Assembly: GCA_049724395.1 (NCBI GenBank)
Contig: JAUGWO010000131.1
Coordinates: 1 to 64,000, forward strand
Length of the DNA stretch: 64,000 bases
From: Spongospora subterranea f. sp. subterranea
Lineage: Eukaryota
Direction: 5' to 3'
Below the pieces are notes generated by a model. It saw only the letters and a program-made list of their open reading frames with translations. It made no database searches and was not told the DNA's origin. The position numbers were made by a program, and so were the translations under genes. Positions 1 through 64,000 of this stretch are shown piece by piece (the stretch's first letter is position 1; every line of letters begins with the position of its first letter).

Positions 1-828
1 TTGGCCACACACCTGGCAATGTTTGAGCAACACCTATAGCCGTGTGTACAAGTTGAGATATTGCAAGCACCCAACTTATTTTGCTCAGAACTGATCGCAG
101 AAAACATTTTGACAACACCAATTACTGAAAGTCATAAAGAGGAATTAACACACTTTTCGATTCTTTGTTCCCTGCATTGATCAGTATGATGGGAAGCAAA
201 GAACCCAATTCAACTAACCAGGCCGATCGAAATAGGATGAACATTTCCAATGATGAACAAAGGAGAGTTTTTGTCCTAGAAAGGGTGTACCGGTAACCAT
301 AAACTGTGTACGTTCAACGACGTTCTAATGTCACTAACGGCCTGCTTGTGATGCTGAAGGAATAAATGAAATAATTTCTCCAACGCAGATCCTCAAATTC
401 TCTTCTTGAGCTTGCGAAGGTCCCGATTGATCCGATAGGTTAATCTGGCCAGCGAAGTAAGCCAGTGACCAGTTATTCACATACAAAATCGACCTCATGT
501 TTAATGATGGAAGAGCTCCAACCGTTAAAACCAAAAATAGAATTGGCAAGCCAGTGCTCAAACACAACTTGACCAGCTAAATAAGCGTGACCTGGTCCTA
601 TAAATCACCATAAAAATTGGACTCAAAGGAACACGAACATATCAAAACAACAACCAATGATGTATGCTCCAACAAGAAGACTCACCATTTGACCCGCCTG
701 TTGGTTTATAGGACATCATCGTATGACTTGGGCGTTTGTTAAGCCTCTCGGTGATCCGTCTTTTCTCGTCATCACTGTACGAGAATCGAGTCCCATCAAT
801 ATTCATCAATATATCATTTATGGTTTGA
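1..828. repeat. Direct repeat copy A of an ~825 bp segment (copy B 3618-4439)
   Basis: Bases 1-828 match 3618-4439 almost exactly. The visible difference is a 6-nt indel (ggcaagCCAGTGctcaaac vs ggcaagctcaaac). Copy A runs off the window start. Confidence 0.95.
334..828 (-). pseudogene. RAD52-family N-terminal fragment, 5'-truncated copy
   Basis: Same spliced reading as 3951-4447 (QTINDILMNIDG...GGSNG|PGHAYLAGQVVFEHWLANSIFGFNGWSSSIIKHEVDF|INLS...ICVG). It lacks the MAS start and carries an in-frame 6-nt insertion. Confidence 0.8.
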
Positions 829-875
829 ATAATAACACGGAATAAATACCAGTTCATGTTAACATGAGGAACCCT

Positions 876-985
876 ACACTGTACTCATCACATCACCACT
901 GCCATGTGGGGGCCACAATGTACACTGTACACGTCCCCACTGCCATGTGAGGGATACACTGTACACATCACCACTGCCGTGTGGG
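876..985. repeat. Three short imperfect tandem repeats (tacactgtac...ccactgccrtgtg)
   Basis: ccactgccatgtg, ccactgccatgtg and ccactgccgtgtg, each preceded by tacactgtac, spaced roughly 35-40 nt apart. Confidence 0.8.
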
Positions 986-1064
986 TGCCGCCACGACTAT
1001 AGACTCAATGTGGATCCAAATTGATCCAACACTGGGCGAAGTCACTTGAAAATGGGGGCCCAGA

Positions 1065-1133
1065 AAAGACTGGCCACTTTAACTGGCCATTTCGAAAAAG
1101 TGCGCGGATGGCCAGTTAAAGTGGCCAGTCTTT
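1065..1133. repeat. Perfect 26-bp inverted repeat with 17-nt loop
   Basis: aaagactggccactttaactggccat (1065-1090) is the reverse complement of atggccagttaaagtggccagtcttt (1108-1133). Confidence 0.95.
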
Positions 1134-1203
1134 GTACTATAGATACGAGAATAGACTGGCAACAAACTGATTGTGGCTCTTGGTCAATATATATTGGGTA
1201 CGT

Positions 1204-1375
1204 TGAATTCACTGGCTTGATTCACTGGCCGCACTTTTTCAAGCCAGTGAATTCAATATCTTGGTATGAGCAGTGAATTCACTGGCTTGATTCACTGGCT
1301 TGACGCATTTATCTGAGCCATGAATCATGCCAGGTCGAATTCACTGCTATACCAAGATATTGAAATCACTGGCTT
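1204..1375. repeat. Cluster of ttcactggc motifs in direct and inverted orientation
   Basis: tgaattcactggcttgattcactggc occurs at ~1204 and ~1274. aagccagtgaattcaatatcttggtat (~1241) pairs with ataccaagatattgaaatcactggctt (~1349). Confidence 0.85.
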
Positions 1376-1734
1376 ACTTCGCTGGCCAGATTAACCTATC
1401 GGATCAATCGGGACCTTCGCAAGCTCAAGAAGAGAATTTGAGGATCTGCGTTGGAGAAATTATTTCATTTATTCCTTCAGCATCACAAGCAGGCCGTTAG
1501 TGACATTAGAACGTCGTTGAACGTACACAGTTTATGGTATGGTTACCGGTCGTTGAACGTACACAGTTTACGGTTACCGGTACACCCTTTCTAGGACAAA
1601 AACCCTCCTTTGTTCATCATTGGATATTACCGGCGACCTCAAGAATATGCACAAGATGCACATCCAGTGCAACTGTACTATGTACTATTTCGATCGGCCT
1701 GTTTAGTTGAATTGGGTTCTTTGCTTCCCATCAT
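1367..1734. repeat. Inverted, internally rearranged copy of ~185-467 (and ~3802-4084)
   Basis: cactggcttacttcgctggccagattaacc...gaacgtacacagtttatggt is the reverse complement of ~296-467. Further matches continue to cttcccatcata, interrupted by a small tandem duplication and an insertion. Confidence 0.9.
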
Positions 1735-1779
1735 AATTGTATTTTCGTGCTCAATGCGGGGAACAAAAAGTCGAAAGGT

Positions 1780-2416
1780 GTGGGATATTCACGAGTTCAA
1801 CATCAAGCAGTTCGAATTCTTTCCACCTGATGCAGATCAGCATCTACCCGATGCTGATAAAGTTCCGTTTGCTATCAATGGCAACTGTTGTTACCGGTTT
1901 GAGTCAATGTCTGTCAAACCCAACCTAATGTCCCGGTTCAGCCACTGGCAATGGCGTTGTACTCGATCGAATTATATTCCTGTTGGGGAAAACCCGAAAG
2001 GAATTTCGGTAACCTACAAGAGGTGCTGTGGGGTGTTATTGTGTACCAATGGTGATTGTGCGGTTCGCATGCGGCCAAACCAGAACTACCCGACAAGGGT
2101 AACTGGCATGTAAGTGTGATTACATCTGCTATGAGACCTCATCTCAATGTCCTGCTGTAGGTGCCCTGTTTGTTCGATGGAATTGCGACATCAAATCCTT
2201 GTGAATGCGCCATTATGTGGGTGCAACACTTCGTGAAAGATCGCTGTATCATAATTCATGATGGGAATCATGAACATAAAATACCTCACGTCAAGAAACC
2301 CGACCACTACGGGAAGCAGGCGTTGAAGGACATTGTCATGGCAGCTCCAAGAAGGACCGCACAGCAATTGTTAGTCCCTACTCCAGGAACCAACGCAGAG
2401 TCGGTTCGTCTTACGC
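1780..2416 (+). mobile_element. GCM (WRKY-GCM1 superfamily) zinc-finger domain, copy 1, probable transposase N-terminus (degenerate)
   Basis: WQWRCTRSN...YKRCCGVLLCTNGDCAVRMRP, then an intron ending ctgtag at ~2160, then CPVCSMELRH/(frameshift)PCECAIMW...IHDGNHEHKIP. This follows the GCM pattern W-x-R...K-x-C-x-GV-x2-C...C...RP...CxxC...C...G-x-H-x-H-x2-P. Confidence 0.75.
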
Positions 2417-2666
2417 ATGAGGGGATGGCAATACTAAGGAAGACTTGATTTCCTATATAAAGGTTATTTATATGGAAAAAACTGAGTAAATGTTATCGTA
2501 AATGTGCTTTCTTCCCTGGTCGAGGGTTCGTCAGTAGTTGCTGATCGAAATGGTCAGGCCTAATCCTCCTGGTAGCGATATTTACGATAACATTTACTCA
2601 GTTTTTTCCATATAAATAACCTTTATATAGGAAATCAAGTCTTCCTTACGATTGCCATCCCCTCAT
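2417..2666. repeat. Foldback: 87-bp inverted arms (2417-2503 / 2580-2666), 76-nt spacer
   Basis: atgaggggatggcaat...gttatcgtaaat and its reverse complement, with 2 mismatches seen. Confidence 0.95.
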
Positions 2667-3074
2667 CATAAGATAAAACCCGTTTACTGTGCTCAACCAG
2701 ATTTTGCTGGAATGTCCACAAGATATGCAGGCTTTGTGGTCATTCCATTTTCGGGTTTGAATCGTAGGCATTATACGTTGATCGTAACTAAGTCATGGCT
2801 GATATAGCGTAAAATGATTTGCTGGAACAATCACGTTCAACCAAGCTTGAGAACTGCTTTGACAATGTGGCCAATCCTTGTATGCAGCACTGATTAATTC
2901 TCCATATTGTTTTCCTTGACCGCATCGATATTTTCAATACATCACTGAGTGGATGGTCGAACAGGCAGCCGAATCATCCTTACAGGCGGTCTTGGATGTA
3001 TTGATGAACGACGGTGCGTACGAGGAGACAGACAGAAGATGTTATGATCCAGGCTGCGATCAAGTATAAGCAAA

Positions 3075-3451
3075 ATGGGTGCCTGCAATCTCTCAACTTA
3101 TGCACATGGCTATAGGTGTTGCTAAAAGATGCTCGGTGTGTGGTGAAGATACCGGACAAAATCATGTTCGTCGAATTACCGCAAGATTTAATGTCAGCGG
3201 AAATTGACTGTAATTTGATTCTGAATGTTGGTGGCTGCAAATGGACGCAAGTAGGGCGCATTAGCGCCACACAACGTACCGGTATGCACTTTTACTCTCA
3301 TATACTACGAGCTGATGTGCCCATACCGGGCTGGTTTCATTATAATGATCTTGATAATGGCGGAAGGCCTGTACTTATCTCGCCGATCACCAATGGGCGT
3401 AAACAACTTTCTTTTTTCGTTTTCTACGTCAAAAATCCGGAGATAAACTGA
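3075..3451 (+). mobile_element. USP/C19-like cysteine peptidase C-terminal (His-box) fragment
   Basis: WTQVGRISATQRTGMHFYSHILR...GWFHYNDL...LSFFVFYVK resembles the USP His-box layout G-x-H-F/Y...W-x2-Y-N/D-D...L-x-Y. A diverged inverted paralog of its upstream part lies at ~3541-3690. Confidence 0.6.
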
Positions 3452-3617
3452 AAATTATTTCTTGTGTCTTTGTCTGCTATCTTTGATCATAAGCGCTTTT
3501 CAGGAAGGCCTTAGTCATACGCATATATGCTAGCTGCGTTAAATCAGATTACATTCTATTTCCGATGTCATTAAGCCTTGTAGTATTTCGATAAAAAAAC
3601 ATGATCTGTCCGGCAGT

Positions 3618-4439
3618 TTGGCCACACACCTGGCAATGTTTGAGCAACACCTATAGCCGTGTGTACAAGTTGAGATATTGCAAGCACCCAACTTATTTTG
3701 CTCAGAACTGATCGCAGAAAACATTTTGACAACACCAATTACTGAAAGTCATAAAGAGGAATTAACACACTTTTCGATTCTTTGTTCCCTGCATTGATCA
3801 GTATGATGGGAAGCAAAGAACCCAATTCAACTAACCAGGCCGATCGAAATAGGATGAACATTTCCAATGATGAACAAAGGAGAGTTTTTGTCCTAGAAAG
3901 GGTGTACCGGTAACCATAAACTGTGTACGTTCAACGACGTTCTAATGTCACTAACGGCCTGCTTGTGATGCTGAAGGAATAAATGAAATAATTTCTCCAA
4001 CGCAGATCCTCAAATTCTCTTCTTGAGCTTGCGAAGGTCCCGATTGATCCGATAGGTTAATCTGGCCAGCGAAGTAAGCCAGTGACCAGTTATTCACATA
4101 CAAAATCGACCTCATGTTTAATGATGGAAGAGCTCCAACCGTTAAAACCAAAAATAGAATTGGCAAGCTCAAACACAACTTGACCAGCTAAATAAGCGTG
4201 ACCTGGTCCTATAAATCACCATAAAAATTGGACTCAAAGGAACACGAACATATCAAAACAACAACCAATGATGTATGCTCCAACAAGAAGACTCACCATT
4301 TGACCCGCCTGTTGGTTTATAGGACATCATCGTATGACTTGGGCGTTTGTTAAGCCTCTCGGTGATCCGTCTTTTCTCGTCATCACTGTACGAGAATCGA
4401 GTCCCATCAATATTCATCAATATATCATTTATGGTTTGA
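3618..4439. repeat. Direct repeat copy B of 1-828
   Basis: Near-identical to 1-828 (offset 3617, then 3611 after the indel). Confidence 0.95.
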
Positions 4440-4447
4440 CTGGCCAT
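3951..4447 (-). pseudogene. RAD52: RAD52/Rad22-family single-strand annealing protein, spliced N-terminal part, 3'-truncated
   Basis: Exons 4447-4297, 4208-4102 and 4061-~3996 join by phase-consistent GT-AG introns. They give MASQ...FSYSDDEKRRITERLNKRPSHTMMSYKPTGGSNGPGHAYLAGQVVFELANSIFGFNGWSSSIIKHEVDFINLS...LRICVG, matching the Rad52 signature YxxGxxVxxLANxxFGF/YNGW...VDF. The downstream VRVxLKDGxxHEDxGxG part is absent. Confidence 0.85.
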
Positions 4448-4541
4448 TGTGGATTTTCGGATTATTATATACACCTGAGTGTATGCAATTCATGTTCCGG
4501 ACTTGCCGTGTTTCGCGTCGCATTTCTGTCTATTTCAGGTG

Positions 4542-5236
4542 ATGGATGTCGACGAGGTCAACCTCAGCTGGTCAATATCCAATTTCACTGGGGTCGACTT
4601 CAACTCCAATCCGGTGAAATATTTATCGAACCATCATCCAGATTGCGACGGGGTTCCTTTGCGCCCAAATGAAGGTGCACGTTTTTTTTTGAACACGCGG
4701 CATCAAAACCCAATATGGTTGCCAACTATTCTGAATGGCAGTGGCGAGTAACAAAGACACGATACTGGCCATTATTGGACAGAAAAAGAGCTGTCAAAAT
4801 CATTTCGAAGATGTGCAACGGGGTTATTTCGTGCTCCAACGCCAAGTGTTCGTATTCTCTGCGTCCTAAACAGAATAATCCGGACTCATTCGACCATTCG
4901 TACTGCTGCAGTTTCATAGCAGGCGCATCTAAACTTTTATGCAGGTGTCACGTTTGTCTGGGTGAATTGACCCGTTTGAAATGCAATGCCAAATGCCGGT
5001 GGATTGAGGCTGCTTTCTGCAATAAAAGCGACGAACCCTGGGGTCTTCTGGGGAGAATATCTGCAACAACTGCCACAGGTGGGCATTTTTTCGTACACGT
5101 TAAAAGGGATGAACCGGGCAAGATGCCAGGATTCTATAATTACGATGACCTTACAAACGGAGGAAGGGCCGTTTTCGATGAGAAACCAATAAATTTCAAA
5201 GCCAATTCCGTTTATGTGGCGTACGGTAAAAAATAA
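4542..5236 (+). mobile_element. GCM domain copy 2 (divergent) fused by apparent internal deletion to a USP-like His-box
   Basis: WQWRVTKTRY...SKMCNGVISCSNAKCSYSLRP, a probable intron at the position seen in copy 1, then CHVCLGELTRLKC...RW. This runs directly into WGLLGRISATTATGGHFFVHVKR...GFYNYDDL...VYVAYGKK. There is a frameshift near 4690-4715. Confidence 0.7.
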
Positions 5237-5821
5237 GCATAAGGTTTCCTTATTAATGCCAACACGAATCGGATTGATGTTGTCAGCATTTAAGTGCCGC
5301 AGAAATTCTCCCCAACAGACCCCAGGATTCGTCGCCCAGAAGAACTTCATATAGAAAGGACAATCAATTGAAACACCAACGGGTACCCAAATATAGGTGA
5401 CATTTTTACAATACAATCAGGCCACGGGTGGGCAGTTTTTCGCAGGAAGAAAGGGGAAGTTTCCGATCTTATGCTGGCTTAAACTATTTCAAGTTAGTGG
5501 TAAATACAAATGGTTAACCTGAATATGTCTGCCTGAATGATGTGTTGAGGACAACGTTTTCTACGCGGGTGAGGAAAAAGGCGGTCGACGTTTGTCAGTA
5601 GTTCCCAGTTTTGTTCGCTGAACCGTGCGGTGACAATTGTTCATTCACGTAAAAAAGGGATGAACCCGGCAAGATGCCATGATTAAGCCAACTACGTTGA
5701 CACGGTACACTCAGGTGTATATGATAATATTTCAATTCCAAATCCACAATGGCCAGTCTTTTATAGCCCTCCCTTGAAAATACATCCAAATGTATATTGA
5801 TCTACTGTATTGTCACGTCCT

Positions 5822-6660
5822 TCATGATCGTAACCTAACGGATGAGGATATGATTGTCATCCTTATGGCGGCTACATTGCTTTCACCATTCTGCATGGAC
5901 TCTTCGGCACTCTCCAACCGGTCTTGGAGAGTTGTTAAAGAAATGTTCTCTTGATCATGTAGTGCTTCAATCACCGCAGGGAAGCGACCTCGGCAGCCCA
6001 CCATAAGGATGTCAATCATATCCTCATCCGGTAGGTTACGATCATGAAGCCTTAACTGATCCCTCAGTGATTGCTTCTCCCGGATGTACTCCAGGACGCC
6101 CTGCTCGCCCCCATCCGTACAGACCAAAACATAGCCTTTAACGTCGCCGGCTTGATGCGGCTACTTTTACCATACTTGATTTCTAACATTTGAATGAGAA
6201 GCGTGCAGGATTCGGTGTCATCAAATTGTGACCAGATCTGGGGCACCATCGCCAGTAGCAGGACACCTGCTAACTGTTTATCAGTTTCTTGGTCGACAAT
6301 TTCCAAAGTTAGGAACTTGGAGAGGCGGTATGTCTTGAAGGCCAACTTGACCGTCTTGAACCGATCGTTGTTCTTCTTTTAGCGCTTTATTCTTCGCATG
6401 AGTTAATCTTCGAAGAGCGAACTGAAGGATGATTGACAGATTCTTCATCCTTCAGTTTGCTCTTTGAAGATTAACTCATGCGAAGAATAAAGCGCTAAAA
6501 GAAGAACAACGAGCTCAAGCTAAAGCTGCTGGTAATACAGCACTGGTAGTTGTTTTCTCCTATCAGTTGGGGTTGTATAAGCAAGTTGAGCTTTGAAGGA
6601 TCAACTTCATTGCCGTTTCGCTTGCTGGTGTTGTTTCTGCCATATCTGGGCCCATAACCA
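5822..6660 (-). mobile_element. Ty1/copia LTR retrotransposon remnant: PBS plus frameshifted gag
   Basis: TGGTTATGGGCCCAG at 6660-6646 (minus) is the copia-type initiator-Met half-tRNA primer binding site, followed at once by an ATG. ORFs 6345-6064 and 6127-5822 (LEIKYGKSS...EYIREKQSLRDQLR...DEDMIDILMVG...FPAVIEAL...LQDRLESAEE) resemble copia Gag (UBN2-like). Confidence 0.8.
6365..6512. repeat. Foldback: 68-bp inverted arms (6365-6432 / 6445-6512), 12-nt loop, inside the copia gag
   Basis: tcgttgttcttcttttagcgc...actgaaggatga and its reverse complement, with 2 mismatches seen. Confidence 0.95.
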
Positions 6661-6899
6661 AACGAGTCCTTAAACCGAAATCCGGGATCAGTAAGAACGT
6701 AAATTTATCTATAGAAACATACTTCGGACCTCGTGTATACTAACGGCTACATGAAGTATCAAGGCAACCCTTAATATATTTCAACTAAAGTTGCAAAATC
6801 TAAATGTGTTTTTTATAACTGTGTTGAACTACATAATTTTTATTTCAGAAAAAATGGCCTCACAGCTACGTAAAAAAATCTTCATAGCCGGGATTATCC

Positions 6900-7250
6900 A
6901 GTTGTAATTGTCTTATGTGCTGCCGCAGACCGCTGCCCATTTCATCGGCCGCCGTTGCTTCCGGAACAGTGCCGGATCGAATTGTGAAATTGTGGATAGG
7001 GATCATCCCACGAATCCCACGACTTGCCACTGGTCTAATTCTTTACCCGTATCTGGAGAGTGCTTCACCTGTCTGCGTACAGTTTGGAAACGAATGTATC
7101 AGGTAATGTTACCTCAGTGTCAAGCCTGAGTACTGTACGTATATCCCCAGAGTCAAGTTCGAAAGGAATTTATGTTTCCGACTACCTCTCCCTTTCAAAA
7201 ACCTGAAAATTTGCGCCGAAAACGTTTCAATGTGTTTTCCAGTCAGGAGA
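6900..7250 (-). pseudogene. Possible PIF/Harbinger transposase C-terminal relic
   Basis: Broken minus-strand motifs HIE...FQVLKGR, FQTVRRQ and ...IHNFTI resemble Harbinger DDE_Tnp_4 (IE..FG.LKGRF..L; C..LHNF). Several stops and frameshifts are needed to read them. Confidence 0.3.
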
Positions 7251-7985
7251 GTAGCGTTAGAATGATAGCATAGACTGCGGTAACCATTGATCCTGCCAGG
7301 ACTCTAATAGAATATCTTTCGTTACTTGGGTTTAATCACAGGCCTTTGGACAGAAGGTGGTCATCATTATTGTAAAACAAAAAGGAGGTACTTACAAGGT
7401 CATTTGATCCGCATTGCTGACGACTCATCAAGCAAGGAGCCAAAACCGCTGTCATCATCTGATGATTCACCAATGGATTCAAAAAATGAGATTATCAATG
7501 CAGTAATAAAATGATCAAAAAAATATACCAGATCGCAACGGAGTCGATATAATAGTTCTCGCCCCGACTCCATCAACATCTGTAACTTGTTCGACGTCCA
7601 ACGAATATTAATTCGCGAAACCTCTGCTAAGCGGTCATGGCAACGTTTTGAACAAAATGTTGAGGAATGATTGGAGAGAATACCAGGCTGCAGCGGTTCA
7701 GAGGTGGCAGTCCTACCCTCGACAGCAACGCAAACCGTATAATGGTCGGGATTAAACGCGCTACTGATTTGCGCCACTACTATGTCGCCATGATGTCTAA
7801 TGTCAGATGATACGGTTGGGTCAAATCTCAAGACATTGCCAAATACGTACAGGTTAGAGTCTGGTTCGGCCTGACCAAAAATACGACTGGCTCGATATCG
7901 ACACTGTGATTTTCAAAAACAGGTCTCTTCCTCTTCAGAAAAACCATTGTAGAAATCACTGTTGCGGCGAAATTCGACATACCTA

Positions 7986-8203
7986 CCGTATTCCTCGGAG
8001 CTCTGTACCCCCCAAACCCTAAACTCCGTGAGAGGCTAGCGACATCATTATTAACGCTACATTTCCCGAAATATCTCTTTTGGATAGGGTATCGGATACC
8101 TTACAAGTTTCCCAGTGGGAAATTTACTGTATTTTACAATGCGTAGCTGTCGGGGCTTCACGGAGTTTAGGGTTTGGGGGGTACAGAGCTCCGAGGAATA
8201 CGG
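7986..8203. mobile_element. MITE, 218 bp, 46-bp perfect TIRs, TA target-site duplication (Tc1/mariner-pogo type ends)
   Basis: TA|ccgtattcctcggagctctgtaccccccaaaccctaaactccgtga ... tcacggagtttagggtttggggggtacagagctccgaggaatacgg|TA. Confidence 0.85.
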
Positions 8204-9295
8204 TAGGCGGTATCATCTCCATCGTCGGAACAAGTCTTGGCGCATGCCTAGGAGGGTGGCTAATCCCTTGGTCACATTGGTGGACAAGGGCCAGGAAGTG
8301 CTGCGCTTCCGATCGGATTTTATCGACAAAGACGGCGAGCGTCAGATGAGAGCTGAGAAAGAGCTTCTCATACTTAAGGTGATGGTTGGCAAAACTCGGG
8401 AAACTCTGTAAACAATCCTCAATGAAGGCAAAATCCTTGAACACCGATTTCAGTGTGTGGAATAACAGTATCAGACTCTTTATCAAAATTTTTCACTGGA
8501 ACTTCGGTTTTGATGACTGATGGAGCTTCGGCTTTTGAGCGATATCATGATCAATGTCAGGCCAACGCAACGTTGAACTTTTAGATCCTGTAGAGATGCG
8601 TTTTCTTATACAAGTCCTCAACCCATTGTATGAGCCTCGTCTTTGACAGAAGCAGTGGTCTGAGCTCGAAAAATACGCAATGGCAATGGTTCTGTTCCTG
8701 ATGAGGCTATTCACCTTCACAGTTTCGGGACCATCAGTTTGTGCGTATTCTCGTTGGATTGTTGGTTTATCAAAATGTTAAACCATATTTGTTTAACATC
8801 GAAGGTGCGTTTGTATACTGTTGGGATACGGGTAACTGCTTTTACAGCGAACTGAACTTGTGGTCGCGTAGGCCACAGGCACGAAGGACAGAACGCATCA
8901 AGCGGCAAACCAGGCCCGTTATATTGCTAAAATACCAGTACCACATGTACATGACTAAGAATATGACAGATTCTCTTGATTTTCAGTCCACTTATCGCTG
9001 GTCAAACATGTTGTTTTGCTGATACTGATATATATATGGAGATGAAGGAGATATATCAGATATATCAACATCACTACAGATATTAATGGTGTAGTGACAT
9101 TGGAGGATTGAGGAATAGGTCGATTAATATACAATGGGATCTGTCCGGTATTGTGTTCCCCAATTGAATCAACAGTTGGGACCGGGTTCAATTGGGTATT
9201 TCGCAGTCCGCAGCAGATGATTGCCAACCAAAGGGCCAGTAGATGGGCTGGGTAAATTACCCCCAATCTCTGACGATCCTCCTTAATTCCTCATC

Positions 9296-10816
9296 GTGAT
9301 CGGTACCACAATATCAGGGCTCAACCAGCTGGAGCTGCCCAAATCATCTGGCCTTCTGGGCCAGACGCCCTGGCGATCACGCCGCTCGATAACCAGGCAG
9401 ATTCGCGATCGGGAATCGGGTCGTGATAATGGGGTGCGATTCCACATGGTTCCCCCTCGTCTCTGTTATGGACTGAACACATTAGTCGAACCGGATCACG
9501 TCCTTCTACAAGGCGTCTCCCTCGGCTTCACATTATGTGGCCGATACCTGATCTCATACGAAGCCGATGTCGCATCGGCCCATCATATTCAATATTTCCT
9601 CCTGCTTTGGGATTTCGATTCCCCCCATAACATCCGATTATTCGCCCGTTATCGCCTGTTTGCTAGCACCACCATGCCCGGTTTATCAGAGAACCTAACC
9701 CCATTAGCGACCATATTCCAACACAGTATCTCCATAACAATATGCCAGATGGCGTCACCTCCATGCCTTATCGTTCATGGATTCTTCAAGCAATTGCTCG
9801 CTGAACAAACCAGATCCAATTTCATCTCGATCATTCCAGTGTCGTCCAACAGTCAATGTCTTCATTTCTCAATGCAGGTGAATTCCCGCCGTCATTCTTC
9901 GCCCCGTTTGATCTTATGCTCTTTTTCCATCGATTCAGTCGTATTTTCCTCATTTTTCATTGGATCAAAACTCGGCTGCGGCTGTTCGCGTTGATATCAG
10001 CGATCGCGCCATGTTCCAGCTGATTTTCGACTGCTCGATCGCTGTCAGATGGGTTCTCGTGTCGATCGACGCGATCGAATCTGCAGCTGCGGTTAGTGAC
10101 GTCGCCATCGCGCCGTCCCCTCTATTGTCCCCCTACTTTTCTAACTCTGCATGGTTTCAAGACGCAAGATTCTCAACAACGATCACCGACAACCAAGCAC
10201 GATGCCAAGTCGTCAGGATTCGCCAGATATCTGGATTCGAACCCGAGCAGTTCCTCGGGCAGAGAATCGCCAAAAGTAATCGCTCAGGAATGAGGGTTCT
10301 GTTGAGGGATTACAGTTTACATATAGCCAAGATCGCCCCATTCAATCTCGATATTGTCCTTGTTCTAGTCGCCAACATCACTGCTCAAGGGGCTGCCAGA
10401 AGACCTCTCGTGTTCACCCTGATCGTCGAATTCCACTCCCGTAATTCTGTTCATCGCTATCGTGTCGACTCTGGTTGTCTAATAATTCAAAACCCCCAGA
10501 ATCGTTGGAGATCATTCAAGGAGGTGACACCGATATTCTCAATACGGTACTCCAGACGTCGTTCACACCATCGCCATCCGCATTGTCAATAGGAAACCAA
10601 TACTGTAAATTGATTCAATCGAGATTCGACGTTCCGTCAACGCCATCCCAACGGTAAACCCCATTTACCCAACTCCAACCTATCCCTAACCCCTCTTTTT
10701 ATCTATCTAGAAATGACGGTTCGTGTATATCAAATGCGTTGATATTCTTTGGCCATGTCAGACACCATCTGGTCAATCCTCGATATCCAATTGCATTAAT
10801 ACGTTATACTCCATAA
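9296..10816 (+). CDS. DCAF15: DDB1- and CUL4-associated factor 15-like (multi-exon; start uncertain)
   Basis: [36 protein letters not shown]...YFLLLWDF...RLFARYRLF closely parallels the DCAF15 N-terminus (PPRVCVSLKNIV...LGFSKCGRYVLSY...LYWWEF). The last exon ends ...[13 protein letters not shown] at 10816. Confidence 0.7.
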
Positions 10817-11046
10817 ATCAATCATCGTTCCCTTTCCCTGTCAGAACCGCGCCCCGTTTTAGACCGGGTCACACCATTTCGCTGATATCTGTGTCAAACC
10901 CTGGATTAATGCCAATAGCCAATGATGGGGCGCACATTGGGAAGATTGTCGAGGCGGGGTCCGTGGCGGACTCCGCAGCCCTGTTCAATTCATATTTTCC
11001 CTGCCATCTACGCAGCTTTCATTCGGCTCTTTCGACCAAACTCAAA

Positions 11047-12104
11047 ATGGGATTTGAAGGTCGTGGTCGTGGCGGCAGCCGAGGTGGCCCTGCAGGACGC
11101 GGTGGATTTCGCGGTGGCCGTGGAGGCGGTCGCGGCGGCGGCCGCGGTGGCGGGTTCAGTGATCGCGGCGGACGTGGAGGCGGTCGTGGCGGAGGACGAG
11201 GAATGACCCGAGGAGGTGGCCGAGGACGTGGAGCCCCACGTGGTGGCCGTGGCGGAATGAGAGGCGGGGCCAAAGTTGTGGTCACACCCCATCGTCACGA
11301 AGGTGTTTTCATCGCCAGATCCAAAGAGGACGCGCTGGTGACCAAGAACTTGGTCCCAGGAGAGGTAAATACTCATTCGCCCTGGTTCTTGGCGTAATAT
11401 CGACTCTTTTGGCAGGCTGTATATGGGGAGAAGCGCATCAGTGTTGAGGGAGTTGATGGCGCCAAGGTTGAATATCGTGTCTGGGGAACCCGTTCCGATC
11501 GAAATTGGCCGCCGCCGTTCTCGGTGGTGTTGATAACATCTACATCCGCCCTGGAACCAAGCTCCTGTATTTGGGAGCCGCATCAGGAACCTCAGTCTCG
11601 CATTGCTCAGATATCGTTGGACCCGAGGGTCTTGTATACGCCGTCGAATTCTCACATCGATCTGGCCGTGATTTGATCAACGTCGCCAAGAAGCGCACGA
11701 ACATCATCCCCATTATTGAAGATGCTCGTCATCCCCATAAGTACCGGATGTTGATTGGCATGGTCGGTCGAAGCTGATTCTTTCGTCCATTTTGTGGCAA
11801 TCACTGAATTTCATGTGTTTTCTTCAGGTTGACACCATCTTTGCCGATGTTGCCCAGCCCGATCAGGCGCGAATTGTCGGACTGAACGCACAGAACTTCT
11901 TGAAGAACGGAGGAAACTTCGTGATCTCAATCAAGGCGAACTGCATTGACTCCACCTCAGAACCGGCCGCCGTCTTCGCTTCGGAAGTTGCCAAATTGCA
12001 AGAGATGAAGTTCAAGCCTGAGGAACAACTAACGCTTAGAGCCATATGAACGTGATCACGCTGTTGTTGTCGGCAGCTATCGCCCAAACACTGTCAAAAA
12101 ATGA
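11047..12104 (+). CDS. FBL: Fibrillarin rRNA 2'-O-methyltransferase
   Basis: RGG-rich GAR domain, then PHRHEGVFI...[49 protein letters not shown] and [12 protein letters not shown]. Introns at ~11365-11416 and ~11763-11828. Two apparent indels break the frame. Confidence 0.97.
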
Positions 12105-12213
12105 TTTATCCAGAATAACAATTGATTTGTCTTAAGCCTATATTTGTCGGATCGCCAAAAAGAATAACTGCATCATACAATGTATTGTTGTTTGTGCCCG
12201 AAACCGTAGATAA

Positions 12214-13872
12214 TTATCGACATTCCTCCTCGTATGCGAGGCCATCTGGTATCAGAGGAGATAGCCTTCTCGACAGATCTTCGAGTTGGACGAGAACACG
12301 CCCATTGCGATTCGCTTGAGATCCTGGCAGGTTCAAGTCGTGATTCCTACCACTGTATAATCCTCGAACCCAAAATCTCTCGGAACCCTTTTCTTGGTAT
12401 AGTTCCAGTGTGATGTGTGAACCAAATCCCGGGAATTCCTGAAGTTTGCCTACGGCACCGGAAACCTAATTTACAAAAAGGTTCAGAGAAATAACGCGCA
12501 CGTTTCCATTGATCCCAATTACTGGATCAGATTCTAGTGCAATCAGCAGAGGGCCAACGGTGTTATCATGTCCAGAATACAATCGCAGTTTGATCTCGGA
12601 ACGGGTTGATGTCTCCAGATCATGAATTACGTCGCCAAGAAACCGGCCAATGCCAAGTCGAACGATGGCAATTGACCCGTACTGTATTGAGCAAGATCAA
12701 TTTTCTGGGTCAAACTACAAAAAACAGATACCTTAGCCTGCATTTCTTGAATTGCTTCCTTCTCAATTCTCTCCGCTAATTCATTTGATAGTGGATGTGG
12801 CAATGGGACAGAATTGGCGAGATAGCAACGGGAGGTGTTATGTAAGCCTTCAAACCTAGCTATGGCACCGGCGTGCGATACTTTGAACGCTTCCCTGATT
12901 TCTTGAGTAAGAGTATCCCGATCTTGTTGACGCTCCTTCACCAGATGATTTATCGCCGCCTAACATATCAACTGAATATTCTCACGTAGTTCAAACTAAA
13001 TACAATGACCGATTTAAGTAGCTTTAGCGAGCGACATGATGAACGCGGATACATGTTCTCGTCCGATTCCTTCAATGTATTGATAGTGATAGCTGGAATC
13101 AATGTTTTAGCGGCGAAAAGGACTTCCAATAGCGAAAACAGCTGATTCCATTGTACGCTCAACGTCAGTTGATCGAACAGTGACCTTTTTGGGATTAAAC
13201 CTGACCATTGCTGATGAATGATAAGAAACACCTCATCAAAATAGGGATTTATACTCGGAATCCAAAAAACCGGTTTCTTCAACGTATCTTTGATGAAGAA
13301 CCGAGCCCACTTTGCGTAAATCCCTTCTTCCTTGAACAGTTAACTGGCCTGGCCGGCACCACCCTGGAACCCCCCGGCTAATCTACGTCAATTTCGCGAC
13401 ATTCAGATACCGTCGAACGTTTCCGGAAACCGAACCTGACATTGTCAGAGTGCTTCAAAGACGGAGAATAGTTCTTATGATAAAGTCGCTTTGCTTCTGC
13501 GAAAAACAGAGGAGATACTGGTCCTCGACAGGAAAAATTCACTCCAGATGGGGTAGGAAACGTTCCCTCTTAAGAAACAAGTCACAAAAACGGCTAAATC
13601 GGGAACGAGAATGAAGAACAGGTTTCAATACCGAATCCATAGAGTGAGCTGATCGGGGTTCGAGCGCCTAATTATCCCATATAGAATCAGATATTCAAGA
13701 AAAGAAAACAAATGCCCGGGGCGGGTCACGGATTCGAACCATGGCGGAACACGACTTGTACGTGCTTCAGCACGAGTTGGTCGTTATCAGGGGGGATGAT
13801 CGACTCGACGATATGGGATGGCGCCATGGCGGCCGGTACGGCTGCCGATGCCACCACAGCGTGTCGCCACAT
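12214..13872 (-). CDS. Histidine acid phosphatase (ACP6/lysosomal-type branch 2), multi-exon
   Basis: The spliced catalytic motif VQVVFRHG|ARTP and the downstream LRLYSGHDNTVGPLL are both present. Confidence 0.9.
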
Positions 13873-14210
13873 TATAATTGTCAGGATAATCCCCGACCGG
13901 GTTAGTTCAACGGTGTGCTGGGTAGGATGGTCAGTGGATGGCGCTACCGAGGGCCGGGCATTACGGTACTCTCTCATCACATCACTGGTGTAGCGAAACC
14001 CCATCAACAGTCTCATGTCGTGGGTGTACTGTAATATACCCGACGCCACCATCATCATGCAGTGGTAGGGCAAACACCATAACCTGTATAATACGACTCG
14101 GATCAACCACATCAACTGAATCAGACGACAACATCACGGGCACTTGGTGATTATCAACATCGTATTATACGAATTTATTCAAGTATAATATTGACAATTG
14201 AGATATGTGA

Positions 14211-15043
14211 TTAATAAACGTCTCTGTTGTAATCTGCGGCGTCGTCTTCGGTATATTTCCTGGAAGTTTTAGTTCGCGGGCCGTAATCGATCCGCGCTGA
14301 TATGGTCCGACCCTGAGGCAAACGGAGAACGAGATCAATTTGAGTCTGTTGTGTGTTCCAGGGGACTATTACATCAAGCTGCGATTGATCAAGCTGTTGG
14401 ATAGCGGCTTGAGCATCGTCTGCTGTCTCAAAGCAAAGAATCGCATATCCTCGAGACCTTTCATTACGGCGGTCCATGGAGACCGTTGCCGATTTGAATC
14501 CAGGTACATCTGCAAAAATCACTGACAAGCTGATAACCGACGTTGAAATGGCGAGACGATCGAAGAATAGTTCGCTTGATTACCTTTCGGACGTGGCAGC
14601 GAACGGCAAATTGCCAAGATATACATTTGTTGGGACCACGTTAGTTGAAGTATTGAGTTTTGGAGCCGGCTTCCGATCAACTTTCAAGTAGAGTTTACGG
14701 CCTTCAAAATCGGTCTGATCGTGTTTTGTGATGGCAGAATTCGCCTGAAACGGTAGCTGCTCAGACCAGAAAACCGCAAGGAAAATGAGCTAATATACTT
14801 CTTCAACACTGGAAAACTTCACAATTCCAAACCCCCTGGACCTTCCAGTTCTAGTTTTGATCACTTCGCAGGATTCTACCGACATATCTGCAAACAGCGT
14901 TGACTAACAGAACGCTGCTCAGACCACATTTCAGACGGGAATTCCGGGCGACTGACCAAAGATTCATCGGTAGTCGAGAAGGCTATGTTGCCCACATAGA
15001 CATTGGTTTGATCAGTGGGAGTACAATCGCCCTCCTCAGCCAT
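14211..15043 (-). CDS. Two-RRM RNA-binding protein
   Basis: RNP2 VYVGNIAF with RNP1 RSRGFGIVKF, then a second RRM with VYLGNLPF and RSRGYAILCF. Confidence 0.9.
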
Positions 15044-15362
15044 AGTTAATCAGAGATCGCGTCGCGTGTTCAATGTGTTTGGGCACTTGGCGCTCTGTAT
15101 GCAGTGAGCCACTGACCGATGGCTGTGTTACTTTAGCGCGGCCGCTTACGAGTCTATCTCCGACTGTCTATGTGCCCATATCTCCGACTGTTTACTGTAC
15201 TTATGGTGAACTGGCACACGTCACGGTCACACTGTGGCCATAGGGCCGCGCCCTGGTCTCCGTTTTTCCAATTGCGATCGCGCAAACAAACATCAACGAA
15301 CGCCCGTCCGAACTTTTGGTCAAAAACAATTGTCCTGTCGCATTTTGAAATTATCTCTATCT

Positions 15363-17366
15363 CTATTGTGATATGAGTTCTGGTTGTTTGGGAATTAAAA
15401 TCAAATAGTCTGGACTACAGATGCGATTGACGCATACGACCTCTGCGAATTGATGCATCAGTTGGGTGCCAATGTCGCTGATCACAGTTTAGTTGACGTT
15501 GGCCAAGATCAGAAGTGATCGTGCGTATACCTTTGTGAATCATCGTGTGTCGTATCTGGCACTGTAATGACAATGACCGATATATCGACATGAGCTGTCG
15601 ACGGAATGTTCTTGACCAACGTGTTATAGAGAATCACTTTGAACCGGCGATCGCCACATATCTGCCACCATATACATCAAATAAAAACCTCTCCTATCAT
15701 CAACACCACAATCCCGACCCATTCCTCGAAACGATCGATATCGTCCCGAATAGATGTCGCTTCGTCTGGCGTGGTTATTGGGATATTAACTCTAGCTGAC
15801 CAATGAACATTCACCACCGCCTCTGAACAAATCGTCTGAAACTTGAGATCATCGCCCGACTCTGTCTGTTTCAATCGTGTGGGCTCTGTTGACGGTCCTG
15901 TAGCGATCACCGTATCAGCCGGTAATGGTCTCGCGTCATCATGTGTCGAGATCGTATCGCATTCTGATCAACCCCCAATCAGTATTTGCCAATATCGCCG
16001 CTAACACGACACCTTACGAGGATATAGTGCCGATAACCACAACCTCTGATCGTCTTCACTCTGCAACAACATCTCCAGCTCGTCCACCATGACCTCATCC
16101 ACAGGTTTTCGGCGGAATCCCTGTAAAGGTGATCTACACAGGGCTCGTTTTAGCGACATCACCACCCTTCGTTGATTCTCTCATCTAACCGAGCCCGTTT
16201 CCGCGTTCGCTGCAATCGGATACCGTATCGCCAGCTGGAATCGGACTGGATGAACGTCGATACGACAACGGGCGACGATAAGGGGAATTGGGTCTTGATC
16301 TTGTATTTGCTGTTTGTGATGCATATGGCGTCATTGAATAGAAAACAGATGGTCGGGACGCGATTCCCTATCGATCTGTTCCATGATGCCGTTAGAACAT
16401 TGTCGGGGCCGCTCGACAGGCGAAACCGAACCGATGACCGATTCTGGAAAATCGGCCCATGGCGGATCAAACGGCGCCCGTCGAGGAACGGATCGAAGTC
16501 GGTTGTTGGCGATATCGCTGTCAGGATCTGACGGAGCTAAACGGGAGGCGATTGGCGATGATCACGGTTGACGTGAACGGGCTCACCTCCGACTCACGTT
16601 TGGCGTCGTTCAGAGCCGTCGCCGCTTGTTTAACATGGTCTAGCGCCGATTGGATCGTGTCGACCAAGATGGTGTTAGGGTGTTCGTTCGAATCTGACAA
16701 CATCGTGTTCAACATCAGCATGAACCTTGGTATTCGCTGTACAGGCATGATCAAATAGGATTGAACTGATTGTAGAGGTAAACCACATTCCAAATTCTAA
16801 AACAGTTCCACAGTTTAGTTAGCGTTGGGGCGGCGCTGTCGTTGTCAAATTCCGACCTGGATTTCGTGTTTTCTTTTTGTTCTGACCTTGATCAAAGCCG
16901 ATTGGACATGATCAAGGTCGTTGATATAAGCGGTATATGAAGCGGCCAAGTCTGCTGATATTATTCGGCTGCAGATTGCAGAGATGCCTAGCTCTGGCGC
17001 ACTGTCTAATAATCCTGCTATATCGCCATCATTCAGCCCGATCGCCCTGTCCCAAGTAATCCCCATTTCACGTTCGACGAACGTGCTGATTTGTTCGCTG
17101 TTCCTACCTGTGAACGTCGACAATTCGGTCGAGATTGGCGAGAAGCGATGGGATCTGCGAGGCGTCGCTCTCAGCGAGTTGTAGCAGGAAATCATTTCGC
17201 AGGCAACACAATCCGTCAACGTAGGTCTTTTCCGTCGACAGAATCTCCCGCGCACAATGGATCGTGGCGCTATCGGCGGAATACCCTTTGTCGATCATTC
17301 CCAGCTCGTGTTCATTCCCTAGTATTATTATGGTAGTCGGTACCCCAAACTTGATCTTCTCCACCA
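15363..17366 (-). CDS. DH(-PH) domain Rho guanine nucleotide exchange factor (ends approximate)
   Basis: DH motifs AREILSTEKTYVDGL and LQSVQSYLIMPVQRIPRFMLML...LNDAKRESE, followed by a PH-like exon with TICFLFNDAICIT. Confidence 0.88.
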
Positions 17367-17503
17367 TCGCCTTTCCCGTCCTTTCACGAGAGCCGTTTCC
17401 CACTTTTTTTATCCCATGACAATGTGAATAAAGTTCCACTTCGATTCCAGTCGATTCCGGCGCGTGCCGACGCCATGTTGTTGACTGACCCGGATTGTTG
17501 TCG

Positions 17504-19957
17504 ATGTTGAGCGGTGATCTAGTTCGAAGTTTGACCTTGGACCAAGGTGTGACCTGTATTGACGTATCAGACGATGGTCTTCGTCTAGCGACCTGTTGCG
17601 GACGCACCTGCTTCATCTGGGATTGTCACCGGTTTCAGTTGATTTCTCGAATCAATCGCAAACCCGCCGCCGTTCATCGCAAGAAGATCCGCCTGGTTCG
17701 GTTCACGAGGGTGCCGTCGGATATCATCACCGTTTGTAATGGGCACTTGATCGTGCTCTGGAGAATTACAGCGGGCCAGAACCCGTCCGCCGTTCAAATC
17801 ATGAATGGACACCGCGGGACGATATTTGACTGTTTGTTCAACGAGGCGGGCGATATATTGTACAGCTCAAGTAGCGATGGTCGGGTTCTAGCCTGGAGCT
17901 GGGCCACCGGCCAGCAACTGTCCAGCAATATCGTAGAGACGTGCCAGATCCGTTCCATATCGCTGAACACGGTCTTCGATCGGTTGGCGTGCGCCATGCC
18001 CAATGGCGCCATCTCCGTATGGGACTTGGCCAATCAGGACCGACTGTGTGCGATCGAGGGCGATCCAGAATGGGTGAAATCCCAAAGCGGAACGGCGACG
18101 CGAGCGGCTTGGGTGGACGCTGGAAAATCCCATACCGGCCCGGTATTGTGTTCGGCGTTTTCGCCCAATGGCGCTTTGCTGGCGACCGGCGCCGGCGATT
18201 CCACCGCCAAACTCTGGTCGGCGTTGTCCCTGAGAAGCGATCAACAGGCGGTGGATTCGCAGAAATCGGCCCGAAAAGTCGCCAGCCAGACTGTCGAACT
18301 ACAGGAATCTCGCGATGATTCTATTGAACAGACCGTGAATGGAACGGAATCGCCATTGACGATCGGGTTTAGCGCCACCGTTATTTACACATTCTTACAT
18401 GAGGCCCCGGTTGAAAAGGTTGCCTTTACCGCCGATTCCTTGTTCGTTATCAGTTGTGCCAGGGATTGCACCGTCAAAGTAAGCGATCTGTTCCCGGCGC
18501 TCGATATAGTGAACCTGACCAGTTTCGTTCAGATATGGGAAACGACGAACGGGACCCAATCGTTTCAAGTTAATTTACCAGTTTCGGCTGGGGATCTGCA
18601 TTTATCGAGGGGATGGTCTGCAGATAATACAATACCCTACCGATTGTTCGTTCAGATCGTTAACCGGGTCATTGTATTGGACCTGGTCGACAGCGATCGG
18701 GGGCATCATCAACGGGAATCATCACCGACCGCAGCTGAACACGTCCACAAGCGAGTCAACCAGACTGGGATTAAATCGCAATCATGGCCACCGCCATCGC
18801 TATCCTGTCACGATAATAACGTGTGTCTGGACATCGAACAGATGATGGCGAAAGGGCTAAATCGTCACGACCTCAAACGAGCGATCGCTCATCGTTCATT
18901 GAACGCCAATGAACTACTGACATTGCTCCAGACGCAGATCGTGAACGAGCACGACGTACGGCCGTCGCAGCTGAAAACGAATCTGTCTCGTAATGGACTG
19001 GACCCGGTCGATGTACTACGAGCGATTTCGACGACGACCAATTTTCGGTATGAGGACGTGATTATGGGATTATCGAGAAGCGGTGAATTAGGCGATCGTG
19101 CATGTGCTGCTGTTAAACAAGGGGGGTCGCTGGATAATATTCTATTGGAAATGGGGTTCAATATGTCCAACACGACGGTTTTACTACATCTTCAGAAGGG
19201 GCATCTTCAGACGTGTTTTAAGCTGAAACCAACCACAGCGGATTCCACAGTTCGGAACATGGCCCTGGCGTACGATGACACGAGCAAGGCAACGTCAGCG
19301 TTCATTGCCAATGAGGAGGTCGAACATGACGGAAAAACCGATGAAGATGGCCAAAGGGCGTCTTTGGAGATCAATACACAACAGGAGAGAGTTGAGAGCC
19401 AGAATCTACCAGAGAGGAATAGAAAAGGTTTGTCGAGCGAAGGCTGTAGACAAGGGATTGTACGCCAAGGTCCCTTGAAAACTGGTAAAATGCCACCGTT
19501 GACGGTGCCAGAAAACCCATTTGACCAATCATCGATTTAGGAGGAAGTCTGATTGAGGAGAACGTTGAAAAAGAAATGTTTCCTGATTTAGTAAGGGGTT
19601 ATACCCGTTATTGTGGAAATAATGGCTGAACTGGGTGAACAGGGCGGTAAATTCATTAACGCGAATCAAGATATACCCATATCGGTTGGGCAGAAATTGT
19701 TTTTGAGAACTCGTTTGATGCCGCCCAGATCCGCCATCAAACCGATGCTGAAGCAGCATTCACCGGCTATGCCTAAGGCGACATCTGAGAGCTCAAGGTC
19801 GACAGGCAATCAGTTGGTGGCAGCGCGGGTCCCCGCAATAGCTCGACCAGCATTCCGGGCAGTTATGAAACCAGATGGCGACATGGATGTAAAGGGACAG
19901 ATGTCTCCCATGAATTACTCATCAACTCCCATCAGAAAAAGATCCCAATTACAATAA
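17504..19957 (+). CDS. WD40-repeat protein with uncharacterised C-terminal region
   Basis: Several GH/SH...W(D) repeats (GHRGTIFDCLF...VLAWSW; SHTGPVLCSAFSPNGALLATGAGDSTAKLW; HEAPVEKVAF...DCTVK). Long ORF 17495-19540 plus a terminal exon to 19957. Confidence 0.88.
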
Positions 19958-20675
19958 TATATGAATATTTCGTCAGCCAAAGGTCCTCAACTGTTGAGTG
20001 ACGTAATGTGCGCCAGGTCGGGCAGGACGCAAGATCTATCATCTATGGGATGGTGATCGGTTACAGTGACAGTACCACAGTGACTGAGCCTCTTTAGCAG
20101 TGCCACAGAGATCTCTATTTATATCACTATCCGTCAGTGGTTAATTAACACGTTGATGACTGACAGGGGACACACGCCAGTCAGCTGAGCAACTGGATGG
20201 GCTGTATAATTGACTGAGCAATCTACCGTCTGCACTGGCGCTGAGTCTCTATCTAACGTCTCAACCGGCCACCACCTTTAAATCCATCCTTAGACCCTCG
20301 TATCAATATGAGTACCACTCACAACTCAATCGATTGTCGTCTGACCGTGGGGCCATATTGACATCTGCTGATTCACACTCTAGAACGGGTTTGTCAGAGG
20401 TTCTAGACTCTGATTCTAGTCCATAGTTGCAGGTGCGGTTCTCCCCTAGATCTCTCTCTGTCTTGTTCTCCCGACCTCCCCCTCTTACTGTCTCGCCCAA
20501 TTACGCCATAACGCCGTCACAGCATCGTCGAAGTATTCATCGTTAGGCGGCATTAGATACTGGCGAAACAACGTCCGGGCAGGTGAACAAGCTTGGTGAG
20601 CTTAATCCCTCTTCTCTAATCCACCAATCCCTGCGTTGATCGTAGCCTTGCATTCTATGCAAGACTAAATCAACA

Positions 20676-21722
20676 ATGTTGCTGAATCTTGTGACTTTTT
20701 TTTTCATGAAGGGTCTACAGCGAACTTACCATTTAACTTTGGTTATGGTTGGACTTCTGGAGTGCGACACCATGGATTCGGTCCATAAAAGTGTCACCAA
20801 GCTCAAAGGTCGCCCTGTAGTTGGATCTGGAGCTGGATTAAACGGGTCGTACTTGATCAACTCATTAGCTGCTAACGATAACGACAAGCCCGAATGGATT
20901 TTCAAGCCCAGAAGTGAGGAAGCTGAAGTTTCAGGTGAAACCTTAAAGTCGGGCGCAATCAAAGGCACTTCTTGCGTCAAGGAAGTTGCTGCTTATTACG
21001 TTGATCATGAAGGGTTTTCGGGCGTTCCAGAAACTCGTGCGATCAACGCCAGCGTGCAACTCGAGGCGTCAAAATATATCATGGATTTTGGCAGTCTGCA
21101 GAGATTTGTGGCCCATGATGGCTCCTGTGAAGAATATGGCTCATCTCTGTTTGAGGTTGACAATATCCACCGCATTGCCCTTCTCGATCTTCGCATCGCC
21201 AATTGCGATCGCCATGAAGGGAATCTGCTGGCCGTTCGCGAAGGCTCAAAGCTGCGAGCGGTCCCCATCGATCATGGATACTGTCTGCCGAATTGGCGAT
21301 ACCTAAGCGATTTGTATTTCTGCTGGAGTTCCTGGCGCCAGGCCAATGTGCCGTTCTCTGAGGCCACCAAGCAATATATTGCAGGACAGAAACCATTTAT
21401 GGATATTGCCAATCTTCTCGATATAGGTGTTGATCACGACAGTGTCATCACCTACCTTGTCTGTTCAATATTCGTCCAGAGCGCCGTCGCCGGTGGCCTG
21501 AGTCTGGCTCAGATCGCCAGGGCCATGCAAAGAACGGCTCAAATTGGGTTGGGAGAGCCATCGCAGTTTGAGCAGTTGATTTCTCAAGCCGCGATCGCTA
21601 CAGGATTTTCCAATTTCCGATTTAGCGGTCGATCCGACTGGAACCTACCTATTGTTGGCCGATTTCTGAAGCATTTTTTCAAAAGTTGCATGCACTTCCT
21701 TTCTCGCCCGTGTCAAAAATAA
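20676..21722 (+). CDS. Type II phosphatidylinositol 4-kinase (plant PI4K-gamma-like), paralog 1
   Basis: GLNGSY, IFKPRSEE, KEVAAYYVDHEGFSGVPET, GSLQRFV, LDLRIANCDRHEGNLL and PIDHGYCLP. Confidence 0.92.
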   Translation: MLLNLVTFFFMKGLQRTYHLTLVMVGLLECDTMDSVHKSVTKLKGRPVVGSGAGLNGSYLINSLAANDNDKPEWIFKPRSEEAEVSGETLKSGAIKGTSCVKEVAAYYVDHEGFSGVPETRAINASVQLEASKYIMDFGSLQRFVAHDGSCEEYGSSLFEVDNIHRIALLDLRIANCDRHEGNLLAVREGSKLRAVPIDHGYCLPNWRYLSDLYFCWSSWRQANVPFSEATKQYIAGQKPFMDIANLLDIGVDHDSVITYLVCSIFVQSAVAGGLSLAQIARAMQRTAQIGLGEPSQFEQLISQAAIATGFSNFRFSGRSDWNLPIVGRFLKHFFKSCMHFLSRPCQK

Positions 21723-22693
21723 TCAGTGTTATATTTGTTAAATAAATTATACCATGTGTTCTCGAATACCGTTTGCAGTGTTTGTGGCACCGGGTACGGT
21801 TGTGAATATATTGAATGTTGAGCCAATTAGCTGCGTGCGATTTTTTGTGGATAATCATCACGAACGATGAATCATACAGATCGGAAGTTCTATTGGCTGA
21901 GAAAACTTGAATCGAGGCAGAATCGGCGATTTCTCATAAATCGGCGACAACTATCGGAGGTTGTTTCTCCCGATATCATTTCGGGTTTGTGCAGCGAGCT
22001 AATTGCCAAGAGTGTTTCAGGAGATCATGTTCGACCTTTGCGGCTGCGTTAACGCCTTCTTGAGCCAAATCAGCAGAGATCGCATGTTGCGTCTTCTGGA
22101 CAACCTTTCAAGGCACAACCAAATCTCACCCATGTCATCTGTCGAGCTGAACCAGCCCACTGACGACCTCGCCAACGACTCTGCAATACTACTGGTTGTT
22201 CTAATCGCCATACTTTCGTCCATTCTTCTCATGAAACTTCATTACGACAAACTTGGAGCGCAAAACCAGTTCGAAAAACCCGACCGCGACGGGCCTTCTG
22301 GTCCACATATCATCCACTGACTTTCCATGGTTTGAACTTTCCAATATTTACTTTATCCACTACTATTTCCAGAATAAACTCTTACTTGGTTCATGGTACA
22401 TGAACTGTCAAAATTTGAATCGATATCTGCAAGCTGGCAACATGTTATTTGGTCATCCTCATTGTGCTTTGTCTACGATATTGCATCACGTGCAGCGCTC
22501 CTAACGACACCAATTTGTTCCCATATTCGAATTGTCGAATATATGACATAGTTGTTTCCCATTTTCATTTGAATTCAAGTTATACATCTCAGCGTACTAG
22601 TGGTTCCGGTTTACAATTGACAATTGATGTGCCCTAGCGGGATTTCACTTTGAAAAAATCGAAAAAAAACAGTTTTCAGTTTATACTCAATCC

Positions 22694-23094
22694 TCAGACG
22701 CGATCGAGACTATACTTGTCAGCGCCATCTTCTTTGAGAACCTCTTGTCGAGCCCACTCTCTTAAGCTAGACTCAGGTTTGAAATACAACCCAATCGATA
22801 GGGTTATCAGGGACGCCGCCATTCCCCATATGTAGATCTGCTCCCAACCTTCCGGTTTAACCACTTCTCCAGCCTGATCATATAAAAATACAGTGCGATC
22901 AGAAACTCTGTTGATCAGACACAGAACTCGTTTGATCAACGCCAAGCACAATGCCCTACTTGGCGGTTGAACGGCCTCGCGGTTGACGGTTCATGATTAG
23001 GTTTGGTGAATACGTTATCGGACGCCAATGTTCGGCGTCGAGCCGCTAGATGTGGAAGTCGACGACCGAATAGCAGACGCGCCATGGGAATCAT
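22694..23094 (-). CDS. NDUFB11: Mitochondrial complex I ESSS subunit-like
   Basis: Arg-rich presequence, one intron, then EGWEQIYIWGMAASLITLSIGLYFKPESSLREWARQE, typical of the ESSS family. Confidence 0.8.
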
Positions 23095-23304
23095 TGCCGG
23101 CACGTTTTCCCCCAAACCTACACGTGTATTGACAGCGAGTACAGGTGGCGCAAATGGCGATACGGTGGGGGATACTCCTACAGTGAACAGTCAAATTTGT
23201 CAGGCATAAGTGGCAGCTGGCAAAAATCATAATTCCCAAATCAAAACACGCTCTTTGATACATTATATTACAATCGTTTATGTATATTCTAAATCGTGAT
23301 CTGA

Positions 23305-23788
23305 TTATTGTTCAGCAACAGATACACTATCGGGTTGTTTGCCGAAGATTGAAGCGACTTTATCGTATATTTCTAAAGCTTTTGTAGATTCAGTGCAAGA
23401 TATGGTTTTTTCTGCGCCATCGTCTGAATCGAGATCGGAAAATCAAATCAGTAAAAGAGTGTGATTCAGATTGTGGCCTCCATACTGTAAGTGGCCACGA
23501 TTTCAGGATTGACGGTATCTACGGTTTTAGACCTCTTCCAATCAACATGCGAATTGTGATACTGCAAAACTGGAAGATAATCTTTCATGAACCGTCTATA
23601 AAGCGCATCAGCATGAATTAACTTAAATGGCAAACAAAAACAAACCTTGGTCCGGAACATTTGGGATTATGATTAACCCGGACAGCTATCGAGGCGATCG
23701 AGGGACTTAACTCGACCTTCCATACCTGGAGATAATCCTGCATCTGCGCAAACGACATCTTTTTCAAGGGCATTAACCGCCTCGACAT
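23305..23788 (-). CDS. L51/S25/CI-B8 domain protein (probable mitochondrial ribosomal protein)
   Basis: SIAVRVNHNPKCSGPR|RFMKDYLPVLQYHNSHV...NPEIVATY|...DGAEKTI fits the family motif G-x-R-x-F...LP-x-L-x-Y-x-N. Confidence 0.7.
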
Positions 23789-24499
23789 GATCGGGCGAGA
23801 TCGAGGATATTCCTTGACCGTTTCCCAATCAGATAACACTGGCGCCGCACTTTCCTCCTTTATTGTTCCGTATACAGTAAACTGTACGGTACAAGGACTC
23901 TCCATGTGTACTGTAGACCGTGGAAACGACAGAGACCATTGCCTTTTCGAACATGTCATCATTACTACTTCGCCACATTTTCATAAGTTGCTACGTATTG
24001 CATTTTACAATGATGTTGAGCCATTTATGAAACCGGCAAAATACAGGACGCACGGTATTATTCCACGGCGTAAATTACGGAAATCGAAACCGAGTGGTAA
24101 CAACTTTGTCGTCATATGATGTTGACCAGCATCCTCTGGCAATTTATATTCCAACACACGACGGTTATTCTGTTTTATCTGATCCTATTTCCAATTACGT
24201 TTTTCGTCACTTAATCAGTAATTGCAGGCAACATTTCATGGAGATCTGCACCAATACTTCAATTGTTTACAATTTAGATTCTGTGCAGGTCTCTTGCCTG
24301 CAATGAATAAATAGATAACGAATGAATTTTTCGGAAACTGAATGAAAGTTATTTTCAGGATTGACAAACAAATATATCGTTGGAATATAAACTGTAAAGT
24401 GTAGCAGTACGAAAAATGCGACATGTTTCGGGAAAGTGTCGACGGGTTCCCGCCCAGCAAAATTCCTCGCCGATTACGGTAAGGTCTTCGCTGAGAACG

Positions 24500-24960
24500 A
24501 GCTGAGGTCGAAGCGCATCAACCATTTTGTTGGCTATGTCTTCTGCGACTATCATTTCACAAGGAGAATTGTGCACGAAGAAGAAACCTCCAGAGCATCT
24601 TGCGTAACCGCTTGCAGTATGCGGGTGAATGTACTTGAGTAAAGAGTTTTCCCACGCCACCGCTTTCAGGTTGGCGATACTGCATGAGGGAACCGGGCAG
24701 AAATCCGATCCATATCGCGATTCGAAAAGGTCTGAAATTCAATTAAAGCAACACATCCATCACAAACAGTGTGCTCTACAGAGCCTATTATTCTTTGGAT
24801 GCGCCTCCTTGAAATTAATATCTATTCAGTTTTCACCTCCTGAGTCGGAACGCCCCAATTGATAAATGCACAGTAATACCCTGACGTCATGGCGACATTG
24901 GCATTAGGAGAGTGGGCGTCTGTAAGATATCCTTCTATACCTGTCTGCAGGGATGACACG
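24500..24960 (-). mobile_element. Degenerate RNase H of a DIRS/Ngaro-type (tyrosine recombinase) retrotransposon
   Basis: Ordered but frameshifted motifs YLTDAHS, VALIEFQT, IANLKAVAWEN, LRKMLWRFLL and ANKMVDALR resemble DIRS RNase H (TDAS, I..LE, DN..AV.W.N, N..ADALSR). Confidence 0.5.
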
Positions 24961-25979
24961 TTTTCATCCAATAGTTGCTTCTGAAAAGGCGTCATTAAGA
25001 TGATGTGTTCCGTCGTCCGCTTCCATGCTCGTGCTGACAATAAATTTCACTCCTCTGTCATCTCATATATGACTGCGTTAGGCTCGAGGACGTACAGGGT
25101 ATATCCTTGAACGGAAAGTTGTCCAGGAGTCCATGATGAAGGAGCTCGTTTCAGTAGCGGTTTAAAATCCTCATTAGAGTGAGATTGCGGGTCCCGTCAT
25201 GGATTTCAATTCTTTGAACGGTATCTGCGATAGCATCAAAGTAAGCAGTCGAAGGTGGGTCCGAAGCCTTGCGATATATTTTGCGCCGAGGCCAACAACT
25301 TTGAGATCGGGAATTGGACGAAAGCAAATTATGGAAGCGGGTGTTGCTGATTGTAGAGTTTAGAGAACTCTTGAAATACGTTGCTTTCTGGAAGATGTGT
25401 TTACGTGCTTTGAAATTCGTTGGCTTTTGAACTTGAGGGAATCTGCGTTTGGTGCTTTTCGAGCTCTTTGGTTTGGGCGGACAGGATGAGCTTGTTTTAA
25501 TGCGCGCCTAGACCTTTTCTTGAAGAACGGCTGTGTTGCTTCCGTAAGATGAGATGGTCTGAGCGATATCTTTTTTCGTTGATTGTACGATGGATTGATC
25601 TTGATCTCGTTACAGTTCTGCTTTCTGATGCCGTTCGTCTTTTTTCAGTTTGTCTTTGAATTGTTTATCAGCATATACTGAATCAAAATATTTTCTGAGA
25701 GAGGATCCAAGGAGCGGTTTAGCGTGTTCTGATGAATTGGGGAGCAGCCAGACATTAGTTTGTTCCAAAAGTAAAATTGTCTTCAGGACCTTGTTTACAT
25801 TGACTGCTTGATTGGTATAGTTCTTCAGAGTGTTCTTGACAGCTTGGTCGAGATAGGATAACAATAATGAAAGTATCCCTGTTCGAGCTGCACCTCTTAT
25901 CTCGCAGTTCTGCTGTAGAGGTCAACTTTGAAGAGATTGCTGAGTTGGTGTTTGACTGACTAAGGCAGAAAACAGTACT

Positions 25980-26282
25980 ACATATCTTCTGTTATGCGGC
26001 CCCTGCATCGATCGGTGAATCCTGTAGGGATGAGTTTAGGGTTTTAAGGAGCTTATTGGCTTTATTATGAATGGCAATGCTGAGTTCAGCGTTCGTAGAT
26101 CATGAGCCTTTGGCGGCCTCTGCAGTCGAGTTTTGGTTGTCCGCCAAAGGCTCATTTTATGATCTACGAACGCTGAGCTCAGCATTGTCATTCATAATAA
26201 AGCCAATAAGCTCCTAAAAACCCTAAACTCATCCCTACAGGATTCACCGACCGATGCAGGGGCCGCATATCAGAAGATATGT
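25980..26282. repeat. Foldback: ~137-bp inverted arms (25980-26116 / 26141-26282), 24-nt loop
   Basis: acatatcttctgttatgcggcccctgcatcg...gagcctttggcgg vs ccgccaaaggctc...cagaagatatgt, with a few substitutions and one 5-nt indel. The outer gaaaacagtacta also pairs with tagtactgttttc at ~26314. Confidence 0.95.
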
Positions 26283-26565
26283 CAGGGCTCCTGCCATGGC
26301 TAACACATAAACCTAGTACTGTTTTCAACGTACCGGTTTCTTTCGAAATATCATAATCCTAACCCTAAAATTCCGCATAACAGAACTCCTTCCGTCTCAC
26401 CCTCTTCCCTCTTTCTTCCTTCCTTCTCGCTCTTCTCTCTGCTTTTCTTCCGTCCTTCTAACTCTTCTATCCGCGCTTCCTCGACATTCCTCCCCTCACT
26501 ACAGTATATAGCCATAACAGTATATATGTTAGAGCTCCTGCCATAGGTGACATATAAACCTATTA

Positions 26566-27400
26566 CTTCCTCCGTCCCATAAACAACAGGTTTCGAAACG
26601 AATTTATTGGTTGAACGCAGCCAGTCACAGCGAGTCAAATAAATGACAGTGTAGTCTGAGTGACAAGTGTCTTCAGGGCGAGACAACGATTGAGGAAGTT
26701 CGGGTCTTCCCAACAACGACGCTTTTCCCAAATACGGGACTGCATATTTGTTGCTTCCTTGACCCTTTCATGATTTCGACATACATCCTTCTAGAGTTAG
26801 GAACACATTATTCAGGGCAACAGGCGCCAAATCATGAAACGCTTTCTCTGTAGCCAGGATAAGTTCGTCGATATTGCTTTGTGCTAGCTGAGATGCTGTA
26901 GACTTTGTATGGATCGGAAAAATCTCAAGCCGAGCACATTCAGATCGGGACTATTTTGCTGGTTGTTGACACAGCTGGATTAGGCAATCCTGGCCCTTTA
27001 ATGCTTGCGTAATAATCGGGGTCATTGGCGTCTGGGTGTGGCCTCTTCTGCAGGGACATTTAGCGTTCCGATCAGCGCCAGCTCAACGATTGAAATCTTT
27101 TGAGCTACTTGTTCTGATTCAATTGAGAGAAAAGTAGTTATCGCCATAAATGCTTTGCCAGCAGTTAATGGTTCTCACCCAACGGTGATGCCGTTGATTG
27201 TCGCAAAACGCATTATGACGTTATATCGCGGTGGCAGTTAAGTTTGTCAAAGATCTTTGTATCTGTAAAGAATATCGAGGCACGAAAGATGGTTTTGCAC
27301 TGTGTGTCTGTGCGCGAAAGCCTTCTTTCCCAACAACCTGCACCGAGTATTGCCCTACCAAGGATATTTCCGAGTCATTCCAAGAGTTTTTATTACCTGA
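26566..27400 (-). mobile_element. Plant-type DD39D mariner (Stowaway partner) transposase pseudogene with one TIR
   Basis: Frameshifted QQPANSPDLNVLGLRFFRSIQSLQH...NIDELILATEKAF...LNNVFLTLEGCM.EIMK..GSNKYAVPYLGK. A TA|CTTCCTCCGTCCCAT terminus at 26564-26580 matches the Stowaway/DD39D end CTCCCTCCGT. Confidence 0.85.
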
Positions 27401-27559
27401 TTAGGGAAATGAAATAGTTGGCATGAGACCCTTAGAAAGACAGTTTCAACACATTATCGTGCCGATGACCCGCCTTATAGTCGAGTGATGGTGAAGATCA
27501 GATCCGTCTAGAGTCCCTTGCCTTTTACATAAAAACGTTTTCTTGATGGGTTTATAGCA

Positions 27560-28265
27560 CTACTGTCCGCAACCTGTAGTTGTCTGGTTTCCATGATCGC
27601 CAATGTGGTTGTGCTGGCCCATCAGCAACGACAGACACCGTTTGAGGATCGGTCGAGGAGACTTCTCATTGGAGATTAGACAATTGATGATTGAAACGGC
27701 TTCATCACGGTTGGCGGTAGACCCGGCTTTGACGATGTGCGCTATCGCCTTAGGGTTGCATTGTTTGGCCGCCAGCATCAACGCCGATTCTCCATCGTCC
27801 GTTACTGCGTTTGGATCACATCCTTCATCACATAGTATTTTGACAATATCGTCATTGTTGCACATTACTGCATAGTGTAATGGCGTTCTCCCATTCGAAT
27901 CCTCAGCGTATATCGATGCCGGAACCATCTATGAAAATGCCAATGACAACCAGATTTTTTTTTACATAAATCGTTTCTACTTGTTTGTTCGAAAACACAA
28001 CGAGACGAATTAAATTAAGACACATTACCTTAATCAAACTTTGAACTGATCGTGGATGATTTCCTTCGGCTGCTAATATATGGAGAGCGTGAGCTCCATT
28101 GTGAATAGGTGGTGTTTGTCCTAGAACCTAAATCAAATCAGCAGACCATCGTGGGCAACGTTCAATTTGACGATGCACTTGAGGAATAATGGAAACCGAA
28201 CGGCAATTCGGGCACCCTTCCCCGTTATATTGGTTTATCCACATGGTTAATGCCGATGCGCTCAT
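27560..28265 (-). CDS. Small ankyrin-repeat protein (3 exons; start approximate)
   Basis: NGAHALHILAAEG, NGRTPLHYAVMCNNDDIVKILCDEGCDPN and DGESALMLAAKQ. Confidence 0.85.
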
Positions 28266-28935
28266 TGACGTTCGGCAACACCAGCTCACGAATAAATCAT
28301 TGGCTTGAATCAACGACGACGACGACTGCAAAGTGATAGGACACTCATCATTATCTATGATCGTCTCACATTTTGTGGTAAAACCGGATTTCTACGCGAT
28401 CATTGATAAGGATATCATAATCATGTTGGGGTTCGGTGTCGCTAACCTGATCACAACTCGTCGTATCCGGATCGCTGGGTCGACTATCACGGCAGCAATT
28501 CTGCCCCATCCTCGCGATGCGATGCGGATTTTAAGTAGCGAGCCAGGTTTCTATCCTCCGATCATAAACGGATATTGGCAGTTGCCCAACGGCCAACTTC
28601 TCCGATTGCGGCTCCGCCGAATTGTTCAGGACAGCTGATATTACATATGCGGGCTAATGGGCCACACAATCTATTGTCAACCGCCTTAAATGTCACCAAA
28701 CTGCTCCGCCCTTCAAATATGATCTTGATTTCACAGAATCTGTCTTCCTTACTTTTATATATTCAGTTCGATGATGCCATTTGAGCCCTCGTTGAAAAAT
28801 GTGGTTATTTTGAGGGGGAATAGCTGGTAGTGAGATATTCTTCGTACCACAGACCGATTGGACCAAGGGATAATAAAAAATGGGGCACAACAGCCAAAGG
28901 CGAATGGCATAGGAAATAATTTATATATTATTAAG

Positions 28936-30243
28936 TTATTTAACAGATTTAAAGTCTTGAAGTAGATCGAGAGCTGTGTAGAGAAAGTGTTGAAAAAAAT
29001 TGGCGACAATGGGAAGTCTCCAGTCAGATAGATATTGTAAGGACATGCCGTTGAATCCAGTACGATGTGCAGCGTCGTAAACAAGACTTTCGAATGGTGA
29101 CGGCTGCGAGGCTTTTTCGTTGAAATCGCGTTGCATGAGCTCCGCTATTTGCCTGAGGTTTAATCCGGCCAACACGCAGCGTTGCACGAACAACGAGCAT
29201 AATACGTAAGTAATCACATTATCATGGCCGACTCCAATTGATAGTAACCTAGGAACATCCAAAAGAGGATCCAAGGATAGTATATATTGCTTTGACCTTT
29301 CAGAAAACGGCAAGCTCGCCTGACGCCAAGAACTCCAGCAAAAATACAAATCGTTAAGATTACGCCACGTAGGTAAACAATATCCATGATCGATTGGAAC
29401 AAGTTGAAGCTTGCCATTCTCACGAACCACTAGCAGATTGCCTTCGTGGCGATCACAGTTACCGATTCGAAGATCCAGGAGACCAATCTGGTGGACATGC
29501 TCGACATCGAATAATGAAGAGCCATATTCTTCACATGAGCCTTCGGATTCAATGTACTTCTGAAGACTGCCAAAATCGGTAAAAGTCGATGCTTCCAATT
29601 GTACATTAGCAGTGATCGCTGTCGTTTCAGGAACACCAGCAAATCCCATATGATCAACAACGTACGCAGCAACTTCCTTGATGCAAGATGTCCCTTTCGT
29701 TGCACCGGATTTCAGTACTTCACCCGATTTTTCAGCTTCTTGACTCCTTGGCTTGTATACCCATTCAGGCCTATCATCTTCTTTCGCGGTGATGGCGTTC
29801 AAAAAGTATGAACCGCTTAAACCAGCTTCTGAACCAACAATTGGCCTTCCCTTGAAAGTTGGATTGGGAGATGTTGATACTGATTTAGGACTTTCTGGTT
29901 GAAGAGTAACACATAAGAAGTGACAAGTTTGATCGACGGTGGACACGATAAGAACAATCACGCTCATCTTGGATTGTGGATCATGAAAGGCGTCTGGTAA
30001 AGTATTAGGTACATGTACCTGTTTCAGAGGATAATCGAATGGGACACAAGCTAAAGGCTCCGTCTTGAAAAAGTATAAGCCCGAACGTGCGAGCACTAAG
30101 GCGGGCCTGATCAGGAGTCGGAGATGTGGACAAAAAAATCGTTGATCAAGCGCTGACAGACGCCAATCAATGAGCCCGAATACGTAGTGATAGAGGGGAT
30201 GACGAGACGACAGAACAGCACAATGGATATGAGCACTGATCAC
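28936..30243 (-). CDS. Type II phosphatidylinositol 4-kinase, paralog 2 (true start probably downstream, near 29967 or later)
   Basis: Same motif set as paralog 1: GLSGSY, VYKPRSQE, KEVAAYVVDH, LDLRIGNCDRHEGNLL and PIDHGYCLP. Confidence 0.92.
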   Translation of the reverse strand: MISAHIHCAVLSSRHPLYHYVFGLIDWRLSALDQRFFCPHLRLLIRPALVLARSGLYFFKTEPLACVPFDYPLKQVHVPNTLPDAFHDPQSKMSVIVLIVSTVDQTCHFLCVTLQPESPKSVSTSPNPTFKGRPIVGSEAGLSGSYFLNAITAKEDDRPEWVYKPRSQEAEKSGEVLKSGATKGTSCIKEVAAYVVDHMGFAGVPETTAITANVQLEASTFTDFGSLQKYIESEGSCEEYGSSLFDVEHVHQIGLLDLRIGNCDRHEGNLLVVRENGKLQLVPIDHGYCLPTWRNLNDLYFCWSSWRQASLPFSERSKQYILSLDPLLDVPRLLSIGVGHDNVITYVLCSLFVQRCVLAGLNLRQIAELMQRDFNEKASQPSPFESLVYDAAHRTGFNGMSLQYLSDWRLPIVANFFQHFLYTALDLLQDFKSVK

Positions 30244-31373
30244 AGTGGATATACCAATGGGCTACAATAGGTACTCTTCGATCCAGGTCTCACTCAAGGA
30301 ATATTCCGCCAAAGGACAGGAAGGCGCATGTCACGGAGAATCTGTTTTCGGAACAGTTGGGTAACCCTACACAGTGTGGACGAGGGGGTCTTCCAGTGGT
30401 ACACCTGAGATTACATTACCTTAAGTACACTTACAGTACTGTATCTATAGCATAGGTGTAGTGATATTCGCCAGAGCAGTGCAATTCGATACACAATCGG
30501 TGCCGGATTCCGCGAGGTACACTGTAGGTGTAAACTAGTTCCTTGAGTGCAATGACCATTTGACGTATGCGTGATTTCTAAAACAAATTTTGGCAATTCC
30601 TGGACCAGGTTGTGTGTCTATAGCAATTCTTTGTTAGATTCGTTTTAAGTGGGCATTATCGGTAAGAAACCCAGGCGACACCAAATATCAAGTAGAAAAT
30701 ATATCGCCAAGTGAATCGGATATTGCTGCCCTACTAGATATTTAAACCAATATCGCTTTCATATATTTTTTTATCAAAGTCTGAACCCTTCGGAGGTTGC
30801 CGAATGTAGAGACCTTCAAAACTAATCATTATAAATGAGAAGAGGGTAGCAGTTCCGTTTGCTTGAGGTAGTGGTCGGCCATCAACGCGGGTCTTCTGAA
30901 CTATGCGAGACTAAAGAGTTGATCAATTTGAGAAGAGAGTTTATTCAGCGGATGATTGTCAGGTTGCCCCCCCCCCATTGTTGATCCAGCAATTGGTCAC
31001 TGTAAGACAGTGGCTGGAAAGTCCGGGCGGACAGTCCTCCCAGTCGCCAAGCTCCGCCGAGCGACATCATCACTGTCATGCCCGCAGCTCGACGACTCAA
31101 CGGTAATTTCAACATATAATCCAAGAAAAATAGCGAGAAAATCAAGCACTGTTATCCATCTGAAACCAATTGATACCCTCTAGTCTCGAGCTGCCATCAA
31201 ACCATAAATATGTCTCCGTAACCGCTCTTAAACCTTCTGTACTAAGCGTGCGCAAATGAAAACTGCCACATTCTGTTTTTGGCGAGAATTTCTTAAATAT
31301 ATTTACACTGCTTCAGCTGCATTTATGTCCAGCTGAAGAGCGCCAAACGAAATGAAAAATACATCCAGCAGAA

Positions 31374-32719
31374 TCAAGCAGAACCTGTCGGAGTGGGAGG
31401 GCCGGAACATGTAGAGACGATTCGCTGCCGCCGAAGGCCATAAACAATTAGGCCGACGCCAAGAAACGAGATGCTGACGCAACAAATAAACAACACCATC
31501 GACACCTTGGACAGCGACGCTCCGTCTTTGAACACAATCATACCACCCAGAATATTAAACGCTTCTAAGGATACAGCAAAAGCGGGCACAACAATCAACT
31601 GGTCGTGCGACCGCAACGCAACATTCAATAGGTGGATTTGGAGTGCACCAAACAATAATGTTAAAATTACCGCCAAATATAGTGGCCATGACTTAAACTG
31701 ATTGAAACCATGTTCCGAGAAGCTTGTCCTCACCAGAACTGCACATGTCTCTAATGAATAGATCAGAAACCTATATACAACGCATGAATTTCGATATTAC
31801 TGGCAAAGAGAACAGTAAAAGAGCCTAGCACTCCGGTATATGTAGGAATCGATATCGCCAAAAACAGCTCCAAATTGAAAAATCTAGCCGCCGCTTTCTT
31901 CTTTGTAAGAGCGTTTGACCCGTCGTCATAACACAAAATCGTGGAGGATCGATTGGTGACTAAGAGTGGATCGGCAACAGAATATATTCCGAGCTGTTTT
32001 TTTTCATCAAGCGCCTAGAAAAAACATAATGGATGACAACATTAATATTAACACCAAGTACCCTTATACCAACTGATATTTTCTTTGCACCATTCTGATA
32101 CCAACTGCTGAAATGGATAGGCAAGACGCAACGGTTATCATGTAAATAATCGATGAGCAGTCGATTTGCAACAACATTTCCATTGTGGCAGGCGGCGACG
32201 GCGACCCAAAGGCCACAGCGGTTAGTGAGCCGAGGAGCACAATCGAAATTCCTGCGATAATCGGCTTGTTTAAACCTTCTTCGAGAAAAAAGTAAGAATT
32301 GCTATAGTGAATAGACACTGGATTAGAGAAAATAAGAGATAAATGTTCGGTAGCATGTACCATGCGTTCCAAACAAGAGTTAGTGACCCTACTGCTGCAA
32401 CGTCTGATTGTGGTGCCAAAGACAAACCCAACTGCAACAAACATTCAGTCAGAAACCGAGGTCGCCATAGAGAAATTTTCAATACGCCATTGCAAACGTT
32501 TCCGAGCAGATACATTGAGACACCAACAAGCCATAATCTCTTCGTACAATAATGGCCTGGTAAACGTCGGCGATGTGACAGCTTTTGAACTGTGACACCC
32601 AGGTTATCAACAATTCCTCCCTGAAACATATATGAAAATAACATCGCACATATCCGTCTGATCTAAAAATGTACCAATATACATAAAAGCACTCCGACAA
32701 TTGCCTCCCTGTCTAGCAT
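31374..32719 (-). CDS. NIPA-family magnesium transporter (multi-exon)
   Basis: GVLLCILG|GIVDNLGVTVQKLSH...LWLVGVSMYLLGNVCN, APQSDVAAVGSLTLVWN and QIHLLNVALRSHDQLIVVPAF...GGMIVFKD, with many TM helices. Confidence 0.85.
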
Positions 32720-33108
32720 TAGATCTATGATGCGACCATGAACCCTTTTTTGGTGATTTCCAGATCAGATAACGCCGTATTTTGCGTTTTGTGTGTATTC
32801 CTTTGATCAGCTGCCCTATGACCGGAATATAAACACTAGAGAGACTTCACGTGCAGCAAGTGCGGCCTTCGGCTCTGATGAATTCACGTGAAATGAAAGG
32901 GCAAAAATATATCTCGTGAGGTTGGGTTACGGGCGGATAGCCAGTACGGTAAGCGGACCTGACGACACCAACAGTGTATAATAATTCAAAAATGGGTGGT
33001 CATTGACCGACCATTAGCGCATTAATGCCAAACTCCGACACGCTTATCCACAATTTGAATGAGATAGCAAAATGTATTATTTTATGGGAGGATCAAGACA
33101 GTGCATTT

Positions 33109-33731
33109 TTAGGACAGTTTCGGCATGGAATATCCGACTATGTTCTTCCGCCCAATGATTTCACCGACGCAGAAGAAGCCGAAAAACTTGCCAGCGATCC
33201 CAGCTCCCTCAACAAACTGAAACATTCATCAATCGGTGTAATGCATAATGTTGGTTAATGTACCTGTCGAACTGTCAACTCTTTGGGATTCATCAACTGC
33301 TGCTTGATGATTTCCAACTCTTTGGGGACCGCCCGGACAGCATCGCCGAAACCTGTAAACTGTCGAATGAATACTTCAGCTTGCATATCCTTCAACTGCT
33401 GAATTTGCTGCCGATTAATAGAAAAAATCAGAAATTTAATCAAACCCCATTTTCCAGTACTAACCTGATTCATTTTAGAAATATCGACAGGGAGGAGCGC
33501 CGGCCTGGATGCGAGAAGCCGCTTTTTTCAAAGCGGGTAGGGATTCCATAACCCAAGTTACTAATGAAATCTGAGCCTAAACATATTCAACCACTTTCAG
33601 CAACATTAACCGTTTCACGAATAATATGTATAAAATCTGATTACACCTGCTACCTTGCAAAACAAACAAAAATAAACGGACGCTACAAGCAACGGCACAA
33701 GACAGCAGAAACTCTTCACATTACTAACCAT
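33109..33731 (-). CDS. ATP5MG: Mitochondrial ATP synthase subunit g (start approximate)
   Basis: KELTVRQ|...FFGFFCVGEIIGRKNIVGY is the subunit g C-terminal GxxxG signature. Confidence 0.75.
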
Positions 33732-34147
33732 TTGACGGACCACAAAAAGCGGAGAACGACAGTGGTGCAATGCAACGATGCAATTAGGATGCGATCGAAT
33801 TTATGTCGCGTTCAGGCGGCTATAAGTACTCAATAACTTGCGCGCAGCCTTTCATTCGGCGGCGGTTTTGCGTGCAGTACATATGTCCGATGCTGCACAA
33901 AACCCCAGGGTTTCAGGGGGATCTTTTGGGATTTAGATCAGGCGGCGAATTGCTGTAAATAAGGCATTGAGAAAAAAATTTTTACTTTCGTCGATATTAT
34001 CAAATATTTGGTTTTCGTGGGAGATTTGGTTCTCCGCTCCTTCCTGGGAGTCCATTCTAACTCTGCAAGAAAACATTCGTATAGGCAAATAATCGATGGG
34101 ATCTGCTGTATTCGAAATCATATGGTATCCGAAATATTGTGGTGACT

Positions 34148-34862
34148 TCAAGGGCCAGAGCAAGTCTGGCTTTGTTGTGACAGAATGATGGCGATGATAA
34201 GACCGTATAGACCAAGAGCTTCAGCGAAAATTAAGATCAAAACCATTGAAACATATAGCCGAGGTTGCTGAAAAATGAAGCGTGTTAACAAATGTGGTCA
34301 CGACTGTATACAAGAAGCAATTACTTGACCGTTAGCTCGCACACCAGCGTCACCGACGACTCCGATCGCTAGACCAGCAGCTAAAGACGATAGCCCACAT
34401 ACCAGACCCGAGGCGAGATGAGCAAATCCAGTGAATAGGGAATATCCCGAGCTTGGAACTGAAAGCAACGGTTTGTTGGTGCATCTAAAGATTGTAAATT
34501 TCACACGTACTTTTACTGATCAAAATAACACCAACGATAAGACCGTATATGCCTGAGGAATTCGATTACTTTTTGACCAAAAATGTCAATGTTGATTACC
34601 TAAAACTCCTGCCATGACAATGGGAATAATATTCCGAGTAACTAGGTGTGGATTCATGACACCCATCGACGACAAACCCACCCCACTTTTTGCAGTTCCA
34701 TAAGCTGACCCTAAATCTAAGATGATAAACACATGTCAGGATTCGCCCAATGTCAAAACTAATAGTACGCATACTTGAAAAGACAAGTGCGGCCGTGACA
34801 CCCATAAACCCAAAGAAGGGTGCCGCTTCATTGCATACTGGACCAAGCATAACGTTCATCAT
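34148..34862 (-). CDS. ATP6V0C: V-type ATPase 16 kDa proteolipid subunit c
   Basis: [30 protein letters not shown]...[17 protein letters not shown]...[44 protein letters not shown]. Confidence 0.97.
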
Positions 34863-35489
34863 ACTGGAACCTGGTCGCTCGCAGCGCCACTATCGCGATT
34901 TTGAGAAGAGTATGGAATTAGCAGGTGTGAACACGCAGATACATAAGGGTGCCATTATAGAGGCTCCGTTCAGCGTTACACTCACAGTCGATCTGACTGA
35001 GCCAGATTTAAGATGCACTTTTAGCCGTCGACGGCGTATGGGCAGCCAAAAGTAGCCTGAAATGGGCAAACTACTGGAAGTACAAGTGCCCCGAGTGCCG
35101 CAAGACGACACGGGCGATTATGTGCCTCCAACAAACCATCCAATACTTGTTCGTACCGGAAGCAAATAATTAATGATTTAGAACACTAATGTTCTCTTTT
35201 ATTTTGCCTGCTTATGGTAAATGCCGAAGACATGTCAACAAGCTGCGACGAGATCATCTCAGATCCATAATCCGTATACTCCATATCAACGTTTTCAAAC
35301 TGCAGACAAATGATCGCCGCTGGACCGGCACGGAGTGCCAGTTGTCCACGGGGGTGTCGTTTATACTGATGATCGTGCCAGGGTGAGAGGCTCCGCCAGG
35401 TCACTTATACCGTTATACGCAACGGACGTACTGTACCAAAGCCAATACAGTACTGTTAAGTGGAAATACCTCGATCATTTTGTCGCGAA

Positions 35490-36499
35490 ATGTTGGTCAA
35501 TGGGCGAGTTTTTGTGGTGACGGGTGCCGCATCTGGTTTAGGCTATGCCACGTGCAAAGCCATCATTGGCCAGCGCGGAAAAGTGATTGTATGCTGACAC
35601 TATTCGATTATCGCCTTCGTCAAACCCACCATCAGTGAAGGGAATAGATATGGATGCTGTGTTAGGAGCGAAACTCATTGCTGAATTCGGGGAAAAGTTC
35701 CATGTTCTTCGCAGTGGCCAACATTCTCGACACCCGTGCGTCATTTTGTTTCTCCACTTACACTGTTCGAACAATCACCCGGTTTACAGAGGAGATTACA
35801 ACCGCATTGGAAAACGGATCTTATAAATTTGGGGATATTCATGGATTAATCAACTGTGCTGGAATTATTTTGCCAAGGAAGGTAAACGCTATAAAGCACT
35901 CAAAACCCGCTATATTATGGGCGATGCTTTTGAATTAATCATTAATGGGCTTCTTAAGGTGATATCCTCCCGTGGAGTGACACCATTGGAGGATTTTCAA
36001 CACGTAATGAATGTTAATGTGGTTGGATCCTTCAACGTGGTGCGATTGGTTAGCGACCGGATCTCCCGACAATCGTCCACATCTTCAAGCAAAGAATCAG
36101 GCGTCATTATCAATGTTGCATCGATTGCTGCATTTGATGGGCAGATCGGACAAAGCAGCTATTCGGCGTCAAAAGCCGCTATTGTTGGCATGACGCTGCC
36201 GTTGGCCCGGGAACTGTCCTCGTTTGGGATTCGGGTCATGACTATAGCGCCAGGTCTATTCGCCACTCCAATGACGGCAACAGATCTTTCCAAAACTACA
36301 ATGGCCTCCGTATCATCGCAGGTCCTTTTCCAAGAAGTAATCCGCCGTGTTTTATTGAATGGTTGTTCAGGTTGCTTTCCCCAAACGCCCAGGACATCCC
36401 GATGAGTTTGGGAAACTGTGTTTGAGCATTATTGAAAATTCCTATTTAAACGGGGAAACCATTCGGCTAGATGGAGCACTAAGAATGTCAGCTTTATGA
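35490..36499 (+). CDS. HSD17B10: 3-hydroxyacyl-CoA dehydrogenase type 2-like short-chain dehydrogenase
   Basis: [57 protein letters not shown] and [15 protein letters not shown]. Confidence 0.93.
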
Positions 36500-36519
36500 G
36501 TAATGTATACAATTCTTTG

Positions 36520-38343
36520 TTGACGTTAATCAACCTCCACAAATGTGTCAAGTGAATTCCAAGTTTCTTTTGGCATTTTCGTAGTGGATCGTTGATCTCA
36601 AAAATTGTATGGTCCGCTTGAACAAGCGCTGTTAATTCCCTGATGTTCTAGCTTAGGAAATCATTCCAGTAATTTCTATTGACCAAGTGGAATATATTGA
36701 TTGACGCTTAGAGCTGCGCGAATTGCAATTTCATTTCTGGGTCGTGATTTGTTGAGTGGTAAATCGTAAATCCATGGCTGTCTGAAAAGTCGTAACCAAA
36801 CAAGCCTATTACAAATGACACACATTTTTCGTATTCCATGGGTAAGCTGTCAACATATCCCACAGAATAGACACGGTCGAGCATGTGGTTTATGACCGCA
36901 ATAGCGTCAGCAATAGTTTTCTAGATTTTTTGGAAACACGTGTCTGCTCACGTGGAGAGTCGACAAAATCAATCTGTCAAGATTATGATGAATATGGGTT
37001 GAGTTTTATTGGAACAAACTGTCAAGTAGTGAGAACCCGCAAAATCCCCAAATCGCATCAAAATGTGACCCAATCAGCATTTGATTCGCCTGGACAACGG
37101 TCTTTTGCCGAAATAGCTTTGAGAGCAATTAATCAGGAAAGAGCGAACGATAATATTGTTTTTGGCCGTTATTACTTATATGTGAGATAATCGCGCTGAT
37201 ATGGTGTCACAATTGCGGATTCGCGACATTGCGGTCCAACTGGTTGGGCGATCGGTCTTGGTGCTGCTGGAACCGTTTGTACAGGCGAGACCTAAATTTG
37301 ACATATTATTTGTTAATCGTACCGGTGTCAAGCCATATTTTCTACGTTGTCCTCCTCTATAATCGGCGTTTTAACAGGAGCAGGTTGATCGCTGTCGCGT
37401 CGGAACGAGTCACTATATTCAGATTTTGGATCCCATTCTAGACCGAATTGTTTAAGCCATGATGGGTTAGGTTGTCGCCGAGACACATCTTCGAACTCGG
37501 TCAGAAGTCACCCCATATAGAAAACCAGTCTGTACTAGAACCTTTCGTAACTTCCCGCCTTTGAACAGTTCGATGACGACGATGGGAGCTCTCTCTCGGA
37601 AACGGCTCACGAACTGCTGTAAATCTGAGATAGAACATCAGTTTCGTTTGAAGGCAGCTTTGGTAAACCAAATCCAATGATGTTTTTTGCTTGCTCAAAG
37701 CACGTGAAAATCCGTTTGTTCATACATGAATGGACGATTAGATAGTTGTCTGGGTCCGGGTAGAGCTCCTGGCAAATCGATATCTGTTGCCCTTTCAAAG
37801 AATTGCACATCACCGGGATTATCGGGTTGATGATATAGGGAAACTGTCAGTAATGTCTCGCCCCCAATCTCTTCATCAACCAATTCCGTTTCCTTCCGTT
37901 TTCCTGTGAAAAACAGGTTCATCACCAGATCCAATCCGCTTACTAAGGTGTGGAGAACCTTGTTTTTTTAGTGGCGACTTGCCTCGCATTCGAATGTTTC
38001 GCCCAAGGAAGTCTGTTTAGAGTATTCGATAACCACAAGCGAACGAACTCGAATCTGACCATAAACTCCAGGTATGGTTTGCGAATTAACTGAGGAGAGA
38101 GCTTCGCTGACGATCGAGTCGACGAACCTGCTTCTAAACACCGAGTGAGCACCGATGTCGAGATGTACTTTCCCCAAAAAACACAGGTGCTAGCTGACCG
38201 CGAAACAACCACCATGGATTACCAAGCGAACGTTGCTGCACCAGAACGAACCAGATGAAACTGATTGGAGCTGACAAATAACAGCAATTGACAATGGCAA
38301 AGGCAGTCACAGTGCAGAATAACAATTGCCCATTGGCAATCAA
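36520..38343 (-). CDS. Hypothetical multi-exon protein (boundaries uncertain)
   Basis: A chain of short minus-strand open segments separated by intron-like sequence. No motif recognised. Confidence 0.35.
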
Positions 38344-39003
38344 TTCCTGAAATATGGCGCGTCCTCTAGGCTGTTCCAGTACCAGAGCTTCGGCTTTTGA
38401 GGTTCATTCAGTCTAGCGTAAGCAATAAGAAATATCAGATCACAAAATCGGGAAACAAGCCGAATTTTTGCAGAAGAAAATCATGATAATGTCTTTGTTT
38501 TTTAATCTTATGTTGATAAATTGACGATTGGATTTCCGATCGCGAGAATACAGTGAATATTGTATAGGGGCAAACGGAATGACCTGTATTTATTAGGGTC
38601 AGGAGACGAATAACTTGGGATCCCGGGCAGCCAGGGAACGATCTCCTTGTTGAGGACGGCCCAACCAGTCGACGCTCAAAGCACATTGACGCACGATTGT
38701 AATTCGGCACCCAATGCTGACCGCAATTGATCTCTGATATAATGATCTCTGACACAACATTGAGTAAACAGTAAAATGAGGCGGTATAGCCGACACCCAG
38801 TGCAAAATGACCCTTGGGCCGCCAAAAAGTTTTTATTACCCTCAAGATCCCCAGTTTTCGATAAGTTCGAATCATGCCTTGCTGAATTCGGATTGGCAAG
38901 CAACGACACGGTGGCCGGCAGGGATTGCTGATCGGGAGGTCCACATCTGCAACTGGAGTTCCTGCCACGACGCAAGGTGACCCCAGTGCCATCGCCAAGC
39001 ATG

Positions 39004-39966
39004 CGATGTCCAAATTACTGTTTTCAGGAGTGTTGTTCTTTCTGGTATCATTGGGATCTTGTGCCCCAATTCAATTCCAAAAATCGCAAGTTTTCAAAGA
39101 CTAACGTAAGGCAATCATTAATAAGTTGGTAAAAAGAATTGGTTAACAATTGAAAAACTAATCGGAGAATACAGAGAACAAACAGCTGTGGATTTGGCTC
39201 ACAAGATTGACGTCGAGGATTTCGATGATTGGATCTCCGTTGATGGAGACTTTTATGGGAAGTTTTAATGGATCAATCCTAACACTAACCGCCCCTTCAC
39301 CACAACTTTTATCAATTTGACACTTTTCTACGACCAGTAATTCGAATTGATTTTGATTCGGTTTGATCTGATATATAAATAGGATAAATGTCGTTGAGAT
39401 TCTGATAGAGAGAGGGGCCAATTGAAATTGCTGATTTGATCTCACAGGGACAGTGATATCGTCCGTCAGGAGATGTCGAAACTTCATCAATCTCCAGAAC
39501 CGTACTAGAAAAACTGCTTCAATGAACGCTGTTTCAAATATGAATCAACAGACTGGCCCCTCTCTCTATCAGAATCTCAACGACATTTATCCTATTAATA
39601 TATCAGGTCAAACCGAATCAAAATTGATTCGAATTTACTGGTTGCAGAAAAGTGCCAAATTGATAAAAGTTGTGGTGAAGGGGCGGTTAGTGTTAGGATT
39701 GATCCATTAATACGTCCCATAAAAGTCTCCATCAACGGAGATCCAATCATCGAAATCCTCGACATCAATCTTGTGGGCCAAATCCACAGCTGTTTGTTCT
39801 CTTTATACTCCGATTAGTATTTCAATTGTTAACCAATTCTTTTTACCAACTTATTAATGATTGCCTTACGTAAGTCTTTGAAAACTTGCGATTTTGGAAA
39901 TTGGGGCACAAGATCCCAATGATACCAGTAAGAACAACACTCCTGAAAACAGTAATTTGGACATCG
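39004..39966. repeat. Large foldback: ~415-bp inverted arms (39004-39420 / 39554-39966), ~133-nt spacer
   Basis: cgatgtccaaattactgttttcaggag...gagagaggggcca vs tggcccctctctc...cagtaatttggacatcg, with scattered substitutions and small indels. No TSD seen. Confidence 0.95.
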
Positions 39967-41984
39967 TCGTTGAGAGAATGGTGCATTTGGTTCAATGAAA
40001 GAAACGATTGATCACGTAATCGAAGTCAGAATCCGATTCCATATGTTATGTGCTCATCTGCTAGAATGGCCATTCAAACAGCAAAATATCTGTCCATGGC
40101 AACATCTTTCGACCACAGGAATAATTTGACGATATGAATTACAGTAGGTTGCATTCAAACGCGCCCTCACCAACGTTGGCCGCTGAATCGACGAACATTC
40201 CGTACTGATGCCAAGATTGGTCTGACGTGTTTTACACATGCATGATCCGTTCCAAAAATTAAAAGGGCGAGATCATCAAGTAGATATGATCTACCGATCG
40301 CTAAGACAATGAAAGTACGGTGGGGGCAGTGACTCAATCTATCAGGGTGTATATAAGTTCGTTGGCCACTTGTACGTCTGCTTGGTGAGTGTGAGTTTCT
40401 TCAAATCTGCTTCATTTGCCGCTGTTGATATCATGAATTCATGATCTGCCGAATAAAGGTTCGGTTGGTTCTCGGATGAGCGAGATTCTTCACGAGTTGG
40501 TCTAAAACGTCCACAGAGCGAATGTCAACCTCAATAACAGACTCGCCAACTCCCTGAGTGATTTCATTACTACTGTAATTTATCCACTAAATTAATCAAT
40601 GCTCATCAACCAACTCGTGACACACCTAACCCGCTCAATTCCCTCCGAGATCCAGGTAACCGATCTTCGTCGCAACCCAGATGTCAAAGTCGCATTGGCC
40701 TTGTTATCATTCCCATTAGCATAAAACACGATGGTCAGGTCCACCCATTTCAATATGACCTTTATGAATTATGATGAATTATTTACGACTGTGAACCATT
40801 CGATACAAAACATTGAGTTCTCATTCGTAATCAAAAACAATTTGTATGGTCGGTTACTTGGTGGCTGGCGATCATAAGCCCCCGTTGGGCGTCTCAATCT
40901 CCAGCCAAAGGCAAAAAGAGGAAACTCAGCAAACAGGCGTACAAGAGGCAAATAAAACTAAATGGTACCTACATCGTCGCTCACCACGCGTTGTGATGAA
41001 TTTCGCCATCACTGCACGATATACCGGATGTATGACTTTCCATAATCAAAGTGATATAAAATACTACAATACCTATCACAGCTGCATTGGCAGAGCAAAT
41101 TTCACCTCGATGCAAAGTATTTTGGTCAATTCGCTCCTGACGAAACGGAGTAATCCTATACTTAGTCCCCACGAGTTTAAAGTCACCACGTCTTTCATTG
41201 CCTGTCCAGTGATCAACAGGACACGATTGATCGCGTTGGTCCGAGGGCCTGCGGCAGCAAATTATGTCTCCCCACGTGGCCTGAATGAATGTGAAAGTGT
41301 GAGCGGAATGCAGTCAACTTGAGCGCTCTGGATAGGGCAATGATAATTACCGGTATGGGTTCGATAGATCAGGCCATGTGCCTGAATCCAGTTGGTCCAA
41401 TAAGTTCCTTCAAATGGATACTTGAGCTACTGGTAGCGGTCAGGCGAAACTGGGAAACCGAGGCCACCCAATCCATAAGAATTTGTGCACCAATGTGTAA
41501 ACCGTGCCGGCGGCAGCAAAATGGAGTACGTCATATTGTCGGGCATGCTCGGAAACTGGAACAGCGAATGAACTGGACAATGAGCTAATAGTTCGAGTCC
41601 TCAAACCCCTGAGGTGAACGAACACGAATTGCATCGTCCGAATATTAAAAATAAACTCTGCTGCATTCTGTATGCGAAGCCCTGCATTTAATAATGTTGA
41701 GATCAGAATGCATATGAGTTCCCATAGAATGGCCTAATACAGTGCTCCAGTTTTCGATGGAATTCCGGTAGGGTTCCCAATGAATTGTGGGAATGATGAG
41801 TTCACGAGCTCGGTTGCCCACGTGTGGACAGACATCACAATCCCACACAACTCAACCGGTTCTCCATTGTGTGTTGATACGCACTCTACTGGTGTGTGTG
41901 TGTGGTAGTGTAAGGGAGTACTTGTATGTCGTACACGGTGAGTGATATTCGCCATTTGGGGTTCTTGTGCCGACAGCCCTGGCC

Positions 41985-42281
41985 ATGTCCGAACACATCT
42001 ATATCAGAGACGATATCGATGAGCAAATTGAACCGCAACAGCTACTGGAATCGGAGACCGCATCCCATAGTACGAACTGGTTCCATGATCCAAGAAACCA
42101 GGTCAAAACATGTCGCAACGAACCTGACATCAAATGCCTGATCCTGATCTAGGTGATGGTTCTCATCGTTCTCTTGATTATTCTATGTATTTTGATTGGC
42201 ATTATATCATGCGCTTGGCGATCCCACAGACGCGCTATCTCATCTCTTTATGCTAGGAAAAATGCCAAGAAAACAGACTAA
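41985..42281 (+). CDS. Small single-pass membrane protein (2 exons)
   Basis: MSEHIYIRDD...DPRNQ, a phase-0 GT-AG intron at 42102-42151, then VMVLIVLLIILCILIGIISCAWRSHRRAISSLYARKNAKKTD*. Confidence 0.55.
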
Positions 42282-42624
42282 TGGTCTTCAATTACAGTAA
42301 CTTGTTCTATTACATATTTATCGATTTACTTCAATCCATGGTTTTTCGCGCTATCACAACCTACACGAAATTTGGTCGGAATCCGGCAAATGATTTGGAG
42401 CCACCTTTTGGTATATGCTGGATGACTGATGGCACTAATTGTAGTAGGACGTAATACAGCATCTTTCGGGGATTTGCTTTGCTTTTTATTTGTCAATGGG
42501 AGTTGACGATAACGCTGAGATTGGATGCATGTGACGTCCCGTGGAATGGCCGACAATCATGAATAAATTCAAAGTGATGTCATAAAAAAACCGTCAAGAG
42601 GCCGATTTCACTCGATTTATTCTC

Positions 42625-43888
42625 ATGGGTGCTTGCTTTTCTTCCGCTGTTAAACAGCTTAGAGACGACAATGCAGAAACCCCAAAAAAGCTTCGTCTGT
42701 TAATATTAGGTTGTCAACGAATGCTTTACATGGTTCGAAAAAAGCGACTAATCCTGCGACCTATCAGGTTCAGGTGAGAGCGGCAAGAGCACGATCTTGA
42801 AGCAAATGCGTCGTGGCCAGCAGGGAATCGAACTGACTCGCTCTGAGCAAGCTCAAACACAGGTCGCGCTGTGTCATGTAGGTCGATCATCGGAACAAAA
42901 TGTCGTTCATCAACCATACATATAGAATACTATCGATTGTTTGAAATCAATTGTTGGCGCTGCACAGCGTCTGGATCTCGAAGTTGACAGCGATTTCAAA
43001 GCCATGTTGACCGATACAACTGTCAATACCGAAGATGGCGATGATCCAGCCCTTCCGATGAAATTTGTGATGGCAGCGGAGCAATTTCTCCAATCCGATA
43101 CTTACTCAGTTATGATTGGAACGCATCGAAATTCATTCTGGATACTTGATGCTTATTCATACTATTTCAACAATATGGCACGATTTTCAATGCGGCCATA
43201 CGAAGCGACCGATGACGACTGGGTCCTTGCTCGGGTAAACGTGCCATATAGATATGAGCTGTTTCTTTTTACACCCTCGCTATTCATAGGTGAAAACGAC
43301 GGGAATAGTCAAGCATACCATGCAAATCTCTAATCCTCTTTCAAAGACGTCGAGCGACCGAACTGTGCAATTCGAAATAGTAGACGTAGCTGGACAACGA
43401 GGAGAGAGAAGAAAATGGTCTGAAAAAGACAATAATCAACGTGGAAACTAACGAATGTCGACAACAGGATGCATCATTTTGACGATGTTCAAGGAATCGT
43501 TTTCGTTGTTAACCTGGACGGTTATTCAACAAGACTTTACGAGGACGAGTCAGTTCTCCGCATGACTGACGAGCTCGCCTTATTCAAGATAATTACTTGC
43601 AACTCGGCGTTCAACAAGCATCCAATCGTCCTGATTTTGAACAAGAAAGATCTGTTCGAACAATCCTTACGGCACATCCCATTAAAAACATCATTTCCGG
43701 ACTATAACGGTCCAGAAGAGGACGTTGGAGAAGCGCTGTCTTTCGTATCGAAAAAGTTCAAAGCGGAGATGCCTGAGGCCGACCGGGAACGACTGGTGGT
43801 ATTTCAAATGTCAGCGAGGGTTCGCCGTGAAGTCAAATGTGCATTTGACGATATTTTTAAGCAAATGATAATGCGCAATTCTCGATAA
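42625..43888 (+). CDS. Heterotrimeric G-protein alpha subunit
   Basis: N-terminal MGACFS (myristoylation/palmitoylation), G1 LLILG|SGESGKSTILKQM, switch I AR|VKTTGI, G3 DVAGQRGERRKW and G4 LNKKDLF. Confidence 0.95.
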
Positions 43889-43972
43889 ATCAAATTAAAC
43901 AGCAGATATATGCTCAAAAGTTCAGAGAATCGACATTATTTTAGAGATCTAGCCATACGTGATTTACCTGGT

Positions 43973-44735
43973 TTAATCTTTGAAGTCAAAATCATTAGTG
44001 GAGGGCTTTTTGAACTGAACAAGCATCCCCTCGGCTACTTGATTCGCTTTACTCAAACCACACACGGTTGCAACTATTGCGAGGCCGAATTGTAAGCATG
44101 TGCCAGGGCTACGGCTTGTAATAACTTGCTTCGATATCACCACATCGTGATTATCACCGATTTCAGGAGCAACATACCCAGGAATCGTATCGGCAAATTT
44201 CGGATAGCATGTAGCCACTCGGCCGTCAAGCAGCCCATGACTCTGTAATGAACCAAATTCACACGAAAGTCGTTTGATTGCAGTATAATTAGAATATCAC
44301 CTGTAAAACAAGGCTCGGAGCCGCACATATTGCCGCAATCCATTTCCCTTCATACTGCTGCTGCTTCAGCATTGACAATAATTGAGGGGAGTCTCGTAAG
44401 TTTTCTGCTCCTTTCAATCCACCAGGGATTACGATGCAATCAAATTCCTTTTTTATCACGTTTCCAATAAGGTCATCAGCGACGATTTTGGTTTGTTGAG
44501 CGAGTGTGAGAGTAGAAGCATTAACAGAGGCGACGGTGACTTCAATATCAGCCCGCCGCAGCACATCCACGACTCCGACTAGCTCGATATCCTCAGAACC
44601 ATCGGCAGCGGCCACAAGCACGTGCTTCTTTACCATGTTCGTAAATAGCCTCTGGACAGCACAATCTGCGCACCGCGTCCTGAATATATGAGCTGCGGAT
44701 CTCGCTGGAACGGCGAACGCTGCGATCTTGAACAT
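43973..44735 (-). CDS. PARK7: DJ-1/PfpI family protein with N-terminal extension (possible mitochondrial presequence)
   Basis: GSEDIELVGVVDVLRRA, IVIPGG, AAICAAP (catalytic Cys), ATCYP and ITSRSPGT. Confidence 0.92.
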
Positions 44736-45481
44736 GCAATGTGGTTATTAACACAACGAGATCTTAAAATAAATGATGAATATCCTATGAAACATGCATA
44801 ACCACATTCCCGGTATCGTAATGCAATACGTGACATTCACCGGTAACAGTACTGACTTTGCATATTCTGTCGAAAGGTTTCACTGATCTGCAGTACAGTA
44901 CGTAGATAATGATACATTGAAGGGGGTTTCATCCAGGATGGGATGCAGTATTTCGTATAGTGCATAGGGCCTTGTTCAAGTCTTGATCATTCTCCCTTGG
45001 CCCACAACCACAGGTCGATCTGTTTTTGGATCTGCAAAGCTGTACTTCAATGAATTTAGCACCCTCTTCGCAAGCCGGATGTTCTCTGCACACTTTAGCA
45101 GCAACGGTTCTCTGGAACGAAACGTTTTGGCCCATATGAGCGAGCTTTTTTACTGTGTGCTTGATGTCACATTGTACCGCTTCATTGATGAGCCCAGCAA
45201 TGTTCATGGAAATCATTGAACTCTGTTGTACACAAGCAACTTAGTCTCGACGAATTCGGAAAATCCATCATTCTTGATACGTTTGTCGCTGACTATGGGC
45301 GCACATCAAGTCATATTCTAACCGGCGAGAATCCCCTTCAACAGGCACGGATAGGCCTGGGATTACTTGATAGTGAATAGATTTTATCATGAGATTTGCA
45401 TATAGATGAAACCGATATTGAATTGAAAAACATGATAGATGAACATTTTCTAGATAGATATAGATTGCCCATCTTTACCCG

Positions 45482-47336
45482 TTAGAGGACTTCGTAGATG
45501 AGTCGCTGCAATACACCGTCAATTTTGGAATTCCGAATTTGTTGCTCATGGAGGGCTTTTTCCGTCTGGGCCAGCTTTAGCTTTAGTTCAGAAATATTCT
45601 TAACTTCTTTAAGCCTCAGGTTCGTCGCAAATGCCATTTGTTTCGTAAATTCCTCGCCAAGACCTTGAATATCGGTTTTCCAGTCATTGAACCTGGGTCT
45701 CATATTATGGCTACATATATCGCTGTTGGGCCAAGCAATTCCTACCATCTTGTTTGAGTCTCAACTTTCTGTTGATTAATCGCAACTTTACAGCTCATTT
45801 CCGATAACTGTTTCGCCAAATCGTCATTCTGGACCTGTATTGAACCAGACTGGATAACCTCAGATGACATTGATAACATCCTCATGCACCGTGGTCTCTA
45901 CTCTACCTTAGACAGAAGCAATTGGTTTTTTTTCTCAACAACTTCAAAATTCTCTTGACATTTGTCTCTTTGTTTAGCTATTTCAACTAATGCCTGCTTC
46001 ATCGGTTGCAGCATCTCCAATCGTTTCTCATTATTGGCTTGCTGCGACTTCAGCCTCTCAATCTCTGCCAAAAGTGTGGAATTTCTATCGCGCTCTTTCC
46101 TAATTTCAGTTCTTTCAACTTCCAGATCGGCTCGTTGGAGATTCAACTCGTCGTTCAAGCGGGCAATTTCAGTTCGATTGTCTTCTATTTCTTGGAGCCT
46201 TGCCTCAATCTAAGTTGCATTCGTGTGTGTCAAATTAGCGACTAAGATCTTCAGCGACCAACCTCGAACTGCAGTTTTTTTATTGTTGCCTCAAACGATT
46301 TCGACTCGATAACTATTCGCGGCAACACCGACCCAATATCAGAATGTGATTCGGATTGCAGGAATAAAATTACCAGCGTGGCTTTGCTTAGACAAATTAC
46401 TGTGGAGAAGGCCTTGTACTTCACGAAGCTGAGAGCTGAACCCATTCAATTCCTCTGTTTTCCCGCTCAACCTCTCTTCCAAGGTCCGAACCTTAAGATA
46501 AGAAAATGTGGTTATAGCCGATACCCTGGCAATTATCCAAATAAATGGAAAATATACCTTCACCGTTAACCGAACATTGTCTCGTTTTAATGATAGCATT
46601 TCTATGCTTTGCGACTCTCCATGGGTTTCATCTTCTCCGCGACAATTCAGGTTAAGATCGTCCCTAACTTTGTGTAGCTGTTCCGCGCGTAGACGACGCG
46701 GCGCAATAGCCGGATCTGATTTTGAGCCTCTTCCATAGATTCTTTGTAATGACCAGCTCCAGTCCTACTTTTCAGTAACCGATTCGCTTCTGTCAACCGA
46801 TTCATAAGATCACGAATTTGTTGCTCTTGGCGAACAGATGATTGAGACCAATGAGTTTCCTTGTTTTTCCAAACGTTTTCCATCTCAGCAGTTTTAACAC
46901 GTAAACTCTCCAAAGCATCGGCTAAAGTCTGTCTTTGATCCTGCGATGATTGTCTTTCTGTGTCATGGTTTTGTATTTCTTTCAAGCACAATTCCTTTGC
47001 ATTGACCGCTTGATCATATTGCGTCAATAATGCTTTATATTTCTCTTTCGAGTCCTCCAGTTCTGACCTTAACGACGTCGACGTCGACTTTTCCATAGAC
47101 AATTGCTCTTGTAGTTGCGTGTTTTCACGAGAGACCTGGTCCATTACTGTCCTGAGCGACGCCAGGGTTTGCGATTGAGCCCGGCAGATTTCTGGCACGA
47201 AATCATTGCATTCCTTGCCAGAGGACGACCATTGCGGATGTTTACTGAGATGATTGAGGAGGTTCTGGCGGATGGATCCCCAATCATCAGCTTGTGCTAA
47301 TGGAGCCTTGTTGGACCCATCACTATTACTCATGCA
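45482..47336 (-). CDS. Long coiled-coil protein, multi-exon, function unknown
   Basis: E/K/Q/L-rich heptad exons in ORFs 46647-47342, 46339-46599, 45898-46158 and 45482-45748. Confidence 0.7.
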
Positions 47337-48140
47337 GTTCAAGCTCGGACACGATTATGACCTTGGTTAGCGTCAAGAGATGCAGTCCACGCCCATACAC
47401 ACGTTGCCCCATATCACGTCACAACAGATTCACAGAGCCATAACGGAAGCGCGCGCGTATATTCGTCTAACCTATCCGACAGCGTCGCGACGAGTCAATA
47501 TAATAGGGAGTGTCGTTCATTATCCAATAATCCACCAATACTTTGTCAGCATTTTCCAGCTGTCAGGAAAAGCCAGAAACCGTATGAAAGTGTTACTCGA
47601 AGACCTGTGCTGACTTGGAGTAAACACTCCGATTAGATTCTTGCTGGCCTCTTCTATCGACAGAACGGCATTCAACATTCGATAAAGTTTTGGTGGGCCC
47701 GTTGATAGCTTCAATCGAGCTGAACCGATCATTTCCTGATTGTCGAATATGAAAATTTGGCCCTTTGAACGACGCTCGCTTGACGGGGTTTCCGCTTGTT
47801 CGCCTCAGAATTTATTGACCATTTTGATATTACCAACTACACTACCAAGCCTTGACTGGGTGGCATCAATCTCACGAATTTTGAATACAGTTAAATACCT
47901 GCAGCTTGTGTTTGTGTGGCGCTCAACAGAGATTGTCTGGAAGCGGATTTTTACCGATCATAAACGTGTGTTGACATTAAATAACTGATGACTGCATATA
48001 TATATATATTAAAAGAATGACTTAATCGGACTGCATGATAATATCATGAATGGTTTGCTTCCAGACGGCCTTCAATCTGAAGTGGCATGATAAAGATCAT
48101 GTTGCACATTATAATCGCCAGCAATTTCACTTGAGCAAGT

Positions 48141-49310
48141 TTATCCAATCAAACCTTGAACTTCGTCGTGAATAGGTTCATTTGCAGAATCAAATCCTTG
48201 CGGGGATAGCGATTTAAATGAAGGATGAATTGATGGACCTGCCATAACACAGCACCACTCTAATGTCTGAACTAGTGTAGGCCTGTCTTCTGGTATAGGG
48301 TTAGTCATGGCGAATACCATATTAGACACGCTTGGCCACTGTTCACTCCAAGGCATCGAAGTATCCCGGGATCTGACGCCAGAAAAAAGCAATGCACGGG
48401 CCATGCCGGTCGAAAAAACATCAAACAACTCCATCAGGCAGAGGCCGAGGGAAAACACGTCCGTCTTAGATGAGCATTGAGATTTGCCCCACTCGCATTC
48501 TGGTGCAGCATATGAGCCGGTACCCAGATACTTGCCATCGTCACTAGGAGCATCGCCCTCTGTATAACTCGACCCAAAATCTCCAAACTTGAACAAAGCG
48601 CCGTTCCGGAAGCAGTTTTCAGGCTTAACGTCTAGATGCAGCACCCCATGTTGGTGCATGTGGAGTAATCCATTAATCAACTGAAACAGCACGTTAAGTG
48701 ATGAAAGGGCGTCGACAGCCTTGCGGTCTTTCAACCATGATCGAAGATTATCCTGACAGAGCTCCATCTGAATGTACAGTATCTGGGTGACCTCAGTGAA
48801 CTCAGTCGGTGTTGAAGTGTTAGATACGGTAAGGTCTTCTGACAGATATTCGCTCATGTTTTCATTTAGCATATGACAAAATTTTGGTGAAACAGCTTCC
48901 TTCCAACATGAGAAATAACGAATAATATTTTCGTGTGGTGGAAGCTTCGCCATTGCCCTGATCTCGCCAAATACGTTTTGCGTTCTTTCATCGAAGGGTA
49001 CGCATTTCACCTGGAAAGCATTAATCAGAGGTGCCCCAACCATTGGTAATTTTCATACCGCATAAAGCTGAAGGTCAAGTCGATTAACAGCCGAGCAAAC
49101 TATTCCGAACGACCCACGGCCCAGAATATCAACAAAAGAGAAATCTTTGCAAAAACGCGAATCGTGACCTTGAGCAGTAGTTGTTTTCAATTGTGGCAAG
49201 GCAGTTGGGGCCGATCCGTCCAAAACAACCCCGTTGGACGTCGGGATGAGCCCGAATCGATTACGAGCTCCAACAATGCAAAGCCGCGATAAGGTCGAAC
49301 GCGATATCAT
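48141..49310 (-). CDS. eIF2-alpha kinase-like protein kinase (HRI/PERK/GCN2 catalytic family)
   Basis: LGRGSFGIV...NRLDLQLYA|VK, HENIIRYFSCWKE plus a kinase insert, LYIQMELC, HLDVKPEN, GDFG, GTGSYAAPE and DVFSLG...ELF..F.T.M.R. Confidence 0.85.
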
Positions 49311-50343
49311 TAGACCTGGGCGAGCGAATAGAAACGCGAAAAACAGGAAACAATTGTCGGTATGGTGTGATTGGTGTCTTAAAAGGGGGTCACTCCAACT
49401 CAACCTGACACAGTTATGACACCGACGGAGAAACTCATCTCCGCAGCAATGCACTTTGCAGTCAGCTCATCATGTGCAATATGATCCACCCGCCCACGTG
49501 TGATGTGCTCTAACAGCTCGCCAGCCACCACTGTACACCTGTGTGTTGCTCAGACTGGGAGTGTATTTTGACGAGTGTAGCGCCGCGTCAATGTTGATTG
49601 TTGAATTCGTGATGATGTTGGAATAGGAATTTGAGGGCTCCCTCTGTCTCTCACCAACTGTATAGTGATGGAACTGGTCTCGGGTGTTGCTTTATTAAGG
49701 CCCCAACATGCAACTCAAAGAAGCGAAACGCACGCGATCTAATTGGTCTCTGGAGTTCAGAGGAGCGTTGCTCCAGCTTCGCTATTTCGCAGTTTAGAGG
49801 ATTAGTTCATCCAATACTTGTCAACAAACACACAAGAGAAAGGGTGCTGGGAATGGCTAATTGCTCTCCTTGATACTCGTGTCCAATACCGATCCCTTTC
49901 GTGTCGAAGAGGAGAAGACACACTACTATATCCTCCTTTGGTAAACGGTATTACCGTATTAGAACACTTGTATGTGTACAGATCACTCACATTCCCCTTC
50001 ATACGTGCTGAACCTGGCACAACCTGGCATCAACTTGAACGACTCATTGCTATTGCTGATAACTGACAGAAGTTCGACGACGCAATGAGTGTAATGATAC
50101 CTCGCTTTTACCCTTCTGTTCCACAAAATTTTTTGTCGTCTCTAAGCTCGATTGCTATTAAAATTATCAAAAAAAGGCGACGCAACTGCGGGCTGCCGGC
50201 TTGAACCCCCTGACGGCTATCATGTGCAGTACCACTGATGGCAAAAAGGAGGCAGATAATGAGTGAAATACTTGTTCATGGCAGACACCGACCGCTTTGA
50301 CAATTGATGAAAATTATTTTGAGAAAGTTTATCAACTGAACCG

Positions 50344-53236
50344 CTATCGTCTATGTTTGCCCTGGCTTTTTTTGTTTCCTTTTTTGTTGCCAGTGGGCTT
50401 TTTCGAAGATGAGTTGCGTTGAGCGATTTTGGCCTTCTTCGCCCTTTCTTTCCCGATCTGCTCTGCGCTTTTCAGCTCATCCCTGGCCCTTTTATTGCCA
50501 CCTGTGAGTTTGGGTATAGACGGCGTCGAAGAGGCATTGGAGCTCCGGTTGGCGAATCGTCCGCCCGCAGAGTTGATCAGTCCAGACATTGATTGACCAT
50601 GAGATTGTTCTGTAGATCCCACCTAAAACAACACAATCTCTTTAGAATAAAATCTTGTGAATGAATTCGGATACTTTAACCTGAGGAATTGACTTTTTGC
50701 TTTTCGAGCACCACTTCTCATAGACGTCGCTGGGTTTAACATTTTTGCCAACGATCTTGGCACCAGCTTCATTGCGAGCGTCCCGTTGTTGATCAAGCGC
50801 GCTACCAAGGCGAACGAACTTCTTCTTCTTCTGGTCCCATCGACGAATCGTCTTCAATTTGTTCATGGTCTCGGCATCATCACCGTTCACATCCATCATG
50901 AGGTCAGTGATTCTGGCAGGTTTTCCAATCGATGATTCCGCTCCTAACGCTGGGTGCTCGTTCGATGTACCCGCTGATATGAAATTCGATTCATCTCTGA
51001 ACCCGGAATTAGCACCGACTCGACGCTATACGCGATCGTACCTGAAACTTTTAGTGAATTCAGGATCGACATTCTCCCGAGCCTGCCGATGCAGATCAAC
51101 TTGTGCCCCATGAACCTGGCGCATTTCTTTCATAACCGCATCCTGTTTTCCGATTTCGAACACAGTCCCTTCTGTGAAAAACACGATGAGCGACCGGAAA
51201 CACATTAGGTGTTCGGCTACGAACTCGCTTTGTATCCCCTGATTCCAGCTAGAAGATTCTGATATTGGTCTTGCTCCGACGACTTCTCGTCTCGGTAGAT
51301 AGTGTGGAGGAGCAGCGTGCGCAAACAGTACGCCGGCTCTTTCGCAGAACGAACCGATGAAGGAGAAGCACCTGACCGAGTTTTACCTGAAACCGACACA
51401 GAGAATGAAAAAACGTCACACGCGAACGTTTGCGACATACAATACAATTTATAAGCGCGTTCGCAAACACGTTCCATAGAGATTAGGTCATTGGTGTGGC
51501 TGATTTGACGTTTGCAGTTCTCGGTTTGCTGGTCGACAGGGCCGGAGGGCATGGATCCGAATTGTAGGCGGGTATCAGATTCGGATTGGGAGCTGTCATC
51601 TGTGTTGGGTGTGGTTCCGGTATGAGCTGTTGAAGGGAAGCCCATTCCAAGGTATAAGCAGAGATCCAGCATATACGGGCATTCAGCCTGAAAACCGATT
51701 TTGTTAAAATCGACAGGAACGGGAGAGAACGGATCAAAATGTTGATAGAACGTGACGTACAGGTTCAACCAAGGAATAGGCTGATCCCGACCGACCAGCG
51801 CGGGCAACACGTCCAACTCTGTGGATGAACAGTTTTGGAGAGCTGGGGAAGTGGAAGTTGACCACGTTATCAAGAAGAGGTAAATCTAGACCGCGAGCTG
51901 CGACGTCCGTCACGACCAATATTCTCGCACGGCCAGCGCGAAACTTTCCCAGGTTGATCTTTCTTGCCGAGGCGTCCATGGCACCTATCTCGTTCAAAAA
52001 TTGGGTTCTGTTCGGAGCCTTGGTTGAGTGCGGTGGCGACGCTACCGTAGATTAGTGTTGATGAGAATCCGTTATCGGTCAACATTCGGTGAAGAAACTC
52101 GACATGATGGCGTGTACAAGCAAACACCAAGGTTTGATGTTGACGATCAATAGTATTCTGCATCAAATGCATGAATCCTCCAAGTTTCTGATCGGGGCGA
52201 ATTGCGAGGAAGTAGTTCTGGAGAGAGGGTGATATTTTCGCCTCAGTATCGAGTCGAATAATCTGGCACATGCCGACTCAGCAAATGGAAAAGGAGGGAA
52301 CTGAGAGCAGAGGAGATTACCTGTGGGGTATTTAGACCCGCTTGGGTAAAGTCGGCCAATACACGAGGCATGGTTGCCGAAAACAACAGAGTCTGTCGTG
52401 TATCTGACATTAGGTCCAGGATCTGACGCAATTGAGACGCGAAACCCTATCCAACAGCGAATCAGATTTTGACATCGATTCGAATGCGGATAGCGGAGAG
52501 ACCATTTCGAATAAACGATCGGCTTCGTCGAAAACGGCGAATTCAACAGCCTTTAAACTGATTCCCGCTGTCTGTAAGCAGTTTAGTCGATATTATTCCT
52601 CGAACCGATTGAATACCTTGGCGACATGGCACAATCGTCCCGGTGTTGCAATGATGAGATCAGGATTACAGGACAACGCCTCGAACTGTTCCTCCATCGA
52701 GTCACCACCAAGCAGCAAACAATGCCGCAAATCAGTGAATTTGCCAAGGTCCCGGGTATATTTTGACGTTTGCAGCGCCAGCTCTCTGAACGACATTACA
52801 TCGAAATTAATGTGAGATGATGGCAGAAACAGTCCCAATAAACCTGGTTGGCGATAGAATGACGGCTCTTGCTCCAACTACAGTGGCATGTTCTTTGAGT
52901 TTCTCCATGATCGGGATCAGGAACGATGCCGTTTTCCCACTTCCGGTCCTGGCCATGGCCACGAGATCGCGCCCAGTTAATATCGCTGGGATGCACTTCC
53001 TCTGAATTGGGGTCGGTACCCGATACCCTGGGCACCCATCATTCAACAGATATGATCGTGGTCAACTAGCGATTCCATTCCAACAGACCGCGCTTCATAA
53101 TCGATCGAAATATCGGTCCAGAAAGGCCCATACTCTGGAAACCAGATTTACCCGCCTTTCCAGACTTATTAGCCCGCTTACCCGCATGACTATTCGACTC
53201 ATTTATATCATTATCGCTGCCAGATTCAAACCCCAT
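50344..53236 (-). CDS. DDX54: DEAD-box RNA helicase DDX54/Dbp10
   Basis: [63 protein letters not shown] and a DBP10CT-like [10 protein letters not shown]...RNEAG...YEKW and [11 protein letters not shown]. Confidence 0.95.
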
Positions 53237-54067
53237 TATCCCCAATATCCGTCAATTGCCACTTTCGCTGGATTCCCCCCAACGACTTTTCAGAACTATC
53301 TGCCACGGACTGCGCCACGGACAATGACAGTTGGGCGGCATTTTCCCCTGGTGTAGACGGCAATAATGCATCTTTTGAAATTGAGCGTGTCACGTTCCGG
53401 CGCGCCCGCTTTGGATGGCTCGTTTGGGGCGAATATTGCTCATCCAATTGATCATTCGATTATGGAATTAATGGCGGGGGTTGGGCGTTGATAAGTCTTA
53501 TCACACACGTAATGAATGCCGAACTCATGAGTAGTGCTCGATAACGAAGTACTGGTTTGGCAGTGGTTCAGTGATGTTTGACATGTTGTGTGGACGAAGG
53601 CCTATGTTTGGTGTTCTATTTCGCATCCTTGTATGATGGTGAGAACAGTGTCGCTGACTCGATGCTGGATAGCAGCGCGTGCCTTGCGATCGTCGCGAAT
53701 GTGGTCGTTGATGCTCGAGGCTTCCGTGTCTGCATTAAAGTTTTGAGGTGGATCCCCGTCACTCTCATCTAGATCCTTCTCACGATCGTTACCGACACGA
53801 CAACATATATGATTCGCGTTGCGGCTTCAGAAAAGCGCTAAAAAAACACATCACGTACTGGAGTCCCTCCCTGTCGCCATGCATGTAGTAGAACATGGCA
53901 CCAATCAATTGCAGAGCCAAATCACAGCAGGAAAGTTGACTAGGTTCGAGAGGAGAATCGGGCATCTTGACCTGGTGTATGACACCTAGAACCGTTCGTC
54001 TCATGTTTGACTCTGAACTCATCCTTGCCCCGTTGGCCAACGGCGCTACTGTTGCGCCATTACTCCA

Positions 54068-57000
54068 ATGCGTGTCCTAAACTTGTTGGGATTACTGCTT
54101 CTGGCGACCAGACCGACTCGATCTGTGACAACCGAGTCTGGTCATCGTTGGGGCCAACCGCTTGGCTCAGGTCAGGCCAATGCCGCCACAGCCATCGCCT
54201 CCTCGACTTTCTCAGTATGGACGGCGGAATTTCGCTCCAAAGAATTGCCAAATACTGAGATCATTGGTCCTTGCAGGACACCATGTCGCCGTTGCAGGCG
54301 TGGGCAATGCTCCATGACAAGGCCCGAGGTTCACACTATCCAGTATTCGAATATTCGACATTTGAGTCAATTTTGCTGCAAGACAATTCCTTTTTGGAGG
54401 TTTGATTTTTCTAATATCAATCGTGTCGACCAGTTCGGTGAATGTTCTTCGATGAATGTAGTCGTTCAGTTCAACTTCATATAGAGATTCGGATTGTTAA
54501 GTGCGTTTTTAGGAATGTCACTCGAGCCCGTGTTCGAAAATTGACGCGTCCCATATCAGTATTGATCCTCAACAGTTGAGCCAAGATCGCGAGAACCTCG
54601 ATTGCCTTATCGATCCAAATCGAATTCCTATTGAGTCTGCAATTTTTCCGTCAAAAGACTTTCTCGAGAATCTCGTGCCCTTAAACAAAAATGCCCACCA
54701 GTTCGGTGACAGTTCTTCCAAAAACTTAGCCGTTCAGTCCATGTCCAAATTGTGTTTGAGTTTGCTAAGTTCGTCTTAGGATTGGAACCCGAGCACGAGT
54801 TCAAACCGTGATGCAACCCGTATCAGTATTGATCGTCAACAGTCAATTGAAAGCGTAGAGGGCAAAACTTTCGACTGCCGCATCGAAAATACGATTAGTT
54901 TGAAAAATCAGCCTGTTGACGTTCGTGAGAATTTCGTGCCAGTAAGGGATTGCCGAGAATCGTGATCACCAATATCTCCTTATGGCGTACTAGGAAGGAT
55001 TTCCGCAGCAGACTCACAAAATGGATAAGTTTCGTAACTACAAGTACTTGGTGGGATTGAGAATGCTCTGTCCGATCTTAAACTGGGACCTGGATGAGGT
55101 CAAAGACTATGATAGCCTCTGTGTGTTTCTGGTCAGAACTCTGGTTCCCCGCTCTGCCTGGAATCTGATGATCCCAAACGGTATCGTCTGCTTAGGGAAA
55201 GGGGACGAATCCTGAACAGGTCGAGTTTCACGACAGTGTCGCCACGACGGAACACATAATGAAACTACTGCTGCGCGGAAAGTCGGGACGGGATACCGTT
55301 GAGGTTAAACAAAACTGCATCGGTCTTCCTGATCCTAAGCTAATTGGCAAGGCTACCAGCACCCTGCAAAAACTGATCTTAATTTCAAATTTTTTTTTGA
55401 AACTGTTCGCTTGCAGAAAATCGGGTTGTAGTATTAGTCTTAATGTGATCACTTGTTTCAAGCGCACCTGTATCCCCGTCCTTCAATGTTTTGTGAAATG
55501 TTGTGGCAAAGACATGGACCTGTTCCAGACACGTTGGGGAACGCTTTTCAACCACCGTGGTTTCGGATTTTCATGTTGCCCCGGTCCTGGATCAAATCAT
55601 CACATCTGCGGTTCCCAGACGTCGAATATTGTCAGAAACCGTGACTACAGGTTTTCATTCGCCTTTGTTTAGGAAAATTGATGACCATTTGTGCTTGCAG
55701 AGACAAATATTTCGGTTTATTGGATCTCAACGTTCTTGTTCTTGCTATTTCAAAGTCAGAAACCGCAGAAGAAAAACTCAATCTGTTCTGTGAATTCAAC
55801 GAGAAATACCAATCAAGTGGCTCCATTTCTCGAAAGATTCGCCACTCATATTATATTCATTCTGCGAAACCCATCTGGGGGTGCTTTGTTCATCACTGTG
55901 GCCAAAATACAAATGAATGGATTCAAAAATGGGGCCCTCAATTTGCGCATGGACAATTCGGCACGCGGAAATGTCAGGGCTTTAAGTTCCTTCAATGCGG
56001 ATCGATCGACCGACCATTTGATATTCCAGCAAGACTTAAACTTCCCCGTAAATCAACCCGAGACCTCCTCCCAGCGATTTCCAAAATTCTCGAAGAGTAT
56101 GATCAGTTCATGATTACGAAGACACCATCAATGAGATCGCCTCATTCGGGTTTAACCTCTTTGATCAGAAAATGTCGTTTTGTCAACAATTGTTTACATT
56201 GTCATTGCGCTGGAAGTGTTTCGGAATTTGTTCGGAGATGGGGAAAATCTTTCTCCTACAGCAGGTTCAATCGCAATTGCTGTCCTGGAAAAGGCAGAAA
56301 GGTATCTGCTATCTGTCAATATGATTCTCGGTCATCCCAAGGTTAGGTTAGATAATGGTAGACCACTTTCGAGGATCGTGGCTCACCAAAAACAAACAAC
56401 ACCATCTTCTGTTAATGATAAAAAACCCCGATTTCTCAATTTTCAATTTCGATCTTCCACAATTCCGCCAATAACTAGGGCACAAGTCACAACCATGAGC
56501 GGCGATAACAACGACGAACTTTTGAATGGCAACCAAATCTCTGATGCTTAAGTTCAATCTTCGCCGCATAGTTCAATTCAGAACGCGATCAGGAGGGCAC
56601 AGCCTCTCGTGTTCGGGCAAGAAAAAGCGCCGGTCCTGGCTGATCTATTCCAGCGAACGTTCGACGTTTTCCTGAGAGACAATGCGACGTATGACCGCAT
56701 CATCAACGATCAGAGGAATCTCCATAACGAAGAGATCCTCCCACTGCAACAGTCCCCCAGAACGATAAGGTCGCTAACGCCCCTCGTAGAATTCCCGACG
56801 CTATTCGGAGGAGATATGAAGGTCGGGCACCACCGGACGGCGGCTGCCTCGTTTGCAAGGGAAAGGGTTCAGGTTTGTCCAACCAGCACGCACACGCAAT
56901 TGCAAGAGGCGGTCGCAACTCACCAGATGTGGTTTTTTTTTTCACGATACTGGTCGTTTGTGCAGACAACGATCAAGACGACTGATTTGAGCGGCTTAGG

Positions 57001-57100
57001 TGCACGCTGGAGCAACTTGTGCAGGGCAACTGGGTGTCGATAATCTGTACAACAACCTGATCGCCGTCTACCGCAGCAATTCTCATGGGTTTAACACAAA
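54068..57100 (+). CDS. Putative secreted multi-exon protein of unknown function (could be more than one gene)
   Basis: Signal-peptide-like MRVLNLLGLLLLATRPTRS, a Cys-rich first exon, a duplicated intron-exon unit and further plus-strand exons to ~57.1 kb. Confidence 0.4.
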
Positions 57101-57285
57101 CAGACCGACTGATGCACTATCCACGCTCGGTGGGAAAAACCTCATCGCCCCCGCTTATATGACAAATATATAGATCGGTGTCGACAGGGTGTCGGTGATC
57201 ACCCGAAATAACTCATGACGGGGGACTGTCATCTGGTCGAACTGGTTATCGCCATACACCGTCACACGATAACGCCATCCACCCG

Positions 57286-60200
57286 ATGTCGGGTAAATCT
57301 GTCAATACGGGTGGTGTAATACGATCCCCTAAAGATGAACCCCCTCGCTGTATGCCTGTATACTCCCCATCATCCACCGATCTACCTAGGGCACTTCCTC
57401 TTTGGACCACGAAATATGATGGACTCTGTCAGGCCGACGATGACCCTTCAGGGACCATAATCTCGTACCGGCCCCCGTCTACCAACACTGTTATTCGCGT
57501 AGATTCGACCAGTAAGAAGGATTTTCCACGAGATATCATCTCCCCAGTTATACCCGAAACCGGAGAGATGGCCGTCTGTATTGCGACAATCGCTTCCCTG
57601 GTCTCCTTCATCCCACCTGGATCATTTCTCTGGGTTAGTCGCGCCCCTCGTGTCCGGTACCGATAGTTAACCCATCGCCTCCCCTTTTGCAGGAATCGAT
57701 TCGCAAAGAACCGGACCAGAACTTCAGCGTGAAAGTGTTGATGAATGGGGATTGGCGGCGAATAACGGTGACAGGTTCAATACCTTATGACACCAATACC
57801 CAGGAACAAGTATTTCCTCAAACTTCCAATCCAAGCGAGATTTGGCCCTGTTTGTTGGCCAAAGCTGTGTCCAATTTTCGCCACATCGACGCCGTGTCTC
57901 TTCTGACCGGATTTCACTTGGTTAATGGGTTTCTTCCTGATAATGGATTCTTTGCCCAACCAGTACACAGTAAAACCGTCACCGCCAATTACTTCAATTT
58001 GTCGCAATTTCCTGTCAAATTTACGTCGTTCTCGTATACATGGTCGGAATTGTCCAAACCATTCAACAACAAGGCGACCTGTTTGCTGAGCGTGGTGTCG
58101 TCGTCCGATCAGGTCACTTTGCTGAGTTTCGATCCGGTGCAAACCGTTGGCGGCGACGCTTGCTTCACCTGCCAACTGTCTAAGATTGAATCGTGGTCGG
58201 CAAACTCAACCGACCTGATCGCAACATTTACGGGATCGGGTCCTCAACACCATCTGTTGAATTTACGCCCAGGAATGTACAATCTTCAGATAACGTCGTC
58301 ATGTGGCCTCGCCTTGCAATGCCGATCGGAATGCGACGGGGTATTATTAGATAATCAAGAAGGTATAAGATCGGGGTTGCTGATTTTGGATCTCGTTCAA
58401 ATCAACCACCGATTCCAGGTAAAATATGGACGCAGCCGCCGTTCAACTTATTCGTGGCAACTGCCAGTGGGAAACATTCTGGGGCTCCTGGACCCCATCT
58501 ACTCGCAATTTTCGCCAACATAACAGTTGATGTTCCAGCCGATTGCCTGGTCTCGTTCCAGATCGGGTTCGATGATATTCGAATATCGCCATTGGCCGAG
58601 TTATTCGGTGACGATTCCGAGCCAGTTGTGGTCCAGCACGATACGCCAACCCCAATCCAGGCGGGAATCTACACAATGAAACTACTGACCCGATCAGGGA
58701 ACGCAGGTCGGCAATGGAAGTATGATATAGGATATGGCATGAAATTTGATCGATGACGAACTTAGGTATTGTGCCTGGATCGTTCACAGTGAGAATGATC
58801 AGTGATAAGGCGTGCCAATGTGCACTTCTTCCTCTATCGCCAACGACAAAGGTATTCTCAGACGAGTTCAAGTTGGAGTACAGAGATCGGCGCGTATTTC
58901 AGGAGGTTCTAACGACCAATTCGAAGGATATCGTGACGATGTCGTTAGATGTTCACGTCGAATCTGAATATGAACCGCCACCGATAGTTGTGTCAATCGA
59001 TGGCGGTGCCCCTATTATTGGATTTGGCACCATCGCCATACCGTCTGTCAAGATCTCCCTTGGACAAAAACTTGTGTTGCTCTGCAAACTTGATCGGAAA
59101 GGTCCATGGAGTAGCTGGAAAGTTAGGATACAACCAGGCGACTCGATACAGATGTGCTCTAGCACCGAATGGAGGGATAGGCTAGACGCGTTGAAGAAAT
59201 CATGGAACCAGAACGATGCGTCAAGGGCGGAACGATCGACACAAACCCGCCAGGTTTTCACCAGTCGGGATCGGGGCAATGACCTGCCCATTGTCGTATC
59301 TGGGCACATACCGGGATCCAGTATCGACAACACACCAGATACGGTATCGGGTCTAGGTGCGGTCTGCCGACAATATAACGAGGGAGTCGGGAGTGATATT
59401 GACTGGATTCGCCACTTTACCAATCAACAATATCAGCTGATGAAGGTATCGGTCAACACTCAATACCTCACACCTGTATCATAATTGGTCCAGCCGGCCA
59501 CCGTTTCACACGTTACCAGCCCGCGTTTGCGCCGTTTGTAACATAGTTGGCAGTATCATACGTTACCTGCAACGGTTGACACGACGACGTGGGAGATCCC
59601 AACCCGACATTATTGAATTGACTATTTGTTTTATCTGTCGTTTATTTGTTATGATCCCAACGTGTCCCATACAATCTCCGGTTCATTTATTGGCCATTGA
59701 TGGCAGTCCATTGCCGTTCTCCCTCATTTTTTGGAAGTCATCATTTTGAGGCCAGCCTGATCTCAGTGGTCAGGCAGTAATTGAGACAACATTGTCCGAG
59801 CGTGATACATACAGACGCAAGATACTAGGATATGAAGGGCGTATATCGACGTTGCAGCAAGCGATGGCTGACCAAGATTTGGATGCGATATTACGTTGTG
59901 TCGAGGACGTGAAATCATTGCCAGATTGGAAAACGGGTTCCAACATTTACAATGCATACGAGGTCTGTTTCGACATACAGAAAGCCAACATTAAAAGTGC
60001 TATCGACAACGAAGATATGCAAGAGATTCAAGCTGCCTTGAAATCATCAGAACTGTTAGATACACTGCCATTACTGAATGCCGAAGTCTGCCAACAAGTT
60101 AAGGTGGTTTGTCAAGATGCAGTTCGTATTCTGTGCGAGGATGCCGTCAAACCCCTGGTGGAAGCGATGACAGGAGAGCCATCGGCTTGGGATGCGGACA

Positions 60201-60340
60201 CGATCAAAGACGCAGTTCAGGACGAGAGATTAACAGGGAAGCGGCAGCGGGAATTGATGCCAGGGCATGTCGCCCAGGTATTGGATCAGGCTGAGCAGTG
60301 GTTGAAATCTACCGCACCAACACCAATTCCAAATACATAG
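57286..60340 (+). CDS. ADGB: Androglobin-like protein (calpain-like N-terminus, C2-like domains, C-terminal helix)
   Basis: FSVKVLMNGDWRRITVTGSIPYD...FPQTSNPSEIWPCLLAKAV resembles the ADGB calpain-like region. EWRDRLDALKKSWNQNDASRAERSTQTR resembles the ADGB C-terminal motif (D.I.AMK.AWE..EPGRA.KA...R). A plausible intron at ~59446-59771 joins in frame to ORF 59792-60340. Confidence 0.65.
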
Positions 60341-60439
60341 AAAACAAAAGGAAACCACGCTGTTGACGCCAAACATAGAATAATCCTAGATTGGAATTTT
60401 AATGTATAAAAGATGATGCGATAGTGAATATTAGAGGGA

Positions 60440-61618
60440 TCAGCTGCACCTTTGAACGGGCGTTTGGAATATGGCGACAAGCAATGCGGCGATCACCGTT
60501 AGAAGGAACACGTAGCCACCAATCATGAAGGTTCTGGTTCTCGCCGCATCTCGACGGGATTCTTTTAAAAGTTTATCTGCCTTTCTCAATGCCGCTTTGC
60601 TCTCACTGGAGCATTTCCGAAGAACCAGTTCGTATGTGGATTCGGCCTGGTTTAGCTCGGATTTCAGAAGCGATACATTGGCTTCAGCAGTTTGTACACG
60701 CCCTTTCCAGTGATTAACAGCCTCATCAAGAACAATACAGTTCTTCTCAAATAACTCAATCTGCTCCTGCATATCGTTATGTACTACGCCCTCGGGAACT
60801 TGTCTTGTTTTGGTCGTCTCTGTAGCAGACACGGTCGAACCTTCCGCAGTCTGCTTTTCAGATAATTTCATAGGTTGGGTCCCAACGATCAAGATTTCAG
60901 GATTATCGGACAGCGGCGCTAATGAGGTGGACGGATTGGGTTGCAGCAAGTTGAGAACTTGTTCGTCCGGTGCGCGATCGTGATCTGAAATTATGTCTGG
61001 TACTGAAATATTACGGTTTGTGAAAGATGGCGTATCCGCATCGGCCACAACATCTAATCCCAATTGCTCTCCTTCCAATTCAGGGCCAAAACCACAACCT
61101 CTTTCGTTGGAAAGGCTCAGTTTCAACAGCTGATCCGTTCTGTAGGTTAATTCGATATTGGTATCTCCATCCTGCTGTAGACAGTGGCCTGACCGCTCAG
61201 ACTCATTTGATATTTGGCGACACTCTTCATGGTTTGATACTACTGTCGCCACAGATCTGACAGATTTCTGCCCGTCATCTCTCCCAGGGTACAATGACTT
61301 TTTTGCAGTTTGCGCATTGGCCCGAACTGAATCGACGATGGCATAAATTTTGAGAGCAGATATATCGACTCTCTTCCGTAATTGTGGGCTTTCTTTACCT
61401 CTGGCAACGGTTTTCCGAGGCATCAAAACATGGTCTGATCTCCGCCTTCGAATAAGAGTCGTATGGCTCGTTTTCATTTCCTGAACGTCCGAGGGGACGT
61501 CGCTTTTCTCGTTGGGCAAATCTCCCAGACTTTTACGGGATGGCGCCTTCGATCTCGATGTCGTATGCATAGAGGCGCGTTGAGCAAATGCCGACATCTT
61601 GTTCGACACGAGCGACAT
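60440..61618 (-). CDS. Tail-anchored coiled-coil protein (intronless, 392 aa)
   Basis: Disordered N-terminus, coiled coil (MQEQIELFEKN...LLKESRR) and a single C-terminal TM helix followed by an 8-aa tail. Confidence 0.75.
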   Translation of the reverse strand: MSLVSNKMSAFAQRASMHTTSRSKAPSRKSLGDLPNEKSDVPSDVQEMKTSHTTLIRRRRSDHVLMPRKTVARGKESPQLRKRVDISALKIYAIVDSVRANAQTAKKSLYPGRDDGQKSVRSVATVVSNHEECRQISNESERSGHCLQQDGDTNIELTYRTDQLLKLSLSNERGCGFGPELEGEQLGLDVVADADTPSFTNRNISVPDIISDHDRAPDEQVLNLLQPNPSTSLAPLSDNPEILIVGTQPMKLSEKQTAEGSTVSATETTKTRQVPEGVVHNDMQEQIELFEKNCIVLDEAVNHWKGRVQTAEANVSLLKSELNQAESTYELVLRKCSSESKAALRKADKLLKESRRDAARTRTFMIGGYVFLLTVIAALLVAIFQTPVQRCS

Positions 61619-62287
61619 ATTTATATTATGGCAAGTCTATGACTGGCGCTTGATGCACAAGGAAACCAGTATTAAACAGAACTTGACCCTTTTATGGAAA
61701 GTTAGGTAGTGTTGCTCCTTACACCAACCCGGGCGGATGAGACCGATATTTCAATTTACCGCCATGTTGTTGGGCAAGGCAGTCGACCCCAGTGATTCCA
61801 GCATACACGTCAGTGTATTTCGTGGTGATTGCGGCCCTATTACATTACACCACCTCAGTACTGTAGATCGTAAAACAGGTGTCATGTTACACTTGATGAA
61901 CATCATAATGGTAATTGGGGGGTCGTGATCATTGTGTAATTATTGTCGATATCGGTGAACCAGATTCCATTAACTGGTCGATTGTGGTTTCGGGATCCGA
62001 TCGGGCCGCGGACAAATAATCAGTATCGCTCGCTGGGTGCGATTCGGAAATGGGACCAACCATTGACGAGCCGGTATCGTTAAAGCGTTTATCAGCTGCA
62101 GATGTAGCCCGAGGAATGGCGTTTGCATGGGTTGTCATGTCTTTCATTGATATCATTACTGGTCTGCCCATTATCCACCTTTCAGCGGTTAGAGCTCTTG
62201 TCTCCGGTTTCATCCTGTTTAAGCAATTGTTGCCCTCAATAGGTTGCCTTATTTATAGCGGTCGTGTTCGAATGCTACTCTAAAAAA

Positions 62288-63350
62288 ATGTTTTCGCACA
62301 TTGAATCCCTGCTGTTTGTGATTGCATCCTCAGTTGTGTTCATCACCCTCATTACAATATTTGCCTCAAGTTCGATCACGTTCGTTGCAGATGCTGTTTT
62401 ATTAGGTCATGCTGCAATTCAAGTGGATTCCCCAGTTGATTCCAGCGTCACATTCGTTGTTTGCGGTACACTTGTTTTATTCAACTATTGTGCAACCCTG
62501 TGGTTGCGTTATTTCCCAGCTCTAATATGGCGTATTTCGGTGGCTTTATCCGCGTCCATTGGAATCTCATTTCTTCTTTGTTTTCACCTTGGCTCGGACT
62601 ACTCACTTGACGACTGGATAGAAGCTGAGAATATTATTCATGTGAAGTCTGCGAATATCGGGCAATCTGAAGTTTCCAAAAAATCGTGTATGAGCCCTAT
62701 AGTTGTTAAGCCGGTGGATCCGCCAAATACCGCTTCAAATACCGTCTTGCTGCCGCGTGAGCCGAGACGTTTGAGCTCTAAGGATATTGATATCACTTCA
62801 TCGCCAACAAGTGAGCCCAGACGTCTTCTTTCTCAAATCGATGCAACTTCATCGCCAACACGTGAGCCCAGACGTCTTCTTTCTCAAATCGATGCAACTT
62901 CATCGCCAACACTTGCGCCCAGACGTTCACAATCTCAACGTAACGATATTATCAAACCTGAAGCAGAAATGATAACTTCACCAACGGCCACTTCTCCTCA
63001 AGGGTTTTTAGAGAAATTCGCAGCTCATAAAGCCGAGATGGCTTTTCTTGAAGCTAAAGGCCGACTAATTCGCGGTGCCTTACTTACAAAACACACAAAC
63101 GGATCCACACGAGAACGGTTCGTCCGGCTGAACCCTGTGTCCTGCTGCGTTGAGTGGTGGCTTCCCGATTCTTCTTCGCTAGTTGGTCAAGACGCCTGTT
63201 TCGAGTCTTTTATCTGTCTCTTGTTCCGGCATCAGCGATTCCTCGTTTCAGCTTGTGTTCAGCTCCCGAACGGTTGTGTTTGACGCGCCGACTCCCGAAC
63301 AATCTATTCAGTGGCTTTGTGACACGGCTCTGTTGCTGCAGCATAAGCAT
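62288..63350 (+). CDS. Membrane protein with three N-terminal hydrophobic helices, Ser/Pro repeats and a C-terminal PH-like domain
   Basis: Hydrophobic N-terminus. LIRGALLTKHTNGSTRERFVRL...VEW resembles the start of a PH domain. The 3' end is probably spliced and is approximate. Confidence 0.6.
62755..62930 (+). repeat. Coding tandem repeat, 51-bp (17-aa) unit, ~3.5 copies
   Basis: (R/S)EPRRLLSQIDATSSPT repeated. gtgagcccagacgtcttctttctcaaatcgatgcaacttcatcgccaaca is present twice exactly. Confidence 0.92.
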
Positions 63351-64000
63351 CTATTTTAATCTAACTTGTGCTGACAAATGCTTCATATATTGAGAGTACC
63401 CATGAACCTACAAAGTTCAATCAATTAACCGTATTATTTATAGAGTGAAATTTCAGCTCTTTATGATGGCGGGCCCACTCTCCTTACCTGTTTAAACACT
63501 ATCAACATATGTTGCCGAACCTGTCTGCAACTACTTCTACCTTCTCGCTTCGATATATCTCTTTGAGCATGTTACATTTTTGTTCAGAAAGTATAGTACG
63601 GCGACTGAGCTCCAGCACAACACGTCGTTTTCGTAAAATAAAACGCCCTTCTATGTGAAAGGTGCTTCCATGTTCGTCCGATTGCTCTGCAAACGACAGG
63701 TCCTTTTGCAAAATTGTTGATTGACTTGACATAGTTGTGCTCTAGATCTCAGAAAAACTGTTTGCTTGCATTGCGAGCGGATTATTCGCACGATAAGAAA
63801 CGAATACAAGTCATTTTGTCTCAGATCATAAAACTTGTTGATCATGCGTTTTATGATCACAATCTATTACAGTATTGCTAATACAGTACAAAAACAGAAA
63901 AAGCGGACAATAACGCTGAAATCATGATCTTGATAGAATCTGCAAACGTAAATTGATAAGTGCAGAAAAGGTAACAGACCGTATCTAGACAGTTTCAGTC

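What the first reader, a model, noticed from the sequence alone, without database searches (positions are those of the whole stretch)
1..5790. Candidate new DNA-transposon type carrying a RAD52 annealase head-to-head with a GCM-domain, USP-peptidase-tailed gene
Seen: the RAD52-like ATG (4447, minus) and the GCM ORF ATG (4542, plus) diverge from a ~95-bp spacer. A diverged inverted copy of part of that spacer plus the ATG GCC AGT start recurs at ~5707-5758. There are two divergent GCM copies (1780-2416, 4542-5010) with an apparently shared intron position and several USP-like pieces (3075-3451, 3541-3690, 5020-5236, ~5300-5400). Known: GCM belongs to the WRKY-GCM1 zinc-finger superfamily linked to Mutator-like transposases, and several DNA transposon groups carry cysteine peptidases. 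Rad52-fold proteins act as annealases in phages (Sak) and in host repair. Inference: the parent is a multi-gene mobile element with its own recombination mediator, possibly to repair or copy excision gaps. I do not know of RAD52 as eukaryotic transposon cargo.
Basis: partly seen in the sequence, partly recalled or inferred. Interest (0 to 1): 0.9.

Follow-up and report, generated by a model that had tools for sequence, protein, structure and literature searches.

The report
Broken Mutator transposons flanking RAD52 fragment
This is two broken copies of a jumping gene that likely belongs to a published Mutator branch (MuDRF), with a GCM DNA-binding domain and a tail predicted to fold like a ubiquitin-removing protease, lying against a cut-off piece of the cell's own RAD52 repair gene, which the transposon family does not appear to carry.

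Summary
The pieces are real; the proposed RAD52-carrying transposon is not supported. The RAD52 sequence is a 355-bp fragment: exon 1, exon 2 and 17 bp of intron 2. It matches letter for letter a 34-kb contig at single-copy depth in two runs (54x, 30x), while the GCM element reads 14-23 times deeper. The host gene is spliced in RNA contigs and continues into an exon absent from the window. The 'RAD52 ATG' at 4447 and its echo at 5706-5758 are the two terminal inverted repeats of the second element. The GCM pieces belong to a GCM + DDE + USP-like single-gene family: the relatives' profile hits mouse GCM1 (E 3.5e-7), and a relative's tail models as a USP fold (Z 12). A complete 3.3-kb metagenomic relative has TIRs and no RAD52. 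Both window copies lack the DDE core; one run shows 1,858 other letters in the gap. GCM + DDE matches MuDRF (Cantu 2011). This scan has already reported MuDRF with USP tails on other DNA several times. The RAD52 junctions are a local rearrangement or partly assembly error.

The parts
1..468 (.). Right-hand part of element 1 (copy of 3618-4085), cut by the window start
   Evidence: multi-copy depth
468..828 (-). RAD52 5' fragment, copy 1 (exon 1 about 806-686, intron 685-598, exon 2 597-485 with a 6-bp insertion that none of the 4 runs shows)
   Evidence: Pfam Rad52_Rad22 E 3.3e-7
829..1091 (.). True upstream region of the host RAD52 gene
   Evidence: one 34,084-nt contig of run X1 (depth 54) covers 468-1091 unbroken
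1068..1130 (.). 63-bp hairpin with GACTGGCCA ends; high-copy terminal-repeat module or MITE-like piece
   Evidence: summed depth about 2,700 in X1 over 1009-1104
1203..1375 (.). Hairpin-rich outer terminal repeats of element 1
   Evidence: other copies continue into this sequence beyond 4085 (loose ends)
1366..1782 (+). Left inverted-repeat arm of element 1 (pairs with 3766-4085)
1754..2412 (+). Element 1 GCM-domain exons (first in-frame ATG 1754, start not shown; intron 2110-2160; this copy has a frameshift near 2193)
   Evidence: (E 7.9e-55 to the relatives' profile)
2413..2675 (.). 263-bp fold-back standing where one run's contig has 1,858 other letters (likely the DDE core and the Cys box)
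   Evidence: joint 2412-2676 on a 2,749-nt contig of X1, depth 940; relatives have 476-537 aa between the same two motifs
2676..3451 (+). Element 1 USP-like tail, four exons (introns 2755-2807, 2880-2937, 3064-3115), with His and Asp motifs
   Evidence: RNA joints; open frame after splicing; E 5e-15 to the tail of L001; tail of L001 models as a USP fold
3542..3717 (-). Inverted, decayed copy of part of the USP-like tail; shared by the family, not private to this copy
   Evidence: 76% to 3054-3220; covered by high-depth DNA contigs and by RNA contigs
3766..4085 (-). Right inverted-repeat arm of element 1, cut short at 4085
   Evidence: loose ends at 4085 in all 4 runs continue into the outer repeat
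4085..4439 (-). RAD52 5' fragment, copy 2 (likely start 4417, exon 1 to 4297, intron 4296-4209, exon 2 4208-4102, 17 bp of intron 2)
   Evidence: Pfam E 9.4e-10; 0 other letters against 34-kb contigs in X1 and X2, intron spliced in X3 and X13
4438..4483 (+).
   Evidence: other copies have other flanks at 4436
4542..5023 (+). Element 2 GCM-domain exons (frameshift near 4680; likely intron 4900-4944)
   Evidence: E 5.1e-39 to the relatives' profile
5024..5236 (+). End of the element 2 USP-like tail, joined to the GCM part by an internal deletion
   Evidence: loose ends at 5024 in X1, X2, X3 continue the GCM exon instead; 47% to the element 1 tail
5299..5684 (.). Scrambled tail remnants (5299-5335 inverted, 5634-5684 direct)
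5706..5758 (-). Right terminal inverted repeat of element 2
   Evidence: 81% to 4438-4483; flanks differ among 4 contigs of X1 at 5758

Best explanation
The region holds two internally deleted copies of a multi-copy transposon, likely of the MuDRF branch of Mutator, whose single spliced gene likely encodes a GCM DNA-binding domain, a DDE transposase core and a USP-like tail, and they sit against duplicated 5' fragments of the host's single RAD52 gene. Shown: copy depth, inverted repeats, splicing in RNA contigs, the GCM and tail homologies, and the identity and truncation of the RAD52 piece. Inferred mechanism of the element: GCM binds the hairpin-rich terminal repeats, the DDE core cuts and pastes, and the USP-fold tail removes SUMO or ubiquitin from the transposase or nearby chromatin or repair proteins. 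Inferred origin of the layout: an element copy lay about 260 bp upstream of RAD52. Breaks at element ends, repaired by template switching or unequal exchange, made a tandem unit of about 3.6 kb (829-4439) that copies RAD52 exons 1-2, and a second subfamily's end joined at 4439. Part of this layout may instead be assembly error.
For: RAD52 piece: 0 other letters over 355 bp against a 34,084-nt contig (depth 54.1, X1) and a 33,829-nt contig (depth 29.7, X2), both leaving the window at 4085. Element 1 contigs read 817-1,163 in X1 (15-22x) and 425-685 in X2 (14-23x); element 2 reads 4-9x. The X1 contig follows 829-1091 upstream of RAD52. RNA run X13 splices RAD52 intron 1 and runs on from exon 2 into sequence absent from the window. 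The window GCM profile finds 21 proteins at E<=0.001; 15 are GCM-like by their sequences and 6 are spurious long proteins hit through the intron or a short stretch (4 of the 6 scanned: cadherin, Ig or Fn3 repeats). Full-length relatives P0018, P0022, P0021 and L001 carry D..D..E motifs; three of the four have N-T-C-Y. The relatives' profile hits mouse GCM1 1ODH at E 3.5e-7. The P0018 model matches 1ODH at Foldseek E 1.2e-5 and Z 12.1. The L001 tail model matches USPL1 at Z 12.0 (209 aligned, rmsd 5.5), and the 36 chains with Z>=8 are USP or USP-like by title or my recall. L001 is a 3,322-nt contig with one 928-aa ORF between 133-nt inverted arms and no RAD52.
Against: No genome was held, so copy numbers come from contig depth, which the tool says is not a copy number. 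The DDE core is not in the window: I saw only the length of the gap and 30-nt loose ends, and the DDE region of the P0018 model was low-confidence with no transposase fold match. No 9-bp target-site duplication was found at any of 3 end pairs tried. Pfam did not recognise GCM, MULE or UCH in L001. The USP match is for a relative's model of mean pLDDT 54, with no Foldseek hit at E<=0.001 (best 1.4e-2). The RAD52/element-2 junction at 4439 is present in one X2 contig, so it is not purely an artefact, though X2 may be the window's own source. Only one complete relative was available for the no-RAD52 test.
Confidence: 0.88

Rival explanations
1. The elements are real but the RAD52 junctions and the 3.6-kb duplication are assembly or amplification chimeras made at short shared terminal-repeat motifs.
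For: The junction at 468/4085 appears in none of the listed pieces of 4 runs; the 34-kb contigs pass it unbroken. The 6-bp insertion at 550 is absent from all 4 runs. The window has several fold-backs. The locus lies at the very start of the window.
Against: One X2 contig joins 828/4439 to the window's 4440+ sequence exactly. Contigs drop rare branches and the tables were cut, so absence of the 4085 junction is weak evidence. Hairpin-rich ends are a family feature (L001 and L002). This rival changes only how the layout arose, not the verdict on RAD52 cargo.
Confidence: 0.35
2. Pack-MULE-style capture: a composite unit bounded by the GACTGGCCA ends at 1068 and 5758 has picked up RAD52 exons 1-2 and can be moved by the transposase in trans.
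For: Both ends carry the same terminal motif in inverted orientation. Mutator elements are known to carry host gene fragments between TIRs (PMC6431247, passages). The junction at 4439 exists in X2.
Against: The RAD52 piece is at single-copy depth in both DNA-type runs. No target-site duplication at 1068/5758 (best 4 mismatches in 8). The left flank is the host RAD52 upstream region itself, so the unit has not moved.
Confidence: 0.06
3. One reading: a new multi-gene transposon type with its own RAD52 annealase transcribed head-to-head with the GCM gene.
For: An in-frame ATG at 4447 does precede the RAD52 exon in copy 2, and the junction is seen in X2.
Against: The fragment is single-copy, identical to the host gene and truncated within the annealing domain. 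It lies outside both TIR pairs and is absent from L001 and L002 (0 of 2 loci). The ATG is part of the terminal repeat. In X1 all depth at 4460 carries an 8-bp insertion that the window lacks, and flanks at 4436 differ from RAD52.
Confidence: 0.02

Closest known systems
MuDRF elements (MuDR/Mutator superfamily; Repbase MuDRF-1_PSt to -3_PSt; Cantu et al. 2011, PMC3164196; I read passages and the Figure S2 legend, not the supplement)
   Same: One protein with a GCM DNA-binding domain followed, in the relatives, by a DDE-type core; multi-copy; terminal inverted repeats.
   Different: Reported there from Basidiomycota and Naegleria; the closest named relatives here are Spongospora subterranea proteins (44-46% identity over the GCM part). 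The main text has 0 occurrences of 'protease'. The 9-bp TSD was not found for these broken copies.
Transposases with C-terminal Ulp1, OTU or C19 peptidase domains (Ginger1, Mutator, Helitron, a Trichomonas transposase; Bao et al. 2010, PMC2836005, passages)
   Same: A ubiquitin/SUMO-type cysteine protease domain fused behind a transposase; that paper already proposes a role in transposition or repair.
   Different: Here the domain is USP-fold, nearest USPL1 by structure, and sits on a GCM-type Mutator.
WRKY-GCM1 superfamily of DNA-binding domains (Babu et al. 2006, PMC1702500, passages)
   Same: GCM fold with its zinc ligands; link to MULE transposases.
   Different: That paper describes the GCM1 family as animal-only and low-copy.
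Pack-MULEs (Arkhipova and Yushenova review, PMC6431247, passages; authors recalled)
   Same: A host gene fragment beside Mutator ends.
   Different: The fragment is single-copy, still at its own locus, and not enclosed by one element's TIRs with a TSD.
Host Rad52 (Pfam PF04098)
   Same: The fragment is the host gene's own 5' part.
   Different: Only exons 1-2 are present; more than half of the 153-position profile is missing.

Membership tests
MuDRF (GCM-type Mutator) | GCM DNA-binding domain | tested here: met
   Window peptides score E 7.9e-55 and 5.1e-39 on the relatives' profile (those relatives were found with window sequence). That profile hits 1ODH at E 3.5e-7; the P0018 model matches 1ODH at Z 12.1. 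Pfam GCM gives only sub-cutoff hits in 3 of 19 proteins scanned.
MuDRF (GCM-type Mutator) | DDE transposase domain in the same protein | tested here: inconclusive
   Deleted in both window copies. The 1,858-nt gap fits the 476-537 aa that relatives have there, and 4 of 4 full-length relatives show D, D and E motifs. No fold or Pfam confirmation.
MuDRF (GCM-type Mutator) | Terminal inverted repeats | tested here: met
   1366-1782 / 3766-4085 and 4438-4483 / 5706-5758; L001 has 133-nt arms, 86% complementary.
MuDRF (GCM-type Mutator) | 9-bp target-site duplication | tested here: inconclusive
   None at 3 end pairs tried; best case 2 mismatches in 8 for 4438/5758. The ends are rearranged and no intact copy with flanks was available.
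MuDRF (GCM-type Mutator) | Multiple genomic copies | tested here: met
   Contig depth 14-23x (element 1) and 4-9x (element 2) of the single-copy contig in X1 and X2; flanks vary at element 2 ends. Depth is only a rough proxy.
USP / peptidase C19 fold | USP fold | tested here: met
   For the homologous tail of L001: Z 12.0 to USPL1, 36 chains at Z>=8. Window tail to L001 tail E 5e-15 over 207 columns. Model pLDDT 54.
USP / peptidase C19 fold | Cys, His and Asp catalytic motifs | tested here: inconclusive
   His and Asp motifs are in both window tails. The Cys box falls in the deleted part; N-T-C-Y is in 3 of 4 full-length relatives.
USP / peptidase C19 fold | Cleavage of ubiquitin or SUMO | not testable with these tools
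   Needs a biochemical assay.
RAD52 as transposon cargo | Copy number follows the element | tested here: not met
   Depth 54 against about 940 in X1; 30 against 425-685 in X2.
RAD52 as transposon cargo | Complete gene, distinct from the host gene | tested here: not met
   Ends 17 bp into intron 2; 0 differences from the single-copy contig; next exon absent from the window.
RAD52 as transposon cargo | Inside the element's inverted repeats and present in related elements | tested here: not met
   Outside both TIR pairs; no tblastn hit in L001 or L002; no Rad52 Pfam hit in 4 TIR reading frames.
Pack-MULE | Gene fragment enclosed by one TIR pair with TSD, moved from its locus | tested here: not met
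   No TSD at 1068/5758; the fragment is still beside its own upstream region.

The most novel reading that the evidence does not exclude
In one lineage of this protist, GCM-Mutator ends have captured the first two exons of RAD52, and a terminal repeat supplies an in-frame ATG. A truncated Rad52 made from it could interfere with the host's Rad52 rings and tilt repair of excision breaks in the element's favour: a Pack-MULE caught at birth with a repair gene.
Probability: 0.05. Interest if true: 0.6.

Novelty: new variant of a known kind. Interest (0 to 1): 0.2.

Why it matters
The headline claim would have mattered, since my searches found no paper on RAD52 carried by a eukaryotic DNA transposon (listings only), but the evidence removes it. 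What remains is modest. MuDRF elements occur as a multi-copy family with spliced RNA contigs in what is likely a plasmodiophorid protist. They carry a USP-fold tail nearest to the SUMO protease USPL1, which I did not find described for MuDRF (the term occurs in 2 papers, 1 relevant). The intron-free 928-aa ORF of L001 is a convenient handle to test whether the tail is an active deSUMOylase or deubiquitinase.

Tried and rejected
No genome was held, so no genome-wide tblastn or RAD52 tree was possible. Word-based homologue searches found nothing for the GCM exon, RAD52 exon 1 or the tail alignment (weak negatives). The protein atlas gave no answer. Scans of metagenome contigs with the second GCM exon and of viral contigs with the GCM alignment found no relative. 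Single window ORFs and the L001 tail alone found no meaningful PDB sequence match. I first read 3913-4085 as the second half of RAD52, from a chance look of one frame, and so suspected a RAD52-GCM fusion. I rejected this: the stretch is terminal repeat at about 31x depth with no Pfam Rad52 hit. The 886-aa P0018 model was unusable beyond the GCM domain, so it says nothing on the DDE fold. An exact look-up of 10 host proteins found 1 in the collection, with no name shown, so the organism is inferred, not shown. Earlier scan notes held nothing on this genome or on RAD52 with such elements.
Full report
What is in the sequence. Self-comparison shows that 1-828 repeats 3618-4439 at 99.3%, that 1366-1782 and 3766-4085 are long inverted arms, and that 4438-4483 and 5706-5758 are short inverted arms. 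Of 19 ORF pieces scanned, only 4090-4215 (minus) gave a Pfam hit above cutoff: Rad52_Rad22, E 9.4e-10, profile positions 30-62 of 153. A second scan of 14 pieces added only the other RAD52 copy. No genome was held, so I used public runs. 20 of 24 listed runs, from 8 studies, hold part of 1380-5800. I laid 4 of them: X1 and X2 (guessed DNA), X3 (guessed RNA) and X13 (oligo-dT RNA).

RAD52 is the host gene's 5' fragment. In X1 and X2, 4085-4439 lies on contigs of 34,084 and 33,829 nt at depth 54.1 and 29.7 with no differing letter; both contigs continue past 4085 into sequence that is not the window's. In X1 the same contig covers 468-1091 without a break, so the host upstream region is 829-1091 and not 4440-4541. 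X3 and X13 splice the 88-nt intron. X13 runs from exon 2 into a further exon, which by my hand translation continues the Rad52 pattern (compared from recall); a 15-nt probe for it finds 0 matches in the window. Both window copies stop 17 bp into intron 2. The likely host start is the ATG at 806/4417 (inference).

GACTGGCCA occurs at 1068 and 4438 on the plus strand and at 1122 and 5750 on the minus strand, and nowhere else in 64 kb. Contigs matching from 4436, or up to 5758, have differing flanks (agreement 0.68 of 2 and 0.67 of 4 in X1), as element termini do. So 4438-5758 is one internally deleted element, and the 'ATG GCC AGT' at both places is its terminal repeat read outward. One X2 contig does join RAD52 at 828/4439 to the window's 4440+ sequence exactly, so this junction exists in at least one data set, which may be the window's source. 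X1 shows no break there.

The GCM element is multi-copy and has spliced RNA contigs. Element 1 contigs read 15-22 times the single-copy depth in X1 and 14-23 times in X2; element 2 reads 4-9 times (depth is a rough proxy). RNA-type contigs skip 2110-2160 and three introns in the tail. A 2,749-nt X1 contig joins 2412 to 2676 with 1,858 other letters between, where the window has a 263-bp fold-back. By my hand translation, the 30-nt loose ends on either side continue motifs that full-length relatives have at those points. Element 2 is likewise deleted at 5024.

Relatives give the architecture. A two-sequence profile of the window's GCM parts found 21 proteins at E<=0.001 among 1.84 billion. I kept 15 GCM-like ones and dropped 6 long proteins with short matches; 4 of those 6 were scanned and are cadherin, Ig or Fn3 repeat proteins. 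The closest named ones are Spongospora subterranea 'GCM domain-containing' proteins, 44-46% identical. P0018 (886 aa) matches both the window's GCM exons and its tail (E 6e-5 and 9e-4). A four-sequence alignment found 2 metagenome loci among 168 pattern matches. L001 is a near-complete element: one 928-aa ORF between 133-nt inverted arms built of small hairpins, with no other long ORF and no RAD52 match. All 4 full-length relatives show D, D and E motifs; 476-537 aa separate the two motifs that bound the window's gap, which fits 1,858 nt with a few short introns.

Folds. The nine-sequence profile hits mouse GCM1 (1ODH) at E 3.5e-7 with the cysteines and histidines aligned. The P0018 model is confident only over the GCM part and matches 1ODH (Foldseek E 1.2e-5; Z 12.1, 131 aligned, rmsd 3.7); it gives no support for or against the DDE fold. 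The L001 tail model (pLDDT 54, pTM 0.61) has no Foldseek hit at E<=0.001, but its best rows are USPL1 and USP18. The wide search gives USPL1 at Z 12.0 and 36 chains at Z>=8, all USP or USP-like by title or recall. The window's spliced tail matches the L001 tail at E 5e-15.

How it most likely works. The intact element is inferred to be a cut-and-paste Mutator with one multi-exon gene. GCM would bind the terminal hairpins, the DDE core would excise and insert, and the USP-fold tail would strip SUMO or ubiquitin to protect the transposase or shape repair; the last idea is already proposed for Ulp1 and OTU tails (PMC2836005, passages). The window holds non-autonomous remnants. An element copy next to the RAD52 upstream region likely caused a 3.6-kb tandem duplication that copied exons 1-2. 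The junction at 468/4085 was not seen in the listed pieces of any run, and the 6-bp insertion at 550 is in none of the 4 runs, so an assembly chimera remains possible for part of the layout. No target-site duplication was found.

What is known. Cantu et al. 2011 named MuDRF: one protein with GCM and DDE domains and 9-bp TSDs, in Basidiomycota and Naegleria (PMC3164196; passages and a figure legend read, supplement not read). The term occurs in 2 papers of the library, 1 relevant. Babu et al. 2006 link the WRKY-GCM1 fold to MULE transposases (passages). Searches for RAD52 as transposon cargo returned no such paper in their listings; subscription journals and Repbase were not searched. At least eight earlier notes of this scan describe GCM-type or Mutator elements with USP-like tails on other DNA, one in a clubroot-like protist; none mentions RAD52. 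I had reached the MuDRF paper before opening those notes.

Verdict. Observation partly confirmed; the RAD52-carrying transposon is not supported. It works like, and is probably, a MuDRF Mutator with a USP-like tail; membership is not complete because the DDE core and TSD could not be shown for these copies. Interest 0.2.

Noticed in passing
window 5820-6512: Copia-like gag remnant on the minus strand (Pfam Retrotran_gag_2 E 0.0018, below cutoff) with two fold-backs (5820-5871 / 5998-6049 and 6365-6512).
   Followed up: partly
window 7982-8207, 25980-26282, 39004-39966: Further fold-back structures with arms of about 50 to 400 bp; the 39-kb one has arms that differ at scattered positions. They may be foldback-type elements or template-switch products.
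   Followed up: partly
window 20646-21722 (+) and 28936-30261 (-): Two paralogous single-ORF genes, 71% alike in DNA over 568 bp, in inverted orientation; they look like phosphatidylinositol 4-kinase gamma-type proteins (label from recall).
   Followed up: no
34-kb contigs of X1 and X2, beyond window 468: Both hold a 40-letter piece matching terminal-repeat sequence ending at window 1394, somewhere on the far side of the RAD52 intron 2 breakpoint. It could be the homology that guided the rearrangement; its distance is unknown.
   Followed up: no
L001:18-3277: Near-complete, intron-free GCM + DDE-motif + USP-fold element with hairpin-built terminal repeats that share the motif AAAGACTGG with the window's element ends.
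   Followed up: partly
window 3257-3831: An oligo-dT RNA contig (X13) runs past the tail's stop codon through the inverted tail remnant into the right terminal repeat, so element RNA could fold back on itself (strand and level not shown).
   Followed up: no

Follow-up and report, generated by a model that had tools for sequence, protein, structure and literature searches.

Within the 64,000-nucleotide stretch of Spongospora subterranea f. sp. subterranea DNA analysed here (hereafter the window), we found 355 bases derived from the 5′ portion of a RAD52 gene, present in two copies among high-depth repeats, and both copies are probably dead scraps left by very recent transposon-linked copying. 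The RAD52-derived features are as follows.

4085-4439, minus strand: RAD52 copy A, 355 bp, recognized by 0 differences to one low-depth contig in each DNA run, by Rad52 homology and by RNA splicing
4439-4297, minus strand: copy A, partial exon 1
4296-4209, minus strand: copy A, intron 1
4208-4102, minus strand: copy A, exon 2
4101-4085, minus strand: copy A, first 17 nt of intron 2
468-828, minus strand: RAD52 copy B, differing from copy A only by six bases inserted in frame in exon 2
551-556, minus strand: the insertion of copy B, CACTGG on the minus strand, which adds His-Trp and completes CACTGGCTTG
4417-4415 (copy A) and 806-804 (copy B), minus strand: common in-frame ATG, probable start of the parent gene

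Exon 2 matched the Rad52 family in Pfam (PF04098, E 9.4e-10, 39.1 bits against a curated cut-off of 20.3, profile positions 30-62 of 153) as well as human RAD52 structures (E 5.8e-6). On a profile made from 26 Rad52 proteins, exon 2 scored 63.1 bits and exons 1-2 together 80.3 bits, a gain of 17 bits from exon 1. The 26 proteins (lengths 120-650, with no window sequence) were taken from 68 database matches; three matches were omitted from the profile, and the match was repeated in two of those three. All 68 matches, at E up to 0.001, came from a search of 1.84 billion proteins, and the best of them was the Rad52 of Plasmodiophora brassicae (SPR00128.1, P0001), with 57% identity to the spliced exons 1-2 over 67 residues (E 2e-26). 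Exon 1 by itself scored only with close or pooled relatives and had no Rad52 match in Pfam or PDB, and a metagenome scan with it gave a single locus from 383 candidate stretches, a bacterial gene and a chance match. Exon 2 had no match at threshold in a word-indexed protein search, a result that weighs little. With P. brassicae Rad52 as the tblastn query, the window contains two RAD52 sites (4390-4066 and 779-449), while the 3′ half of RAD52 is absent from the whole 64 kb.

P. brassicae Rad52 (P0001) has the whole annealing domain, whereas the pieces here break off after VDF (Pfam position 62 of 153), before the second half of that domain, as the earlier note had stated; a complete annealing domain with the beta-beta-beta-alpha stem is absent. 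This stem lines the Rad52 ring, according to the part of the structural account cited (PMC10046612). Mapped onto it, the fragment end would fall early in the stem-forming region of the ring, and the RAD52 fragments are predicted to be inert because they end there. Both copies, truncated as they are, are probably without a working protein, in agreement with what had been supposed of them. Judging by how far it lies from the conserved block of P. brassicae Rad52, the ATG at 4417 and 806 is the likely start of the parent gene. Translation from this common ATG after splicing of intron 1 would yield no more than 79 or 81 residues and end before most of the annealing domain. Copy B had been described as lacking a start codon, which does not hold, given in-frame ATGs at 806 and, further upstream, at 857. 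The ATG at 4447 was rejected as a RAD52 start, as it lies in the end of a repeat (family 2, below), outside the RAD52-derived DNA.

To place the two copies against a parent gene, we compared window positions 3540-5800 with four of the 20 public runs listed, two of DNA (X1 and X2) and two of RNA (X3 and X11). These data are assembled contigs, which show presence and not absence and from which rare variants are dropped; X3 was taken as RNA by an automatic guess, and it holds no unspliced contig across intron 1. In both DNA runs, one low-depth parent contig (33.8 and 34.1 kb) carries 4085-4439 without a difference, crosses 4085 unbroken and departs from the window at that position into about 33.5 kb unlike the window. 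Depth drops at 4085 from hundreds or thousands to 29.7 and 54.1, values that over 4148-4375 belong to the parent contig alone. Intron 1 (4296-4209, GT..AG, 88 nt), a junction the earlier note had proposed, is spliced in both RNA runs, in contigs that are those of the parent gene. The RNA contigs (1,721 nt in X3, and X11) depart from the window at 4101, after which the X3 contig has a further 1,257 nt. The loose end of X11 past 4101 continues in frame as VDF-EKSEGNRWSIG (hand translation), in which NRWSIG is similar to the NRYHMG found at the corresponding position of P. brassicae Rad52. An intact or spliced parent RAD52 is thus present in the four other data sets. Copy A would be a DNA-level copy and very young, as it is identical to the parent with the intron retained.

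These results also redraw a three-exon model of a spliced RAD52 gene (4447-4297, 4208-4102 and 4061 onward), an open reading of 122 residues whose two introns (88 and 40 nt) have GT..AG ends. Exons 1-2 stood, by the profile and by the P. brassicae match, and the spliced peptide does match PF04098 above cut-off, by way of exon 2. Exon 3 (4061-3951) is repeat DNA of high depth: it reached only E 0.29 alone on the Rad52 profile and added 0.4 bits against P. brassicae Rad52, and the 85.1 bits of all three exons on the profile include a gain from 9 weakly aligned residues. The second junction (4101-4062) was found in neither of the two RNA runs, where the RNA departs at 4101 and the pieces listed account for all RNA depth at 4072-4147. 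The exact phase agreement once cited for exon 3 carries little weight, since 20% of 20,000 random sites do likewise when a YAG 20-60 nt downstream is asked to open 36 or more codons. The core exon was also said to appear only in the wrong frame; exon 2 is stop-free in 4215-4093, and a splice is indeed needed to link it with exon 1. As for the three partial copies then proposed, two are confirmed (4085-4439 and 468-828) and the third, 1367-1500, is part of a repeat family 1 copy, high-depth DNA with no Rad52 similarity. We also considered SITSRPLVTLE (about 3975-3945) as an extra Rad52 strand past a damaged intron and rejected it, as 3850-4085 scores at most 0.2 bits in all three frames and is repeat DNA. 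Gene models in this region mix host exons with repeat DNA, and the locus serves chiefly as a caution on this point.

The sequence around the two copies is made up largely of two repeat families. From 1 to 5757, the order is deleted repeat, copy B, unique DNA, motif array, family 1, deleted repeat, copy A and family 2.

1-468, minus strand: second copy of the deleted repeat, 100% identical to 3618-4085 and cut by the window start
829-1054, minus strand: flank of copy B on its upstream side, with no second match in the window
1055-1375, no strand assigned: (C/G)ACTGG motif array with hairpins, heading family 1, recognized by motif density and hairpin score
1366-3541, plus strand: repeat family 1, longer degenerate copy, which contains 1367-1500
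1595-2113 and on, plus strand: Cys/His-rich coding piece of family 1
3116-3451, plus strand: C-terminal piece of family 1 resembling a ubiquitin-protease His box
3542-4085, minus strand: family 1, internally deleted copy, which holds the proposed exon 3 and joins RAD52 intron 2
4438-5757, plus strand: repeat family 2, internally deleted, with inverted ends that begin GACTGGCCATTGTGG, and the source of the ATG at 4447

Positions 1-828 and 3618-4439 match at 822 of 828 positions, the 6-base insertion being the sole difference. Depth over 3540-4071 is 73-301x (X1) and 15-56x (X2) that of the RAD52 segment, which marks this DNA as a repeat and is not a measure of copy number. At 4085, other contigs continue into sequence like window 1336-1365. 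Family 2 has an inverted repeat (4438-4483/5706-5758, 81%) and, in most bins, elevated depth. The coding pieces of the two families are related to one another, with identities of 34% (Cys/His) and 47% (C-terminal) (tblastn E 1e-18 and 4e-11). In both families (1595-3451 and 4673-5236), the Cys/His-rich piece is followed by the His-box-like piece, with strong contig coverage in X3. At the deletion of family 2 at 5024, loose ends of X1 and X2 continue in frame as RTIIIHDGC (hand translation), which resembles DRCIIIHDGNHEH in family 1 near 2250. Within the deleted repeat, an X3 contig skips 47 nt at 3787-3835 with CT..AC ends, a minus-strand intron, which suggests that the repeat family is itself transcribed and spliced. 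The stretch at 829-1054 upstream of copy B may be the original 5′ flank of the parent gene: past the fork at 4439, X2's parent contig extends for a further 261 bp and the RNA contig of X3 for 213 nt, lengths that would fit 829-1089. A 37-nt repeat with CACCACTGCCATGTG-like cores also occurs there three times, at 875-1000.

We infer that the repeats are non-autonomous derivatives of DNA transposons, and families 1 and 2 possibly represent an undescribed transposon lineage. Neither the Cys/His nor the His-box piece had a Pfam match, nor a match at threshold in word-indexed protein searches (which is weak evidence), and scans of viral contigs with the two pieces returned none among 27 and none among 78 candidates. 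For the His-box alignment, the sole PDB match was the USP9X His box (E 1.0); the Cys/His piece, whose pattern we take to recall a GCM-type finger, had no finger match in Pfam or PDB. Fold models of the His-box and Cys/His pieces (pLDDT 34.7 and 32.5) were both too poor for a structure search. Neither a transposase (DDE) nor a helicase (RepHel) was found at the repeats, and no target-site duplication was found at the ends inspected. Compared with MULEs, the repeats have inverted ends of about 50 bp, with no DDE match and no 8-11-bp duplication, in a window that contains only deleted copies; an autonomous parent may exist. Compared with CACTA/CMC elements, CACTGG stands one base from the junction yet is internal in other copies, and no 3-bp duplication was found. 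Compared with HLE2/Helentron elements, T runs flank family 2 on both sides, the 3′ stem-loop has a z score of 0.09 and no RepHel piece is present.

All three breaks in RAD52 DNA sit at a (C/G)ACTGG motif. At the 4085 junction, repeat sequence begins one base ahead of CACTGG (4084), with an overlap of 1 base; at 4439, RAD52 overlaps GACTGG by 2 bases (4 against one X3 contig). The third break is the insertion of copy B, and the suggestion in the earlier note that it fits the local repeat motif was borne out, as its CACTGG completes CACTGGCTTG, a sequence found elsewhere in the window only at 1210, 1240, 1280 and 1293. Motif density is 26 per kb at 1020-1400 versus 0.8 per kb at 5801-64000, and the hairpin at 1200-1310 has a z score of -6.15. 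Sites no more than 1 nt from a motif start account for 1-4% of the positions in family 1 and for 0.45% in family 2. Of all possible 6-base insertions in the segment, 0.9% would generate the motif and 0.0015% the 10-mer. As the motif was chosen once it had been noticed, these percentages are guides rather than tests.

Under the explanation we favour, the repeat would have become joined to RAD52 intron 2 at its motif array, through insertions close together, incomplete excision or template switching. The resulting block of repeat plus RAD52 would then have been duplicated locally (1-828 and 3618-4439), after which one copy would have gained the 6-base insertion templated by the motif and the other a second element at 4439; an intact parent RAD52 is assumed elsewhere in the same genome. 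Copy A sits between the ends of two different families and not within one element, and there is no sign that the RAD52 piece moved as a unit. Also counting against this explanation, no contig bridging 4085 or 4439 is among those listed for the four runs, and the parent contigs of X1 and X2 cross 4085 unbroken. In its favour, the X1 parent contig stops exactly at the fork at 4439, where the depth left unexplained by the listed pieces is 2962 base x depth in X1 versus 232 in X2 and 0 in X3, and the contig end and this excess are a hint that the fork exists in reads. The window letters at 3862 and 3883, a further point against, occur in none of the covering contigs listed, although contigs drop rare variants.

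Other explanations of the locus have to be weighed against this one. Genome amplification or the assembly of a repeat cluster could have produced the junctions and the duplication artificially, with a single ordinary RAD52 in the genome, a reading that we consider unlikely. It would account for the complete lack of substitutions, both against the parent and between the copies, for junctions present in no contig among those listed, and for 296-468 being a perfect inverted copy of 1366-1538; amplification chimeras, in the part of the source cited (PMC1855051), form at 2-21 complementary nt and mostly in inverted orientation. Beyond 173 bp, however, the inverted arm is unlike its neighbour and has deletions and substitutions of its own, 3540-3831 occurs as a single contig in other runs, and the X1 contig stops at the fork. 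Neither an insertion of the motif in one copy nor three breaks at the motif is expected from chimeras, and five of the six inverted-repeat pairs elsewhere in the window have mismatched arms. A further explanation, quite unlikely in our judgement, takes copy B for the 5′ half of the isolate's own RAD52 in its original place, severed by the repeat in intron 2 and with an excision footprint in exon 2, copy A being a local duplicate and RAD52 lacking or impaired. Counted from 828, the 261 bp of the X2 contig reach 1089, a point that lies roughly the length of one assembly word into the repeat head near 1055-1060, and the 213 nt of the RNA contig would end at 1041. Both figures are a matter of lengths only and not of sequence, which counts against this explanation, and so do the four other data sets with an intact or spliced gene; that 829-1054 is unique in the window and that the 3′ half of RAD52 is missing from it would be as expected.

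A bolder reading goes further: an unclassified plasmodiophorid DNA-transposon family, with zinc-finger-like and ubiquitin-protease-like pieces and internal ACTGG break or switch points, would have hit the host's single RAD52 three times in this isolate and produced a natural RAD52-broken lineage of a protist that parasitizes plants. We regard this as very unlikely. Least probable is a three-exon chimeric transcript encoding a 122-residue truncated Rad52 with a possible dominant-negative effect. Its reading is open with GT..AG sites and the repeat in it is covered by RNA contigs, but the 4101-to-4061 joint appeared in neither RNA run, with depth fully accounted for, in runs that may be from fragment-free isolates. 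An open exon of this kind arises at 20% of random sites, and the Rad52 part ends at Pfam position 62 of 153. The dominant-negative effect raised in the earlier note finds no support, either in the chimeric splice, carried by no contig of the two RNA runs, or in the extent of the fragment.

Recent transposon-linked copying, the reading we prefer, has parallels in elements that carry pieces of host genes. Like the single-copy Pack-TIRs of animals, as far as the cited part of the source describes them (PMC8277862), the locus combines a short intron-bearing host fragment with DNA-transposon-like sequence and is young, with few copies. Microhomology at junctions is reported for Pack-TIR formation in the same cited part (Tan et al. 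2021, PMC8277862), and the overlaps of 1 and 2-4 bases found here are consistent with it, at junctions that are internal. Unlike Pack-TIRs as described there, the fragment lies between two families with no target-site duplication seen, its breaks fall at one repeated motif, and the host is a likely plasmodiophorid. For Pack-CACTA, close-set insertions and incomplete excisions in genes are documented in the portion of the study cited (Catoni et al., PMC6379663). The likeness to these elements, within that portion (PMC6379663), extends to genic DNA between close elements, several hits per gene, a footprint-like insertion and a CACT-like motif; unlike them, the elements here point apart rather than forming direct repeats, and neither a CACTA transposase nor a 3-bp duplication was found. 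As in Pack-type elements generally, the host fragment retains introns and has a parent, with 0 differences to the 34-kb contig in both DNA runs. It is bounded by family 1 on the left; on the right, copy A meets family 2 and copy B meets unique DNA. No target-site duplication was seen around the composite at the ends inspected, the outer ends being undefined and one lying outside the window. By analogy, the locus is best regarded as working like Pack-TIR and neighbouring Pack-CACTA formation and as a member of neither, because the fragment is not enclosed by the ends of one element. The repeats themselves, with their short inverted ends flanked by T runs and a ubiquitin-protease-like piece, are reminiscent of HLE2/Helentron elements as described in the cited part of HELIANO (PMC11417382). 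MULEs with WRKY-GCM1 fingers are described in the cited parts of two reports (PMC1702500, PMC6446971). The Cys/His pattern of the repeats may resemble a GCM-type finger, for which there was no profile match. Unlike HLE2 or MULE elements in these descriptions, the repeats show no RepHel or DDE, no significant 3′ stem-loop and no 8-11-bp duplication.

Literature listings showed us no account of RAD52 fragments in plasmodiophorid repeats; repeat libraries in the supplements of genome papers on plasmodiophorids may already name these families. As found, the locus is an ordinary, very young duplication of a gene fragment in a repeat cluster, followed at base-level resolution. Its significance would grow if the repeats turned out to be a new transposon lineage; and were the isolate's only RAD52 broken, the locus would provide a natural test of the behaviour of a plasmodiophorid genome without single-strand annealing.

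Elsewhere in the window, six inverted repeats (2409-2673, 5820-6049, 6365-6512, 7982-8207, 25980-26282 and 39004-39966) have arms of 50-418 bp that are 94-100% alike, without evident target duplications. Several of them duplicate coding-like DNA, and the word TTTAGGG occurs in two of the six. A weak copia-type gag match (PF14223, E 0.0018, below cut-off) at 5825-6160 on the minus strand overlaps one of these inverted repeats. Two intron-poor inverted paralogues, 20646-21722 (plus strand), which matches the PI3/PI4-kinase family, and 28936-30261 (minus strand), are 72% alike in DNA over 570 bp. Ordinary eukaryotic short-intron genes lie in 11000-58500, among them those for fibrillarin, a WD40 protein, a short-chain dehydrogenase, G-alpha, DJ-1/PfpI, a protein kinase and a calpain-like piece.
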